Part shown: piece after piece, positions 1 through 55,512 of the stretch | Numbering within the stretch: the stretch's first letter is position 1 | Layout: the number at the start of each line of letters is the position of its first letter | Source of the DNA: Actinomycetota bacterium | GTDB lineage: Bacteria; Actinomycetota; Acidimicrobiia; Acidimicrobiales; SZUA-35 | Reading direction: 5' to 3' | Assembly (NCBI GenBank): GCA_039029715.1 | Contig: JBCCFN010000001.1 | Coordinates: 1-55,512, forward strand | Length of the DNA stretch: 55,512 nt | The notes under the pieces: model-generated | The model's input: the letters and a program-made list of their open reading frames with translations, nothing else | Told to the model about the DNA's origin: nothing | Databases searched by the model: none | Made by a program: the position numbers and the translations under genes

Positions 1-170
1 GTAGAATCATGCTATCTATTTCCTTAGCAAAGCAGTAATTGAATGCACAAAGCTGATTTTTACTGGAGAAATCTAGGCTTTGTCTATCTTTTCTAAGCTG
101 TAGGGTGTAGTGAATTGATGATGAGTGGTGGGGAAGGGGCACCTGCCCGCTAGGCTTGTCATCACCTCAA

Positions 171-244
<74 letters not shown>

Positions 245-250
245 CTACAC

Positions 251-284
251 CGAAGGCCCGGAACGGCAGAGTTCCGGGCCTTCG
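251..284 (+). terminator. stem-loop immediately downstream of the tRNA
   Basis: A perfect 14-bp inverted repeat, cgaaggcccggaac / gttccgggccttcg, with a 6-nt loop ggcaga. No clean T-run follows, which is common in high-GC genomes. Confidence 0.5.
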
Positions 285-433
285 TCGTTCACAGGACGGT
301 CGAGGACCTGTCGATCGGACGCGACCGCCGAGCTCCACGAGGCGGTCGGCCAGTCCGACCGGGCTGGCCGCAGCACGCGGAAGAAGGTCTCGGACAACGC
401 ACCGCCGGTGCCATCCGGCGCTGTGCGATAGAG

Positions 434-637
434 ATGGCCTGGCGAAACCACACCTGGAAACGTCCCCCTGCCGACTGGGCAGCGGAGCTGGGCCCCGACC
501 TGTTGGAGGTGATCCTCAAGGACTACGAGGGCGACGTCTTTCAGCGCCACCCGGATGTCGTCCCCGCCGGTATCGAGGCGCTACGAGCCGGCGAAGGCTC
601 CCTGGTTGCTCAGGCCGGTTCGGTTCGGCGCCAGTAG
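434..637 (+). CDS. hypothetical small protein (67 aa), possibly a gene fragment
   Basis: Third-codon positions are strongly G/C-biased through most of this frame when read codon by codon. I recognise no family. It overlaps the 3' end of the convergent 610..1695 gene by 28 nt. Confidence 0.25.
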   Translation: MAWRNHTWKRPPADWAAELGPDLLEVILKDYEGDVFQRHPDVVPAGIEALRAGEGSLVAQAGSVRRQ

Positions 638-1695
638 GGGATGAGCGAGACCTGGCTGGCGGCCATGCCGACCTCGTGTCGCAGGTACTTGCGGACCTGT
701 GTGAGGCAGCGGGACTCGCCGGCGCCCATGACGAAGACACCGTCATCCGCCTCGGTGATCTCGGCTCGGACCGCCGCAGCCAACGCGTAGGGTGCGTCGA
801 TGCCGGCTTCGGACCGGTAGCTCCAGGTCACCTCGACTCCCGGACGATCGGTCAGGTCGATCTCGTGACCGGGTTCCTCGACCTCGGCGACGATCCGGAC
901 GCCGACCTCCGCAGGCAGCGCCTCGACCGTTGCGGCGACGGCAGCGAACGCGGTCTCGTCGCACACCCCGACGAACGAGCGCACGGCGCCGACGTCTGTG
1001 ATGCCCTCGTGGGGCCCGAGCACGGCGAGCTCGTCGCCGGCCGCTGCCGTCGTGGCCCAACCGGACACGGTCGCGGGGTCGTCACCATGGGTCATGACCC
1101 AGAACGTCGCGGTGCCGGCCGCCGGGTCGATCTCTCGGATGCTGTAGGTCGCGGCCTTTGGACGATCCTCGTACTCCATCTCGAGATAGGCCTCGGCATC
1201 GAGACCGTCCGGAATGGGGCGCCCGGGGAGATCGATGATGAGCGCCACCGATTGGTCGGTGCCGAGGTCCGGTACGCCGTCGAGGCCGCGGACACTGATC
1301 GCCTTCAGGCGTGGGGAGAGCGTCTCGACCGCAGTGATGGTGCACGACGACAGCCGCATGTCGCTGTGGTCGTGGTCGAGCAGCTCCTCCATCTTGGTGA
1401 TGGGCTCGTGGGGGCGGGCCAGGCGCGCCACCTCGAGGAGGCCACCCATCGACGGTGGAAGATCGTGCAGACCCTCCATCGGCGTCGTGAAGTCGAGTCG
1501 GATCGTCCGTGCCGGGTCGATTGCGATCTCGGCACCGCTGGGGTCGACCCTGGTGAGGGTCGCGGCAGTGATCGAATCGTCGTCCTCGGCCCATCGGGCG
1601 AGCATGGCGATGCTGTCACCCATCTGGCCATTTGCCATGTCGAGCATCACCTCGAGCTGCTCGAGTTCCTCGGCGCTGAACGTCGTATCCGTCAT
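610..1695 (-). CDS. siderophore-interacting protein (SIP/ViuB-type FAD-binding reductase) with a ~110-aa N-terminal extension
   Basis: From ORF 610..1764. The C-terminal part (..YSIREID..FWVMTHGDD..GWA..; ..VFVMGAGESRCLTQVRKYLRHEVGM..IPYWRR) is typical of the SIP family. I moved the start to ATG 1695 (MTDTTFSAEEL) because the upstream residues are Arg/Gly-rich junk. Confidence 0.8.
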   Translation of the reverse strand: MTDTTFSAEELEQLEVMLDMANGQMGDSIAMLARWAEDDDSITAATLTRVDPSGAEIAIDPARTIRLDFTTPMEGLHDLPPSMGGLLEVARLARPHEPITKMEELLDHDHSDMRLSSCTITAVETLSPRLKAISVRGLDGVPDLGTDQSVALIIDLPGRPIPDGLDAEAYLEMEYEDRPKAATYSIREIDPAAGTATFWVMTHGDDPATVSGWATTAAAGDELAVLGPHEGITDVGAVRSFVGVCDETAFAAVAATVEALPAEVGVRIVAEVEEPGHEIDLTDRPGVEVTWSYRSEAGIDAPYALAAAVRAEITEADDGVFVMGAGESRCLTQVRKYLRHEVGMAASQVSLIPYWRRTEPA

Positions 1696-1747
1696 GTCAA
1701 GCAAACCTAATCTACGAATCGTAGAATCGGAAGGCTCGGCCTTCAGC

Positions 1748-1894
1748 TCACCGCCGGAACGCACACGGCGAACCGGTGACGGGGTCGTCGATGACGACGG
1801 TGGCGAGCCCGAAGACCCGTTCGACGTTCTCGGCGGTGATGATCTCGGTCGGCGAGCCCTCGGCGACGATACTGCCCTCTACGGACAGTAGAAT
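1748..1894 (-). pseudogene. C-terminal remnant of a FepC/FecE-type iron-siderophore ABC ATPase
   Basis: The last ~48 codons of ORF 1748..2035 read ILLSVEGSIVAEGSPTEIITAENVERVFGLATVVIDDPVTGSPCAFRR. This matches the extreme C-terminus of FepC-like ATPases. Nothing upstream in any frame supplies Walker A/B or the signature motif, and the preceding residues look non-coding. Confidence 0.7.
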
Positions 1895-1956
1895 TGCGCA
1901 AGTCCCCGGTGCCTGATTCAGGATCCCCCTGATCCTCGACACCCTCGAGGCAGCAC

Positions 1957-2679
1957 TCAACGAGCTCTGGTCCTCGCGGGCTCCGTAGTGGCGGGGCGGA
2001 CCCAGATTCCGGTGCACTCGGGGATCCGGGACCACCGGCGTCTGCGGACCAGGGCGGCGAAGTGGGGCCCGAAGAAGTCACCGGTGATCGCCGCCGCGGC
2101 CTCGACGGTCGGGAACACGTAGTCGGTGCGGATCCAGGTCCGGCCGAAGCCCATCTCCGTCTCCAGCCAGTCGTAGTATTCGGCCAGCTCGGGCGACGGG
2201 TGCGGGCGCTCATGGCCCGTGCCGAGCGTCTCGATCACGATGATCGTCCCACCGGCGGTGACCCGATCGCACTCGGCCAGGAAGCCGGCAACGATCGTCC
2301 GCCAGTCGGTCGGGCGCCACTCCCGCTGATGGCCGAAGACCCAGCCGGCCACGGCTGCGTCTGCGATCCCGGAACGGAAGGGGAGCGCAGCCGCCTCGGC
2401 TCGACAGAACCGACAGTCGGCATCTGCACCTGCACCTGCGTCTGCCAGTCTGATCGCCTCGGCCAGCATGCTCGCCGACGGCTCGGTGGCGATGGTCGGC
2501 AGGCCACCTCGTCGCAGCAGCCGAGTGACCCGCCCGGTCCCGGCTCCGATCTCGACGACACGGGGCCGGCCCTCGAGGTGGGGGGTGAGGGCCGGCCACA
2601 GCTCGTCGTCTGCATCCTCGGCTGCGACGAGGTCCTGATACCGAGGCCCGCCGTGTGCATACACCTGCTCGTAATCCAT
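1957..2679 (-). CDS. class I SAM-dependent methyltransferase
   Basis: From ORF 1957..2943. SAM motif I is present (VVEIGAGTGRVT), with a post-I acidic residue and a typical fold length. The start is set at ATG 2679 (MDYEQVY). Confidence 0.75.
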   Translation of the reverse strand: MDYEQVYAHGGPRYQDLVAAEDADDELWPALTPHLEGRPRVVEIGAGTGRVTRLLRRGGLPTIATEPSASMLAEAIRLADAGAGADADCRFCRAEAAALPFRSGIADAAVAGWVFGHQREWRPTDWRTIVAGFLAECDRVTAGGTIIVIETLGTGHERPHPSPELAEYYDWLETEMGFGRTWIRTDYVFPTVEAAAAITGDFFGPHFAALVRRRRWSRIPECTGIWVRPATTEPARTRAR

Positions 2680-2782
2680 GCCGGCTCCCCCAGGGGTGAT
2701 CGGTCGATCCTCGACCAGCGATTCTACGTCTCGGACCGGAGGCGGCTCGGGGGTCAACTCCTGGTTGGTCCAGGCCGATGAG

Positions 2783-3181
2783 ATGGCCATGAGAGCAATG
2801 ATCGTGGACGACTTCCGCACCGCCCGGGTGGTCGCAACCCGTGTTGCCAGGCAGGCCGACCTCACCGTCGAGCTCGAGGCCGAGAGCGGTGAGCAGGCCC
2901 TCTCGATCCTGGCCCAACTGGACGGACCCCCACCGGAGCTCATGCTGATCGACCGCTACATGTCTGGGATGGACGGCATCGAGCTGGTTGAGCGGATCAG
3001 GCAGGATCCGACGTTCGCCGACACTGCGCTGGTCATCGTCAGTGCCGATGCGGCGCAGGAGGCGGTCGCCGCCGCCCTCGACGCCGGCGCCGACGACTAT
3101 CTGTTCAAGCCGTTCGACGTGGCATCCCTGACCGCGACCCTGGCAAACCTGGGGCTGGTGCCGGCGAACCAGGCCCGGTGA
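2783..3181 (+). CDS. single-domain response regulator (CheY-like receiver)
   Basis: From ORF 2678..3181. Receiver motifs: IVDD acidic pocket, LMLIDRYMSGMDG (phospho-acceptor Asp), VIVSAD and YLFKPF (conserved Lys). The start is ATG 2783, with alternatives at 2789 and 2798. There is no output domain and no histidine kinase nearby. Confidence 0.8.
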   Translation: MAMRAMIVDDFRTARVVATRVARQADLTVELEAESGEQALSILAQLDGPPPELMLIDRYMSGMDGIELVERIRQDPTFADTALVIVSADAAQEAVAAALDAGADDYLFKPFDVASLTATLANLGLVPANQAR

Positions 3182-3214
3182 TGCGTCCGGCGGCGGAGAA
3201 CGGCCGGGGGGAGG

Positions 3215-3895
3215 CTACGGAGCCTCGGCCCGGAGGTAGGCCCGGCTGAGTTCGGGGGCTGCGGCCACGGCCTCGGTCGCCAGCGCTTCGGCCTCGGGTC
3301 CGTCGAGGCCGAAGCCTTCGAGCAGGAGACGGATCATGTCCGCGCGATAGTCGTCTGTCGCTCCGACGGTTGCGATCCGGGAGACGGCCCGGGAGAGCGC
3401 ACCGGCGACGAGGTCGACCGCCGCGTCTGTCGGTTCCCGGTTCAGGCGTCCGAGTTCCGCCGCCTCGTTCAGATCATGGCGGAGGTGGCGGAACGGGTCG
3501 GCCCGTCTGGTGTCGGTGGAGGTGGTCGACTGCAGGCGCAGCATCACCGTCGCCATCTGGGGGTTGGCTGCGGCGTGTTCGAGCAGCAGTGCGGTGATCG
3601 TGGCGAACCGCCTGACCGGGTCGTCGAGCGTGACCAGTTCGGCGCTGGTGTCGGTGAACGCGCTCAGTACCTCGGTGATGACCGCGTCGACGAGCATGGT
3701 GCGGTCATCGAAGTAGTTGTAGAACGTGCCGTTGGAGACGTCCGCCCGCTTTGTCACATCGAGAATGGTGAACGCCTCGCCGTTGCTGGCGATCTCCTCG
3801 ATCGCGGCGGAGATCAGTAGGCGGCGGGTCCGTTCCTTCTTCTTGAAGCCGCGGGTCCGGGTCGGCTCCGATTCAGTACCGGTCATCGACATCAT
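3215..3895 (-). CDS. TetR/AcrR family transcriptional regulator
   Basis: The N-terminal HTH reads RRLLISAAIEEIASNGEAFTILDVTKRADVSNGTFYNYFDDR. It is the last gene of the minus-strand aromatic operon. Confidence 0.9.
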   Translation of the reverse strand: MMSMTGTESEPTRTRGFKKKERTRRLLISAAIEEIASNGEAFTILDVTKRADVSNGTFYNYFDDRTMLVDAVITEVLSAFTDTSAELVTLDDPVRRFATITALLLEHAAANPQMATVMLRLQSTTSTDTRRADPFRHLRHDLNEAAELGRLNREPTDAAVDLVAGALSRAVSRIATVGATDDYRADMIRLLLEGFGLDGPEAEALATEAVAAAPELSRAYLRAEAP

Positions 3896-3912
3896 GGTAG
3901 CAATGGGTAACT

Positions 3913-3941
3913 CTCAATACTGAGGCGGATCTCATACTTGG
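3913..3941 (-). promoter_or_regulatory. two AGTAT-core boxes upstream of the TetR gene (candidate operator)
   Basis: The plus strand carries ctcaATACTgag (3913-3924) and ctcATACTtgg (3931-3941). Read in the tetR direction these are CTCAGTATTGAG and CCAAGTATGAG, with cores 17 nt apart. The same 13-mer CTCAGTATTGAGA recurs at 9849. Confidence 0.4.
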
Positions 3942-3981
3942 AGGGTTCTCCAGTCCGGCCGTCGTGGTCTTGCAGAGGGGA

Positions 3982-4950
3982 TCACCCTGCTGCGGTGTCG
4001 TCGACCACCTCGTTCCGCTGCCGGCCCAGGTCGATCGCCCCGTCCGGCGTGTCGATGGCGGCGGTGACGACATCGCCGGCGACGAGACGGCGGTCATTGC
4101 GGGCTGCCGACCTCCTGAGCAGCGCCGCTCGCCGCTTCGGTGACACCAGCTGGATCGCGGCCGCAATCGGCTTCGGCGGAGCCTGGAGGGCGCAGCCTCC
4201 CGGCGTGCCGGTAGCCAGTAGGTCGCCGGGGCCCCAGTCCTGGACGGCGGACAGCTCGGTCAGGGATGGGGCCGGCAGATGGATCATCTCCGCCGCCGTG
4301 CCGTCCTGTCGGCTGTGGCCGTTGACCCACAGCCGGAGGCGGAGCTGATCGAACCGGGTGAGGTCGTCGGCATCGACCAGGGTCAGCCACGGGCCGACCG
4401 GCCCGAACGTTCGGTAGCTCTTGCCCTTGTAGAACTGGCCTTCTGCCAGCTGCACGTCCCTGGCGCTGACATCGTTGACGATCACCAGCCCGGCGACGTG
4501 ATCGATCAGACGGCCCGGCGCGATCGACGTTGCCCCGTTCACCGTCCGCCTGAGCACCAGGCCGATCTCGACCTCGTAGTCACAGAACCGGACGTGGGGC
4601 GGGACGACGATGTCGGCATCGGCCGAGGCCAGACACGAGGACGCCTTGCGAAAGAAGATGTTGAACGGGCTCGACGCCGGATCGATGCCCGACTCGGTCA
4701 TGTGGCTCCGGTAGTTGATCGCCTGGCACAGGAACTGCTGGTTGCTGGTGATCGGGCACAGCACGGTCACCTCGTCGATCCCGATCGGCTCGGTGGTGAC
4801 GGCCTCGCCCCGGATGACCCGGTCCGCAGCCTCCTCGACGAAGGCCGCCGTCGTCTGGTGGTCGCCGACGATCGGGCGGATCGACTCGCCGTCGACCACA
4901 CCCCACCCAACCTGATCCGCCCGCCGATATCGGGCGACGTTGACCGCCAT
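3982..4950 (-). CDS. fumarylacetoacetate hydrolase (FAH) family protein
   Basis: From ORF 3982..5163. The FAH-fold core is recognisable (..CPITSNQQFLCQAINYRSH.., ..DYEVEIGLVL.., ..GLVIVNDVSARD.., ..KGKSYRTFGPVGPWL.., ..LLATGTPGG..). The start is ATG 4950, sharing one nt with the upstream stop (TGATG). Confidence 0.85.
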   Translation of the reverse strand: MAVNVARYRRADQVGWGVVDGESIRPIVGDHQTTAAFVEEAADRVIRGEAVTTEPIGIDEVTVLCPITSNQQFLCQAINYRSHMTESGIDPASSPFNIFFRKASSCLASADADIVVPPHVRFCDYEVEIGLVLRRTVNGATSIAPGRLIDHVAGLVIVNDVSARDVQLAEGQFYKGKSYRTFGPVGPWLTLVDADDLTRFDQLRLRLWVNGHSRQDGTAAEMIHLPAPSLTELSAVQDWGPGDLLATGTPGGCALQAPPKPIAAAIQLVSPKRRAALLRRSAARNDRRLVAGDVVTAAIDTPDGAIDLGRQRNEVVDDTAAG

Positions 4951-6644
4951 CAGCTCCTCCCGGCGACGGTCTGCAGCGCCGCGGCCAGGACGCCGGCAGC
5001 ATCGGCGTCCTGGGCGCGGAAGGCGACGTGTTGATCCGGGCGGACGAGCAGTGCGCCCGAGGCCTCGACGCCGCAGAGCTGGCGCCATTCCCCGGGAGCG
5101 GCCTGGTCGACGCCGACCCGGACCTGCACCACCGGGACGTCGTCGCCGACCGCCGCCTCCCACCGGGCGTGGTCACCGAACGTCACCAGCGTCGGTCGGG
5201 ATCGGTCGATCAGGTCGAGCGTCGAGCGACCGCCGACGTGATCGAGCCAGGCATGAGGGAGGCGAGCGCCCGGCCGGGCAGACGGGACATAGTTCCGAGG
5301 GCTCGAGGGTTCGTCTTCCGAATCCTCACCCCACAGCGCACCCTCCTGGTAGACGTAGCCCAGCTGTAGACCGACGAGGTCGAAGTGCTCCTCCTGGAGA
5401 GCGACGGCTTCGGCGATGGCGTTGGCCCGAGACTCGTCTGCGATGGCGCGTTCCAGTTGCGCAGTGGTCGGATCGGTATCCATGCCGAGGGCCTCGGCCA
5501 GGTGCAGCATCTTCACGGCGTTCGCCAGTGACTGGTCCGAGTTGTGTCGAGCGACCGGCAGCCGCTCCTGCTCGTAGCTGTGCAGGAGGCCGGCCTCGGC
5601 CCAGCCCGCTTCGATCGCCGCCACCCGCCACAGCAGGCCGTGGATGTCTGCGACGCCGCTGTTCAGTCCGAGCCCGCCGGTCGGAGGGAAGCGGTGGGCG
5701 GCGTCACCGGCAAGGAAGATCCGCCCTCGACCCATCGACGAGGCGGTCTGGGCGCTCATCCACCAGGTGCCACGACCGAGGATCGTCGCCTCGACCTCGG
5801 TGCCGATCGCCTTGCCGATGACCTCGAGGCACCGGGCGTCGTCGTAGTCGTCGACCGACTCGGTCGAGGGGTCGATCCCGTGCATGAACACCCAGTCCTT
5901 GGCCACGTCGTGCTGGACGAAGACGCCGTCGGCCGTCGGGTCGAGGATGAAGTGGAGCACACCGGGCCGGTCGGCGATGAGTTCCCGGAGGTCCGCGGCG
6001 AAGTTGATGGCCAAGGTGCACTGGATCAGCGGCGGCCCGAGCATCTCGATATCGAGCAGCTTGCGGACCCTGCTGCCGGCACCGTCGCAACCGATCACGT
6101 ACCTGCTCCGGACCGTGAACGAGGTGTTGCGGTCGAGGTCGGTGATGGTCGAGGTCACGCCGTCTGCATCCTCGGTCGAGGTCTCCCAGCGGTGGCCGTA
6201 TCGGAGGTCGGCCCCCGGGCGCGATCGGAGCTCGTCGGCCAGGATCGGTTCGAACCGGTGCTGGGAGAGGTTGCGCAGCGGGGTCGGGGTGACCGCCAGG
6301 TTCTCATCGCCCTGGCGTTCGAACGGCATCCGGCCGACCAGCTGGCCGCTGAGGTTCGTCAGGAAGTTCACGTGTCCGGCCTCCGCCGGGTCCTGGCAGG
6401 CGTCTGCGATCCGGGCCATGTCGAGGCCGGCCTGGCGGCAGATCTCGAAGGTTCGGGCGTTGACCACGTGGGCGGCCGGCGATCGTTGCGGCCCAGTTCG
6501 TCGTTCGACGACCAGGGCCTGCAGGCCGTGCTCGGCGGCCAGGATCCCGCCGACGAGCCCGACCGGACCGGCGCCGACGATCAGTACGTCGACGTCGATC
6601 GGTTGGGTCGGCACCCCGCTCGGTTGCATCTCCGGTTCGGTCAC
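4950..6644 (-). CDS. FAD-dependent aromatic-ring (phenol-type, PheA/TfdB family) monooxygenase
   Basis: From ORF 4950..7187. Motifs: DVLIVGAGPVGL (GxGxxG), CDGAGSRVR and IFLAGDAAHRFPPTGGLGLNSG, plus the C-terminal thioredoxin-like tail typical of this family. The start is proposed at GTG 6644 (GGAGG 6 nt upstream, GTGA overlap with the SDR stop). ATG 6629 is the alternative. Confidence 0.85.
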   Translation of the reverse strand: MTEPEMQPSGVPTQPIDVDVLIVGAGPVGLVGGILAAEHGLQALVVERRTGPQRSPAAHVVNARTFEICRQAGLDMARIADACQDPAEAGHVNFLTNLSGQLVGRMPFERQGDENLAVTPTPLRNLSQHRFEPILADELRSRPGADLRYGHRWETSTEDADGVTSTITDLDRNTSFTVRSRYVIGCDGAGSRVRKLLDIEMLGPPLIQCTLAINFAADLRELIADRPGVLHFILDPTADGVFVQHDVAKDWVFMHGIDPSTESVDDYDDARCLEVIGKAIGTEVEATILGRGTWWMSAQTASSMGRGRIFLAGDAAHRFPPTGGLGLNSGVADIHGLLWRVAAIEAGWAEAGLLHSYEQERLPVARHNSDQSLANAVKMLHLAEALGMDTDPTTAQLERAIADESRANAIAEAVALQEEHFDLVGLQLGYVYQEGALWGEDSEDEPSSPRNYVPSARPGARLPHAWLDHVGGRSTLDLIDRSRPTLVTFGDHARWEAAVGDDVPVVQVRVGVDQAAPGEWRQLCGVEASGALLVRPDQHVAFRAQDADAAGVLAAALQTVAGRS

Positions 6645-7417
6645 AGCAATCCTCCGTAGCTCCCGCCGTCGAGTTGCAGGTTCTGCCCGCTGATGTAGCC
6701 GGCCTGGGCGCTGCACAGGAAGGCGCAGGCGTCCCCGAACTCGTCGGGTTGGCCAAGCCGGTTGGCCGCGATCGATGCCCGCATCTTGTCGTAGGCCTCC
6801 TCGAGCGTGATCCCGGCCAGGGACGAGTGCAGCTCGGCCATCTGCCGTTGCCGTTCGGTATCGAATCGCTCCGGCAGCAGGCTGTTGATCGTGACGTTCG
6901 CCGACGCAACGTCTCGGGACAGCGCCTTGCTGAGCGAGGTCAGGCCGGTCCTGGCCCCGGTCGACAGCCCCATCGGTGACAGCGGTGTCTTGACCATGGC
7001 CGAGGTGATGTTGACGATTCGCCCGAACCGCCGCTCGACCATGCCGTCCAGGACGGCCTGGATCATGAAAGCCGGCGCCAGCATGTTGGCATCCAGTGCG
7101 GCGATCCAGTCGTCCCGGTCCCAGTCCTGGAACCGGCCGGGCGAGGGACCGCCGTTGTTGTTGACCAGGATGTCCGGGGCCGGGCACGAGTCCAGGAGCG
7201 CGGCCCGGGTCTGCTCGGCTGCGATGTCGCCGGGAACCGTGGTGACCTGGCCGCCGTGTCGGCGGAGCTTCACCGCCGCCTCATCCAGTGCTGCCACGTC
7301 TCGCCCGTTGATCCAGATGTCCACCCCTTCGCGGGCGAGGGCGTCGGCACAGGCGTAGCCGAGCCCCCTGCTCGAGGCGCAGACGATGGCCCGTCGACCG
7401 CTGATCCCGAGGTCCAT
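6641..7417 (-). CDS. SDR family oxidoreductase
   Basis: Rossmann N-terminus RRAIVCASSRGLGYACA, then NNNGG and a PG-like LLPERF region. Length 258 aa. Confidence 0.85.
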   Translation of the reverse strand: MDLGISGRRAIVCASSRGLGYACADALAREGVDIWINGRDVAALDEAAVKLRRHGGQVTTVPGDIAAEQTRAALLDSCPAPDILVNNNGGPSPGRFQDWDRDDWIAALDANMLAPAFMIQAVLDGMVERRFGRIVNITSAMVKTPLSPMGLSTGARTGLTSLSKALSRDVASANVTINSLLPERFDTERQRQMAELHSSLAGITLEEAYDKMRASIAANRLGQPDEFGDACAFLCSAQAGYISGQNLQLDGGSYGGLL

Positions 7418-7418
7418 G

Positions 7419-8375
7419 TCAGGCCGTCCGTTCGGTCTGGGCGGCCACGAGGACCGACCGGGTCCGTGCGGTCTCCTCGGGTGATCCGCCGACGGGCGCG
7501 GCCGAGAGCTGGGTCGCCCCGGCGTCCTCGAGGGCGCCGATCCGATCGGTCACCTCGGCCTCGGACCCGACGATGGCCAGTTCGCCAATCCCATCGACGC
7601 CTTCCCGCTCCAGCATGGCCGCGTAACTCGGTAGCTCGGCGTAGCTGGCGAGGATCAGGTCGAGGAAGTCTCGGGCCGGTCCGGGGTCGTCGGTCACCCA
7701 CACCGGCAACGAACACACGATCGCCGGGTTCGGCCGGTCGGCGTCGGCGGCCGCGGCATTGATGGTGGGGGCGATGTGGTCACGGAGCGTCTTCGGTCCG
7801 ACACACCACAGGACCGTCCCGTCGGTCCGGCGCCCGGCGATCCGGAGCATCTGCTCGCCGAGGGCCGCCAGCATGACCTTCGGTGCGGTGCCGACCTGCT
7901 GGATCTCGCCGCTGTAGCTCCAGAAGTGCCCGTCGTGATCTGCCGCACCGTCGGTGAGGAGCGGCTGCAGGATGTCGAGGAAGTCGAGCATCTGTCTCAC
8001 CGGCCGCTCCCACTCCAGCTTCCATCGGGTCCGCACCGTCGGCTCGTGGGACAGGCCGAGGCCGAGCACCAGCCGTCCACCGATGGCGGCCTGGGTGGTC
8101 AACGCTTGGGCCGCAACCGCCTGGGGGTGCACGGTCCACGTCGGGATGACGGCGGTGCCCAGTTCGGTCCCGCCGTGACCGGCCCCGCCACCGGCCCCGT
8201 CACCGGCTACATCGCCAGCTCCGTGGGCGGCGTAGACGGTGAGCGCATCGATGCTGCCGGACTGGGCGAGCCAGTAGGCGCTGAAGCCGTCGGTCTCCGC
8301 CGCCTGGATGTCGACCCGAATGGCGCTCAGGTCGCCGCTCAGGAGCGTGTTGGTTCCGTTGATCCCGATCTCCAT
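7419..8375 (-). CDS. LLM-class (luciferase-like) flavin/F420-dependent oxidoreductase
   Basis: TIM-barrel LLM features are present: ..FSAYWLAQS.., ..LGLGLSH.., ..KVMLAALGEQMLRIAGRRTDGTVLW.., and a C-terminal ..IVGSEAEVTDRIGALEDAGAT.. segment. There is a Gly/Ala-rich insertion at aa 52-69. Confidence 0.8.
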   Translation of the reverse strand: MEIGINGTNTLLSGDLSAIRVDIQAAETDGFSAYWLAQSGSIDALTVYAAHGAGDVAGDGAGGGAGHGGTELGTAVIPTWTVHPQAVAAQALTTQAAIGGRLVLGLGLSHEPTVRTRWKLEWERPVRQMLDFLDILQPLLTDGAADHDGHFWSYSGEIQQVGTAPKVMLAALGEQMLRIAGRRTDGTVLWCVGPKTLRDHIAPTINAAAADADRPNPAIVCSLPVWVTDDPGPARDFLDLILASYAELPSYAAMLEREGVDGIGELAIVGSEAEVTDRIGALEDAGATQLSAAPVGGSPEETARTRSVLVAAQTERTA

Positions 8376-8378
8376 CGG

Positions 8379-8930
8379 TCAGCTCCCGTCGGTGAGGCGA
8401 GCCTCGAAGGCGGCCCGCCACTCGCTCATCGGCGCGAACTCGGGGAGCGCCTCGATCTCGGCCTTGGTCGCGGCCGTCACCTCGTCGTCGCTGGCCGAGA
8501 GGTCGAGCCCGCCGGCGAAGGGCTGGGCCACGTGGAACGGTGAGTCGACGAAGCACTCGAGGCCGTTGCCCTCCGGGTCGTTGAAGTACAGGGCCCAGGC
8601 GTTGCCGTGGTTGATCGGGATGACCCCCTCGACGCCGGCTTCGTCCAGCCGGGCGGCGATCGCCCGGAGATCGTCGAGGGACCCGGTCCGGAAGGCGAGG
8701 TGGTCGGCCATCACGAAGTGGTGTTCGCCGGCGTTCAGCCCGGTGAGGAACACGATCTGGTGATGCTCGGCCGGATCCTGGGAGATGAACGCCATGTCCG
8801 CCTCCTCGCCGGCCGAACCACGGTTGGTGACCCGGAAGCCGAGGACGTTGCAGTAGAAGTCGAGCATGACGTCGAGGTCCTCGACGGCCATCGTCGTGTG
8901 GCTGAGTTGCAGCAGTGGGGTGATCGGCAT
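8379..8930 (-). CDS. single-domain VOC / extradiol-dioxygenase-like protein
   Basis: From ORF 8379..9161. The glyoxalase/VOC fold is recognisable (LSHTTMAVEDLDVMLDFYCNVLGFRV.., HHQIVF.., DHLAFR.., ALYFNDPEGNGLE). The start is ATG 8930 (MPITPL). Confidence 0.75.
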   Translation of the reverse strand: MPITPLLQLSHTTMAVEDLDVMLDFYCNVLGFRVTNRGSAGEEADMAFISQDPAEHHQIVFLTGLNAGEHHFVMADHLAFRTGSLDDLRAIAARLDEAGVEGVIPINHGNAWALYFNDPEGNGLECFVDSPFHVAQPFAGGLDLSASDDEVTAATKAEIEALPEFAPMSEWRAAFEARLTDGS

Positions 8931-8988
8931 CGGTGCAGGGTCTCCTTGGTGATGGTCGTGGTTGGGAGGTCGAGAGGACGACCGGTGG

Positions 8989-9795
8989 CTACCCGGCTGC
9001 CGGCAGGTTGATGGTCGCCTCGGCGATCTGATCCTCGGGTACCGGCTGGAGCTGTCCCCGGATGTCGCCATAGAAGGTCTGCTGGACCGTGTGGACATTG
9101 AAGTAGAGCTCGCCCTCGGCGGCGATGTGGGCCATGCCGGCCACCGTCCGGTGGCGGTCACCCGGGATAGCCCGAATGATCGGGCACCCGGCGGTCAAGG
9201 CCCCGACGATGCCCTCGCCCTGGGTCGCTGCTGCGATGTCCTTGTTCGTGACCTCGTAGGACAGCACCCCGTCTGCGAAGTACTCGCTGACATCGCCGGT
9301 TGCCCCGAAGTCGACCATGATCGGGCCGAGCTGGCCCGGTCGACCGCAGTGGATGTGGACCAGGTTGATGTCGTCCGGGTCGATGTTTGCGATCTCGAGG
9401 TGGACGTAGGCCCGGCTCAGCTCGCGGTTGAAAGCCAGCGTGCCGTGGCCTCGGGACTCGCGCTCCTCTCGGTCGGTCGAGGGCTCGGTCGACAGGAACA
9501 CCTCGGGGGCCCCAGACGGGACGTCTTCCTCTTCCTCCGCCTCCTGCTGGGGTGACAGCCAGGACTGGTAGACCAGCCCGATCTCCTCGCCGGCCAGCGG
9601 GTCGAGCCCGATGTCGAACACGACCGGGATCTCGTCCTTGGGGTCGAGCATGGCGCCGTGGGCGTGGCCGCCGCCGGTGCCCGGCGGGCCGGTGATGACG
9701 AAGTAGGCAATGACCATGGCGGCAACGCCGGCGACGATGCCCAGGATGGTGAAGAAGCCCCGGATCGTCGTGAGGAGGAATCGAACGAACGGCAT
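8989..9795 (-). CDS. membrane-anchored CHRD domain protein
   Basis: An N-terminal TM helix (FFTILGIVAGVAAMVIAYFVI) is followed by an acidic linker and the CHRD signatures GHGTLAF.., VHIHCGRPGQLGP.., ELYFNVHT....GDIRGQL. Confidence 0.75.
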   Translation of the reverse strand: MPFVRFLLTTIRGFFTILGIVAGVAAMVIAYFVITGPPGTGGGHAHGAMLDPKDEIPVVFDIGLDPLAGEEIGLVYQSWLSPQQEAEEEEDVPSGAPEVFLSTEPSTDREERESRGHGTLAFNRELSRAYVHLEIANIDPDDINLVHIHCGRPGQLGPIMVDFGATGDVSEYFADGVLSYEVTNKDIAAATQGEGIVGALTAGCPIIRAIPGDRHRTVAGMAHIAAEGELYFNVHTVQQTFYGDIRGQLQPVPEDQIAEATINLPAAG

Positions 9796-9848
9796 GGTGC
9801 GGACCTTTCGGGTACACAGGATCAGAGATGAGCAGAAATGAGTTAGAT

Positions 9849-9875
9849 CTCAGTATTGAGACTTTGCTCAGTATT
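9849..9875 (+). promoter_or_regulatory. two CTCAGTATT boxes in the divergent CHRD / membrane-protein promoter region (candidate TetR operator)
   Basis: CTCAGTATTGAG (9849-9860) and CTCAGTATT (9867-9875) lie 18 nt apart in an AT-rich gap. The first box is the exact reverse complement of 3913-3924. Confidence 0.4.
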
Positions 9876-9891
9876 TGCTAGCGTGCTCCGC

Positions 9892-10377
9892 ATGTCAAGC
9901 CCAACGACAGCGAACAACGTCCTCCGCTCCCTCCTCGCCCCGTCCCCGGTCTCCGGCCGAGAGACCCGAAACGAACGGCTCGGCTACACGGCCATCTCCG
10001 TCCTGGTGGCGATCGCCATGTTCCTGGCCGCATCGGGTTCGGGCTCCGGTCAGTACGTGACCGCCGAGCCGCCGCCGGACGCCCTCAACATCGCAGGCAA
10101 CGTGTTCGCCGCCGCCATCGGGATCATGGTCCTGATCCCCCGCACCCGGGTGTTCGGGGCGATCCTGGCCGTCGGCAACATGTTCATCTCGATGTATCTC
10201 AACTACACCTATGACGGTGTCGAGTACTTCGTCGACCTGATCCCCTACAACACGGTCACGATCATGCTGGCCTCGATCCTGGTCGGGCACTACGAGCCGG
10301 ATCTGGCCCGGTTGGCTCCGCCCAAGCGCAACGTCGAGGACGATGCAGGGGCCGTACCGGTCGATCTCGACGCATGA
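9892..10377 (+). CDS. small integral membrane protein, unknown family
   Basis: From ORF 9856..10377. Four hydrophobic segments. The start is ATG 9892 (MSSPTT). Its stop overlaps the next gene (ATGA). Confidence 0.6.
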   Translation: MSSPTTANNVLRSLLAPSPVSGRETRNERLGYTAISVLVAIAMFLAASGSGSGQYVTAEPPPDALNIAGNVFAAAIGIMVLIPRTRVFGAILAVGNMFISMYLNYTYDGVEYFVDLIPYNTVTIMLASILVGHYEPDLARLAPPKRNVEDDAGAVPVDLDA

Positions 10378-10856
10378 GCACGGCCGTGCGACGGATCGAG
10401 CATGTCGTGGCTGTCCTCGTCGGCCTGAGTTTCCTGCTGTTCGGGGCAGCGAAATTCACCGGGCGGGGCCCGTCGTTCAAGTACATCGAATACCAATCGG
10501 GCTTCGAGTGGGTCGACCCGCTGCTCACCTACGCCACCGGCGTCTGCGAGGTCGCAGCGGGGGTGCTGCTGCTCATCCCGGCGTCGAGGGCCCCCTGGGC
10601 CCGGTTGGCCGGGAGTGCCCTGGTCGTGGCGATCATGATCGGCGCGTTCGCCCTGCACCTGTCGCCATGGCTCGGCGTCTCGACCCCGACCGGCACGGTC
10701 GACGGGGCGGCCGCTCCCTGGACGGCGTCTGACTTCGTTTCCCAGCGATCGTCGCGGCAGTTCGTCCTGTCCATCGTCTTCGCCGCGCTGGGGGCCTGGC
10801 TGCTCGCCCGCATCTCGTTGCACCGGCCCGGTCCGGACACCACCCGCTCCAACTGA
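10374..10856 (+). CDS. DoxX family membrane protein
   Basis: Four TM segments with the DoxX-like N-terminus (VAVLVGLSFLLFGAAKF) and ..GVCEVAAGVLLLIP... Confidence 0.65.
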   Translation: MSTAVRRIEHVVAVLVGLSFLLFGAAKFTGRGPSFKYIEYQSGFEWVDPLLTYATGVCEVAAGVLLLIPASRAPWARLAGSALVVAIMIGAFALHLSPWLGVSTPTGTVDGAAAPWTASDFVSQRSSRQFVLSIVFAALGAWLLARISLHRPGPDTTRSN

Positions 10857-10867
10857 AAGGACGTTCC

Positions 10868-11467
10868 ATGCCAAGAATCACCCCACTGCCGGCCGCCGAG
10901 GTCGCACATCTCGAACCCCAGTTCGAAGCGACGAGGCTGGTCCTCGGCTTCGTGCCGAACTCCGCACCCACGATGGCCAGGGTCCCCGGCCTCCTCGAAG
11001 GGTTCGGAGAGCTGGGTGCCGCCGTCTTCCTCAACGCCGGCGTCGAGCCGACCCTGCTCCAGATGGTCGGCCAGATCGCATCGAGTGTGTCCGGGTGCCG
11101 GTACTGTCAGGCTCACACCGCCGCCGGTGCGAACAACCTCGGCGTGCCGGAGGAGAAGCTCGCCGACCTCTGGCTGTGGGAGACCTCCGAGCACTTCGAT
11201 GACGCAGAGCGGGCCGCCCTCCGTCTGGCCTTCCATGCAGCCTCGGTGCCAAACACGACGACCGATGAGCACTTCGATGACCTCCGCCAGCACTTCGACG
11301 ACCGCCAGATCGCCGGCCTGGTCGGGGTGATCTCCCTGTACGGCTTCCTCAACCGGTGGAACGACACGGTCGCAACCGAGCTCGAGGACGAGGCCAGCGG
11401 GTTCGCCGGCCGGGTGCTGGCTGCCGGCGGGTGGGAACCCGGTAGACACGCCCCGACCGAACGGTGA
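10868..11467 (+). CDS. carboxymuconolactone decarboxylase / AhpD-like family protein
   Basis: The AhpD-core motif CRYCQAH (CxxCxxH) is present, with family-typical flanks (..VSGCRYCQAHTAAGA.., ..LYGFLNRWND..). Confidence 0.8.
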   Translation: MPRITPLPAAEVAHLEPQFEATRLVLGFVPNSAPTMARVPGLLEGFGELGAAVFLNAGVEPTLLQMVGQIASSVSGCRYCQAHTAAGANNLGVPEEKLADLWLWETSEHFDDAERAALRLAFHAASVPNTTTDEHFDDLRQHFDDRQIAGLVGVISLYGFLNRWNDTVATELEDEASGFAGRVLAAGGWEPGRHAPTER

Positions 11468-11492
11468 GTCCGAGGTAGGAGCCCGGGGTCGG

Positions 11493-13916
11493 TCAGCGGG
11501 CCGAGAGCATCCGTGCGACCCAGGCCGGGACGAGCCACACGCCGAGCCCGGCCACCACTGCGCCGACCGCGGTGATCGTCCAGCCCCTGCCGTCGAGGAG
11601 CACGAGCTGGAAGTAGTCCCGCAGGACCGAGATCGACATCAGGAGCACGTACAGCACCCCCATCAGCACCGCCAGCCCGACCTTCCACGGCCGCAGCGGG
11701 CGGCTGACGACGACCAGGGTGACCAGGCCGGCACCGAGCAGCGTGATCGTCGCTGCGGTCCGGCCGTCGGCCAGCGCATCGATACGGTCGCTCCGGCGGA
11801 CGATCTCGTAGACGACGAAGGCGCAGGCCCCGGCCCAGGCCCCGGCCGGGAGCGAGTAGGTCAGCACCCGGCGGAGGAAGCCCGGCTGGACCAGGGCTTC
11901 GTTCTGGGAGAGGGCGAGGGCGAAGCCGGGGAGCCCGATCGAGAACGTGCCGACCAGGGTCAGCTGCCGGGGCAGGAACGGGAACGGGGAGCCGATGATG
12001 CTGACCAGCACCGTCAACAGCACCGCATAGGTGGCCTTGGTGATGAACAGGTTTGCCACCCGCTCGATGTTGTTGATGACCCGTCGGCCCTCGGTCAGGA
12101 CCCGGGGCAGGGTGGAGAACCGGTTGTCGAGCAGGACCAGCTGGGCCACGGCCCGGGTCGATGAACTGCCGGCACCCATGGCGATGCCCATGTCTGCGTC
12201 CTTGAGGGCCAACACGTCGTTCACCCCGTCGCCGGTCATGGCCACGACATGGCCATCGTTCTGGAGGGAGCGCACCATGGCCCGCTTCTGGTGGGGGGTC
12301 ACCCGGCCGAACACCGCCGTCGCCGCCACCTGTGATGCGAATGCGTCGCTGTCGGTGTCTGGGAGCGCCCGGGCATCCATGCTGGCCTCGGCGTTCGGGA
12401 CGCCGGCCCGGTGGGCCACGGCGGCCACCGTGGCCGGGTTGTCGCCGGAGATCACCGTGAGATCGACCCCCTGGGACCGGAAGAACGCAAGGATCTCCGG
12501 GGCGTCGGAACGGATCGTGTCCTCGAGCAGCACCAGGGCCAGTGGGCGGCGGCCGTCTGGCAGGATCTCGGCCGGGTGATCGCCGTCGGCGTGGCTGAGG
12601 ACCAGGACCCGGCTGCCGGCTTCGGCATGGTGGCGAACCCGCGACAGGGCGTCGGCGTCCGCAGGGTCGATGAGGATCTCCGGTGCGCCGAGGAAGAACG
12701 TGCCTCGGTCGACGAACCGGGTCGCCGCCCACTTGCGGGCCGAGCTGAACGGCGTGATCCGCTCTACCGTCCAGTCGCTCGGCGCCGGGTGGGCGGCCAT
12801 GATCGCGGCCAGGGTGGCATTCGGGCTCGGGTCGGCCGGGCCGAGCGCCCCCAGGGCATCGGTGGCGAACTCCGGGTCGACGCCGGGCAGGACCTCGATG
12901 TCGCCGAAGGAGATCTCGCCGGTGGTGATCGTGCCGGTCTTGTCGAGGCAGAGCATGTCGACCCTGGCCAGCAACTCGACCGATGCAAGCTCCTTGGCCA
13001 GGGCCTGGCGGCGTGCCAGGGCGATCACGCCGACGATGAACGCCAGGCTGGTCAGCAGCACCAGCCCGTCCGGCACCATGGCCACCGCTGCGGCCACAGT
13101 GCCCTGGAGGGCATCCTGCCACCGATCGACCTCGTCGCTCCCAAGTAGCCGCCACAGCAGGAACAGCGACGCCGGGGGGATGATGAAGGTCAGCCAGCGA
13201 AGGATCTTGTCGACCCCACGCCGGAGCTCACTGTCGGCCAGCTTGAAGACCTTGGCCTCCTCGGCCAGGGTCGCGGCGTAGGCCTCGGCCCCGATGGCGG
13301 TCGCGACGTAGGTGCCGGAGCCCGATGACACGAAGCTCCCGGACAGCACCCGGTCGCCCGGGTGTTTCTCGATCGGGTCGGCCTCGCCGGTGAGGAGCGA
13401 CTCGTCGAGATCGAGCCCGACGGCATCGACGATCTCGCCGTCGACCACCACCTGATCGCCGGGCTGTAAGACCAGGAGATCGTCTGCGACGACCTCGGCG
13501 ACCGAGAGTTCGACTTCACGCCCGTCCCGGCGGGCGGTGGCCCTCGGGGCGTTGAGCAGCTCCAACTGCTGGAGGGTCCGCCGGGCCCGGAGCTCTTGGG
13601 CGACCCCGATCACCGAGTTGGAGATGACGACCCCGGCGAACAGGGCATCGCGGGGGTAACCGGCCGCCATGATCAGGACGAACAGGGTCGAGATGATGGC
13701 ATTGACCGGGGTGAACACGTTGGCCCGGATGATCTCGCCCAGGGTCCGGACCGGCGCCGCCGGCACGTCGTTGATCCGCCCGTCCTCGATTCGCTCGGCC
13801 ACCTGGGCCGCCGTCAGGCCGGCCGTTGTATCCACCGCGTGCACGGTGACCGAGGCTACCCAGTCGGACCGCCAACCAAGGTTCGGTGGCGTTTGCCGTC
13901 CATGAGCCCGGTGCAT
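11493..13916 (-). CDS. cation-translocating P-type ATPase (HAD-IC; CtpE-like architecture)
   Basis: Motifs: TGEADP (actuator), PDGL in M4, DKTGTIT (phosphorylation site), MTGDGVNDVLALKDADMGIAMG (hinge), and about 10 TM segments. No N-terminal heavy-metal-binding domain. The start is uncertain: ATG 13916, or GTG 13844 / 13835. Confidence 0.88.
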   Translation of the reverse strand: MHRAHGRQTPPNLGWRSDWVASVTVHAVDTTAGLTAAQVAERIEDGRINDVPAAPVRTLGEIIRANVFTPVNAIISTLFVLIMAAGYPRDALFAGVVISNSVIGVAQELRARRTLQQLELLNAPRATARRDGREVELSVAEVVADDLLVLQPGDQVVVDGEIVDAVGLDLDESLLTGEADPIEKHPGDRVLSGSFVSSGSGTYVATAIGAEAYAATLAEEAKVFKLADSELRRGVDKILRWLTFIIPPASLFLLWRLLGSDEVDRWQDALQGTVAAAVAMVPDGLVLLTSLAFIVGVIALARRQALAKELASVELLARVDMLCLDKTGTITTGEISFGDIEVLPGVDPEFATDALGALGPADPSPNATLAAIMAAHPAPSDWTVERITPFSSARKWAATRFVDRGTFFLGAPEILIDPADADALSRVRHHAEAGSRVLVLSHADGDHPAEILPDGRRPLALVLLEDTIRSDAPEILAFFRSQGVDLTVISGDNPATVAAVAHRAGVPNAEASMDARALPDTDSDAFASQVAATAVFGRVTPHQKRAMVRSLQNDGHVVAMTGDGVNDVLALKDADMGIAMGAGSSSTRAVAQLVLLDNRFSTLPRVLTEGRRVINNIERVANLFITKATYAVLLTVLVSIIGSPFPFLPRQLTLVGTFSIGLPGFALALSQNEALVQPGFLRRVLTYSLPAGAWAGACAFVVYEIVRRSDRIDALADGRTAATITLLGAGLVTLVVVSRPLRPWKVGLAVLMGVLYVLLMSISVLRDYFQLVLLDGRGWTITAVGAVVAGLGVWLVPAWVARMLSAR

Positions 13917-13985
13917 CGGGGATCCTGCGCATGCTCATCGTCGCAGTTGGTCAGTCGGCAGGCCGAGGGCACGGGCCCGTGCACG

Positions 13986-14582
13986 TCATCGGGTTTCGAG
14001 CAGGTGGGCTGCGGCGGTGGCGAGGGCGGTGAGTCTTCGACGGTAGGTGGCCGGTGACGGCAGGTCGCCGCCAAGCCCGGCGGGGGAGAGGATCAACAGG
14101 TCGATGGCGATGGCGCGGGTCTCGGCATCGACCGAGGACTTGGAGTTGATGAAGGCCCGGAGTCCGCTTCGGGCTCGCTCGTAGGCGGCGTTTGCGACGT
14201 CCGCGGCGAACTCGTGCCTGGCCTCGATGAGCTCGGTGCCGAACGGGGTGGCGGCCAGGCTCTCGTACCCATCGGCCTTCAGTCGCTGGAGGTATCCGTC
14301 GAGGCGCTCGGTCACCGAGCCGTCTGCCATGAGGGCGGCGAGGGCGGCATCGGTGGCATCCTCGGACACGGCCTGGAACGCAGAGCGGAACAGGTCGGCC
14401 CGGTTGTCGAAGTACTGGTAGACGGTCGGGCGTGAGACGCCGGCGGCCTTGGCCAGATCGGCCATGGAGGTGCCACGAAAGCCCTGGCTGGCGAACACGT
14501 CGATCGCGGCGCGCCTGATCTGCTCGGCACGGCGCTCTCGCTCCGGGGTCGTCCGGCATGACACCAGCCAAGCTTGACACAT
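13986..14582 (-). CDS. TetR/AcrR family transcriptional regulator
   Basis: HTH: IRRAAIDVFASQGFRGTSMADLAKAAGVSRPTVYQYFDNR. The start is ambiguous (ATG 14621, ATG 14582, GTG 14564). I prefer a shorter form because a palindrome lies at 14592-14622. Confidence 0.85.
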   Translation of the reverse strand: MCQAWLVSCRTTPERERRAEQIRRAAIDVFASQGFRGTSMADLAKAAGVSRPTVYQYFDNRADLFRSAFQAVSEDATDAALAALMADGSVTERLDGYLQRLKADGYESLAATPFGTELIEARHEFAADVANAAYERARSGLRAFINSKSSVDAETRAIAIDLLILSPAGLGGDLPSPATYRRRLTALATAAAHLLETR

Positions 14583-14591
14583 CACCCGCGA

Positions 14592-14622
14592 AATGTCAGT
14601 CTGGTCCACGTCGGCTGACATT
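14592..14622. promoter_or_regulatory. inverted repeat AATGTCAG-N15-CTGACATT (candidate TetR operator)
   Basis: An 8-bp perfect inverted repeat, read directly. It lies between the TetR gene and the divergent SDR gene if the shorter TetR start is used. Confidence 0.35.
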
Positions 14623-14804
14623 CGAGCCCCTGGTTGTCAATCAACGGGTTGGGGTCTTCGGCCGATGAACGTCGTGGTCGAGGTTATCGGATCGTCGGTC
14701 GCTCCCGAATCGAGGGACGTCATGACGCACTCGCGGTCCTGCCCGATCGCTCGGCCGACCCTCGATCTGACGTTTTCAAGCCAGAACGTAAAAGGAGAGT
14801 AGCC

Positions 14805-15629
14805 ATGACAACGAATCGCCCCATCGAGGGTCGCACCGTTTGCGTGACCGGTGCCTCTAGCGGGTTCGGCCGTCTGATCGCCGAACACCTGGGCTCGCTC
14901 GGAGCCCACGTGTTCCTGACCGGCCGGACCGCCGAGCCGATGGAAGCGTCGGCGGCGGCCATCACTGCGGCCGGTGGTTCCGCCGAGGTTGCGGTCTTCG
15001 ACGTCACCGACAGCGCAGCACTGCAGGGGTGGATCCAGGGCGCAGCCGAGTCGACGGGCCGGCTCGATGTGCTGGTCAACAATGCCGGCTTCGGCAAGAC
15101 CGGCGAGACCATCGCGGATGGTGACCCCGAGTTCTGGCGAGCCATGCTCGAGGTCAACGTCCTCGCCCTGGCGGTCGGCTGTCAGGCAGCGATCAGGGCG
15201 ATGCGGGCCACCGGGTCCGAAGGCAACATCATCAACATCTCCTCCGTCGCGGCCATCCGGAGGGAGTCGGGGGTCTACGGGGCAACCAAGCACGCCGTGA
15301 ACTGCATCAACTCGACCATGCGTCAGGAGCTTGAGGACGACAGCATCCGGGTCACCTCGATCATGCCCGGCGCGTTCGCAACCAACTTCGCCCGGAACAC
15401 CGACCGGGCCATCATCGAAGGGTTCGCCGCCGCCGTCGGTATCGACGAGGTGGACATGGATGAGGCCGGTCGCGTCTCCCAGGAGCAGATCGACCGATTC
15501 CAGGCCGCCATGCCAGACGCTTACGGCGATGCCGGCCACATCGCCCGGGCGGTCGAGTACGTCGTGTCCCAGCCGATCGAGCTCAACATCGAGGAACTCG
15601 TCATCCGCCCCCAGAAGAGCCTCTTCTGA
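14805..15629 (+). CDS. SDR family oxidoreductase
   Basis: From ORF 14634..15629. The start is ATG 14805, preceded by AAAGGAGAG. Motifs: VTGASSGFG, NNAG, YGATKHAV (YxxxK). Confidence 0.88.
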   Translation: MTTNRPIEGRTVCVTGASSGFGRLIAEHLGSLGAHVFLTGRTAEPMEASAAAITAAGGSAEVAVFDVTDSAALQGWIQGAAESTGRLDVLVNNAGFGKTGETIADGDPEFWRAMLEVNVLALAVGCQAAIRAMRATGSEGNIINISSVAAIRRESGVYGATKHAVNCINSTMRQELEDDSIRVTSIMPGAFATNFARNTDRAIIEGFAAAVGIDEVDMDEAGRVSQEQIDRFQAAMPDAYGDAGHIARAVEYVVSQPIELNIEELVIRPQKSLF

Positions 15630-15887
15630 CCTCGGCCGGACCCGGGTCGGACCGTGGGGTGCGACCGGTGACGGATGGTCGAGATCGGACCACCCGTTGT
15701 CGGTTGCACACCTCGACGACGGATGCGGGCGGGTCCAAGATCTCGACTGGGTCGGCGGTGCCGACGACGACGAGGCGGGGCAGGAGGCACCGGTGGATCA
15801 CGAGACTCACGCCACGCTCGACACGATCACAACTCCCATCGGTGCGACCGGACCGGGTGCGGTCGGTGCGTCGGTCGGTCAGCACCC

Positions 15888-16520
15888 GTGAGGCGATCGG
15901 CGACGATCGCTGCGCCGGGCCGTCGTCGGTCTCCGGCGTGGTTGGTCCCGGCAGTGGTCGTCGCCGCGGCCTGCAGCTCGGTCAGCCTCCCCCAGGGGGA
16001 TGGTCCGACGGGTGACGAACTCGTCCTCGACGCCGGCGAGGCGATCGAACTGGCGCCTCGTGATGGCCCGCGGCGGGAGACCTCTGGCGATGTCCCGCAC
16101 GTCCAACTGGATGCCGCCCCGGTGCCGGAACTCGACGAGGAGCTTCGTCGCCGGATCTTCTCCCTTCCCGGGATCGAGGATCGACCGTCCGATCGGTCGC
16201 TTCCCGGGGCTCGGGGGTTGGCCTTCGTCGATCAGAGCACGCTGGCCCGGGCCGAGGTCATCGCCGGCAGCAGCGAGTTCGCCCACGTGCATCCGGACGG
16301 GAGTCTCCACGTCTGGACCTCGGTGGCATCTGCGGCCGAGATCGACGGGGCCGGGTGGGGCGAGCTGCACCCCTGGGCCGAACGTGACGGCTTCTGGCCC
16401 GGGGTGGTGATGGTGTTCACGCCGGAGACTGCGGCGGAGGTCGAGGTCGTGCTGGCGGTGGTCGTCGACGCCTACAACTTCGTGACCGGTGCGGATCTGA
16501 CCCCCGCCGACATCCCGTGA
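15888..16520 (+). CDS. putative lipoprotein with a luciferase-domain (DUF5519)-like C-terminal region
   Basis: From ORF 15675..16520. The in-frame GTG 15888 gives VRRSATIAAPGRRRSPAWLVPAVVVAAAC-SS, i.e. a charged n-region, an h-region and a lipobox Cys. The segment EFAHVHPDGSLHVW...GWGELHPWA...VVMVFTP resembles that family. The family name is from memory and is not verified. Confidence 0.55.
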   Translation: MRRSATIAAPGRRRSPAWLVPAVVVAAACSSVSLPQGDGPTGDELVLDAGEAIELAPRDGPRRETSGDVPHVQLDAAPVPELDEELRRRIFSLPGIEDRPSDRSLPGARGLAFVDQSTLARAEVIAGSSEFAHVHPDGSLHVWTSVASAAEIDGAGWGELHPWAERDGFWPGVVMVFTPETAAEVEVVLAVVVDAYNFVTGADLTPADIP

Positions 16521-16548
16521 GCGACGCCAACGTCGAGGCCGCACCCTG

Positions 16549-17424
16549 CTAGGGGTGGTGGCGAATCGTCGAGGGCGGCTGTCCGAGTTGGCGCTTGACG
16601 AACTTCGAGAAGTTCGACGGGTCGGTGAACCCGAAGTCGGCCCCGATCGAGGCCACCGAGCGGTCGGTGTGGGTCAAGAGTCGTCTGACCTCGAGCGCGA
16701 TCCGCTCGTCGAGGACCTGCTTCGCCGTCCTGCCGACGACGAAGTCGCAGGCCCGATCGAGGGTCCTCGTGCTGTAACCGATCGCCGCGGCAAGGGCGGA
16801 GACGGTCGGTCGTTCGTACAGATCGGCTTCGATCGCGGTGCGGAGGTCGAGGTAGGGGCGGGGGAGGCGACTGGTCGCCACGTCGCCGTTCGGGAGGGCG
16901 GTCTTGAGCCGGAGCAGGAACGCATGGAGCACGGCCAGAAGGAGTTCACGCCCGGCCGGCGTGCCATCGAAGTCGGCCTGTTCCGCTGCGAGGTCCGCGA
17001 GCCAACCGAGCAGTCGGTCGAGGTCTGCTTCACCCAGCTCCCATCGGGTCGGCGTGTCGCTCCCGGGAAGCCAGTCCGGTAGGCCGACGTTGTCCCGCTG
17101 CGAGTCCAGGGGCCAGACGATCATCGTTGCGTCGAACCGTTGATCGGCGACGAATCGCTGCACCTGGCCCGGGTGGATCTTCAGGACACTGCCCCGCCGG
17201 AGTCGCACCGGCTCGAAGTCGACGACGTGGGAGCCCCCGCCCCCGGTGCAGACGACGAGTTGATGGAACCCCGGTCGTTGGCGGAGATCGAAGTCCTCGA
17301 CCGACTTCTTGGCCAGGATCCGCGATCGGTCGAGCACCTCGTATGGCAGCCCGATGCCCGCATCGTCTGGCTCGTAGTCGACGTGCACTGGTGCCTCGAG
17401 CGTGTGTTGCCGGTAGCTGGCCAT
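16549..17424 (-). CDS. AraC family transcriptional regulator
   Basis: A C-terminal double HTH (..LAAAIGYSTRTLDRACDFVVGRTAKQVLDERIALEVRRLLTHTDRSVASIGADFGFTDPSNFSKFVKRQLG..), with an N-terminal cupin-like sensor. Confidence 0.9.
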   Translation of the reverse strand: MASYRQHTLEAPVHVDYEPDDAGIGLPYEVLDRSRILAKKSVEDFDLRQRPGFHQLVVCTGGGGSHVVDFEPVRLRRGSVLKIHPGQVQRFVADQRFDATMIVWPLDSQRDNVGLPDWLPGSDTPTRWELGEADLDRLLGWLADLAAEQADFDGTPAGRELLLAVLHAFLLRLKTALPNGDVATSRLPRPYLDLRTAIEADLYERPTVSALAAAIGYSTRTLDRACDFVVGRTAKQVLDERIALEVRRLLTHTDRSVASIGADFGFTDPSNFSKFVKRQLGQPPSTIRHHP

Positions 17425-17506
17425 CGCATCCGCTCCCTTCGACTACAAAGTGTAGCTTAGGGTACAACACGTTGCTTAAATCGTCGAGCGGTCCCGGCAC
17501 GAGCCG

Positions 17507-18085
17507 TCAGGACAGGACGGCCCGAAAGCCCGCCGCCGCCTCGTCGACGTCGGCCTGCCCGATCGGTTCCAGAATCACCAGCCACCGGTAGAGCATGGGG
17601 CCGGCCAGACGGTTGGCCAGCTCAACGCCGTCGACATCGGACGGGAGCTCGCCAGCCATCTTGGCGCGATCGATCACGGCGATCGTCTGGTCGAGCAGGC
17701 CGAGGACGAACCGGCGCTGGGCGGCGGCGAACGTCTCGTCGTGTGAGGCGCGGTCGGCCAGTGCGGCGAAGATCGGTCGAACCTTCTTCATCGTGAGGCG
17801 GTTGCACAGGTTCGAGAGCGTCCGCTCGAAATCGGCTGCGAAGTCGCCGCTGTCCGGCGCCGGTCCGTGCGGCTCGATCAGGTGATCGATCGTCGCCAGG
17901 AGGAGCGACGATCGATCCGGCCAGTGGCGGTAGATCGTGGTTCGGGCCAGGTCCGCCTCCACTGCGATCTTCGCCGCCGTCACCTCGTCGGTGCCGCCGC
18001 TCAGCAGCAAGCCGACCGCGGCATCCAGAGCGACCTGCCTGACCCGGGTGGTCCGCGGGTTCTCCCGTTGGTCGTCGAGCGTCAT
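17507..18085 (-). CDS. TetR/AcrR family transcriptional regulator
   Basis: HTH: VRQVALDAAVGLLLSGGTDEVTAAKIAVEADLARTTIYRHWPDR. Confidence 0.88.
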   Translation of the reverse strand: MTLDDQRENPRTTRVRQVALDAAVGLLLSGGTDEVTAAKIAVEADLARTTIYRHWPDRSSLLLATIDHLIEPHGPAPDSGDFAADFERTLSNLCNRLTMKKVRPIFAALADRASHDETFAAAQRRFVLGLLDQTIAVIDRAKMAGELPSDVDGVELANRLAGPMLYRWLVILEPIGQADVDEAAAGFRAVLS

Positions 18086-18347
18086 GATCCGGTCGCTCTC
18101 GGCTCCACCGGCACGGGTTCGCGCGCAACGACCAACCGCATCGGCCCAATCGTAACGCTGGCGGCGGCCCCACTGGTGGGAGGACCGCAGTTGATCGGCC
18201 GCCGGTCGGCGACCCCGGCGTCGAGGTCCGGCCGGTGGTCAAGATCGGACCAGGAGGAGTCGGCGGGGCACCTCGACGCTCCTCCGACTTGCGACGACGC
18301 TGCGAAAAAGGTCCCAGAGGTTGGGACGTGACACGAGGAGAGACACA

Positions 18348-19517
18348 GTGAACGACAACCGACGGTTCCGACCGACGTGGCGGCGTGGTGGCCGGCTGGT
18401 GGCACTACTGCTCGCCGTCCTCGTCATTGCGGCCGCGTGCAGCAGCGACGACGATCCCGAGTCGGCGAGCTCGGCCAGCGAGCCGGAGGCTCCGGTGGCA
18501 GACGAGGCCGCCGACACCGCGGCCGCAACCGAAGGCCAGGCGGACGGCCCGGACGCGCTTGCCCGCTGCTTCGCGTCTTCGATCGATGCGGTGGGACGAG
18601 GAAACCTCGATGCCGGCGTCGCCGGCTTCGATGCGTGCTTCACCGAGGACTACGTGTTCGATTTCCAGGCCTTCCCCGGCGCCCCATCGGTCGTCTGCCC
18701 GGGTGACGGGTGCCCGGTGCAGGAGTTCGCCTCCCTGGGTGAGATGCGGGCCGTCTTCGCCAACAACTTCTTCGTTGACTCCGGCTACGTGGCCACCCAA
18801 CACCAGGTGCTCAACATCGACGTCGACCAGGACGGCGACCGTGCAGACGTCGTCGCCTACATCCAGGCGCAGCACTTCCTGCCAGACAACTCGGTCGACA
18901 TCGCCTGGAACGACTACGCCTACACCGCCGTACTGGAGGACGGCCGCTGGAAGATGGCAACCGAGACGATCATCGGCACGGCGTTCCTCAACTTCCAGGG
19001 CACGGTGGTCGGTGGGGGCGGCGATGGTGACGACGGCGCAGCGGGCGCCCCGCTGTCGTCGGTCACCGAGGTCACCCTCCGGAACACGTTGCAGGATCCC
19101 GGCCAGCCTGAGGTCACCTACCCGAGTCTCTTCGGGGAGGCGGACGACGCCTTCGACGAGTTCGCAACGTACTCGGCCTCTGCGGTGGAGTTCCCGACGG
19201 CTCTGGCCCAGGACGGAACGGCGGCCGGCGACCTCAACGGTCTCTACCGCATCGACCTCGGCGAGGGTTCGATCGCCTTCGAGGTGATCGCCGCTGCGGA
19301 CGATCCCTTCTGGATGAACGTGTTCGGGCTGTTCCCCGAGGGCAAGGTCGACCGCTACTACTTCACCTTCGACCAGCCCCATGGCGTCACCGGTTTCACC
19401 TCGGACAACCCCGACCTCAACGTCAGGGTCGACTCAGACACGGTGCTGGTCGTCGAGCTGACGGCCGGCTACGACCTGCAATCCGGGGTGAGCTTCACCG
19501 TCGAGCTCATCGGCTGA
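18348..19517 (+). CDS. lipoprotein with an NTF2/SnoaL-like N-terminal domain and an unassigned C-terminal domain
   Basis: From ORF 18321..19517. GTG 18348 is preceded by GAGGAGAGA. The signal reads RRGGRLVALLLAVLVIAAAC-SS, followed by an acidic linker. The region CFASSID..FDACFTEDYVFDF...ADVVAYIQAQHF...GRWKMATETI looks SnoaL-like. Confidence 0.6.
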   Translation: MNDNRRFRPTWRRGGRLVALLLAVLVIAAACSSDDDPESASSASEPEAPVADEAADTAAATEGQADGPDALARCFASSIDAVGRGNLDAGVAGFDACFTEDYVFDFQAFPGAPSVVCPGDGCPVQEFASLGEMRAVFANNFFVDSGYVATQHQVLNIDVDQDGDRADVVAYIQAQHFLPDNSVDIAWNDYAYTAVLEDGRWKMATETIIGTAFLNFQGTVVGGGGDGDDGAAGAPLSSVTEVTLRNTLQDPGQPEVTYPSLFGEADDAFDEFATYSASAVEFPTALAQDGTAAGDLNGLYRIDLGEGSIAFEVIAAADDPFWMNVFGLFPEGKVDRYYFTFDQPHGVTGFTSDNPDLNVRVDSDTVLVVELTAGYDLQSGVSFTVELIG

Positions 19518-19527
19518 GGCGTCGTCT

Positions 19528-19574
19528 GGCGAGGTTGGTGGACCCGACGGGCCAACCGACGGGCCAACCTCGCC
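19528..19574 (+). terminator. stem-loop after the lipoprotein gene, containing a tandem 12-mer
   Basis: ggcgaggttgg (19528-38) pairs with ccaacctcgcc (19564-74), 11 bp. The loop holds gacgggccaacc twice in tandem. Confidence 0.4.
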
Positions 19575-19619
19575 CGGCAACCAGCCGAGTCGGGAGCGGC
19601 CAGCCTAGGGTCGATCGAT

Positions 19620-20771
19620 GTGACGTCCTCGACCGAACCGACGACCGGGCCGGCGACCGCCGTCCACTTCGGGTGGGTGTCGCTGTTCCAGGATCTCGGC
19701 TCGAAGATGGTCGTGCCGATCGTGCCGCTCTACCTGACGGTCGCCCTTGGGGCCTCGCCGCTGGTGGTCGGGATCGTCGACGGGGTGGCGGCGGCGACGG
19801 TGGCCGTCGTCGCCCCACTCGTCGGCCGGGTGGTGACCCCGAGGCGGGCACCGGGACTGGTCCGGCTCGGTTACGGGCTGTCGTCGCTGGCCAAGGTGGC
19901 ATTGCTTGCGGCCTCGACCTGGCTCCTCGTCCTCGGGGTCCGGGTGGTCGACCGGGCCGGCAAGGGCATCCGGGACGCGCCCCGGGACCTGCTGTTGGCC
20001 GGCAGCCGGCCGGACCGGCAGGCATCGGCGTTCGGGATCCAGCAGGCGATGGACAAGCTCGGCGGCGCGATCGGGCCGCTGATCGGCCTTGCGGTGTATC
20101 GGGGCTTCGACGAGTCGTTCGATGCGGTCTTCGCCGCCGCCTTCCTTCCGTGCGCGATCAGCGTGATCCTGTTGCTCCGGCGGTTCGACACGACGGCCGA
20201 TCCGGCGCCGACAGGCGAGTCCAGCCGGGTCGCAAGCCTTGCGGTGGTGCAGCGGCGCCGGATCGCCATCCTCGGTCTCGGCGCAGCGGCCACCGTGCCG
20301 GTCTCGCTGCTGATCGTCCGAGGCCTGAACCAGGGCGCAGACGCGTCGACGGTCCTCATCGCCTTCGCCCTCCTGCGGACCGCAACCGCAGTGTTCGCCA
20401 TCCCGGGCGGGGTGTTGGCCGACCGGTTCGGGGCCGGCCGGATGGTTGCTCTCGGGCAGGCCGTCCTGGCCGCTGCGTTCCTGGTTGCGCTGGTGACGAC
20501 GGCGGCCTCGGCGCTGTGGTTCGTACTCGTGCTTGTCGGGGTGTCCGATGCGCTGCTGCGGGCGCCGACCAAGGCGTGGGTACTCCAGAGCGCCGGGGCC
20601 GAACGCCGAGGGGCCGTGCTCGGCGCCTGGAACGGAACGAGCGCCGGCGCCGGTCTGATCGCCGGTCTGGCGGCCGGCCTCCTGTGGGGCGATGACGGCA
20701 CCGTGCCGCTCATCATCTCTGCAGCGACGGTCTCGGTCGCTGCGGTTGCGATCTGGGCGTGGCGCGACTGA
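19620..20771 (+). CDS. MFS transporter
   Basis: About 12 TM segments. The N-terminal motif ..SLFQDLGSKMVVPIVPLYL.. and the loop RVVDRAGKGIRDAPRD are typical of an MFS_1 subgroup. GTG start. Confidence 0.85.
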   Translation: MTSSTEPTTGPATAVHFGWVSLFQDLGSKMVVPIVPLYLTVALGASPLVVGIVDGVAAATVAVVAPLVGRVVTPRRAPGLVRLGYGLSSLAKVALLAASTWLLVLGVRVVDRAGKGIRDAPRDLLLAGSRPDRQASAFGIQQAMDKLGGAIGPLIGLAVYRGFDESFDAVFAAAFLPCAISVILLLRRFDTTADPAPTGESSRVASLAVVQRRRIAILGLGAAATVPVSLLIVRGLNQGADASTVLIAFALLRTATAVFAIPGGVLADRFGAGRMVALGQAVLAAAFLVALVTTAASALWFVLVLVGVSDALLRAPTKAWVLQSAGAERRGAVLGAWNGTSAGAGLIAGLAAGLLWGDDGTVPLIISAATVSVAAVAIWAWRD

Positions 20772-20836
20772 GGTCGGGCGGTTGAGCCGAATCGGGCACC
20801 TCTAGACTGGAGGGTCCCCGGCGTAGGAGTCACGAC

Positions 20837-21283
20837 ATGCCAGACCAGATGTTCGACACCAAGAAGTTCCTCGACGTCCTCAACGAGATCATGAAGGCCG
20901 AGCTGGCCGGCGTGGTCCGCTACACCCACTACTCGCTCGTCATCACCGGCCCCAATCGGCTCCCGCTGGTCGACTTCATGAAGATGCAGGCCTCGGAGTC
21001 GCTGCTCCACGCCCAGCAGGTCGGCGAGATCCTGACCGGGCTCGGCGGTCACCCCGAGCAGGGCATCGCAGAGATCGAGGAGAGCCACGATCACTCGCTG
21101 GAGACGGTCCTCAGAGAGTCGATCGAGCACGAGCGCCGGGCCCTCGACCTGTACCGGCAGATGCTCGAACTCGCCGAGGGGGAGTCGGTCTACCTCGAGG
21201 AGTTCGCCCGCTCCCAGATCGGTGAGGAAGAGCTCCACGTGATCGAGCTCAACAAGCTCCTCCGGGACTACTCGATCGGTTGA
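20837..21283 (+). CDS. ferritin-like / bacterioferritin-family protein
   Basis: A four-helix-bundle pattern with di-iron ligand-like E..EsLLH and E..H pairs (MKAELAGVVRY, MQASESLLHAQ, SIEHERRAL, GEEELHVIEL). AGGAG lies upstream. Confidence 0.7.
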   Translation: MPDQMFDTKKFLDVLNEIMKAELAGVVRYTHYSLVITGPNRLPLVDFMKMQASESLLHAQQVGEILTGLGGHPEQGIAEIEESHDHSLETVLRESIEHERRALDLYRQMLELAEGESVYLEEFARSQIGEEELHVIELNKLLRDYSIG

Positions 21284-21382
21284 TCGCTGCGCCGGTCGCC
21301 GCAAACGGGGACTCGACGTGACGTTCTCTCACCCCAGGCCGCCCGGACCGCGGGTCAGGCCACCGACCCACGGAGGTTGACC

Positions 21383-21703
21383 ATGCCCGCCTACGTCGTC
21401 GCCATGATGACCGTCCACGACGCGGACGGCTACCGCAAGTACACCGATCGGACGTCGGCGATCGTGAAGAAGTACGGCGGCAGGTTCCTGACCAGGGGAG
21501 AGCCGGTCACCACGCTGGAAGGGGAGCGGTACGACGGTCGGATGGTGCTGCTCGAGTTCCCGACCCAGGCCGACGTCGAGGCGTGGTTCGCCGACCCCGA
21601 CTACCAGGAGGCCGTGACCTTCCGTCACGCGGCATCGACGATGCACATGGCGCTTGTCCAGGAGGGCGGCGCCGAGACCGGGGCGCCAGACCCCAAGCTC
21701 TGA
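21383..21703 (+). CDS. DUF1330 domain protein
   Basis: MPAYVVAMMTVHDADGYRKY...GGRFLTRG...VLLEFPTQADVEAWFADPDYQEA is typical DUF1330. GGAGG lies 6 nt before ATG 21383. Confidence 0.75.
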   Translation: MPAYVVAMMTVHDADGYRKYTDRTSAIVKKYGGRFLTRGEPVTTLEGERYDGRMVLLEFPTQADVEAWFADPDYQEAVTFRHAASTMHMALVQEGGAETGAPDPKL

Positions 21704-21748
21704 CCGGCCGGCGCTACTGTCCCGGCGTCCGGGTAGGCCGGCGCGGCC

Positions 21749-22390
21749 TCAGATGAACGTGTCGTTCGGCTGCCAGGAGCGAAGGGCGGCGATCAGGGCC
21801 GAGAGGTGCTCCTGCATGGCGGTCCGGGCCGCGTCCTCGTCCCGGGCCAGGATGGCGGCGGTGATGGCCTCGTGCTCCTGGAGCGACTCCTGGACCCGAC
21901 CGGGGAGCAGGGCGGTCCGGAACTGGAACTGGGCGTTGCGGTTCCGCAGGTTCTCGACCAGGTCGGCGGCCACCGCGTGACGGCCGGTAGCCCGAAGATG
22001 CCGGTGGAACTCCAGGTACAGCGGTTGGAAGCTGCCAACCGGGTCGGCGCTCGCCGCCTCCCGCATCCGATCCAGGATGTCTGAGAAGGTGTTCCGCTCC
22101 TCGTCGGTGGCTTGCCTGGCGGTCTCGGCCGCCAGCAGGCCCTCGAGCAGCGACCGGACCTGGGTGATCTCGATCGCCTCCTCCAGCGAGACCTTGCGGA
22201 CCGAGGCGCCGCGGTTGGCCTCCCGTAGCACCAGCCCCTCCTTGTCCAGTTCGGCAAGGGCATCACGGACGATCCGTCTGGTCGTGCCGAATCGCTCGAC
22301 GAGATCGGATTCGATCAGCCGCTCACCGGGCTGGAACGAACCCGAGACGATCGCAGCGCGAAGCTCACCCGTCAAGCCGGTGGAGGACAC
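21749..22390 (-). CDS. GntR family (FadR/FCD subfamily) transcriptional regulator
   Basis: A winged HTH (GERLIESDLVERFGTTRRIVRDALAELDKEGLVLREANRGASV) with an all-helical FCD-type C-terminal domain. GTG start. Confidence 0.9.
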   Translation of the reverse strand: MSSTGLTGELRAAIVSGSFQPGERLIESDLVERFGTTRRIVRDALAELDKEGLVLREANRGASVRKVSLEEAIEITQVRSLLEGLLAAETARQATDEERNTFSDILDRMREAASADPVGSFQPLYLEFHRHLRATGRHAVAADLVENLRNRNAQFQFRTALLPGRVQESLQEHEAITAAILARDEDAARTAMQEHLSALIAALRSWQPNDTFI

Positions 22391-22440
22391 GTTCTGTTGT
22401 TCCTTTCGTCGCTGTGTGGCAGGTTGGGCCCCTCAGCAGT

Positions 22441-22464
22441 ATTGTGCACGATAATGTACACAAC
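22441..22464. promoter_or_regulatory. ATTGTGCACGAT-AATGTACACAAC (candidate GntR operator, divergent GntR/ALDH promoter)
   Basis: This is the inverted repeat ttgtgcac-N6-gtacacaa. It fits the FadR-subfamily T.GT-N-AC.A pattern, and the core TTGTGCAC recurs at 29595 and 30265. Confidence 0.5.
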
Positions 22465-22478
22465 TGGGGGGCTGCAGT

Positions 22479-23900
22479 ATGACGGTCACGAAGCTCTGGA
22501 TCGGTGGGGAATGGACGGAGGCCGAGGGTGGCGCCACCTTCACCAGCCTCAACCCTCTTGATGACTCGCTCTACGCTACAGCCGCTGCGGCAGGGGTGGC
22601 GGACGTGGCGCGCGCCGTCGCCGCCGCCAACGCTGCGGGCCGTGAGTACGCCCAGACCCTGCCGAAGCAGCGGGAGGCGATCCTCCAGCGGGCGGCAGCC
22701 ATCCTCGAGGAGCGGAAGGCGCATTTCCTAGACATCCTGATCGACGAGATCGGTTCCCCGTTCGGGAAGGCGATGTTCGAGTTCGGCAAGTCGGTCGACA
22801 TGATGCGGGCCGCCGCCGGCATGTCCCGGCAGATGACCGGCCAGACCATCCCGTCCGACATGCCGAACCGGATGTCGATCAGCATCCGCAAGCCGCTCGG
22901 CGTGGTCGCCGCCATCACGCCGTTCAACGTGCCACTGATCAAGGGTGTCCGATTGACCGCCCACCCGCTGGCGCTCGGGAACAGCGTGGTGCTGCTGCCA
23001 TCCGAACATGCGCCGGTGCTCGCCACCTCCCTGGCCGAGGTCTACCACGATGCCGGCCTGCCGCCGGGCACCCTCAACGTCATCACCGGCGACGGCTACA
23101 CCATCGGCGACAGCCTGACCGGACACCCGGACGTGGCCATGGTGACCTTCACCGGGTCGAGCGTTGTCGGCCAGCACATCAACGAGGTGTGTGCGGCCCG
23201 CAAGGCCCGGGTGACCCTGGAGCTCGGGGGCAAGAGCGCCCTGGTCGTGCTCGACGACGCCGATCTGGACAAGGCGGTCGCCGCCGCCTGCCACGGGATC
23301 TTCACCTTCCAGGGGCAAGTCTGCATGGGGACCAGCCGGATCTATGTCCACCGAGACGTCCACGACGAGTTCCTGGAGCGGTTTGCCACCGCCGCCTCCA
23401 CGCTCGGTTCGGGAGATCTTCGTGACCCCCAAACCGTGATCGGGCCCCTGATCTCACCTCGCCAGCGGGATCGGGTCCGGACCCATCTCGAGCAGGCGGT
23501 GTCCGCCGGGGCCACCGTGGTGACCGGCGGGACCTGGGACGGCAACCGGTGCCTGCCGACCGTGCTCACCGGGGTCACAGACGACATGACGCTGTGTGCC
23601 GAGGAGACCTTCGGCCCGGTCGTGTCGGTCTACCCGGTCGACAGCTACGACGAGGCACTGAAGCGGACGAACGAGTCCGACTACGGTCTGAGCTCGTCCA
23701 TCTTCACCAGGGACCTCACGACGGCACTGCACTTCGCCAACAACGTGAATGCCGGCATGTGCCACGTCAACGGCTCGGCCCTCCACGACGAGCCCCATGT
23801 GCCCTTTGGCGGCAACGGTGAGTCCGGTGTCGGGCGGGAGGGAACCGAGGTCGACATCGACGCCATGACCGAGTGGAAGTGGGTCACCATCCAGCTCTGA
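22479..23900 (+). CDS. NAD(P)-dependent aldehyde dehydrogenase (aromatic-aldehyde-dehydrogenase-like)
   Basis: Motifs: FNVPL, FTGSSVVG, catalytic ELGGKS and QGQVCMG. Length 473 aa. Confidence 0.9.
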   Translation: MTVTKLWIGGEWTEAEGGATFTSLNPLDDSLYATAAAAGVADVARAVAAANAAGREYAQTLPKQREAILQRAAAILEERKAHFLDILIDEIGSPFGKAMFEFGKSVDMMRAAAGMSRQMTGQTIPSDMPNRMSISIRKPLGVVAAITPFNVPLIKGVRLTAHPLALGNSVVLLPSEHAPVLATSLAEVYHDAGLPPGTLNVITGDGYTIGDSLTGHPDVAMVTFTGSSVVGQHINEVCAARKARVTLELGGKSALVVLDDADLDKAVAAACHGIFTFQGQVCMGTSRIYVHRDVHDEFLERFATAASTLGSGDLRDPQTVIGPLISPRQRDRVRTHLEQAVSAGATVVTGGTWDGNRCLPTVLTGVTDDMTLCAEETFGPVVSVYPVDSYDEALKRTNESDYGLSSSIFTRDLTTALHFANNVNAGMCHVNGSALHDEPHVPFGGNGESGVGREGTEVDIDAMTEWKWVTIQL

Positions 23901-23938
23901 GTTCACCCTGCGAACCAGAAACACGAGGAGACAGCAGC

Positions 23939-24691
23939 ATGCAACTTGAAGGACGCACGACGATCGTCACCGGCTCGGCCCGGGGGATCGGCGCAGAACT
24001 GGCGGCCGGCCTGGCCGCACGCGGCGCGCAGATCGTCGTCTCTGATCTGCAGGACACAAGCGGGACCGTCGAGCGGATCACCTCGGCCGGTGGTGCCGCC
24101 ATCGGGGTCGAGGCTGACATCACGGACAATGACCAGCTCGCCGGCCTGGTCGCCGCGGCGACCAAGGAGTTCGGCGATGTCAGCGTGCTTGTCAACAACG
24201 CCGGCATCTTCGCAGACCTCGATCTGAAGCCGTTCATGCAGGTCTCCGAGGACGAGTTCGACACGATCATGCGGGTCAACGTCCGGGGAATGTTCCAGGC
24301 CTGCAAGGCCTGCGTGCCGAGCATGGAGAAGGCCGGCGGCGGCTCGATCGTCAACGTCAGTTCCGGGACCATCTTCTACGGCCCGCCATTCCTGCTGCCA
24401 TACGTGGCATCCAAGGCGGCGGTGATGGGCATGACCCGGTCGATGGCCCGGGAGCTCGGTGCCATGTCCATCCGGGTCAACGCCATCGCCCCCGGGTTCA
24501 CCGAGAGCGACAGCGTGCTGGCCGCCGGGTACTTCGAGCGGGTCCGGGAGCCGAGCAAGGCCGACCGGGCGATCGCCCGGGTCATGGAGCCGGCAGACCT
24601 CATCGGTGCGGTCGCCTACCTGGCCTCGGACGACAGCGCGTTCGTCACCGGTCAGCTGCTCAACATCGACGGCGGCAAGACGACCTACTGA
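23939..24691 (+). CDS. SDR family oxidoreductase
   Basis: From ORF 23873..24691. The start is ATG 23939. Motifs: VTGSARGIG, NNAG, YVASKAAV, PG. Confidence 0.9.
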   Translation: MQLEGRTTIVTGSARGIGAELAAGLAARGAQIVVSDLQDTSGTVERITSAGGAAIGVEADITDNDQLAGLVAAATKEFGDVSVLVNNAGIFADLDLKPFMQVSEDEFDTIMRVNVRGMFQACKACVPSMEKAGGGSIVNVSSGTIFYGPPFLLPYVASKAAVMGMTRSMARELGAMSIRVNAIAPGFTESDSVLAAGYFERVREPSKADRAIARVMEPADLIGAVAYLASDDSAFVTGQLLNIDGGKTTY

Positions 24692-24738
24692 TCCTCGGTG
24701 CGGCCGCGCAGACCACCGGCCCGGCCACACCGGCCCCG

Positions 24739-25437
24739 CTAGGCCGACGCTTCGTCGGTGTGGCCGCCGAGGTATGAGGCCTCGATGTCGTCGATCCGGG
24801 CCAGCAGGTCGCCGGCCTGGCCCTCGAGGGCGAAGGTCCCACGGTTGAGGACGTAGGCCCGGTCGGAGACCCCGAGCGCCTGGCGGGCGAACTGCTCGAC
24901 CAGCAGCACCGCTGCGCCCCGGTCCGCCGCCTCCCGAGCGAGCTCCAGCATGCGCTTGACGATGATCGGGGCCAGCCCGAACGACAGCTCGTCTGCCAGG
25001 ACGATCGACGGTTCGGTGGCGATCGCCTGGGTCAACGACAGGATCTGCTGCTCGCCGCCGGACAGGAGACCGGCCCGTCGTTCGGCAAGCGCCTGCAGCT
25101 CCGGACTGAGGTCGTACACGACCTGGGGGTCGCAGCCGCACAGCCGGAGGTTCTCGGCAACGGTCAGCCGGCGGACGATCGCCCGGGATTCGGGCAGGAA
25201 CGCCAGCCCGCTCCTGGCCCGGTCGACCAGGCCGCCGGTCGCCGGCTCACCGCCGAGCATGACCGAGCCGGTCGATGGGATCGCGCCGGCCAGCGCCAGC
25301 AGGGTCGTCGTCTTGCCGGCGCCGTTCGGGCCGAGGATCGATACGACCTCGCCGGCCCCGACGCTGAAGTCGAGCCCGTGCAGCACCTCCTGGGTCCCGT
25401 ACCCGGCCCGCAGGCCCTCGACGCTGATACCGCTCAT
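24739..25437 (-). CDS. ABC transporter ATP-binding protein, LivF-like (HAAT family)
   Basis: Walker A GPNGAGKTT, signature LSGGEQQ, Walker B VLLVEQ-type. ATGA overlap with the upstream gene. Confidence 0.9.
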   Translation of the reverse strand: MSGISVEGLRAGYGTQEVLHGLDFSVGAGEVVSILGPNGAGKTTTLLALAGAIPSTGSVMLGGEPATGGLVDRARSGLAFLPESRAIVRRLTVAENLRLCGCDPQVVYDLSPELQALAERRAGLLSGGEQQILSLTQAIATEPSIVLADELSFGLAPIIVKRMLELAREAADRGAAVLLVEQFARQALGVSDRAYVLNRGTFALEGQAGDLLARIDDIEASYLGGHTDEASA

Positions 25438-28136
25438 GTCGTCACCGTCCCCGCCTGGTCTTCGGCCATGGCGATGCCCAGGTAGGCGGCCCGGACCCGC
25501 TCGTCGGTCATCGCCTGGTCCGGCGGACCGGAGAAGATCACCCGCCCGAAGTCGAGGGCAACGACGTGGTCGCAGATCGAGGTGACGATGCTCATGTCGT
25601 GCTCGACCAGCAGCATGCCGACCTGAGAGTCGGTGGCCACTCGACGGAGGACGGCCCCGAGCTCGCCGGTCTCGGTCGAGTCGAGGCCGGCCGCCGGCTC
25701 ATCAAGCAGCAGCACCGACGGCCCGGCCGCCATGGCCCGGGCCACCCCGAGGAGCCGCCGTCGGCCCTGGGGCAACTCATTCGGGAAGCTGGGCAGCTCG
25801 GACTCCAGCTCGAACGAGTCGATGATCCGGCCGGTCGCCGCCGAGAGTCGGAGCGGTGGGACCCTGACCAGCGCCTTCAGCCACTCGCTCCACTGCAGGC
25901 GCTCCTCGGCAACCGCCAAGTTCTCGGCAACGCTCAGATCGTCGAACGGCTCGACGGTCTGGAACGTTCGGCCGAGGCCGGCCAGTGCCCGCTCGGTCGG
26001 CGAGGCGCTGGCGACGTCTGCGTCGTCGAGTCTGACTGCGCCGGCATGGGGGATGAAGCCGGAGATCGCATCGATGGCAGACGTCTTGCCGGCCCCGTTC
26101 GGCCCGATCAGGCCGACGATCTGGCCCGGCCGCACCTCGATGTCCAAGCCGTTGATAGCGGTGAACCCGCCGGGATAGGTGACCGAGAGGTTCTCGACCT
26201 GGAGGGTGGCCGGCGGCGCCAGGTTCTCCCCGTCGTCGCTGAGGATCTCGAAGTCGAGCGTCTTCGGTGATCGGTTGAACCGCCTGGCCACGTCCCGCAC
26301 CACCCCGTCCGGGGCGGCGATGAGCTGCACGATGACGATGACACCGGCGACGATGATCAGCCATCGCTCGATCGTCTCGATGTCGTTGAACAGGAACGGG
26401 ACGATCCCAGACGGGGAGATGAATGCGCCGGCCACCGGCCCAAGCAGGTAGCCGATCCCGCCGATCAGGGTGAACACCACCGAGAGCAGGGACTGGAAGA
26501 AGTTGAACTTCAGCAGCAACACGTTCTCGAACTTGAACGACAGGAACACACCGCCGACGGCGGCGATGCCGGCCGCAATGGTGAAGGCGACCAGCTTGAC
26601 CCGAGCGACCGAGACCCCGAGCGCCGCCGCCGCCCGCTCGTTCGACCGCACCGCCAGGAATCGCCGCCCGACCGGTCCGGCTCGGAGGTTGGAGACGATG
26701 AACACCAGGGCCACCAGGAACACCACCGAGACCGCAGCGAACCGCTCCGGATGGGCGATGGCATTGATGTCCCAGCCGAAGATCGAGGGACGTTCGATCG
26801 GGATGCCGGAGAAGCTTGCGCCGGACAGCCGCTGGTTGGTGAAGATCGTCTTCTCGACCGCTACTCCGAGCCCGACCGTGGCCACCGCCAGCGTCGGGCC
26901 TCTGGTCCGCAGCGCCGGGAGTGCGAAGAGTGAGCCGGCGGCGCAACCGGCGAGGACCCCGATCCCGAGGGCGGCCAGGAACGGCCAACCCGCCTCGCCG
27001 CTCAGTCGGGCGGCGAACAGTGCGCCGAGGCCGGCCATGGCCATCTGGGCCAGCGAGATCTGCCCGGCCAGCCCGGTGACGACGACGAGGGAGAGCCCAA
27101 CCATGGCGACCCCGGCGGTCGAGCTGATGGCGTCTGCCAGGTCATCGCTCGACAGCAGGGCGATGACGAACAGTGCGATCGCCCACAGGACCGCCGGGAT
27201 CGGTCGCAGCCGGCGACGCCCGACCGAGGGCAGCGCGGCCGAGACCTCGCCCCGCTCGGGGAACGCCGAGCCTCGGCGCATCAGGAGGATGATCATCAAG
27301 ATGAACGGGAGGGCCTCGTTCCAGCCGGCCCGGACCCCGTCCGGTAGGTCGACCTGGTAACGGAAGACCACCGCCTGGATCGAGCCGAGGGCCAGGCCAC
27401 CGATCACGGTCAGGGCGAACGAGTCGAACCGTCCGACAAGGGCGGTCGCCAGTGCCGGTACGACCAGCAGCAGGAAGGTGCTGGCGATCAGCCCGGTCCA
27501 CGGCACGGTCAGCAGGCCGGCCAGCCCGGCCAGACCACCGCCGAGGGCCCAGTTGGCGAGGGCGATCCGGTCCGGGTTGACCCGGAGGGTCTGGGCCACC
27601 AGCTCGTCTTCGGCCACTGCGCTGGTGGCCAGCCCGAAGGTGGTCCGGCGCATGAAGGCACTGAGGGCGAGGCCGACCAGGATGACGATGATGACCATGA
27701 TGATCCGGTCATAGGTGAGCCTGGCCCCGAGGACGTCGATGCCGCCGCTGGGGTAGAAGTTCTTCACCGTCTGGGTCCGCTGGGTGATGTTGCCGAACAC
27801 CAGCGGGATGCCCTGCTCGATGATGGCGAGCACCCCGACGGTGGCGATGATCCTGACCAGGACCGCCGAGTGTCTGAGCGGTCGCATGACCAGCAGCTGC
27901 ATGAGGATCCCGACCACCACCGAGGCGGCCAGGGCGATGAGGAACGACGGAACCCACGGCCATCCCCAGTCGGTGCTCAGCTGGGCGTAGATCGCCGCGG
28001 CCATGAAGGCGATGCCGCCGTGGGCGAAGTTGATCACCCCAGACGCCCGGTAGATCTGTACCAGACCGATCCCGGCGATGGCGTAGGCCGCGCCAGAACC
28101 GAGGCCGAGCAACAGGAAGGTGAGTGCGTCGGTCAT
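25434..28136 (-). CDS. fused HAAT-family ABC transporter: LivH-like permease + LivM-like permease + LivG-like ATPase in one 900-aa polypeptide
   Basis: A single uninterrupted ORF. Aa 1-~295 are LivH-like (GVINFAHGGIAFMAA..). Aa ~300-620 are LivM-like (GQISLAQMAMAGLGA.., RSNERAAAALGV). Aa ~630-900 are LivG-like (GPNGAGKTS, LPQGRRRLLGVARAM, LLLDEPAAGLD, LLVEHDM). Confidence 0.85.
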   Translation of the reverse strand: MTDALTFLLLGLGSGAAYAIAGIGLVQIYRASGVINFAHGGIAFMAAAIYAQLSTDWGWPWVPSFLIALAASVVVGILMQLLVMRPLRHSAVLVRIIATVGVLAIIEQGIPLVFGNITQRTQTVKNFYPSGGIDVLGARLTYDRIIMVIIVILVGLALSAFMRRTTFGLATSAVAEDELVAQTLRVNPDRIALANWALGGGLAGLAGLLTVPWTGLIASTFLLLVVPALATALVGRFDSFALTVIGGLALGSIQAVVFRYQVDLPDGVRAGWNEALPFILMIILLMRRGSAFPERGEVSAALPSVGRRRLRPIPAVLWAIALFVIALLSSDDLADAISSTAGVAMVGLSLVVVTGLAGQISLAQMAMAGLGALFAARLSGEAGWPFLAALGIGVLAGCAAGSLFALPALRTRGPTLAVATVGLGVAVEKTIFTNQRLSGASFSGIPIERPSIFGWDINAIAHPERFAAVSVVFLVALVFIVSNLRAGPVGRRFLAVRSNERAAAALGVSVARVKLVAFTIAAGIAAVGGVFLSFKFENVLLLKFNFFQSLLSVVFTLIGGIGYLLGPVAGAFISPSGIVPFLFNDIETIERWLIIVAGVIVIVQLIAAPDGVVRDVARRFNRSPKTLDFEILSDDGENLAPPATLQVENLSVTYPGGFTAINGLDIEVRPGQIVGLIGPNGAGKTSAIDAISGFIPHAGAVRLDDADVASASPTERALAGLGRTFQTVEPFDDLSVAENLAVAEERLQWSEWLKALVRVPPLRLSAATGRIIDSFELESELPSFPNELPQGRRRLLGVARAMAAGPSVLLLDEPAAGLDSTETGELGAVLRRVATDSQVGMLLVEHDMSIVTSICDHVVALDFGRVIFSGPPDQAMTDERVRAAYLGIAMAEDQAGTVTT

Positions 28137-28225
28137 GCCGTTGTTCCCCCGAGGAGTGGCCGAGGCGGGACCCCCACTCCAGGGAGCCCCACCCCGACCA
28201 TCGATTCAATTGCGACGTTGCGGTA

Positions 28226-29506
28226 CTAGCCGAGTTCGACGACGGCGCCGTCTCCGAAGGTGACCACTTCGCCCCCCTCGACCACGCCGGTGAAGCCGCC
28301 CCAGACGTGCAGTCGGGGGAACATCTCGGCCAGCGAGTGGGTGGGCGGGGTGCTGAAGTCGATGTTGGGGGCGATCCCGCCGGCGTTGAACCCGGACAGC
28401 TGGTTCATGGCCTCGAGCGCCCCTTCCCGGGTGAGCTCGCAGTCGGCACAGTCCCGGAGGGCCTGGTCAAGGGCCCAGACCCCGACGAAGGCGGTGGTGC
28501 CGAACTCGTCGGCCAGGAACTCCAGCCCACCGGTTGCCTCGAGCGCCTCCCGGTAGATGCCATAGCCCTCGGCCGCATTCGGGTTGTCCGGTGCCGCATA
28601 CCAGCGGGCGGTGATGATGCCCTCGGCGTTGTCGCCGGTGTTGGTCAGCGCACGGGAGCTGAAGTTGGTCGGACCGAACACCAGTTGGGCCTCGATGCCC
28701 TGCTGGGCCGCCGAGTTGATGACGCTCGGCGCCATCGGCGGCGACAGCAGGTGGAGCACCACGTCGGCGCCGGCGTACTGGGCGACGACCTGTCCGCCGT
28801 CGAGGGTGCCCTGGGTGACCTCGACGATCCGGGCAGACGGTTCGCAACCGTTGGCTTCGAGCGCTGCGTCGAAGCCGGGGGCGGTTGCCAGGATCGAGTC
28901 GTTCGCCACGAGGCTCAGATAGATGGTCTCACCGCCGAGCACGGTGCAGCCGATGCTCGCCTCCAGGGTGGCCAGCCCCTGGATCCCGGCGTTGGTCGGG
29001 AACGAGTTGGGGGTGGAGAAGGTGGACGGCAGGCAGGTCACCGGCCCGATGTTGGCCACGTTGTTCTCGGTCAGGATCGGGTAGGCGGTGTCATTGGTGC
29101 AGATCGCACTGCCGACGACGGCCAACGCCCCGGAGTCGACGACCTCCCTGGCGCACTCGGCGTTGACGTTGGGGTCGATCTCGCCGACGCAGACCTCGAG
29201 GTCGATCATGACCCCCCGCCCACCGATACCGCCGTTGTCGTTGATGAACTTCTCGGCCGCTTCCAGCCCGGCCCGAGCGTCCGGGAAGAACTGGCCCTGG
29301 GCCTCGTTCTCGTCGAGGATGCTGAAGACCTTCACCGTCTCGCCGCCGGCCGACTCGTCGCCGGTCTCGGATGCCGATGCGCTGTCGCTCGCTTCGCTGG
29401 CCGAGGCATCGGCCTCGTCGGTCGTGTCGTCGTCGCTGCCGCAGGCTGCAGCAATGAGCAGGACTGCGAACAGCGCAGCCAAGAACTTCCACCACTGTCT
29501 GGTCAT
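28226..29506 (-). CDS. ABC transporter substrate-binding lipoprotein (LivJ/K-type, periplasmic-binding-protein type 1)
   Basis: From ORF 28226..29941. The start is ATG 29506. The signal reads MTRQWWKFLAALFAVLLIAAAC-GS, followed by an acidic linker and a type-1 PBP fold. Confidence 0.8.
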   Translation of the reverse strand: MTRQWWKFLAALFAVLLIAAACGSDDDTTDEADASASEASDSASASETGDESAGGETVKVFSILDENEAQGQFFPDARAGLEAAEKFINDNGGIGGRGVMIDLEVCVGEIDPNVNAECAREVVDSGALAVVGSAICTNDTAYPILTENNVANIGPVTCLPSTFSTPNSFPTNAGIQGLATLEASIGCTVLGGETIYLSLVANDSILATAPGFDAALEANGCEPSARIVEVTQGTLDGGQVVAQYAGADVVLHLLSPPMAPSVINSAAQQGIEAQLVFGPTNFSSRALTNTGDNAEGIITARWYAAPDNPNAAEGYGIYREALEATGGLEFLADEFGTTAFVGVWALDQALRDCADCELTREGALEAMNQLSGFNAGGIAPNIDFSTPPTHSLAEMFPRLHVWGGFTGVVEGGEVVTFGDGAVVELG

Positions 29507-29594
29507 GTTTGGTCTCCCCTTGGGCCGGGCCGTTCCTCTCGGCCGAGCGCGTTGATCCGTACCGTAGATCGCCGTCCACGGGATTGTCCACTTT

Positions 29595-29606
29595 ATTGTG
29601 CACAAT
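29595..29606. promoter_or_regulatory. perfect palindrome ATTGTGCACAAT (candidate GntR operator)
   Basis: A 12-bp perfect palindrome, 8 nt after the sulfotransferase stop and 89 nt upstream of the binding-protein start. Confidence 0.5.
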
Positions 29607-29613
29607 TTGGTCT

Positions 29614-30237
29614 TCAGCTGTCGATCTGTCGGTTCTTGAAGTCGTCGGTCGTGTTGGCGTGTGCGGGTTTGGCGTCTGGGACCGGGACGTCGAGTCGCTC
29701 GCACAGTGGTTCCCAGCCGTCTGCCGGATGCCAGATCAGGAGGCGCTCGTCCGGCACGTGGGCGACGACGTCTGCGAAGTGGGTGTCGTATCGCCGGCGT
29801 GCGGCTTCCTCGGCCAGGTCGTGGCTGAATCCTGCGAGCTCTCGCATTCGCTGGTGGAAGCCGTCGAACAACTCGGGGGCGTCCCCGGCCATGATCTGCC
29901 GTTGCACCGACCAGACCGTGGCATCCGCACTGGCCCACCACTCCTCAGACGAGCTGCGATGGGACAGGATGACCAGTGCGTCTGGGTGGCGATCGGTCAG
30001 CTCGCGCCAGAACACCGACGCCGGCCAGTCGACGGCCGCGGCGAAGCCGGCCAGGATCTCGTCGAGGGTCTCGGTCTCGCCGTTCAGGGCCCGAGCCCAT
30101 CTGGGGCCATCCTCCTCGACCCGCTGGTGCAGGTCGATCATGTGGTAGCAGGGCGCAGCCAGGAGCTGCTCGAGCATCCGCTTGAGCGAGGTCGTGCCGG
30201 TTCGCGGCAGCCCCGCCCCGACGACTCTGAGTCCCAC
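29614..30237 (-). CDS. PAPS-type sulfotransferase family protein
   Basis: From ORF 29614..30747. GTG 30237 is preceded by GGGAGG at 7 nt. The N-terminal P-loop-like 5'-phosphosulfate-binding motif is VVGAGLPRTGTTSLKRML. About 207 aa, with no signal peptide. Confidence 0.6.
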   Translation of the reverse strand: MGLRVVGAGLPRTGTTSLKRMLEQLLAAPCYHMIDLHQRVEEDGPRWARALNGETETLDEILAGFAAAVDWPASVFWRELTDRHPDALVILSHRSSSEEWWASADATVWSVQRQIMAGDAPELFDGFHQRMRELAGFSHDLAEEAARRRYDTHFADVVAHVPDERLLIWHPADGWEPLCERLDVPVPDAKPAHANTTDDFKNRQIDS

Positions 30238-30264
30238 CTCGATGCCTCCCGGATCGTTCACTAT

Positions 30265-30276
30265 TTTGTGCACAAT
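30265..30276. promoter_or_regulatory. TTTGTGCACAAT box (candidate GntR operator, divergent sulfotransferase / CMD promoter)
   Basis: It matches the palindrome at 29595 in 11 of 12 positions. It lies 28 nt from the sulfotransferase start and 50 nt from the CMD start. Confidence 0.45.
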
Positions 30277-30325
30277 ACGACGGAGCGGTAGAGTCACGCA
30301 ACGCCAACCGTTTGCAAGGGGACCC

Positions 30326-30862
30326 ATGTCGTTCATTCCGGTGCTGGAGGCCGAGCCGCCAATCGGCGCTGCGGACCCCACAGCCGTACCGCCGATAGCG
30401 GAGCTCCGCGGCGTCTTCGCCCACTTCCCGACCGGCCTCGGCGCCTTCGACCAGATGTACCAGCGCATGGTCGGCAAGGGTCGCCTGGATCGGACCCTCC
30501 GCTTCGTGATCCTCGGTGCCTCCGCCCGGTGGCGGAACGATCCGTTCATCGCCTCGGCCATGTTTCGCCAGGCGATCGACGACGGCCTCACTGCGGTCGA
30601 GCTCGGAGATCTGATCGGTGAGGCGGAGAGCGGCGACCCGATCGGGGCGGAGGCCACGCTGCTCGGCTTCTGTCGGAAGGCGACCGAGACGGCGTTCAAG
30701 ATGATCCAGCGAGACGTCGACGCGCTCCGCACCGTCGGCTGGACCAATGGCCAGATCGTCGAGGCGGTGACGATGGTCAGCCTGTCCGGCTACATGACGG
30801 TGATGGCCGCCGGCGGTGGGCTCACGCAAACCCCAGGGCTGGAGGCCGAACCGTGGCGCTGA
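30326..30862 (+). CDS. AhpD/carboxymuconolactone-decarboxylase-like protein (no CxxC)
   Basis: From ORF 30182..30862. The start is ATG 30326. The helical CMD-like pattern (..RFVILGASARWRNDPFIASAMF.., ..EAVTMVSLSGYMTVM..) is present but without the Cys pair. Confidence 0.55.
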   Translation: MSFIPVLEAEPPIGAADPTAVPPIAELRGVFAHFPTGLGAFDQMYQRMVGKGRLDRTLRFVILGASARWRNDPFIASAMFRQAIDDGLTAVELGDLIGEAESGDPIGAEATLLGFCRKATETAFKMIQRDVDALRTVGWTNGQIVEAVTMVSLSGYMTVMAAGGGLTQTPGLEAEPWR

Positions 30863-31413
30863 TTCCCTATCCGGAGGCCGACTCGATCGACCCGGAGTCC
30901 CAGGCCGCCATCGACAAGTTCGCAAACGATCACGGCCGGCCGACGTTGCTCCGCCAGCTCCTGGCGTGGTCGCCACCCGCGCTCGAGGCGATGGACGATC
31001 TCTACCATCCGGTCTTCCTCGAAGGCTTGATGACACGGGACTTCAAGGAGATGCTGTTCGTCGCCGCCAGCCAGGCCCGCGAGCGTCCCTACTGCGCCGG
31101 CGGGCACTCCCGGCTGCTGGTCAAGGAGTTCGGCTACGACGAGGACGACGTCCGGGCGATCCGTGACGGCGAGGAGAACGACAACTGGGGTGCCAAGGAG
31201 ATGGCGCTGATCGACTATGTCCGGAAGATCGCCGTCGACCCCGCCGGGGTGACCCCGGAGGACCTGGAGGAGCCTCGCCGGCACGGCTGGACCGAGGCCG
31301 AGCTCGTCGAGGCCACGGCGATGGCGGCCCACTCGGTCTGGACCACCTCGGTGGCCCAGTCGTTCCATCTGGAGCACGACCTGATCGGTCCCGACTTCGA
31401 GGGGTATTTCTGA
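30853..31413 (+). CDS. AhpD/carboxymuconolactone-decarboxylase-like (peroxidase-related) protein
   Basis: ..MLFVAASQARERPYCAGGHSRLL.. and ..LVEATAMAAHSVWTTSV.. A single Cys-x3-His replaces CxxCxxH. GTG start overlapping the previous gene by 10 nt. Confidence 0.6.
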   Translation: MALIPYPEADSIDPESQAAIDKFANDHGRPTLLRQLLAWSPPALEAMDDLYHPVFLEGLMTRDFKEMLFVAASQARERPYCAGGHSRLLVKEFGYDEDDVRAIRDGEENDNWGAKEMALIDYVRKIAVDPAGVTPEDLEEPRRHGWTEAELVEATAMAAHSVWTTSVAQSFHLEHDLIGPDFEGYF

Positions 31414-31434
31414 CCGACCCCGGTCCGGCGTGCC

Positions 31435-31740
31435 ATGCTGATCGGCATGCACCGAGACCACCCCGTGACCGACTTCCAGGCCGTGATCGAGGCCGGAACC
31501 CAGTTCGTCGACGTCCGGGAACCGGATGAGGTGGCGGCCGGCACCCTTCCCGGCACCACGAACATCCCCCTCAGCGATCTCCCGGACCGCATCGCCGAGT
31601 TGGACCGGTCCCAGCGGGTCGTCGTGTTGTGTCGTAGCGGCGGGCGGAGCACCAAGGCCGCCGAGTTCCTGGTCGCCTCCGGGTTCTCGGACGTGATCAA
31701 CCTGGAGGGTGGCATGTTGGCCTGGGAGGAGCAGGGCTGA
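31435..31740 (+). CDS. single-domain rhodanese (sulfurtransferase)
   Basis: ..FVDVREPDEVAAGTLPGTTNIPL.. with the active-site loop VVLCRSGGRS and ..GGMLAW... Confidence 0.88.
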   Translation: MLIGMHRDHPVTDFQAVIEAGTQFVDVREPDEVAAGTLPGTTNIPLSDLPDRIAELDRSQRVVVLCRSGGRSTKAAEFLVASGFSDVINLEGGMLAWEEQG

Positions 31741-31777
31741 CCGGTCGGGGGCTGCCTGACCGGGCGGGCTCCCGTCG

Positions 31778-33283
31778 CTACTCGTCGAGGACCTGGAACT
31801 GTCCCATCATGCCGGAGTCCTCGTGGTCGAGGATGTGGCAGTGGAACATGTAGCCCATCGTCGGGTTGGTGTAGGTGTCGAACCGGGCGGCCACCACGAC
31901 CGTCTGGTCGCCGGTGACCAGCACCGTGTCCTCCCAGCCCGCGTCCTCCGGCGGCGGTGGTGCGCCGTTGATCTCCAGGATCTGGAACTGGGTCTGATGG
32001 ACATGGAAGGTGTGGATGCCTTCGGGGGCCGACAGCGTCCACCGCTCCGTGGCGCCGAACTGGATGGTCTCGTCGATGCGGGCCGGGTCCATCTGCTGGC
32101 CGTTGATTCCCCAGCCCTCGCCGACCGCCTCCATCACAAACGACCGCTCGTTGTCGAACCCGTCAGGGGCGAAGCGGGGTACGACCGCCAGCGCATCTGG
32201 GATCCTCCCGGTCCCGGCCTCGGCCGGGTCCGGCCGTAGCTCGACGACCCGCTCGAAGTCGGCGTCGATGAGGTTGACCACCCCATCGGAGGTGTCGATC
32301 ACGATCTCGGCCCGGTCGCCCGGCCCGATCAGCAGTTCGGTCAGCTCGACCGGTCGGCTGAGGAAGCCGCCATCGGAGGCGACCTTGGTGAAGGCCGCAC
32401 CGGTGTCGAGGCTCAGCTGGTAGACCCGGGCCTGGCTGCCGTTGAGGAGGCGGAGCCGCACCAGCCCGGCCGGCACGTCGACGTAGGGGTTCATGGTCCC
32501 GTTGACCGTCAGCTCCGGATTGAGGTCGCCGTTGTCGTCGAGATCGAGCTCGAAGTCCAGCTGGCCGGCGGCGTCGAATTCCCGGTCCTGCAGGATGATC
32601 GGGATGTCGTCAACCCCGTAGGTGTGTGGGAGCGCATCGACGGCTGCGGTGTCGTCCTCGACGATGATGAGCCCGGCGGCTCCGGCGTAGACCTGGGCCG
32701 CGGTCAGGTCCTTGAGGTGGGGGTGGTACCACAGGGTGGCCGCCGGCTGGATGACCTCGAACGATGCAGTCCAGGTGTCGCCGGTGTCGATCCGGCTCCC
32801 TGGCCCGCCGTCGGCCTCCACCGGCACGTCCGCACCGTGCCAGTGGGTGGTCGTCGCCTCCTCCGGCAGGTTGTTCGTGACGTCAAGCGACACCTGGTCG
32901 CCGGTCCGCCACAGCAGGGTCGGGCCGAGGACTGACGTCTGGTTGTAGGCGATGGTCTCACTGGCGACACCGTCGCGGAACACATGGCTCGAGGCGTCGA
33001 GGCTGAGCTGGTAGGTGGCGACGCCGTCGATCATCGTCGGCTCCAGCAGCTCCGGGATCTCGAGCGGGTTGACCGCCGGGGTCTCGGTGCTGACCACGTT
33101 GGCGAACCCGCCGCCGTTGAACCCCTCATCGAAGGGCTGGAAGACCACGACGGCGGCGGCCAGTCCGCCGATGACGACCGCAGCCAGCGCAGCCGACACC
33201 GCCAGTCGGCGGATGCGGCGCCCGGTCCTGGGCGATCCCTTGGCGTCGGCGGGGGGCGATGTCGGTCGCTCGGTGGTCGTCAT
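31778..33283 (-). CDS. multicopper oxidase (laccase/CueO-like) with an N-terminal Arg-rich signal or anchor
   Basis: From ORF 31778..33712. The start is ATG 33283. Copper motifs: HWHG, WYHPH, HTFHVH, HCHILDHEDSGMM. The N-terminus is GRRIRRLAVSAALAAVVIGGLAAAVVVF. Confidence 0.9.
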   Translation of the reverse strand: MTTTERPTSPPADAKGSPRTGRRIRRLAVSAALAAVVIGGLAAAVVVFQPFDEGFNGGGFANVVSTETPAVNPLEIPELLEPTMIDGVATYQLSLDASSHVFRDGVASETIAYNQTSVLGPTLLWRTGDQVSLDVTNNLPEEATTTHWHGADVPVEADGGPGSRIDTGDTWTASFEVIQPAATLWYHPHLKDLTAAQVYAGAAGLIIVEDDTAAVDALPHTYGVDDIPIILQDREFDAAGQLDFELDLDDNGDLNPELTVNGTMNPYVDVPAGLVRLRLLNGSQARVYQLSLDTGAAFTKVASDGGFLSRPVELTELLIGPGDRAEIVIDTSDGVVNLIDADFERVVELRPDPAEAGTGRIPDALAVVPRFAPDGFDNERSFVMEAVGEGWGINGQQMDPARIDETIQFGATERWTLSAPEGIHTFHVHQTQFQILEINGAPPPPEDAGWEDTVLVTGDQTVVVAARFDTYTNPTMGYMFHCHILDHEDSGMMGQFQVLDE

Positions 33284-33311
33284 GGTGTCGTCCGTTCGTC
33301 TGTTGTGCCCA

Positions 33312-33968
33312 TCAGCGCTTCTGGAGCAGGGTGAGGCCGTCTGAGATTGGCAGCATGACGGTGTCCCACCGGTGGTCCGTGGTCCGGGCGTCGTTGAACG
33401 CCCGGATCGCGACGGTCGACTCGTCCTGGGCCCGGTCGTCGACCACCCGGCCCCGCTGGAGCACGTTGTCGACCATGACCACACCGCCGGGGCGGAGCCT
33501 GGGGTGGACCAAGTCAAGGTAGGTCTCGTAGCCGGTCTTGTCTGCGTCGATGAAGGCGATGTCGAACTGTGTGCTGGTCGGGATCGCCGCCAGGGTCTCG
33601 GCTGCCGGCCCGATCCGTAGTTCGATGCGATCGGCCAGGCCCGCCTCCTCCCACGCCGCCCGGCCGATGGCGGTCCACTCCTCGGACACGTCGAGGCAGA
33701 CCAGCCGCCCACCGTCCCGGAGGCCTCGGGCGATGCAGATGGCCGAGTAGCCGGTGAACGTCCCGATCTCCAGCGCCAGCTCGGCGTCGATCAGCCGGGT
33801 CAGCCAGGTCATGAAGCCGCCCTGGGCGGTGTCGATCTGCATGCCGGCTCGGCGCCCGGTCAGCTCCAGGGTCTGCTCCCTCAGCCGGCGGAGGATTTGG
33901 TCCGGCGGGGTCCCGTTGGCGACGACGTACCGGTGCAGCTCACTGCTGATCTCGATCGGGTTGGCCAC
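33312..33968 (-). CDS. class I SAM-dependent O-methyltransferase (caffeoyl-CoA OMT-like, cation-dependent type)
   Basis: From ORF 33312..34031. Motifs: ALEIGTFTGYSAI, IAFIDADK, GGVVMVDNVL. The start is proposed at GTG 33968 (AAGGGAG upstream). Confidence 0.85.
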   Translation of the reverse strand: MANPIEISSELHRYVVANGTPPDQILRRLREQTLELTGRRAGMQIDTAQGGFMTWLTRLIDAELALEIGTFTGYSAICIARGLRDGGRLVCLDVSEEWTAIGRAAWEEAGLADRIELRIGPAAETLAAIPTSTQFDIAFIDADKTGYETYLDLVHPRLRPGGVVMVDNVLQRGRVVDDRAQDESTVAIRAFNDARTTDHRWDTVMLPISDGLTLLQKR

Positions 33969-34001
33969 GGCCGGAGCTCCCTTCGCACCACTGAAGATTG
34001 C

Positions 34002-34027
34002 ACACTGTACAGGAATTTGTACACTGT
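34002..34027. promoter_or_regulatory. ACACTGTACA-N6-TGTACACTGT near-palindrome (candidate TetR operator)
   Basis: A 10-bp inverted repeat with one mismatch. It sits in the 66-nt divergent gap between the OMT and TetR genes and ends 8 nt before the TetR ATG. Confidence 0.4.
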
Positions 34028-34034
34028 TCAAGAT

Positions 34035-34688
34035 ATGGGGCTACGGGAAGAGAATGCCGAGCTGCGGCGCCAGCGCATCCTCGCCGCCACGCGCGACCTT
34101 ATAGCCCGTGACGGGGTCGATGGCTGGTCGATGCGCAAGGTCGCAGCTGCCGCCCGCGTGTCGGTCCCGACCCTCTACAACCTGTTCGACTCCAAGGAGC
34201 AGATCCGGGTCGCCCTGTGCGCCGAGTTCTTCGAGGAGCTGGATCGCTCCGCAGTCCCGGACGGGTCCCCCGAGCGGCCGCTCGACATGGTCTTGGCCCT
34301 GGTCGGGCGGAGCGTCGATCAGGTCGTGGAACGGGAGCGGACCAGCCGTCCGTCGCTGCTGGCCCAGGAGGCCGCCGGCGTCGTGCACCGGACCGCACCG
34401 ATGGCCATCGAGCGCTACCGCGCCGGCATCCAAGCGGCCATGGACGCTGGGCAGCTTCGGACCGATCTCGACGCCGGGCTGTTGGCTGCCAGCGCCTATG
34501 ACGGGTTCTATCGGGCCGCCATCGGATGGGCTCGGGGTGCGCTCGATCTCGGTCGCTTCCGGTCGGCGGCAATCGCCGCCGTCTGTCTCTGCCTGCTGGC
34601 CGTCGCCACAGACGACTCGCGTCCACAGTTGCTCATCGGTGCTCGGGGTATGGCGCGGGGTGTTGAGCGGTCGATGTCCGCGCCGTGA
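34035..34688 (+). CDS. TetR/AcrR family transcriptional regulator
   Basis: From ORF 33897..34688. The start is ATG 34035. HTH: ILAATRDLIARDGVDGWSMRKVAAAARVSVPTLYNLFDSK. Confidence 0.88.
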   Translation: MGLREENAELRRQRILAATRDLIARDGVDGWSMRKVAAAARVSVPTLYNLFDSKEQIRVALCAEFFEELDRSAVPDGSPERPLDMVLALVGRSVDQVVERERTSRPSLLAQEAAGVVHRTAPMAIERYRAGIQAAMDAGQLRTDLDAGLLAASAYDGFYRAAIGWARGALDLGRFRSAAIAAVCLCLLAVATDDSRPQLLIGARGMARGVERSMSAP

Positions 34689-34849
34689 GTGCATTGGCTC
34701 CGGCGCCGACGTCGATCCAGCGATAGGCTCCTCGTCGCCGACGGTCCCGGCACCGGGTCGGCCGTCGGTGATCGAAGGAGGCCCGTGGTGCCAAACCGGC
34801 GCTCGATCGCGCAGAGGTCTGTCGCCGTTCGGCGGCCCGGCGGTCGCCA

Positions 34850-35617
34850 ATGACCGGCCGACGGCGGCCGACCGCCGTGGTGACCGGGGCCTCGGGTGGG
34901 ATCGGCTCGGCCATCGCCCGCCGCCTGGCCGCTGACGGTCATCGGGTCGTCGTCGGCTATCACCGATCGGTCGAACGGGCGGACGAGCTCGTCGCCTCGC
35001 TGGCCGGCGACGGGCATCGGGCGGCCCGGATCTCGGTGCTGGAACCGGACTCCCTGGCTGCCCTGGCCGATGACCTCCGGGCCGAGGTCGGGCGCCTCGA
35101 GGTCTTGGTCAACTGCGCCGGTGTGACCCGTCCGGTGGCCCACGATGATCTCGACGGTCTCGATGACGAGCTGATCGGCGAGATCTTCGCAACCAACTGG
35201 CGCGGCCCGTTCGCCGCCATCCGGGCCCTCCGGCCGCTCCTCGAGGAGCCGTCGGCCCAGGGTGATCCGGCCGCTGTCGTGGTCAACATCTCGTCGATCG
35301 CCGGGGTGACCGGCCAGGGCTCGAACGTGGCCTACTGCGCCTCGAAGGCGGCGCTCGACTCGATGACCCGGTCCCTCGGTCGGGCCCTGGCCCCGTCGAT
35401 CCGGATGGTGTCGGTGTCGCCCGGTTGGGTCCTCGGGGAGTATGCGGACCGGATGCCGCCCGGGGCGCTCGACGTGCAGACCCAGGCCACCCCGCTCGGT
35501 CGGCTGGCCACGCCGGACGACGTGGCTGCTGCAGTCAGCGCCGCGGTCCACACCCTGACCTTCACCACCGGCGCCGTGATTGGTGTCGACGGTGGCCGGA
35601 TCCTGGGAACGAGCTGA
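34850..35617 (+). CDS. SDR family oxidoreductase
   Basis: Motifs: VTGASGGIGSAIA, NCAG, YCASKAAL, SPG. Confidence 0.88.
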   Translation: MTGRRRPTAVVTGASGGIGSAIARRLAADGHRVVVGYHRSVERADELVASLAGDGHRAARISVLEPDSLAALADDLRAEVGRLEVLVNCAGVTRPVAHDDLDGLDDELIGEIFATNWRGPFAAIRALRPLLEEPSAQGDPAAVVVNISSIAGVTGQGSNVAYCASKAALDSMTRSLGRALAPSIRMVSVSPGWVLGEYADRMPPGALDVQTQATPLGRLATPDDVAAAVSAAVHTLTFTTGAVIGVDGGRILGTS

Positions 35618-35660
35618 GGTCGTGGCTGGCGATCCATCGTCGGGGCTGCGGTGGCGTGGA

Positions 35661-36521
35661 ATGACCGGGGCGGAGCGGGAGCGGGCGTACTCCCCGAGTT
35701 CGTGCCTGGCGGATGGCGACTATCGCCCCTTCGTTGAGGCCTATCGCAACCGGAGCGATGCCGCATGGTCGGCCGTCCACGCCATGTCTGACGTCCGGGT
35801 CGATCAACTCAGGTACGGGGACGGGCCGGCCAACACCGTCGACGTCGCGGTGCCGGTCGGCGACCGTCAACCACCGCTCCTCGTCTACCTCCATGGTGGG
35901 TACTGGCAGGAGTTGTCAAAGCTCGACTCTCGGTTCGCCGCCGCCGACTGCATCCGGCGGGGGTGGGGCTTCGCCGCCGTCGACTACACGTTGGCCCCCG
36001 AGGCATCGGTTCCGGCCATCGTCGAGGAGTGCCGACGGTCGATCGCAACCCTGCGGTCGAACGTCGCCACCCTGGGATTCGACCCGGCACGGCTGGTCGT
36101 AGCCGGGAGCTCGGCCGGAGCCCATCTCGCTGCCATGGTGTGCCTCGACGCCGAGCCCGCCATCGCCGGGGCGGTCCTGGTGTCCGGCATCTTCGAGCTG
36201 GAACCGCTGATCGGGACGTCGATCAACGAGGCGCTCGGGCTCGACGCTGACGCGGCGCGACGCAACAGTCCGCTCCTGGCCGACCGAGCCCGGCTGGCCG
36301 CCGCCCCGCCGACCGTGATCGCCCATGGCCAATACGAGACCGCCGAGTTCAAGGCCCAGTCCCGTGCCTTCGCCGCGAGACTGGGGCCCAGTGGCAGGGC
36401 CGGGACGCCGATCGAGATCGTGGGGCGGAACCACTTCGACGTGATCCTCGACCTGGCGGCTCCCGAGACCACACTCGGCGCTGCGGTTGCCGCCCTGGTC
36501 GCCGCAACAGCAACCGCCTGA
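35661..36521 (+). CDS. alpha/beta-hydrolase-fold arylformamidase (kynurenine formamidase candidate)
   Basis: From ORF 35580..36521. Oxyanion motif HGGYW, nucleophile elbow GSSAG, and C-terminal NHFD. The N-terminus ERERAYSPSS.. is typical of this esterase/formamidase group. The start is ATG 35661, with GTG 35622 as the alternative. Confidence 0.65.
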   Translation: MTGAERERAYSPSSCLADGDYRPFVEAYRNRSDAAWSAVHAMSDVRVDQLRYGDGPANTVDVAVPVGDRQPPLLVYLHGGYWQELSKLDSRFAAADCIRRGWGFAAVDYTLAPEASVPAIVEECRRSIATLRSNVATLGFDPARLVVAGSSAGAHLAAMVCLDAEPAIAGAVLVSGIFELEPLIGTSINEALGLDADAARRNSPLLADRARLAAAPPTVIAHGQYETAEFKAQSRAFAARLGPSGRAGTPIEIVGRNHFDVILDLAAPETTLGAAVAALVAATATA

Positions 36522-36574
36522 CCGAAGCCGCCGGCTGGCGAACCGACTGGTGGGGCGCCGCCGACCACGATCTG

Positions 36575-36619
36575 CATTCGTCTGAATGTTTGACACAAGG
36601 ATTCATATGGATGTAGTTT
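36575..36619 (+). promoter_or_regulatory. candidate promoter (TTGACA-18 nt-TAGTTT) overlapped by ATTC-N4-GAAT-type inverted repeats
   Basis: TTGACA lies at 36590-95 and TAGTTT at 36614-19, and the MarR GTG follows 6 nt later (leaderless-type geometry). Inverted repeats: CATTCgtctGAATG (36575-88) and ATTCatatGGAT (36601-12). Confidence 0.45.
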
Positions 36620-36625
36620 TCGCTC

Positions 36626-37096
36626 GTGCCCGGCGATGCCAACTTCCTGACCGGCTACCTGCCCTACCTGTTGCGGCAGGCAGACCAGACGCTGTCGGCG
36701 CCGTTCTACTCCGTCCTCAACCGGTACGGGGTGGCCCGCTCGGAGTGGCGGGTCATCGCCGTCATCCATGAGCTTGGCGAGCTTCCGGTCATCGGGCTGG
36801 CCGATGCTGCGCTCAGCCCCCAACCGACCGTGACCAATGCCCTGAGGCGCCTCGAGCAACGGGGCCTGGTCCGGCGGACCCCGGGGGAGGTCGACAAGCG
36901 GCAACGGTTCGTGTCGCTCACCCCCGCCGGGACCGAGTTGGCGGCCGCCCTCATCGCCGAGGCTCGTCGGCTGGAGGCCGAGCAGCTGGCCGACGCCGGC
37001 GACCTGTCGGAACTGATGGATCGGCTCCGCTCGCTCACCGCCAACATCGAGGCCGGCCTCCAGCGCAGCCAGGAGCAGGCCCGGCGGACCGGGTGA
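36626..37096 (+). CDS. MarR family transcriptional regulator
   Basis: A winged HTH: ..EWRVIAVIHELGELPVIGLADAALSPQPTVTNALRRLEQRGLVRRTPGEVDKRQRFVSLTPAG... GTG start. Confidence 0.9.
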   Translation: MPGDANFLTGYLPYLLRQADQTLSAPFYSVLNRYGVARSEWRVIAVIHELGELPVIGLADAALSPQPTVTNALRRLEQRGLVRRTPGEVDKRQRFVSLTPAGTELAAALIAEARRLEAEQLADAGDLSELMDRLRSLTANIEAGLQRSQEQARRTG

Positions 37097-37117
37097 TCGA
37101 GGGGAGGGGAGCGACCG

Positions 37118-38050
37118 ATGCCGATCTTTGAACCGCACTTCCCGGTGGTGGTCGACCCGGACGGGGTGGACGCGTCACCTCACCCGCGACCGATGCCGAT
37201 CACGACCGATCGGACCCGGGCCGAGACGGTCGCTGTGACCGGCGGCGAGCCGCTGGTCGACTTCGACGGGACCTCGAACCCCTACATCGACTATCAGAGC
37301 ATCGACCTGTTGCTCTCCCTCCAGCACCCTCGGAGCAAGGGCTACGACGAGATGTGCTTCTTCGTCATGGGCCAGGTCAAGGAGTTGCTGTTCCGGGGAC
37401 TGCACTTCGAGCTGGTCAACGCCCAGCATCAGCTGCGGGACGATGCGATCGACAACGCCCTGTCGATCCTCGGTCGGGCCGGCGGGTACGTGGACTACCT
37501 CACCTCGTCCTGGGACCTGCTGTCGACCATCTCGACCGAGGGGTTCAACCAGTTCCGGGACACCTTGGGTACCGCCTCCGGGCAGCTGTCGTTCATGTAC
37601 CGCCATGTCGAGTTCGTCCTCGGGAACAAGAGCGAGCGGCTGGCCCTGGCCCACCGCAACGTCCCCCACGTCTGGCCGGCGATCGAAGCGTCGCTGCGGT
37701 CGCCGAGCCTCTACGACGATGCGATCGCACTGCTGGCCCGCCGGGGGCTTGCGATCGACGGGGCGGCGCTCGATCGCGACTGGTCCGAGCCGTACCGGGC
37801 CGATCCGTCGGTCGAGGGGGCGTGGCGTGAGGTCTTCGCCGACCCGGACGCCGCCAATCCGCTCTACCGGCTCGGCTGTGCGCTGATCGACATCGACCAG
37901 CGGTTCTCGGTCTACCGGTGGCGCCACTTCGTCTCGGTCGAGCGGATCATCGGCTACAAGCCGGGAACCGGCGGCTCGGCCGGTGTGGCCTGGCTCGACG
38001 ACGTCACCAGGCATCGATTCTTCCCTGAGATCTGGGCAACCGCCAACTGA
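37118..38050 (+). CDS. divergent tryptophan 2,3-dioxygenase (TDO) family paralogue
   Basis: TDO blocks are present but altered: YIDYQSIDLLLSLQ; DEMCFFVMGQVKELLF (canonical ..HDEtLFIIIHQvyELWFK); FRDTLGTASGQLSFMYRHVEFVLG; YRWRHFVSVERIIGYKPGTGGSAG. The proximal His is retained. Confidence 0.75.
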   Translation: MPIFEPHFPVVVDPDGVDASPHPRPMPITTDRTRAETVAVTGGEPLVDFDGTSNPYIDYQSIDLLLSLQHPRSKGYDEMCFFVMGQVKELLFRGLHFELVNAQHQLRDDAIDNALSILGRAGGYVDYLTSSWDLLSTISTEGFNQFRDTLGTASGQLSFMYRHVEFVLGNKSERLALAHRNVPHVWPAIEASLRSPSLYDDAIALLARRGLAIDGAALDRDWSEPYRADPSVEGAWREVFADPDAANPLYRLGCALIDIDQRFSVYRWRHFVSVERIIGYKPGTGGSAGVAWLDDVTRHRFFPEIWATAN

Positions 38051-38067
38051 GGCAGCAGGAGACCAGC

Positions 38068-38625
38068 ATGACCATCTACGACCCGAACATCGCAGCACAG
38101 CGTCGCCCGTTCTCGCTCCAACGTTGGATCGACGAGCATCGTGACGAGCTGCGGCCACCGGTGGCGAACAAGCAGGTCTGGCGGGAGGCCGACATGATCG
38201 TGATGATCGTCGGTGGCGGCAACGAGCGGAACGACTTCCACGACGACCCCCGGGAGGAGTTCTTCCACCAGATCAAGGGCGACATGGACCTGTGGATCTG
38301 GCCGGAGGAAGGGACCGCCCCGTACCGGATGCCGATCAAGGAGGGCGAGGTCTACCTCCTGCCGCCCCACCTCCGGCACTCTCCCCAGCGTCCGGATCCG
38401 GACTCGATCGGCCTGGTGGTCGAGTACGCCAGGCGGCCGGGTGAGTTGGACGGCTTCGAGTGGGCGTGCAGCAACTGCAACCGGCTGGTCCACCGGGTCG
38501 AGTTGCAGGTCCAGGAGATCGATCGGGACCTGCCACCGCTGTTCGCCGCCTTCAACGAGGACATGGACGCCCGGACCTGCCCCTACTGCGGCACCGTCCA
38601 CGCCGGCCGGGACGGCCGCCTGTGA
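38068..38625 (+). CDS. 3-hydroxyanthranilate 3,4-dioxygenase
   Basis: A cupin with FHDDPREEFFHQ..GDM and LLPPHLRHSPQR (His/Glu/His iron ligands), plus the C-terminal rubredoxin-like CSNC...CPYC site typical of bacterial HAO. Confidence 0.9.
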   Translation: MTIYDPNIAAQRRPFSLQRWIDEHRDELRPPVANKQVWREADMIVMIVGGGNERNDFHDDPREEFFHQIKGDMDLWIWPEEGTAPYRMPIKEGEVYLLPPHLRHSPQRPDPDSIGLVVEYARRPGELDGFEWACSNCNRLVHRVELQVQEIDRDLPPLFAAFNEDMDARTCPYCGTVHAGRDGRL

Positions 38626-39863
38626 CTCACCAACGTGCGGCCGAACTGGACGCCGCCGACCCGTTGGCTCCGTTCCGGGACGAATTCGAGGTCCCGGAGG
38701 GGATCTACCTGGTCGGCAACTCCCTCGGGGCGATGCCGCGGTCGGTCCGGGCGAACGTCGGGATCGAACTGGACCGGTGGAGCACGCTCGGGGTCGAGGG
38801 CCACTTCACCGGCGACCTGGCATGGAAGGACTACCACGAGCTGCTCACCGAGCCGCTGGCCCGGGTGGTCGGCGGTCACCGGGATGAGGTCGTCGCCATG
38901 AACGGGCTGACCGTCAACCTCCACCTGCTGATGGTCAGCTTCTACCGGCCGACCGCCGGCCGCCACAAGATCCTGATCGAGGATCATGCCTTCCCGTCAG
39001 ACCACTTCGCCGTCGAGTCCCAGATCCGGCAGCGGGGCTTCGACCCGGCGAGCTCCCTGGTGGTGCTGGCCCCGAGGGAGGGCGAGGAGACCCTCCGGGC
39101 CGAGGACATCCTGGCCGCCATCGCCGAGTGCGGAGACGAACTGGCCCTCGTACTGTTGCCAGGGGTCCAGTACTACACCGGCCAGGTCCTGCCGATGGCA
39201 GACATCGTGGCCGCCGGCCATGACGTCGGGGCCATGGTCGGCCTCGACCTGGCCCACGCCGCCGGCAACGTCGAACTCTCGCTGCACGACTGGGATGTCG
39301 ACTTCGCCGCCTGGTGCACCTACAAGTACCTCAACAGTGGGCCCGGGGGCGTGGCCGGGGCCTTCGTCAACCGGCGCCACGTCGCGGACCAAACCGTGCC
39401 GAAGTTCCTCGGCTGGTGGGGGACCAACCCGGACACCCGGTTCGCCATGTCGACCCGGTTCGACCCGATCCCGACCGTGGAGTCCTGGCAGCTGTCGAAC
39501 GCCCCGATCCTGCCGATGGCGGCGCTGCGGGCGTCGCTCGACATCATCGACCGGGCCGGCGGCATGGCGGCCCTTCGTCGCAAGTCGGAGCTGCAGATCG
39601 AGTTCTTCGACCGCCGGCTGGAGGAGACCCTGGCCGGTCGGGTGGTGAACCTGACGCCGAAGGCCCTGGCCGACCGGGGCTGTCAGTACGCCCTGCAGGT
39701 CGTCGACGGCCGAGGGCGTGAGGTGTTCGAGGAGCTGGAGTCGGCGAAGGTCCGGTGCGACTGGCGGGAGCCGGATGTGATCCGGGCCGCACCGGTGCCG
39801 CTCTACAACTCGTTCGCAGACATCGACCGGTTCGTCGACATCCTGGACGGGATCGTCCGATGA
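38622..39863 (+). CDS. kynU: kynureninase
   Basis: From ORF 38460..39863. The GTG 38622 start overlaps the HAO stop (GTGA). Recognisable blocks: ..DPLAPFRDEFEVPEGIYLVGNSLG.., ..HAFPSDHFA.., PLP-Lys block WCTYKYLNSGPGG, ..FLGWWG... Confidence 0.9.
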   Translation: MTHQRAAELDAADPLAPFRDEFEVPEGIYLVGNSLGAMPRSVRANVGIELDRWSTLGVEGHFTGDLAWKDYHELLTEPLARVVGGHRDEVVAMNGLTVNLHLLMVSFYRPTAGRHKILIEDHAFPSDHFAVESQIRQRGFDPASSLVVLAPREGEETLRAEDILAAIAECGDELALVLLPGVQYYTGQVLPMADIVAAGHDVGAMVGLDLAHAAGNVELSLHDWDVDFAAWCTYKYLNSGPGGVAGAFVNRRHVADQTVPKFLGWWGTNPDTRFAMSTRFDPIPTVESWQLSNAPILPMAALRASLDIIDRAGGMAALRRKSELQIEFFDRRLEETLAGRVVNLTPKALADRGCQYALQVVDGRGREVFEELESAKVRCDWREPDVIRAAPVPLYNSFADIDRFVDILDGIVR

Positions 39864-41221
39864 GGCTCGGCGAGAACGGACCGATCGTGATCATCGGCGC
39901 CGGCCAGGCCGGTGCCCTGCTCGCCGCACTGTTGGCCCGCCAGGGCCACGACGTCACGGTCTACGAGAGCCGCCCCGATCTGCGGCGGGTCGACATCGAT
40001 GCCGGCCGCTCGATCAACCTGGCGCTGGCGACCAGGGGCATCGTCCCACTGATCGACGCGGGGGTGATCGACCGGGTCGACGCCATCACCATCCCGATGC
40101 GGGGGCGAATGATCCATGCGGTCGGCGAACCGATCCCCGAGCTCCAGCCCTACGGCACCGCGGCCCATGAGGTCATCCACTCGGTGTCCCGCACCGACCT
40201 CAACGCCATCCTGCTCGACGCCGCCGAGGCGACCGGTCGGGTCACCATCGAGTTCGACGCACCGGTCCGGTCGGTCGACTTCGACGCGTCGGTCGTCCGC
40301 TTCGACGGCGGTCGGACCGAGCCGTTCGGCGTGGCGTTCGGGGCCGACGGGGCCGGTTCCCGGGTCCGGAAGGCCATGGCCGAGGCCGGCTCCTGCGTCT
40401 TCGCCACCGACTGGCTCGACCACGACTACAAGGAGCTGACCCTGCCCCCGGCCTCGGCCGGCGTGCACCTGCTCGACCCCCACGCACTCCACATCTGGCC
40501 CCGGGGCGAGTTCATGCTGATCGCCCTGGCCAACCCGGAGGGCGACTTCACCGTCACCCTGTTCGCCCCCAAGGACACCATCGCCGCGCTGGTTGACCGG
40601 GTGTCGATCGATCGGTTCTTCGGCGACTGGTTCCCCGGCTTTGCCTCCCTGGTCCCCGACCTGGCGGACCAGTTCCTCGAGAACCCGACCGGGGCGCTCG
40701 GGACGATGCGGGCCCGGGGGTGGAGCCACGACGGGCGAGGGGTCATCGTCGGCGATGCGGCCCATGCCATCGTGCCGTTCCATGGCCAGGGGATGAACGC
40801 CGCCCTGGAGTCGGTCCGGATACTCGACCGTCACCTTCGGGCCAATCCAGAGGACGTCGCTGCGGCCTTCGCCGGATACGAGGCCGAGCGAAAGCCGGAC
40901 GCCGACGCCATTGCCGACATGGCCCTCGACAACTACCTGGAGATGCGGTCGGGCGTCGTCGACCCGGACTACCTGGCCAAGCGGGAGCTGGCATTGATCC
41001 TGGAGCAACGCCACCCCCGGTATCTGCGGCCCCGGTACAACATGGTGATGTTCTCGACCATGCCCTACGCCGAGGCCAAGCGTCGGGCCCGGACCCAGGC
41101 CGAGATCATCGCCGCCGGCCTTGCCGATGAGTCGGTCGACGTCGATGCGCTGGTCCAGGCCCTCGACCCGCTCCCGGCCGATGACCCGCTCGCCGACCCG
41201 GAGGCCCTGTCGATCTCATGA
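39860..41221 (+). CDS. kynurenine 3-monooxygenase (FAD-dependent)
   Basis: From ORF 39755..41221. ATGA overlap with kynU. Recognisable blocks: IVIIGAGQAGALLA, ..RSINLALATRG.., GADGAGSRVR, ..HIWPRGEFMLIALAN.., GDAAHAIVPFHGQGMNAALES. Confidence 0.88.
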   Translation: MRLGENGPIVIIGAGQAGALLAALLARQGHDVTVYESRPDLRRVDIDAGRSINLALATRGIVPLIDAGVIDRVDAITIPMRGRMIHAVGEPIPELQPYGTAAHEVIHSVSRTDLNAILLDAAEATGRVTIEFDAPVRSVDFDASVVRFDGGRTEPFGVAFGADGAGSRVRKAMAEAGSCVFATDWLDHDYKELTLPPASAGVHLLDPHALHIWPRGEFMLIALANPEGDFTVTLFAPKDTIAALVDRVSIDRFFGDWFPGFASLVPDLADQFLENPTGALGTMRARGWSHDGRGVIVGDAAHAIVPFHGQGMNAALESVRILDRHLRANPEDVAAAFAGYEAERKPDADAIADMALDNYLEMRSGVVDPDYLAKRELALILEQRHPRYLRPRYNMVMFSTMPYAEAKRRARTQAEIIAAGLADESVDVDALVQALDPLPADDPLADPEALSIS

Positions 41222-42024
41222 TCACGCCACCGACAGACGACTTCACCTACGGGACCTACCTCAAGGTCGACGAGCTGCTGTCGTTGCAGCACTGCGTTTC
41301 CTTCGACGAGGAGACCGGTCGACCCGAGCACGACGAGACCCTGTTCATCATCATCCACCAGGTCTACGAGCTGTGGTTCAAGCAGGTCCTCCACGAGCTC
41401 GACCACATCATCCGCAAGCTGGACGCCCACCAGGTCGGTGGCGCCAGACATCACCTCAAGCGGGTGCTGAAGATCCTGAAGACCCTGGTCGGTCAGATCG
41501 ATGTGCTCGAGACGATGACCCCGGCCGAGTTCGCGAGCTTCCGGAACTTCCTGGCCAGTGCCAGTGGCTTCCAGTCGGCCCAGTTCCGGGAGCTGGAGTT
41601 CGTGCTCGGGATCAAGGACCGGATCGACCTCGACTGGTTCACCGGGGCGGAGGGGGAACGGCTGCAAGCCCGCTACGACGCACCGACCCTGTGGGACGCC
41701 TTTGTCCACCTGCTGGCCCGGGACGGGTTCGACGTGCCACCCGAGGTCCTGAACCGTGATGTCAGGGAGGCGATCGTCGAGAGTCCGGCCCTGCAGGAGG
41801 TCATCGTCGGCCGATATCACGACGAGGGGTTCGCCGGCCTGTGCGAGACCCTGACCGATCTGGACGAGGGTCTCCAGGAGTGGCGGTATCGCCACGTGAT
41901 GATGGTCCGCCGCACGATCGGGACCAAGCGGGGGACCGGGGGGTCCGATGGTGCCTCGTACCTGGCGACCACCCTGTTCACCCCGGCGTTCCCCGACCTG
42001 TGGGCGATTCGAACGGCGTTCTAG
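41218..42024 (+). CDS. kynA: tryptophan 2,3-dioxygenase (canonical)
   Basis: All canonical blocks are present: YGTYLKVDELLSLQ, HDETLFIIIHQVYELWFKQ (distal His), FRNFLASASGFQSAQFRELEFVLG, WRYRHVMMVRRTIGTKRGTGGSDGASYL (proximal His). ATGA overlap with the KMO gene. Confidence 0.92.
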   Translation: MITPPTDDFTYGTYLKVDELLSLQHCVSFDEETGRPEHDETLFIIIHQVYELWFKQVLHELDHIIRKLDAHQVGGARHHLKRVLKILKTLVGQIDVLETMTPAEFASFRNFLASASGFQSAQFRELEFVLGIKDRIDLDWFTGAEGERLQARYDAPTLWDAFVHLLARDGFDVPPEVLNRDVREAIVESPALQEVIVGRYHDEGFAGLCETLTDLDEGLQEWRYRHVMMVRRTIGTKRGTGGSDGASYLATTLFTPAFPDLWAIRTAF

Positions 42025-42045
42025 GAGCGAAGGAGGAGCACTGAC

Positions 42046-43482
42046 ATGCCGACCTATCCGGAGCTGAAGCTCTACATCAACGGCCAGTGGCGGACAACGG
42101 ATGAGACGCTGCCGGTCGTGAATCCGGCGACCGAGGCCGAGATCGGTCGGCTGCCGGTCGCCAGTACGGCCGACCTCGACGACGCCCTGGCCGCTGCGGC
42201 GGCCGGGTTCGAGGTGTGGAGCCGCACCGCGCCGAAGGAGCGGGCGGCGCTGGTCCGGGCCGCGTCTGCCCTGATGCGGGAGCGACAGGACGAGATCGCC
42301 CACTCGATCACCCTCGAACACGGCAAGCCGTTCGAGCAGGCCCGGCTCGAGGTGATCCGGGGTTGTGAATTCTTCGAGTGGGACGCCGGCGAGGCGGTCC
42401 GGACCTACGGCCGGGTCATCCCCAGCGGCCCCGGGGTCAAGTACATCGTCCACCACCTGCCGATCGGTCCGGTCGCCGCCTTCGCTCCATGGAACTTCCC
42501 GATGAGCCAACCGGCCCGCAAGGTGGCCGGTGCGGTGGCATCTGGCTGCTCGATCATCCTGAAACCGGCCGAGGAGACCCCGGCCGGGGCCATGCACATC
42601 GTCCAGGCGTTCGAGGACGCCGGCCTGCCGCCGGGGGTGCTCAACCTGGTGTTCGGCGTGCCGACCGACATCTCCCAGCACCTGATCCCGAGTCCGATCA
42701 CCAACCTGGTGGCGTTCACCGGCTCGACCACGGTCGGCCGCCACCTGACCGGCCTGGCATCCGACCATATGACGCCGGTCCTGATGGAGTTGGGCGGCCA
42801 TGCGCCGGTCATCGTCTGCGAGGACACAGACGTCGAGGCGGCGGCGCTCAGCTCGGCGGTCCGCAAGATGCGGAATGCCGGGCAGGTCTGCACCTCGCCG
42901 ACCCGGTTCTTCGTCAACGAGCAGGTCTACGAACAGTTCCTCGACGTCTTCACCCGCCGGTGCGAGGCCACCGTTGTCGGTGACGGCATGACCGATGGCG
43001 TCGAGATGGGTCCGCTGGCCAACGATCGCCGGATCGCCGCCATGCGGCGCCTGGTCGACGATGCGGTCGATCACGGGGCGAAGTTGATGACCGGCGGCAC
43101 TCGGATCGGCTCGTCCGGCTACTTCTTCGAGCCGACGGTGCTGGCCGGAGTGCCGGAGGATGCGGCCGTCATGCGGGAAGAACCGTTCGGGCCGTTGGCC
43201 ATCGTCAACGAGGTCGACTCGCTGGACACCGCCATCGAGCAGGCCAACTCGGTTCCCTACGGGCTTGCCGCCTACGGCTTCACCAATCGGGCCGACTACG
43301 CCGACCGGATGGTCGATCGGGTCGAGGCCGGCAACCTGTCGATCAACACCCTGGAGGCATCGTTGCCGGAGACCCCGTTCGGTGGGGTCAAGTGGAGCGG
43401 CTACGGCCGGGAGGGCGGGGCCGAGGGCCTTCACCACTACGCCGTGGTCAAGAACGTGTCCCACAGCATGTCGATCGTCTGA
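42046..43482 (+). CDS. NAD(P)-dependent aldehyde dehydrogenase (semialdehyde-dehydrogenase-like)
   Basis: Motifs: WNFP, FTGSTTVG, catalytic ELGGHAP and AGQVCTSP. It resembles succinate / 2-oxoglutarate-semialdehyde dehydrogenases more than I can tie it to 2-aminomuconate-semialdehyde dehydrogenase. Confidence 0.85.
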   Translation: MPTYPELKLYINGQWRTTDETLPVVNPATEAEIGRLPVASTADLDDALAAAAAGFEVWSRTAPKERAALVRAASALMRERQDEIAHSITLEHGKPFEQARLEVIRGCEFFEWDAGEAVRTYGRVIPSGPGVKYIVHHLPIGPVAAFAPWNFPMSQPARKVAGAVASGCSIILKPAEETPAGAMHIVQAFEDAGLPPGVLNLVFGVPTDISQHLIPSPITNLVAFTGSTTVGRHLTGLASDHMTPVLMELGGHAPVIVCEDTDVEAAALSSAVRKMRNAGQVCTSPTRFFVNEQVYEQFLDVFTRRCEATVVGDGMTDGVEMGPLANDRRIAAMRRLVDDAVDHGAKLMTGGTRIGSSGYFFEPTVLAGVPEDAAVMREEPFGPLAIVNEVDSLDTAIEQANSVPYGLAAYGFTNRADYADRMVDRVEAGNLSINTLEASLPETPFGGVKWSGYGREGGAEGLHHYAVVKNVSHSMSIV

Positions 43483-43500
43483 TCACCGGGAGGAGCTGCG

Positions 43501-44454
43501 ATGCAGTATCGGAAGAGCGAGGCCAAGGCCTACGCCATGGAGCACATGAACGGGATCTGGGCCGCCGCACTGTTGCCGTTCACCGAGGACCACCGGATCG
43601 ACGAGGACGGGTTCCGGGAGAACATCCGCCACTGGACCGAGGATCTCGGCATCGAGGGGCTGTTCATCTCCGGCAAGCAGGGGGAGTTCTTCTCCCTGTC
43701 GATCGAGGAGCGGAAGCGGACCTTCGAGCTTGCGGTCGAGGCCACCGGGGACCGGGGCTACACGATCATGTCATGCTCGGACCAGAACCTCGACGTCGTG
43801 CTGGATCTGGCCCGTCACGCCCAGGATGTCGGGGCGGACTACATCGTTGTCCACGCACCGGCCCTCCACTTCTTCACCGGCTACGACGAGACGTTGCTCG
43901 GGTACTACAGCCGGATCGCAGCGTCGGTCGACATCGGCATCGCACTGTGGAGCCACCCGTCGAGCGGCTACCTGATGTCGCCGCAGCTGTGCAACCGGCT
44001 GGCAGACATCGAGAACGTGGTGGCGATCAAGTACAGCGTCGATCGTTCCATGTACGCCGAGCTGACCGAGCTGGCCTCGGATCGGATCCAGGTCAGCACC
44101 GCCTCGGAACCGGAGTGGCTGGACAACATCCTGGATCTGCGGTGGAAGCTGTACCTGTGCTCGTCCCCGCCCTACCTGCTCCAGAGCGCGGTCGACCGGC
44201 GGATGCACGACTACACCCAGGCCGCCCTGGCCGGCGACGCCACCGAGGCCAAGGCCATCAGCGCCAGCCTGGACCCGGTGCGGGACGCCCTGTGGGGCAC
44301 CCGGCCGGCCGAGAAGCCCCACGCCCACCAGAAGTACTGGCAGGAGCTGCTCGGCCAGGTCGGTGGCAGGGTCCGGTTCCCTCTGCTTGAGCTGACCGAC
44401 GAGGAGAAGGCGGCAACCAGGGAGGCGTTCTACCGGTGCGGGCTCCAGGTCTGA
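43501..44454 (+). CDS. dihydrodipicolinate synthase/N-acetylneuraminate lyase family protein (class I aldolase/dehydratase)
   Basis: DHDPS-fold pattern: ..GIWAAALLPFTED..IDEDGFRENI.., ..GLFISGKQGEFFSLS.EER.., and the Schiff-base Lys context VVAIKYS. Confidence 0.8.
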   Translation: MQYRKSEAKAYAMEHMNGIWAAALLPFTEDHRIDEDGFRENIRHWTEDLGIEGLFISGKQGEFFSLSIEERKRTFELAVEATGDRGYTIMSCSDQNLDVVLDLARHAQDVGADYIVVHAPALHFFTGYDETLLGYYSRIAASVDIGIALWSHPSSGYLMSPQLCNRLADIENVVAIKYSVDRSMYAELTELASDRIQVSTASEPEWLDNILDLRWKLYLCSSPPYLLQSAVDRRMHDYTQAALAGDATEAKAISASLDPVRDALWGTRPAEKPHAHQKYWQELLGQVGGRVRFPLLELTDEEKAATREAFYRCGLQV

Positions 44455-44458
44455 GCGG

Positions 44459-45262
44459 GTGATGACCGAGCCACTGCGGGTTGGGCTGATCGGCTGGGGC
44501 GCCATCGGTCGGACCGTGGCCGAGCTGCTCGCCGACCAGTCGGTCGAGATCGTGGCCGTCGGGGTCCGCCGGCCAGACCTGGCGCGGGACGACCTGCCGG
44601 CCGGGGCGCAGCTGGTGACCGCCCCAGACCAGCTGGCCGGGCTGGACCTCGATGTGGTCGCCGAGGCCGCGGGCCGGGACAGCGTCGACCCCTGGGGCCA
44701 CGCCGCCCTGGCTGACGGGGCCGATCTGATCGTGTCCTCGGTATCGGCGCTGGCCGACCCGTCCCTGCTCGATTCGCTCCGCCGCAGCGCCGCCGACCAC
44801 GGCGCCCGGTTGGAGATCCAGACCGGGGCACTGGCCGGGATCGACGCCCTGGCCGGCGCCAGACTGCTCGGGATCGACGAGGTCGAACACCGGATCGTCA
44901 AACCGCCGCCGGCCTGGCGGGGGACGCCGGCCGAGCGGCTGTGCCCGCTCGATGACCTGACCGAGCCGACCGTGTTCTTCCGCGACACCGCAGCGGCCAC
45001 CGCCTCGGCCTTCCCCAAGAATGCGAACGTGGCCATGACCACCGCCCTGGCCGGTATCGGCCCGGACGAGACCGCCATCGTGCTGGTTGCCGATCCCGCC
45101 GCCACGACCAACCGCCACGAGATCCGGACCGCCGGGGCGTTCGGCTCGCTCGAGGTCTCGATCGCCAACAACCCGCTGCCGGCCAACCCCAAGACCTCGG
45201 CCATGGCCGCCCTCAGCCTCGTCCGGGCCATCCGGAACCGGGTCGATCCGCTGGTCATCTGA
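44459..45262 (+). CDS. aspartate dehydrogenase (NadX)-family protein
   Basis: Rossmann N-terminus VGLIGWGAIGRTVA. Family blocks: ..VSSVSALAD.., ..IQTGALAGIDAL.., KPPPAWRGTPAE, ..FPKNANVAMTTALAG.., ..NPKTSAMAALS... The start is GTG 44459 or ATG 44462. Confidence 0.75.
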   Translation: MMTEPLRVGLIGWGAIGRTVAELLADQSVEIVAVGVRRPDLARDDLPAGAQLVTAPDQLAGLDLDVVAEAAGRDSVDPWGHAALADGADLIVSSVSALADPSLLDSLRRSAADHGARLEIQTGALAGIDALAGARLLGIDEVEHRIVKPPPAWRGTPAERLCPLDDLTEPTVFFRDTAAATASAFPKNANVAMTTALAGIGPDETAIVLVADPAATTNRHEIRTAGAFGSLEVSIANNPLPANPKTSAMAALSLVRAIRNRVDPLVI

Positions 45263-45272
45263 GGCGCCGGTC

Positions 45273-46775
45273 ATGGCCAACGTCCTGCTCATCACCTCGG
45301 ACCAGCACAACCCGTTCTTCTGCGGATACGCCGGCGATCGGTTGGTCACCACCCCGAACCTCGATCGCCTGGCCGTGCGAGGGGCCACGTTCACGGCGGC
45401 CTACACCAACAACCCGATCTGCATGCCGGCGCGGGCATCGTTGGCCACCGGGCGGTACGGCTCGACCATCGGCTCCTACGACAACGGCTCGCCGTACGAC
45501 GGTGGCGTGACGCCGAGCTTCGGCCACCGGCTCCGAGAGGCGGACCGGGTGGCGGTCACCTTCGGCAAGCTCCACTTCGACCCGGAGGCCGACAGTGGGT
45601 TTCGGACCCATCTGCCGCTCCAGGCCAAGCGGGGCTACGGGGCCGCTATCCAGAGCTGGGCCAGGGGGTCGGCCCGGCCGAACCGGATCATGGTCGACCA
45701 CGCGCTCGATGCGGCGCCGGGTCCATCCGAGTACGAGCGCTACGACCGCCACACAACGGCCTCGGCCTGTCGTTGGTTGACCGAGGAGGCGCCGCGGGAC
45801 CGGCCGTGGCTCGCCCACGTCAGCTACGCCCACCCGCACTACCCGTTCCGGGCCCCGGCCGCCCGGTTGCCGGCCGACGACGTCGAGATCCCGTTGCCGC
45901 CGGCCTGGCGGTCCTCGGACTGGCCCCGGAATCCGGAGCTGGATGCTCGCCGTCGCCTGACCGGGTACGACGAACACGCCCTGGACGAGGACGAGCTCCG
46001 CCGGCTCCGCTGGGTCTATGCCGGCATGGTCAACGCCGTCGATGCCCAGATCGGGCTGGTGCTCTCGGCACTGGGGGAGAGCGGCCTGGCCGATGAGACC
46101 GTCGTGGTCTACACCTCCGACCATGGCGACATGCTCGGCAGTCACGGGTTCCTGATGAAGGGATTGCTGTACGACGCCTCGGCCCGGGTGCCGCTGGTCA
46201 TGGCGGGACCAGGGGTGGATGGCGACACGACCTGCGAGACGGCGGTGTCGCTCGTCGATGTGTTCCCGACGGTGCTCGACGTCACCGGCTGTCGCCAGAC
46301 CGACGAGGATCGGGACCTTCCTGGCACCTCGCTGCTGTCGGTGGCCGGCGGTGCCGACGATCCGGACCGGGCCGTGTTCTCCGAGTACCACGGCCCGTCG
46401 TCGACCGCCGCGTCGTTCATGATCCGGCGGGGCCGATGGAAGTTCGTCCGTCACCTGGCAGACGGAACGCCACCCCAGCTGTTCGACCTGGCTGCGGACC
46501 CGGACGAGCTCGACGACCGGGCGGACGAGCCGGCCATCGAACCGCTCCTGGCCGAACTCGACGACGAGCTGTGCGCAGTGGTCGACCCGGTCGAGACCGA
46601 CCGCCGCATCCGGGCCGAGCAGGCCGCCCTGCTCGCCGCTGCGGACCGTCCCCGCCCGCCCGGTGGCGGCCAGCCGCAGCGGACGCCACTCGGCACGATC
46701 GCCGCCGGCTGGAGCGTGCCGCCTGACGAGTTCATGCGGGCCGTCAACGACGCCGCCACCCCGGAGTCGCCGTGA
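45273..46775 (+). CDS. Cys-type sulfatase (formylglycine-dependent family), no signal peptide
   Basis: From ORF 45087..46775. The start is ATG 45273 (MANVLLITSDQHN). The formylglycine motif CMPAR sits in ..YTNNPICMPARASLATGRY.., followed by ..YTSDHGD... Confidence 0.85.
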   Translation: MANVLLITSDQHNPFFCGYAGDRLVTTPNLDRLAVRGATFTAAYTNNPICMPARASLATGRYGSTIGSYDNGSPYDGGVTPSFGHRLREADRVAVTFGKLHFDPEADSGFRTHLPLQAKRGYGAAIQSWARGSARPNRIMVDHALDAAPGPSEYERYDRHTTASACRWLTEEAPRDRPWLAHVSYAHPHYPFRAPAARLPADDVEIPLPPAWRSSDWPRNPELDARRRLTGYDEHALDEDELRRLRWVYAGMVNAVDAQIGLVLSALGESGLADETVVVYTSDHGDMLGSHGFLMKGLLYDASARVPLVMAGPGVDGDTTCETAVSLVDVFPTVLDVTGCRQTDEDRDLPGTSLLSVAGGADDPDRAVFSEYHGPSSTAASFMIRRGRWKFVRHLADGTPPQLFDLAADPDELDDRADEPAIEPLLAELDDELCAVVDPVETDRRIRAEQAALLAAADRPRPPGGGQPQRTPLGTIAAGWSVPPDEFMRAVNDAATPESP

Positions 46776-48124
46776 CGACCGCCACCACACCCAACATCGT
46801 TTTCGTCTTCTTCGACAACCTCGGCTACGGGGAGCTCGGCGTCTACGGCGGGGGCGTGGTCCGAGGAGCCCCAACGCCCCGGATCGACGCCCTGGCCACC
46901 CAGGGACTCCGGCTGACCAACATGAACATGGAGGCCCAGTGCACCCCGTCTCGCTCTGCGGTGATGACCGGGCGGATCCCGGTACGATCCGGCACCACCC
47001 GGATCCCACGGGCAGGGCGACCGTCGGGGCTGGTCACCTGGGAACGGACGATCGCCGAGCTGTTGGCAGACGCGGGCTATGCCACGGCCCACTTCGGGAA
47101 GTGGCACCTCGGTAGCGAGCCACAACGACAGCCGAACGCCCGCGGGTTCGGCGAGTGGTGGGGTCTGCTCGAGACCCACGACTCGTCCCTGTGGTCCACG
47201 GGCGATGGCCAAGAACCCGTGGTCTCCCCCGAGGTCCTCTGGGAGGGGACCGCCGGGTCGCCGAGCCAACAGGTCGGCCCCTACGACACCGACGCCCGCC
47301 GCCGATTCGATGCCGAGTGCTTCGCCAGGGCCGCCGACTTCATCGACCGCCAGGTCACCGCCGGAACCCCGTTCTTCTGCTATCTCCCGATCGCCTTCCC
47401 CCACTTCCCGACGTTGCCCCATCCCGACTTCGTCGGGGTGACCGGCAACGGCGACTTCGCAGACGCCTTCGTCGAGCTCGACACCAGGGTCGGTGCGCTG
47501 CTCGATCACCTGGCGGCCCTTGGCGTCGCCGATGACACCGTGGTGGTTGTCACCTCTGACAACGGGGCCGAGGACGTGCTGCCGTGGCGGGGCTGGAGCG
47601 GGCCGTGGGGCGGGTCGTACTTCACGGCCATGGAGGGGTCGCTCCGGGTACCGTTCCTGATCCGGTGGCCGGGTCGGATCCCGGCGGGGGCCCTCAGCAA
47701 CGAGATCTGCCATGCGGTCGACCTGTTCACCACCCTCGCCTCGCTCGGCGGCGCAGCGGTGCCGGACGATCGGCCGATCGACGGGATCGACCTGGTCCCG
47801 TTCTTCACCGGTGAGCGGCCGGACTCCGGCCGGGAGAGCGTCCTGTGCTTTGTCGGCGATCGGCTCCATGCGGTGAAGTGGCGGAACTGGAAGCTCCATC
47901 ACGTCTGGCAGGAGTACATGCTCGACCCTGCGGTGGAACTCGGCGTCCCCCGGGCATTCGACCTGTACCAGGATCCGCGCGAACGTCATGACGTGTTCCT
48001 TCCCGCAAACACTTGGCTGACCAGGGTCACTGCGCCGGTGATCGCCGAGTTCAGCGCCAGCCTCGAACACCATCCGATCATCGAGCCCGGCACCCCCGAC
48101 CCCTACGAGCCGCCGGTGCCCTGA
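46772..48124 (+). CDS. arylsulfatase-type Cys sulfatase, no signal peptide
   Basis: The GTG start overlaps the previous stop (GTGA). Recognisable blocks: NIVFVFFDNLGYGELG, CTPSRSAVMTGR, GKWHLG, VTSDNGAE. Confidence 0.88.
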   Translation: MTTATTPNIVFVFFDNLGYGELGVYGGGVVRGAPTPRIDALATQGLRLTNMNMEAQCTPSRSAVMTGRIPVRSGTTRIPRAGRPSGLVTWERTIAELLADAGYATAHFGKWHLGSEPQRQPNARGFGEWWGLLETHDSSLWSTGDGQEPVVSPEVLWEGTAGSPSQQVGPYDTDARRRFDAECFARAADFIDRQVTAGTPFFCYLPIAFPHFPTLPHPDFVGVTGNGDFADAFVELDTRVGALLDHLAALGVADDTVVVVTSDNGAEDVLPWRGWSGPWGGSYFTAMEGSLRVPFLIRWPGRIPAGALSNEICHAVDLFTTLASLGGAAVPDDRPIDGIDLVPFFTGERPDSGRESVLCFVGDRLHAVKWRNWKLHHVWQEYMLDPAVELGVPRAFDLYQDPRERHDVFLPANTWLTRVTAPVIAEFSASLEHHPIIEPGTPDPYEPPVP

Positions 48125-49350
48125 TGTCCCGCCCCGAGCCCCGCTTCGAGACCCTGACCGTCGATCCGGCCCGCCGGGACGACGGTGTCATCCTCCTGGC
48201 CATCGGCTACAACACCCGGTCGATTCACAAGACGAGCGACCGGGAACTGCTGGTGGCGCTCGGGCCGGATGGTCGGGTGGTCTGGCAGCGGGATCTCCCT
48301 CAGGCCCTCATGGACTGCCGGGCCAGCGGTCGGGAAACGCTGCTGGCGGTCACGGCCGGCGGCTGCCTACAGGAACTGGATCGCACCGGGGCGCTGGTCG
48401 GGGAGTGGTACCCGGCGTTGCTCTACCCGGACGGGATCCCGGAACATCCCCAGGCAATCCCGCTGCCGACCCTCAAGCTCCACCATGCTGCCACCGAGCT
48501 CCCGGATGGCCGACTGGCCACGCTGTCGGTCCGGCTGATGCGGGGGGTGAACGACAACCCGGAGTTCCCGGACTCCATGGCTGACACGATCATCGTGTTC
48601 GACCGGGACGGGACGGTCGAGCGGGAGGTCGCCCTCGACGAGCTGCTGGATCACGATCGTCGCTCCCACAGCCACTACCTGCCGTACTGGCCGCTCCAGG
48701 GCTTCGACGGGGTGGCGGACTGGACCCACGCCAACGGCCTCAGCGTCGATCCGCTCGATGGTGGGTTCATCGTCTCGCTCCGGCACCAGGACGCGGTGAT
48801 CAAGGTGTCCCGGCAGGGTGACCTGGTGTGGATCCTCAGCGAGCCGGACTGGGCCGAGCCCTGGAGCGAACGGGTCCTCGTGGTCGACGGCGGCCGGCCG
48901 TTCTATCACCAACACGATGCCGCCTTCACCGACGATGGCGTCCTGTTGCTGTTCGACAACGGGAATCACGGCAGCCGGCCGCCGACCCCATCGCAGCCGG
49001 TCGACGAACTGTCGACCTACGCCCTCGGCTACCGGATCGACGAGGGGGCGATGACTGCCACCGAGGAGTGGCGCTACGGCGGGCGCGACATCGCCCACAG
49101 CACCTACGTCGGTGGGGTGACCCAGACCCCGAACGGCAACCGGTTCATCGCCTGCACCGGGATCAAGCGGGAGCCAGACGGTAGCTACTCGCCCTCCACA
49201 CCGGACGGGATCGGCTCGGTCGAATGTTACGAGGTCACGCCGGAGGGGGACCTGGTGTTCCACACTCGGCTGGTCGACCCGGCCGCGGGGCCGGATCAGG
49301 GATGGAACGGCTTCCGACCCCAGTACCTCCCGGCGGGGTACCTGCGGTGA
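48124..49350 (+). CDS. aryl-sulfate sulfotransferase (ASST, PAPS-independent beta-propeller family), no signal peptide
   Basis: From ORF 48013..49350. The start is ATG 48124 (TGATG junction). The blocks DWTHANGLSVDPLDGGFIVSLRHQDAVIKVSRQGDLVWILSEPDW and FYHQHDA..DGVLLLFDNGNH parallel the conserved DW.H.NS..D....I.SsRHQsAv.K......WIL and QH....G....FDNG segments of enterobacterial AssT as I recall them. Confidence 0.72.
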   Translation: MSRPEPRFETLTVDPARRDDGVILLAIGYNTRSIHKTSDRELLVALGPDGRVVWQRDLPQALMDCRASGRETLLAVTAGGCLQELDRTGALVGEWYPALLYPDGIPEHPQAIPLPTLKLHHAATELPDGRLATLSVRLMRGVNDNPEFPDSMADTIIVFDRDGTVEREVALDELLDHDRRSHSHYLPYWPLQGFDGVADWTHANGLSVDPLDGGFIVSLRHQDAVIKVSRQGDLVWILSEPDWAEPWSERVLVVDGGRPFYHQHDAAFTDDGVLLLFDNGNHGSRPPTPSQPVDELSTYALGYRIDEGAMTATEEWRYGGRDIAHSTYVGGVTQTPNGNRFIACTGIKREPDGSYSPSTPDGIGSVECYEVTPEGDLVFHTRLVDPAAGPDQGWNGFRPQYLPAGYLR

Positions 49351-50573
49351 TCCCGGACAGCCCGCCGGGCTTCGATCTGTTCACCCTGCTGACCGATCCC
49401 CATCCGCATCTGGACGCCGCCCGGGCCGAGGCCCCGATCTTCCGGGACGAGGCCACCGGGCACTGGGTGGTGACCAGATACGAGACGATCAAGGCGGCCC
49501 TGTCGGATCCGGAGACGTACTCCTCGGTCAATGCGCTGGAACCGATCACCCCGCTCGATCCGGCGGTCCCGGCCATCCTGGAGGCCGGTGGGTTCGGGGC
49601 CCGGCCGTTCATCGTCAACATCGACGGCGAGGACCATCGGGAGCGGAAACGGATCTTCACCTCGGTCCTCCACCCTCGCAAGGTGGCCCAGTTCGAGCCT
49701 CGGATCCGGGCCCTGGCCAAGCGGATGCTCGGCGACCTGCCAATGGACGAGCCGTTCGATCTGGTCGACCGGTTCTCGCTCGACTTCCCGGCCCTGGTCG
49801 TGTTCGCCTTCCTCGGGATCCCGGACGACGACGTCCGGGAGATCAAGGGCTGGGCCGACGCCAGGATGGAGCTGTTCTTCGGCGACCTTTCGTCGGCCCG
49901 GCAGCGGCAACAGGCCGAGGGCATCGTCCGGTTCTGGCGCTACATCGAGGACCACATCGAGTCCCAGCTTGCCGACCCCGGCGACCACTTCGTCGGCGAC
50001 CTGGTGCGCCTCCATCGCAGCGGGGACGAGGATGTCTCGCTCAACGACATCGCCAACTACTGCTGGTCGTTCCTGTTTGCCGGGCACGAGACGACGACGG
50101 CGCAGATCACCAACATGGTCCGGGACCTCCTGGTCGACGGTGCCGCCTGGTCGGCGTTGGTGGCCGACCCGTCGCTGGCCGCCGCGGCGGCCGAGGAGAG
50201 CCTCCGGATGAACACCTCGGTGTTCAACTGGCGGCGCCGGACCACCAGGGAGGTCCAGTTGCACGGGGTGACGGTCCCCGCCGGGAGCGACCTGTTCCTC
50301 GTCTACGGATCGGCGAACCACGACGCAGCACAGTTCCCGGAGCCGGACCGGTTCGTGCTCGACCGCCCCGAGGTCCGCCGGCATCTCGGGCTCGGCCACG
50401 GTGCCCACTTCTGCGTCGGGGCCGGTCTGGCCCGGCTGCAGCTGCGGATCGTGCTCGAGGAGCTGGTGGCGGTGGCCCCCGACCTCCGCCTGGTGCCGGA
50501 CCGGCCGTCCCGGTTCATCCGCAACGTGTCATTCTGCGGCCCCCGGACCCTGTGGCTGGAGCGATCGCCATGA
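49347..50573 (+). CDS. cytochrome P450
   Basis: From ORF 49224..50573. The GTG 49347 start overlaps the ASST stop. I-helix FAGHETT, ExxR (EESLR), heme loop LGLGHGAHFCVGAGLA. Confidence 0.9.
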   Translation: MIPDSPPGFDLFTLLTDPHPHLDAARAEAPIFRDEATGHWVVTRYETIKAALSDPETYSSVNALEPITPLDPAVPAILEAGGFGARPFIVNIDGEDHRERKRIFTSVLHPRKVAQFEPRIRALAKRMLGDLPMDEPFDLVDRFSLDFPALVVFAFLGIPDDDVREIKGWADARMELFFGDLSSARQRQQAEGIVRFWRYIEDHIESQLADPGDHFVGDLVRLHRSGDEDVSLNDIANYCWSFLFAGHETTTAQITNMVRDLLVDGAAWSALVADPSLAAAAAEESLRMNTSVFNWRRRTTREVQLHGVTVPAGSDLFLVYGSANHDAAQFPEPDRFVLDRPEVRRHLGLGHGAHFCVGAGLARLQLRIVLEELVAVAPDLRLVPDRPSRFIRNVSFCGPRTLWLERSP

Positions 50574-52261
50574 CGGCCGCCCCGGACGTCATCTTCCGCA
50601 ACGGCCAGGTCCTCGGCTCGGCCGGCCCGGCCGGACCGCTCGGTCCACCGAGCGCGGTTGCGGTGACCGGCAATCGGATCAGCGCCCTCGGCGACGACGA
50701 TCTGGTCGACTCGGCCGGACCGTCGACGTCGGTGGTCGACCTCGGCGGCCGGACCCTGCTGCCGGGGATCAACGACGGGCACCTCCACATCGGTGGCTTC
50801 GCCAGTGGCCGACCTCCGGTCTCGATCGACGTGTCGCCGGCGGTCTGCCCGACCGTCAGGTCGGTGGCCGGCGCCGTGGCCGAGCAGGCCGCAACCGTCG
50901 AGCCCGGCACCTGGATCCGCGGCCGGGGCTGGGTCGGCGCCGCCCTGGCCGATCTCGACGGCAGCGAGCCGTCCGCTGACCTCCTGGACGCAGTCTCGCC
51001 GGTCAACCCGGTCATGCTCGGCGACTTCAGCGGACACGCCATCTGGGTCAACTCGGCGGCGATGGTTGCCGCCGGCATCGACCGGGAGACCGTCATTCCG
51101 GCCGGGGGACTGGCCAGAAGGGACGGGGCCGGCGAGTTCACCGGCCTGTTCGTCGATGCCGCTCAGATGCTGATCACCACCGCCGCTCCGTCGCTCGGCG
51201 ACGCCGAGCTGGAGACCGCGGTTCGGGCGGCCATCGGCGAGCTGCACCGCCAGGGCATCACCTCGATGACCGATGCCGCCCTCAACCCGTTGCCGGGCGC
51301 AGAAGATCGCCTCGGTGGCGCCCGGGTCTACGAGCTGCTCCGCCGGATCTGTGGCCGGGACGACGTCCCGATGCGGACAAACGTCCTGGTCTGCTTCAGC
51401 CCGTTGGCGGCGTCGATGTTGGACGACACCGTGGCCGGACTGGACCTGTGGGAGCGGCCGGAGAGCGATCGATCGTGGTTCAACGTCCGTGGCCTCAAGA
51501 TCTTCGCCGACGGGGTGCCGCCGAGCTGCACCTCGTGGATGTCGACCCCCTACCCCGACGGCAGCCATGGGTGCCTGACCGTCGGCGGTGACACCGACGC
51601 CGACCGGGTCGAGGAACTAGAGCTGCTGATCCGGGCCGGCCATGATCGGGGGCTGCAGGTCGGGGTCCACGCAACCGGCGACCTGGCGATCGAGGCGGTG
51701 GTCGACGGGTTCGCCGCAACGCTGGCCGCCGGCCCCCGGCCGCACCGGCACTACATCATCCACGGCCCGCTGGCTCCGCCGGATCTGCTGGCCCGGGCCG
51801 GGGCCCTCGGGTTGGGATTCAACGTTCAGCCGTCGCTGAAGTCGACCTCGGCCCGGGCCATCGAGGGGATGTTCGGCCGGGAGCTGAGCGAGTGGCAGTG
51901 GCCGCTGCGGGCCATGCTGGACAGCGGCAGCGTGTTGGCGGCGTCGTCGGACGCCCCGGTCTGCGAGCCGAACTGGCGCCACGGCGTTGCCGGGGCCGTC
52001 TTGCGGGAGACCGATGACGGCGAGGTCTACGGCGCCGATCAACGGATCCGGGTCGACGAGGCCATCCACGCCTACACCGCGGCCGGTGCATGGCAGGACG
52101 ACGCCGACGGGTGGAAGGGCTCGATCGACGTCGGCAAGGTCGCCGATCTCTGCGTGGTCGACGCCCGCCTGTCGACCGACGACCCCCGGACCTTCGCAGA
52201 CGCCGCAGTGTCGCTGACCATGGTCGACGGGGTCGTCGTCCACGGGGCGCTGGAGGAGTGA
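50570..52261 (+). CDS. amidohydrolase family protein (large Amidohydro_3/YtcJ-like type)
   Basis: From ORF 50552..52261. ATGA overlap with the P450 gene. The N-terminal beta-sandwich is followed by LPGINDGHLH (HxH); also present: ..VGVHATGD.., ..IIHG.., ..ASSDAPV... Length 563 aa. Confidence 0.82.
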   Translation: MTAAPDVIFRNGQVLGSAGPAGPLGPPSAVAVTGNRISALGDDDLVDSAGPSTSVVDLGGRTLLPGINDGHLHIGGFASGRPPVSIDVSPAVCPTVRSVAGAVAEQAATVEPGTWIRGRGWVGAALADLDGSEPSADLLDAVSPVNPVMLGDFSGHAIWVNSAAMVAAGIDRETVIPAGGLARRDGAGEFTGLFVDAAQMLITTAAPSLGDAELETAVRAAIGELHRQGITSMTDAALNPLPGAEDRLGGARVYELLRRICGRDDVPMRTNVLVCFSPLAASMLDDTVAGLDLWERPESDRSWFNVRGLKIFADGVPPSCTSWMSTPYPDGSHGCLTVGGDTDADRVEELELLIRAGHDRGLQVGVHATGDLAIEAVVDGFAATLAAGPRPHRHYIIHGPLAPPDLLARAGALGLGFNVQPSLKSTSARAIEGMFGRELSEWQWPLRAMLDSGSVLAASSDAPVCEPNWRHGVAGAVLRETDDGEVYGADQRIRVDEAIHAYTAAGAWQDDADGWKGSIDVGKVADLCVVDARLSTDDPRTFADAAVSLTMVDGVVVHGALEE

Positions 52262-53139
52262 CGGTGCCGGCGTTCGAGACCGTCGCCGGCCCGTTCGGGT
52301 TCACCGAGGGCCCGGTGTGGGACGGGGCGCGCCTCCTCTTCACCGACATCCCGCCGAGTCGGATCCTGGCCTTCGACCCCGAGACCGGAGTCACCGAGGT
52401 CCACCGGACCGGGACCGCGAAGGCGAACGGATTGGCCCTCGACAGCCAGGGGCGCCTCTACGCCTGCCAGGACGAGGGCCGCCGGGTGGTCCGTTACGAC
52501 CCGGACGGGTCGATCACTGTGGTGGCGGACCGCTTCGAGGGGCGGCGACTCAACAGCCCGAACGACCTGTCGATCGATGAGGCCGGTCGGGTGTGGTTCA
52601 GCGACCCCCGCTACGGGCCGACCCGGGACGACCTGGAGCTCGATCACGAGTCGGTCTACCTGGCGACGCCGACCGGTGACGACTACGACCTTCGACGGGC
52701 AACCTTCGACACGACCAGGCCGAACGGGGTGTTGCTGAGCCCCGATCGTCGGACCCTGTACGTGGCCCAGACCCACATGCCCCCACCGGACGAATGCCGG
52801 GAGCTACGGGCCTACCCGATCCTCGACGACCTGACCCTCGGGCCGCACCGGGTGCTCCACGACTTCGGTGACCACCGGGGGGTCGATGGCATGACGACCA
52901 CGGCCGACGGCTCACTGCTGGTCGCCTGCGGGTGGGGCAAGGGTGGGCCCGGCCCTCGGATCGCCGTGTTCGGTCCGGACGGCGCCCTCGTCGCCGAGTA
53001 CACGACCGAGGCGAATCCCTCCAACCTCTGCTTCGGCGGACCGGATCGGCGGGACCTCTATGTCACCGGGGCCAGCGGCTGCCTGTGGCGGATGGCCGGC
53101 CTCCTCGACGCCGACGGCCGGGGCCCGTGGACGAAGTGA
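52258..53139 (+). CDS. SMP-30/gluconolactonase/LRE-like beta-propeller protein
   Basis: From ORF 52090..53139. The GTG 52258 start overlaps the previous stop. Recognisable blocks: ..GFTEGPVWDG..LLFTDI.., ..ANGLALD..GRLYAC.., ..NSPNDLSID..GRVWFSDP.., ..PNGVLLSPD..TLYV.., ..DGM..D..G.L.., ..PSNLCFGG.....LYVT... Confidence 0.85.
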   Translation: MTVPAFETVAGPFGFTEGPVWDGARLLFTDIPPSRILAFDPETGVTEVHRTGTAKANGLALDSQGRLYACQDEGRRVVRYDPDGSITVVADRFEGRRLNSPNDLSIDEAGRVWFSDPRYGPTRDDLELDHESVYLATPTGDDYDLRRATFDTTRPNGVLLSPDRRTLYVAQTHMPPPDECRELRAYPILDDLTLGPHRVLHDFGDHRGVDGMTTTADGSLLVACGWGKGGPGPRIAVFGPDGALVAEYTTEANPSNLCFGGPDRRDLYVTGASGCLWRMAGLLDADGRGPWTK

Positions 53140-53831
53140 TCGGCGCCGGTCCGTCGGTTCGGGCGGTCGTCTTCGATCTCTGGCTGACCCTGATCCCGTT
53201 CCCGGGCGAGGCTCGACGCAGCGCCTTCCGGCTGCTGGCCGCCGCACTCGGCGTGTCGGTCGAGGAGCTTCGACCCCACTGGGATGCCACCCGATCGGAG
53301 CGGGAGACCGGCGACCTGGCCCGCTATCTGTCCCGGCTCGGTCCCAGGCTCGGGTACACCTGGTCGCCGGCCATGATCGAGGCGGCGATGGCGGCCAGGC
53401 GCTCGGCCCATGGTGCCTGTTTCGCCGAGCCGTTCTCCGACGGGCGGGCCGCCATCGCCGGCCTCCGGGATCGAGGGATCCTGGTCGGGCTGGTCTCGAA
53501 CTGCACCAGCGACGTTCGTCTGGCCATGGTCGAGCACGAGATGGCCGGCTGGTTCGATGCGGTCATCCTGTCGGCCGAGGTCGGGATCATGAAGCCGGCG
53601 CCGGAGATCTTCGAGCTCGCGGCCCGTCGGCTCGATGTCGAGCCCGCCGCCTGTCTGTTCGTCGGCGACGGCGGCGACGACGAGCTGGACGGGGCAGCGG
53701 CGGCCGGCATGACCCCGCTGCGCTACGACCCGACCGGCAGTCGGGTCCGCTCGGTCGGGGCGTCGGTGGGCGGACCGTCGGCCATCGTGATCTCGTCGCA
53801 CCTCGACCTCCTGCCGCTCGTCGACCGGTGA
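53136..53831 (+). CDS. HAD-superfamily hydrolase with non-canonical motif I (DLWLT)
   Basis: From ORF 52932..53831. The GTG 53136 start overlaps the previous stop. Motif I is VVFDLWLTL: the nucleophile Asp is present and Asp+2 is replaced by Trp. Motif II is LVSNCTS, motif III is KP, motif IV is FVGDGGDDELDGA. Confidence 0.75.
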   Translation: MIGAGPSVRAVVFDLWLTLIPFPGEARRSAFRLLAAALGVSVEELRPHWDATRSERETGDLARYLSRLGPRLGYTWSPAMIEAAMAARRSAHGACFAEPFSDGRAAIAGLRDRGILVGLVSNCTSDVRLAMVEHEMAGWFDAVILSAEVGIMKPAPEIFELAARRLDVEPAACLFVGDGGDDELDGAAAAGMTPLRYDPTGSRVRSVGASVGGPSAIVISSHLDLLPLVDR

Positions 53832-54754
53832 GCGGGGACCGCGGTGAGGAGGCCGCCCACCCGCTCGTCGAGCCGGTCGTCCGCCTCGTCGAGACCCTGG
53901 GGGTCGAGGCCGCCGAGCCCCGGGTGATCCGGGTCGGAGCCAACCTCGTGGTCCACCTGGCGCCGGCCCCGATCGTGGCCAGGGTCGCCACCCTGACCGC
54001 CGAGATGCGTGGACGGCCCCTCGACTACCTCCGGCGAGAGCGCGTCGTCTGTGATGCGCTGATGGCACGCGGCGTCAACATCGTCGCCACGACCGATCTG
54101 GTCGATCCGGGGCCGCACGAGGTCGACGGCACCGCTTGCCTGCTACTCAACCATCACCGGCTGGCGCCCGTGGATTTCGACTCTTCTGCAGACGCAGTGC
54201 GGGTCGGCCGGGCGTTTGCTCAGCTGTCGGCAGCCCTTTGCGACCTTCCGTCGCATCTCGGCGGTGGCGACGGCGCCGAAGCGGACGATGGCCAGCCGTG
54301 GGAAGAGGTCGCCGTCTTGATGCGGACCGTTGCGCCGACCACCGAGGCGTCGACCGTGGACCGGATCGCCGGCGTGGTCGAGACGCTCCGGGCCGGCGAG
54401 CCCGATGACCGGTGGCAGTTGGTCCACGGCGACGCCCATCGGAGCAACGTGGCCCTCGACGATCGGGGCGAGATCATCTGGTTCGATTTTGAGGACACGA
54501 ACCGCCGGCCGCCGGCGTGGGATCTGGCATCCCTCCATCGATCCTGGCCGGCCGCCGGTCGGGTGGCCGCCGATGCGCTCGGGGTCGAGCTCGGCAGCTA
54601 CTCGGTCCGCTGGCACCACGAGCTACGGGAGGTCTATGCGCTGCTGTGGAACCTGCTGTACGCCCAGCGCTTCCCAGAGAGCCGGGCCGCAACCGCCGAT
54701 CGAGCGGCGACCTGGCTCACCCGACCGGTGGAGCAGCTGCTCCGGCGATACTGA
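53828..54754 (+). CDS. APH/choline-kinase-type phosphotransferase
   Basis: From ORF 52943..54754. The GTG 53828 start overlaps the previous stop. The catalytic loop is LVHGDAHRSNV, followed by IWFDFED (Brenner/DFG-equivalent). Confidence 0.78.
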   Translation: MSGDRGEEAAHPLVEPVVRLVETLGVEAAEPRVIRVGANLVVHLAPAPIVARVATLTAEMRGRPLDYLRRERVVCDALMARGVNIVATTDLVDPGPHEVDGTACLLLNHHRLAPVDFDSSADAVRVGRAFAQLSAALCDLPSHLGGGDGAEADDGQPWEEVAVLMRTVAPTTEASTVDRIAGVVETLRAGEPDDRWQLVHGDAHRSNVALDDRGEIIWFDFEDTNRRPPAWDLASLHRSWPAAGRVAADALGVELGSYSVRWHHELREVYALLWNLLYAQRFPESRAATADRAATWLTRPVEQLLRRY

Positions 54755-54758
54755 ACCC

Positions 54759-55358
54759 ATGGCGTTGACCACGGTGCTGCTCGACCTCGACGGGGTGGTC
54801 CGCCACTTCGACCCGGACCGCGGGGAGTCGATCGAGAGACGTCACGGATTGGCCACCGGCGTCCTGAGCGCAACCGCGTTCGAGTCAGACCTCATCGGGC
54901 GGGTCGTGACCGGGCGGATGCATCGGGTCGACTGGGTTGAGGAGATCGGTGAGCGGGTCGGTAGTCCAGCTGCGGCTCGAGAGTGTTTCAGCGGTCACGG
55001 TGTCGTCGATGAGCGGATGTTGGCTGAGGTCGACTGGCTGCGATCGGGCGGTGTCGTCGTGGCGGTGCTGACCAACGGGACGGACACGATCCCGGCCGAG
55101 ATGACGGACCTTGGCCTGGATGTCCGGTTCGATGCGATCTTCAACAGCGCCGAGCTCGGGGTGGCCAAGCCGGACCGACGGGTCTTCGAGCTCGTCTGCT
55201 CTCACCTCCAGGTCGACCCGCGCCAGGTGTTCTTCACCGATGACTCGGCCGGGAACCTGCGGGGCGCAATCGAGATCGGTATGACGGCCAGGCGCTTCGA
55301 GGACGTCGACACGTTCCGGCGCCATCTGACCGAGGCCGGCTTCGCCGTGGCGCCATAA
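54759..55358 (+). CDS. HAD-superfamily hydrolase, subfamily IA (canonical DxDxV)
   Basis: From ORF 54330..55358. The start is ATG 54759. Motif I is VLLDLDGVV, motif II VLTNGT, motif III GVAKPD, motif IV FFTDDSAGNLRGA. Confidence 0.82.
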   Translation: MALTTVLLDLDGVVRHFDPDRGESIERRHGLATGVLSATAFESDLIGRVVTGRMHRVDWVEEIGERVGSPAAARECFSGHGVVDERMLAEVDWLRSGGVVVAVLTNGTDTIPAEMTDLGLDVRFDAIFNSAELGVAKPDRRVFELVCSHLQVDPRQVFFTDDSAGNLRGAIEIGMTARRFEDVDTFRRHLTEAGFAVAP

Positions 55359-55362
55359 CTCG

Positions 55363-55512
55363 TTCGGCGATGCCGAAACTCTCTGGCTTGGGCTGCGTCC
55401 CTACTTCTGGAACCACATATAGGCGAACGGCACCCCTTCGGGTTGCTTGGAGTTTCGGCGTTGCCGAAACTCTCTGGCTTGGGCTGCGTCCCTACTTCTG
55501 GAACCACATATA
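55363..55512. repeat. tandem direct repeat: two 59-nt copies, 91-nt period, cut by the window end
   Basis: 55363-55421 and 55454-55512 are identical except for one position (a at 55370, t at 55461). They are separated by 32 nt (ggcgaacggcaccccttcgggttgcttggagt). Copy 2 starts inside the hairpin gtttcggc-gtt-gccgaaac (55452-55470). The window ends exactly at the end of copy 2. Confidence 0.8.

Follow-up and report, generated by a model that had tools for sequence, protein, structure and literature searches.

A conserved tryptophan 2,3-dioxygenase subfamily with glycine at the distal histidine position, linked to probable kynurenine formamidase genes

Introduction

The role of the distal histidine of tryptophan 2,3-dioxygenase (TDO) has been argued over for about two decades, through point mutants and through the contrast between TDO and IDO. 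The window analysed here, a stretch of 55,512 nucleotides from a member of the Acidimicrobiales, encodes two TDO homologues in one operon, one of which carries glycine where the distal histidine is expected. Is this glycine a chance loss, and what does a TDO without the histidine do beside a canonical one?

Identity and fold

The open reading frame at 37118-38050 (+) translates without stops into a protein of 310 amino acids (P0001), which matches PF03301 from residue 48 to residue 307, covering positions 9-341 of the 346 in the profile (146 bits, Pfam gathering cut-off 34.9). In a sequence search of the PDB, the top solved structure is 2nox (E 3e-60). All 15 matches with E <= 0.01 are named tryptophan 2,3-dioxygenase, and PrnB, MarE and IDO1 chains are not among them. 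The AF2 model (pLDDT 92.1, pTM 0.90) aligns by Foldseek with 2nox at TM 0.94 and 1.9 A, and with XcTDO at TM 0.88-0.91. The top Foldseek matches are all bacterial TDOs; the entries in the Foldseek rows shown are all named TDO in the PDB sequence search, with two titles (9etv and 9esf) reading 'Holo IDO'. The fold is thus that of TDO, and the gene probably encodes a dioxygenase that cleaves indole at the 2,3 bond and presumably binds haem.

P0001 and the canonical paralogue (P0002, 41218-42024, +) share 32% identity, and the assembly, at 77.6% completeness, yielded no other PF03301 gene. The first-pass annotation had described P0001 as a divergent second copy of TDO that lacks the distal histidine, and both the PF03301 match and a gapless alignment to solved TDOs bear this out. 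The motifs it listed, FFVMGQVKELLFR, ASGQLSFMYRHVEF and YRWRHFVSV, are all found in P0001, and P0002 reads FIIIHQVYELWFK and ASGFQSAQFRELEF as it stated. Two details need correction. The TDO gene is not the first of its operon: it is preceded, at a distance of 21 nt, by a MarR gene (36626-37096). The N-terminal extension, given as about 55 residues, is about 45 residues relative to P0002 and about 32 relative to XcTDO; it is conserved and predicted to be ordered. Annotation pipelines call genes of this type 'TDO family protein', and the KynA equivalog model (TIGR03036, EC 1.13.11.11, cut-off 390.7) rejects them, P0001 scoring 271.1 bits; the canonical P0002 also falls below the cut-off, at 267.7 bits.

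Residues of the distal pocket

Residues 75-306 of P0001 align without gaps to 2nox, 3e08 and 7p46 (phmmer). The residue at XcTDO position 55, that of the distal histidine (His55), is Gly85 (codon ggc, 37370-37372, +), in agreement with the first reading of this codon. No gap interrupts the helix in the alignment to 2nox and XcTDO, so the histidine has not simply been displaced by an indel. The next histidine in P0001, His96 (LHFEL), has a counterpart in canonical TDOs, and a replacement supplied by the N-terminal extension is ruled out, as His7 and His22 are not conserved. Gly85 is invariant in 121 of 121 close homologues (68-86% identical), which is beyond chance; judged by this conservation, the distal glycine is a selected state and no accident.

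The rest of the active site is largely that of TDO. The proximal haem ligand is retained as His270 (codon 37925-37927, +; XcTDO His240), in the YRWRHF context already noted for this gene, and its column is invariant in alignment A1. Arg147 (XcTDO Arg117, the carboxylate Arg) and Thr284 (Thr254, GTGG loop) are at least 90% conserved across the same alignment. Of 12 XcTDO substrate or haem contacts, taken in part from PMC2652831 and numbered through the 3e08 alignment, nine are identical in P0001 (Y24, Y27, F51, R117, L120, S124, G125, H240 and T254). Y113 is replaced by Phe, a change common to P0002. The closest characterized comparison is KynA (Cupriavidus metallidurans 2NOX; Xanthomonas campestris 2NW7/2NW8), which shares its Pfam family and its fold with P0001 (TM 0.94, 37-39% identity). 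Common to both are the proximal His, the carboxylate Arg, the GTGG-loop Thr, the N-terminal Tyr-Tyr segment, Phe51, Leu120, Ser124 and Gly125. However, relative to KynA, His55 has become Gly and Leu28' Gln, SGFQS reads SGQLS, ELW(F/L)K reads ELLFR, and Tyr/Phe292 is Trp. In the pocket, H55G, L28'Q, F126Q, Q127L and the Tyr/Phe-to-Trp change at 292 lie at the N1/C7 edge of the indole, where a substituent would sit.

The second of these changes is contributed by the neighbouring subunit. Gln60 (codon 37295-37297, +) occupies the position of XcTDO Leu28', which adjoins His55 (PMC11904535), and is at least 98% conserved in the Gly-type family. His-type TDOs have Leu at this position in 49 of 50 rows. 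Gln or Glu is seen there only together with a distal Gly or Ala (7 of 10 such rows, against 0 of 17 rows with Ser, Thr, Cys or Val), a covariation with few independent events behind it. One formamidase fusion of the Thr type has His at 28'.

The distal His of TDO contacts the indole N1-H, yet XcTDO H55A remains active and IDO has Ser167 at the distal position (PMC2652831), thus TDO chemistry does not need a histidine as base. The H55A and H55S variants of XcTDO (3BK9, 3E08) and IDO1 (Ser167) resemble P0001 in lacking the distal His, and retain dioxygenase activity. However, the former are engineered point mutants and the latter a distant family, whereas the change in P0001 is natural, invariant and accompanied by coordinated changes in the pocket. 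The role of the histidine in holding the indole N-H has probably been taken over, or rendered needless, by the remodelled pocket, and Gln60, reaching the site from the neighbouring subunit, possibly stands in for it, a role suggested by its position and conservation. As a natural, conserved, cross-phylum lineage with second-site changes, the Gly-type TDOs offer a system for asking what the histidine does in gating, ferric/ferrous discrimination and specificity.

Distribution and phylogeny

Full-length homologues of P0001 (60-86% identical) are found in Actinomycetota and several proteobacterial orders. The hosts of the 121 close homologues belong to Acidimicrobiales, Burkholderiales, Rhodobacterales, Rhizobiales and SAR116. 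In a quick LG+G4 tree, with SH-aLRT as the sole measure of support, the Gly-type family is nested in a bigger clade of His-less TDOs (SH-aLRT 95). To this clade also belong His-less TDOs that are fused to or clustered with P422 genes, as happens in clusters of the actinomycin or mycemycin type. Literature searches turned up no description of a bacterial TDO clade that lacks the histidine. The Gly-type subfamily is an unstudied, horizontally spread branch of TDO.

Within the genus (24 genomes), the canonical His-type TDO is universal (24/24). The Gly-type TDO and the formamidase discussed below are both present in about 12 of these genomes and both absent in 9. Gly-type and His-type TDOs occur together in 13 of 13 genus genomes with the former, in all five named proteobacteria and in about 29 of 36 further genomes; in the window they share an operon. 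This co-occurrence argues for some functional difference between the two. The Gly-type protein is the sole TDO in 7 of the 36, but all seven are MAGs or SAGs of at most 2.4 Mb that may be incomplete, and they carry little weight.

Partner genes and the kynurenine pathway

The gene upstream of the MarR gene (35580-36521, +; start perhaps an ATG near 35661) encodes an alpha/beta-hydrolase fold-3 protein (Abhydrolase_3, PF07859) with HGGYWQ and GSSAG motifs, which fit the HGGxW oxyanion and GxSxG nucleophile patterns. It matches the Drosophila kynurenine formamidase 4e11 over residues 71-297 (E 5e-19). From these features it is probably an Afmid/Bna7-type kynurenine (aryl)formamidase. In 80 related loci, an Afmid-type formamidase gene lies directly upstream of the TDO gene in 72; kynureninase (28 loci), 3-hydroxyanthranilate 3,4-dioxygenase (HAO, 11) and a DHDPS-like gene (10) are the other recurring neighbours. 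Natural Abhydrolase_3-TDO fusions form five protein clusters. The KynA gene, too, is coupled to genes for formamidase and kynureninase, but there the formamidase is of the KynB cyclase type.

The kynureninases next to the Gly-type TDO are informative about its product. His-102 and Asn-333 of human KYNU have been cited as determinants of preference for 3-hydroxykynurenine (3-HK) (PMC11967295). The diagnostic residues could be read in 29 of the adjacent kynureninases, and 28 of these instead carry W and G-T/S, like KynU of P. fluorescens. This kynurenine-preferring signature points to the plain conversion of L-tryptophan to L-kynurenine, and tells against the substituted tryptophan proposed as substrate in the first-pass annotation. 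Whole-pathway loci are also found, with the orders KYNU-HpaB-like-RidA-HAO-formamidase-TDO and KYNU-TctC-RidA-HAO-ACMSD-formamidase-TDO. The family thus sits in catabolic kynurenine and 3-HAA clusters across several phyla, rather than acting as the pathway-specific enzyme of secondary metabolism once suggested for it. The gene neighbours indicate that the Gly-type TDO still starts ordinary tryptophan breakdown.

In the preferred reading, the Gly-type TDO is a working L-tryptophan dioxygenase isozyme and forms, with the formamidase, a mobile tryptophan-to-kynurenine module; a probability of roughly 0.6 is given to these two statements jointly. The TDO would convert L-tryptophan to N-formylkynurenine and the Afmid-type enzyme would release L-kynurenine, which would then enter the host's own route. 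In the window this route would consist of kynurenine 3-monooxygenase (KMO), a 3-HK-type kynureninase and HAO, and in most proteobacteria of a kynurenine-type kynureninase yielding anthranilate. In the proteobacterial carriers, the search for KMO returned only weak FAD-hydroxylase paralogues (25-32% identical). One strong KMO match is in a genome labelled Verrucomicrobiales (G053), but the contig looks Acidimicrobiia-type. If annotation treated the formamidase and TDO genes as a single unit, tryptophan catabolism would be reconstructed better in abundant aquatic groups such as the Roseobacter group, SAR116, Acidimicrobiia and freshwater Burkholderiales.

Alternative substrates and chemistries

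The alternative that survives best, though still unlikely, is that the Gly-type TDO is specialised for ring-substituted tryptophan, most plausibly modified at the N1/C7 edge, as in 7-hydroxy-L-tryptophan. Loss of the histidine side chain would make room for the substituent, and the deformylated product would be 3-hydroxykynurenine, made without KMO. This would suit the contact of the distal His with the indole N1-H (PMC2652831), and the small residues at positions 55 and 28' in the His-less clade. DUF6875 is the 'P422' family, which hydroxylates tryptophan at N1, C6 or C7, and a bypass of KMO through 7-hydroxytryptophan and TDO has been proposed for it (bioRxiv 10.64898/2025.12.11.692455). Two natural DUF6875-TDO fusions are both His-less, one with Thr (P0144) and the other with the same Gly/Gln signature as P0001 (P0145). 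The near-constant company of a His-type TDO is also as this alternative would have it. A Rhodoferax locus (L107) has a 3-HK-type kynureninase, formamidase, Gly-type TDO, RidA, HAO and ACMSD together, and KMO was not found in its genome.

However, PF21780 (P422) was not found in the window's genome or in 52 others with the Gly-type family (47 + 5), in a search whose positive control found it in 2 of 201 Actinomycetota genomes. No TDO gene lies within about 10 kb of the two P422 loci found in other Actinomycetota. The family of P0001 differs in this from the P422-coupled TDOs, its partners being formamidase and kynurenine-type kynureninase genes in catabolic clusters. The signature of 28 of the 29 kynureninases also speaks against a substituted substrate. 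So does the HpaB-like hydroxylase encoded between the kynureninase and HAO genes in the Rhodobacterales clusters, which would be superfluous were the hydroxyl already on tryptophan, and the window has a KMO of its own. To our knowledge, 7-hydroxytryptophan is not a common environmental substrate.

A wider form of this idea, which we regard as more doubtful still, is that the whole His-less clade is a natural radiation with its pocket rebuilt at positions 55 and 28' to accept N1/C7-modified tryptophan, and that the Gly/Gln family also uses 7-hydroxy-L-tryptophan. If so, bacteria would have a way of making 3-hydroxykynurenine and 3-hydroxyanthranilate that does not depend on KMO, with the Rhodoferax locus as a candidate example, and the two TDOs of the window's operon would differ in substrate. 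The His-less TDO-P422 fusions mark where 7-hydroxytryptophan dioxygenases should be sought.

It is very unlikely that the Gly-type TDO performs another oxygenation, such as 2-oxindole formation of the MarE kind or a rearrangement of the PrnB kind, or serves as a non-catalytic sensor of haem or tryptophan. Superfamily relatives with a TDO-like fold do carry out other chemistry (PMC11904535, PMC11791213), and the pocket is remodelled. MarE, PrnB and the haem-dependent tyrosine hydroxylases, members of the haem-dependent aromatic oxygenase superfamily, resemble P0001 in their His-ligated haem, TDO-like helical fold and aromatic amino-acid substrate. However, they are too distant for a sequence match (E > 0.01), so that only proteins named TDO are recovered from the PDB at the threshold used, and not one has a formamidase coupled to it. 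A formamidase, whether encoded alongside or fused, makes sense only with an N-formyl product, MarE itself retains the distal His (His55), and the Arg, Thr and GTGG loop that serve an amino-acid substrate are conserved in the Gly-type protein.

Least credible is that the Gly-type TDO acts on an indole or tryptophan carrying a sulfate or another conjugated group, together with the downstream sulfatases, aryl-sulfotransferase (ASST) and P450, a link drawn in the first-pass annotation. These genes share a strand with the TDO gene in the window, but the neighbour counts exclude them as conserved partners (sulfatase in 1 of the 80 loci, ASST in 0, P450 in 2 with weak matches at 26% identity), the formamidase-TDO pair of genus relatives lies at loci without them, and against the one adjoining, divergent sulfatase gene (L033) and one TDO-sulfatase fusion (P0294, 59% identical, Gly at 85 and Glu at 60) stands the fact that the fusion is a single-member cluster and may be an artefact of gene calling.

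Organisation of the operon

The L-tryptophan module favoured above is embedded in a longer operon in the window. A MarR-family regulator (36626-37096, +; PF01047) heads it, and this is the only genome in which a MarR gene separates the formamidase and TDO genes; relatives have the arrangements MarR-HAO-KYNU-KMO-TDO(His) or MarR-TDO(His)-ALDH and further genes. The AT-richer intergenic region at 36522-36625 contains a TTGACA box and a short palindrome (CATTC-N3-GAATG), and by this reading is a probable promoter and operator of the operon; a consensus promoter scan of the region returned no promoter under its rule. Downstream of the Gly-type TDO gene follow, all on the + strand, HAO (38068-38625; PF06052; NF009763 241.8 bits, cut-off 220), kynureninase (38460-39863; real start probably near 38622), a KMO-like FAD hydroxylase (39755-41221; PF01494; real start probably near 39860) and the canonical TDO with distal His (PF03301). 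The HAO-KYNU-KMO-TDO order is kept in relatives. The kynureninase is of the 3-hydroxykynurenine-preferring type (TIGR01814 403 bits; human KYNU 3e9k, E 2e-107), with His at human position 102 and Ser-Asn at 332-333. The formamidase-TDO module appears to have merged into a MarR-headed kynurenine operon that already held the canonical His-type TDO, and the operon would therefore encode two isozymes. The aldehyde dehydrogenase (ALDH), DHDPS-family and aspartate-dehydrogenase-family proteins encoded next (42046-45262, +) form a trio that recurs with kynurenine and HAO genes in other loci (L023, L037, L046, L059, L074, L075 and L082).

A family of tryptophan dioxygenase homologues lacking the distal histidine

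The ORF at 37118-38050(+) encodes a 310-aa protein, P0001, which matches Pfam Trp_dioxygenase at 146 bits and is 32% identical to P0002 (41218-42024), a canonical tryptophan 2,3-dioxygenase (TDO) that reads FIIIHQVYELWFK. No other PF03301 gene was found in the assembly (77.6% complete). Residues 75-306 of P0001 align without gaps to solved bacterial TDOs (phmmer), and Gly85 (ggc, 37370-37372) falls on position 55, the distal His, of the Xanthomonas campestris enzyme (XcTDO). The first-pass annotation of P0001 as a divergent TDO without this His is thus borne out, and the check for a His displaced by an indel returned the same gapless alignment. Its N-terminal extension, previously put at ~55 aa, is ~45 aa relative to P0002, and its gene, described as first in the operon, is preceded 21 nt upstream by a MarR gene (36626-37096), with a good GGAGG ribosome-binding site between the two.

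With numbering from the 3e08 alignment, P0001 Y56, Y59, F81, R147, L150, S154, G155, H270 and T284 correspond to XcTDO Y24, Y27, F51, R117, L120, S124, G125, H240 and T254; the residues that bind the amino-acid moiety are thus retained, as is the haem ligand. The substitutions (Q60 for L28, G85 for H55 and F143 for Y113) are located at the indole N-H edge, and Phe at the Y113 position is common to P0001 and P0002. The AlphaFold2 model of P0001, based on a 56-sequence alignment, has a mean pLDDT of 92.1 and a pTM of 0.90; low confidence is limited to the GTGG loop, and order is predicted for the N-terminal extension (block means 79-94), which includes a helix at 31-41. Foldseek places bacterial TDOs on top (2nox, TM 0.94, 1.9 A) and also matches XcTDO, including its H55A and H55S variants; the other entries listed are only eukaryotic TDOs (human, Drosophila), with far weaker E-values.

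P0001 has thousands of relatives in a large protein collection, named 'tryptophan 2,3-dioxygenase family protein' in source annotations. The best 120 of these share 68-86% identity with P0001 across their whole length of 310-312 aa, which takes in the extension; among them and P0001, Gly85 is invariant (121/121) and the motif M-G-Q-V-K-E-L-L-F nearly so. Judged by this conservation, the Gly85 state is a family trait and no accident. Literature searches turned up no experimental study of this subfamily (Gly-TDO). A quick ML tree of representatives at 50% identity places P0001 in a 26-row clade (SH-aLRT 95) without any distal His, the residue being Gly, Ala, Ser, Thr, Cys or Val, and the His-bearing TDOs, P0002 among them, fall apart from it. 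A scan of species-representative genomes finds Gly-TDOs at 60-85% identity in Acidimicrobiales (including Ilumatobacter), Burkholderiales (Variovorax, Rhodoferax, Polaromonas, Rubrivivax), Rhodobacterales (Sulfitobacter, Planktomarina, Pseudodonghicola), Rhizobiales (Rhizobium, Hoeflea), SAR116, Rhodospirillaceae and one Verrucomicrobiales-labelled MAG; such a distribution implies horizontal transfer.

The distal His is known to be dispensable: XcTDO H55A is still active and IDO has Ser at the same position (PMC2652831). Position 28', contributed by the neighbouring subunit, lies against His55 (PMC11904535). Here 49/50 His-type representatives have Leu; Gln/Glu is found in 7/10 of those with distal Gly or Ala and in 0/17 of those with distal Ser, Thr, Cys or Val, and one Thr-type hydrolase-TDO fusion has His. 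Gln60 is at least 98% conserved in the Gly-TDO family. The neighbouring chain may therefore have taken over the polar contact with the indole N-H, although few independent events lie behind this covariation.

Genomic context

At 72 of 80 related Gly-TDO loci an alpha/beta-hydrolase gene lies directly upstream on the same strand, and other neighbours include kynureninase (KYNU; 28 loci), 3-hydroxyanthranilate 3,4-dioxygenase (HAO; 11), DHDPS-like (10), AspDH-like (4) and ALDH (4) genes. A P450 (26% identity) is found at two loci, a sulfatase at one and ASST at none, arguing against the suggested tie of Gly-TDO to these genes; the kynurenine-pathway neighbours likewise do not bear out a role in secondary metabolism. 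The hydrolase carries the motifs HGGYWQ and GSSAG, and Drosophila kynurenine formamidase (4e11, E 5e-19) ranks third among its solved relatives. The second-ranked, PDB 2pbl (E 5e-21), a 'putative esterase/lipase/thioesterase' of Silicibacter sp. TM1040 (Rhodobacterales), may represent the formamidase partner of Gly-TDO without having been recognised as such.

Clusters with a complete pathway are KYNU, HpaB-like hydroxylase, RidA, HAO, hydrolase, Gly-TDO (Paracoccaceae); KYNU, TctC, RidA, HAO, ACMSD, hydrolase, Gly-TDO (Rubrivivax); and KYNU, hydrolase, Gly-TDO, DHDPS-like, AspDH-like, HAO (Burkholderiales). Natural fusions confirm the link to kynurenine-pathway steps: Abhydrolase_3-TDO fusions form five clusters, four with the Gly/Gln signature, and one kynureninase-TDO fusion (P0300) is His-type. 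Another, the TDO-sulfatase P0294, is a single-member cluster 59% identical to P0001 and the sole hint of a link between the Gly-TDO family and sulfatases.

The window holds, in order, the alpha/beta-hydrolase (35580-36521), MarR, Gly-TDO, HAO, kynureninase, a KMO-like hydroxylase (KMO, kynurenine 3-monooxygenase), His-TDO, ALDH, DHDPS-like, AspDH-like, two sulfatase, ASST and P450 genes; MarR and its probable promoter region separate hydrolase and Gly-TDO. Among 24 other species of the genus, His-TDO is present in all, set in MarR-HAO-KYNU-KMO-TDO or MarR-TDO-ALDH-DHDPS-AspDH in those examined. Gly-TDO occurs in about 13, usually at its own separate locus, and in most of these directly adjoins the hydrolase gene. 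The two genes come and go as a pair, with both in ~12 genomes and neither in 9; the hydrolase occurs without Gly-TDO in three (one 91% complete, two <82%). In the window, therefore, an accessory module of two genes has merged with the resident kynurenine operon. KynB-like cyclase-type proteins, encoded elsewhere in the genus genomes, could be partners of the canonical operon.

A TTGACA box and the palindrome CATTC-N3-GAATG lie in the 104-nt formamidase-MarR gap (36522-36625), which probably serves as promoter and MarR operator for the entire array; with the MarR start at GTG 36626 there would be almost no leader. In the Verrucomicrobiales-labelled MAG, a KMO with 71% identity to that of the window (G053:C72:13335-15583; locus L045) lies beside a His-type TDO, as in Acidimicrobiales, and its contig may be mis-binned or recently transferred.

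Substrate of the Gly-type enzymes

Human KYNU His-102 and Asn-333 are cited as deciding the preference for 3-hydroxykynurenine (PMC11967295); P. fluorescens KynU aligns Trp and Gly-Thr there. In the window and in the genus operons the kynureninase carries His and Ser-Asn, in line with the KMO encoded next to it. Among 29 kynureninases adjoining the hydrolase-Gly-TDO pair and readable at these positions, 28 have Trp and Gly-Thr/Ser, and His and Ser-Asn are found only in L107, a locus of a Rhodoferax MAG. From these signatures, the module product in nearly all carriers would most simply be plain L-kynurenine, and the substrate therefore L-tryptophan. We give a probability of about 0.6 to P0001 being an L-tryptophan 2,3-dioxygenase isozyme that forms, with the Afmid-type formamidase, a mobile tryptophan-to-kynurenine module.

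The main alternative, a specialist for substituted tryptophan, is considered unlikely, although several observations fit it. A His-type TDO nearly always accompanies the Gly-type, here in one operon, suggesting some functional difference, and the distal His site coincides exactly with the N1/C7 edge. The His-less clade also includes a TDO of Streptomyces olivaceus, the source of mycemycin. A recent preprint shows hydroxylation of Trp at N1, C6 or C7 by DUF6875 (PF21780, 'P422') proteins, gives MymH of mycemycin as a Trp 7-hydroxylase and proposes a KMO bypass from 7-OH-Trp through TDO and formamidase (bioRxiv 10.64898/2025.12.11.692455). Two His-less-clade representatives, one with the Gly/Gln signature, are DUF6875-TDO fusions (P0144, P0145), of which that preprint makes no mention; a Flavin_Reduct-TDO fusion (P0163) is, like both of these, His-less. 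However, PF21780 was not found in the window's genome or in 52 other Gly-TDO carriers, the same search being positive in 2/201 Actinomycetota. One locus fits the specialist better: L107:3740-9049 encodes the 3-hydroxykynurenine-type kynureninase, formamidase, Gly-TDO, RidA-like, HAO and ACMSD, and neither a KMO orthologue nor P422 was found in its genome, so the genes found do not explain the source of the 3-hydroxyl.

In Paracoccaceae, an HpaB-family flavin monooxygenase (L066:2554-4119; TIGR02310, 779 bits, under the cut-off of 885) lies between KYNU and HAO, as in L077, L079 and L080, and may act as a 3-hydroxylase of anthranilate or kynurenine that would take the place of KMO. Four Burkholderiales MAGs (G281-G283, G285; L059, L074, L075, L069) have HAO and kynurenine-type KYNU, with ACMSD also in L069; KMO, close HpaB-like and P422 genes were not found in these genomes, which MAG incompleteness could explain, leaving the step from anthranilate to 3-hydroxyanthranilate without an assigned gene. 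At five Rhodobacterales loci (L061:750-2840 and four others), the DHDPS-like, kynureninase, formamidase and Gly-TDO genes are preceded by one for the large subunit of a molybdopterin hydroxylase (Ald_Xan_dh_C, MoCoBD_1/2). The ALDH, DHDPS-family and aspartate-dehydrogenase-family trio (42046-45262) also lies beside HAO/kynurenine genes in L023, L037, L046, L059, L074, L075 and L082; ACMSD (Amidohydro_2) is missing from several such clusters, the window's included, and the trio may be an undescribed processing route for the HAO ring-cleavage product.
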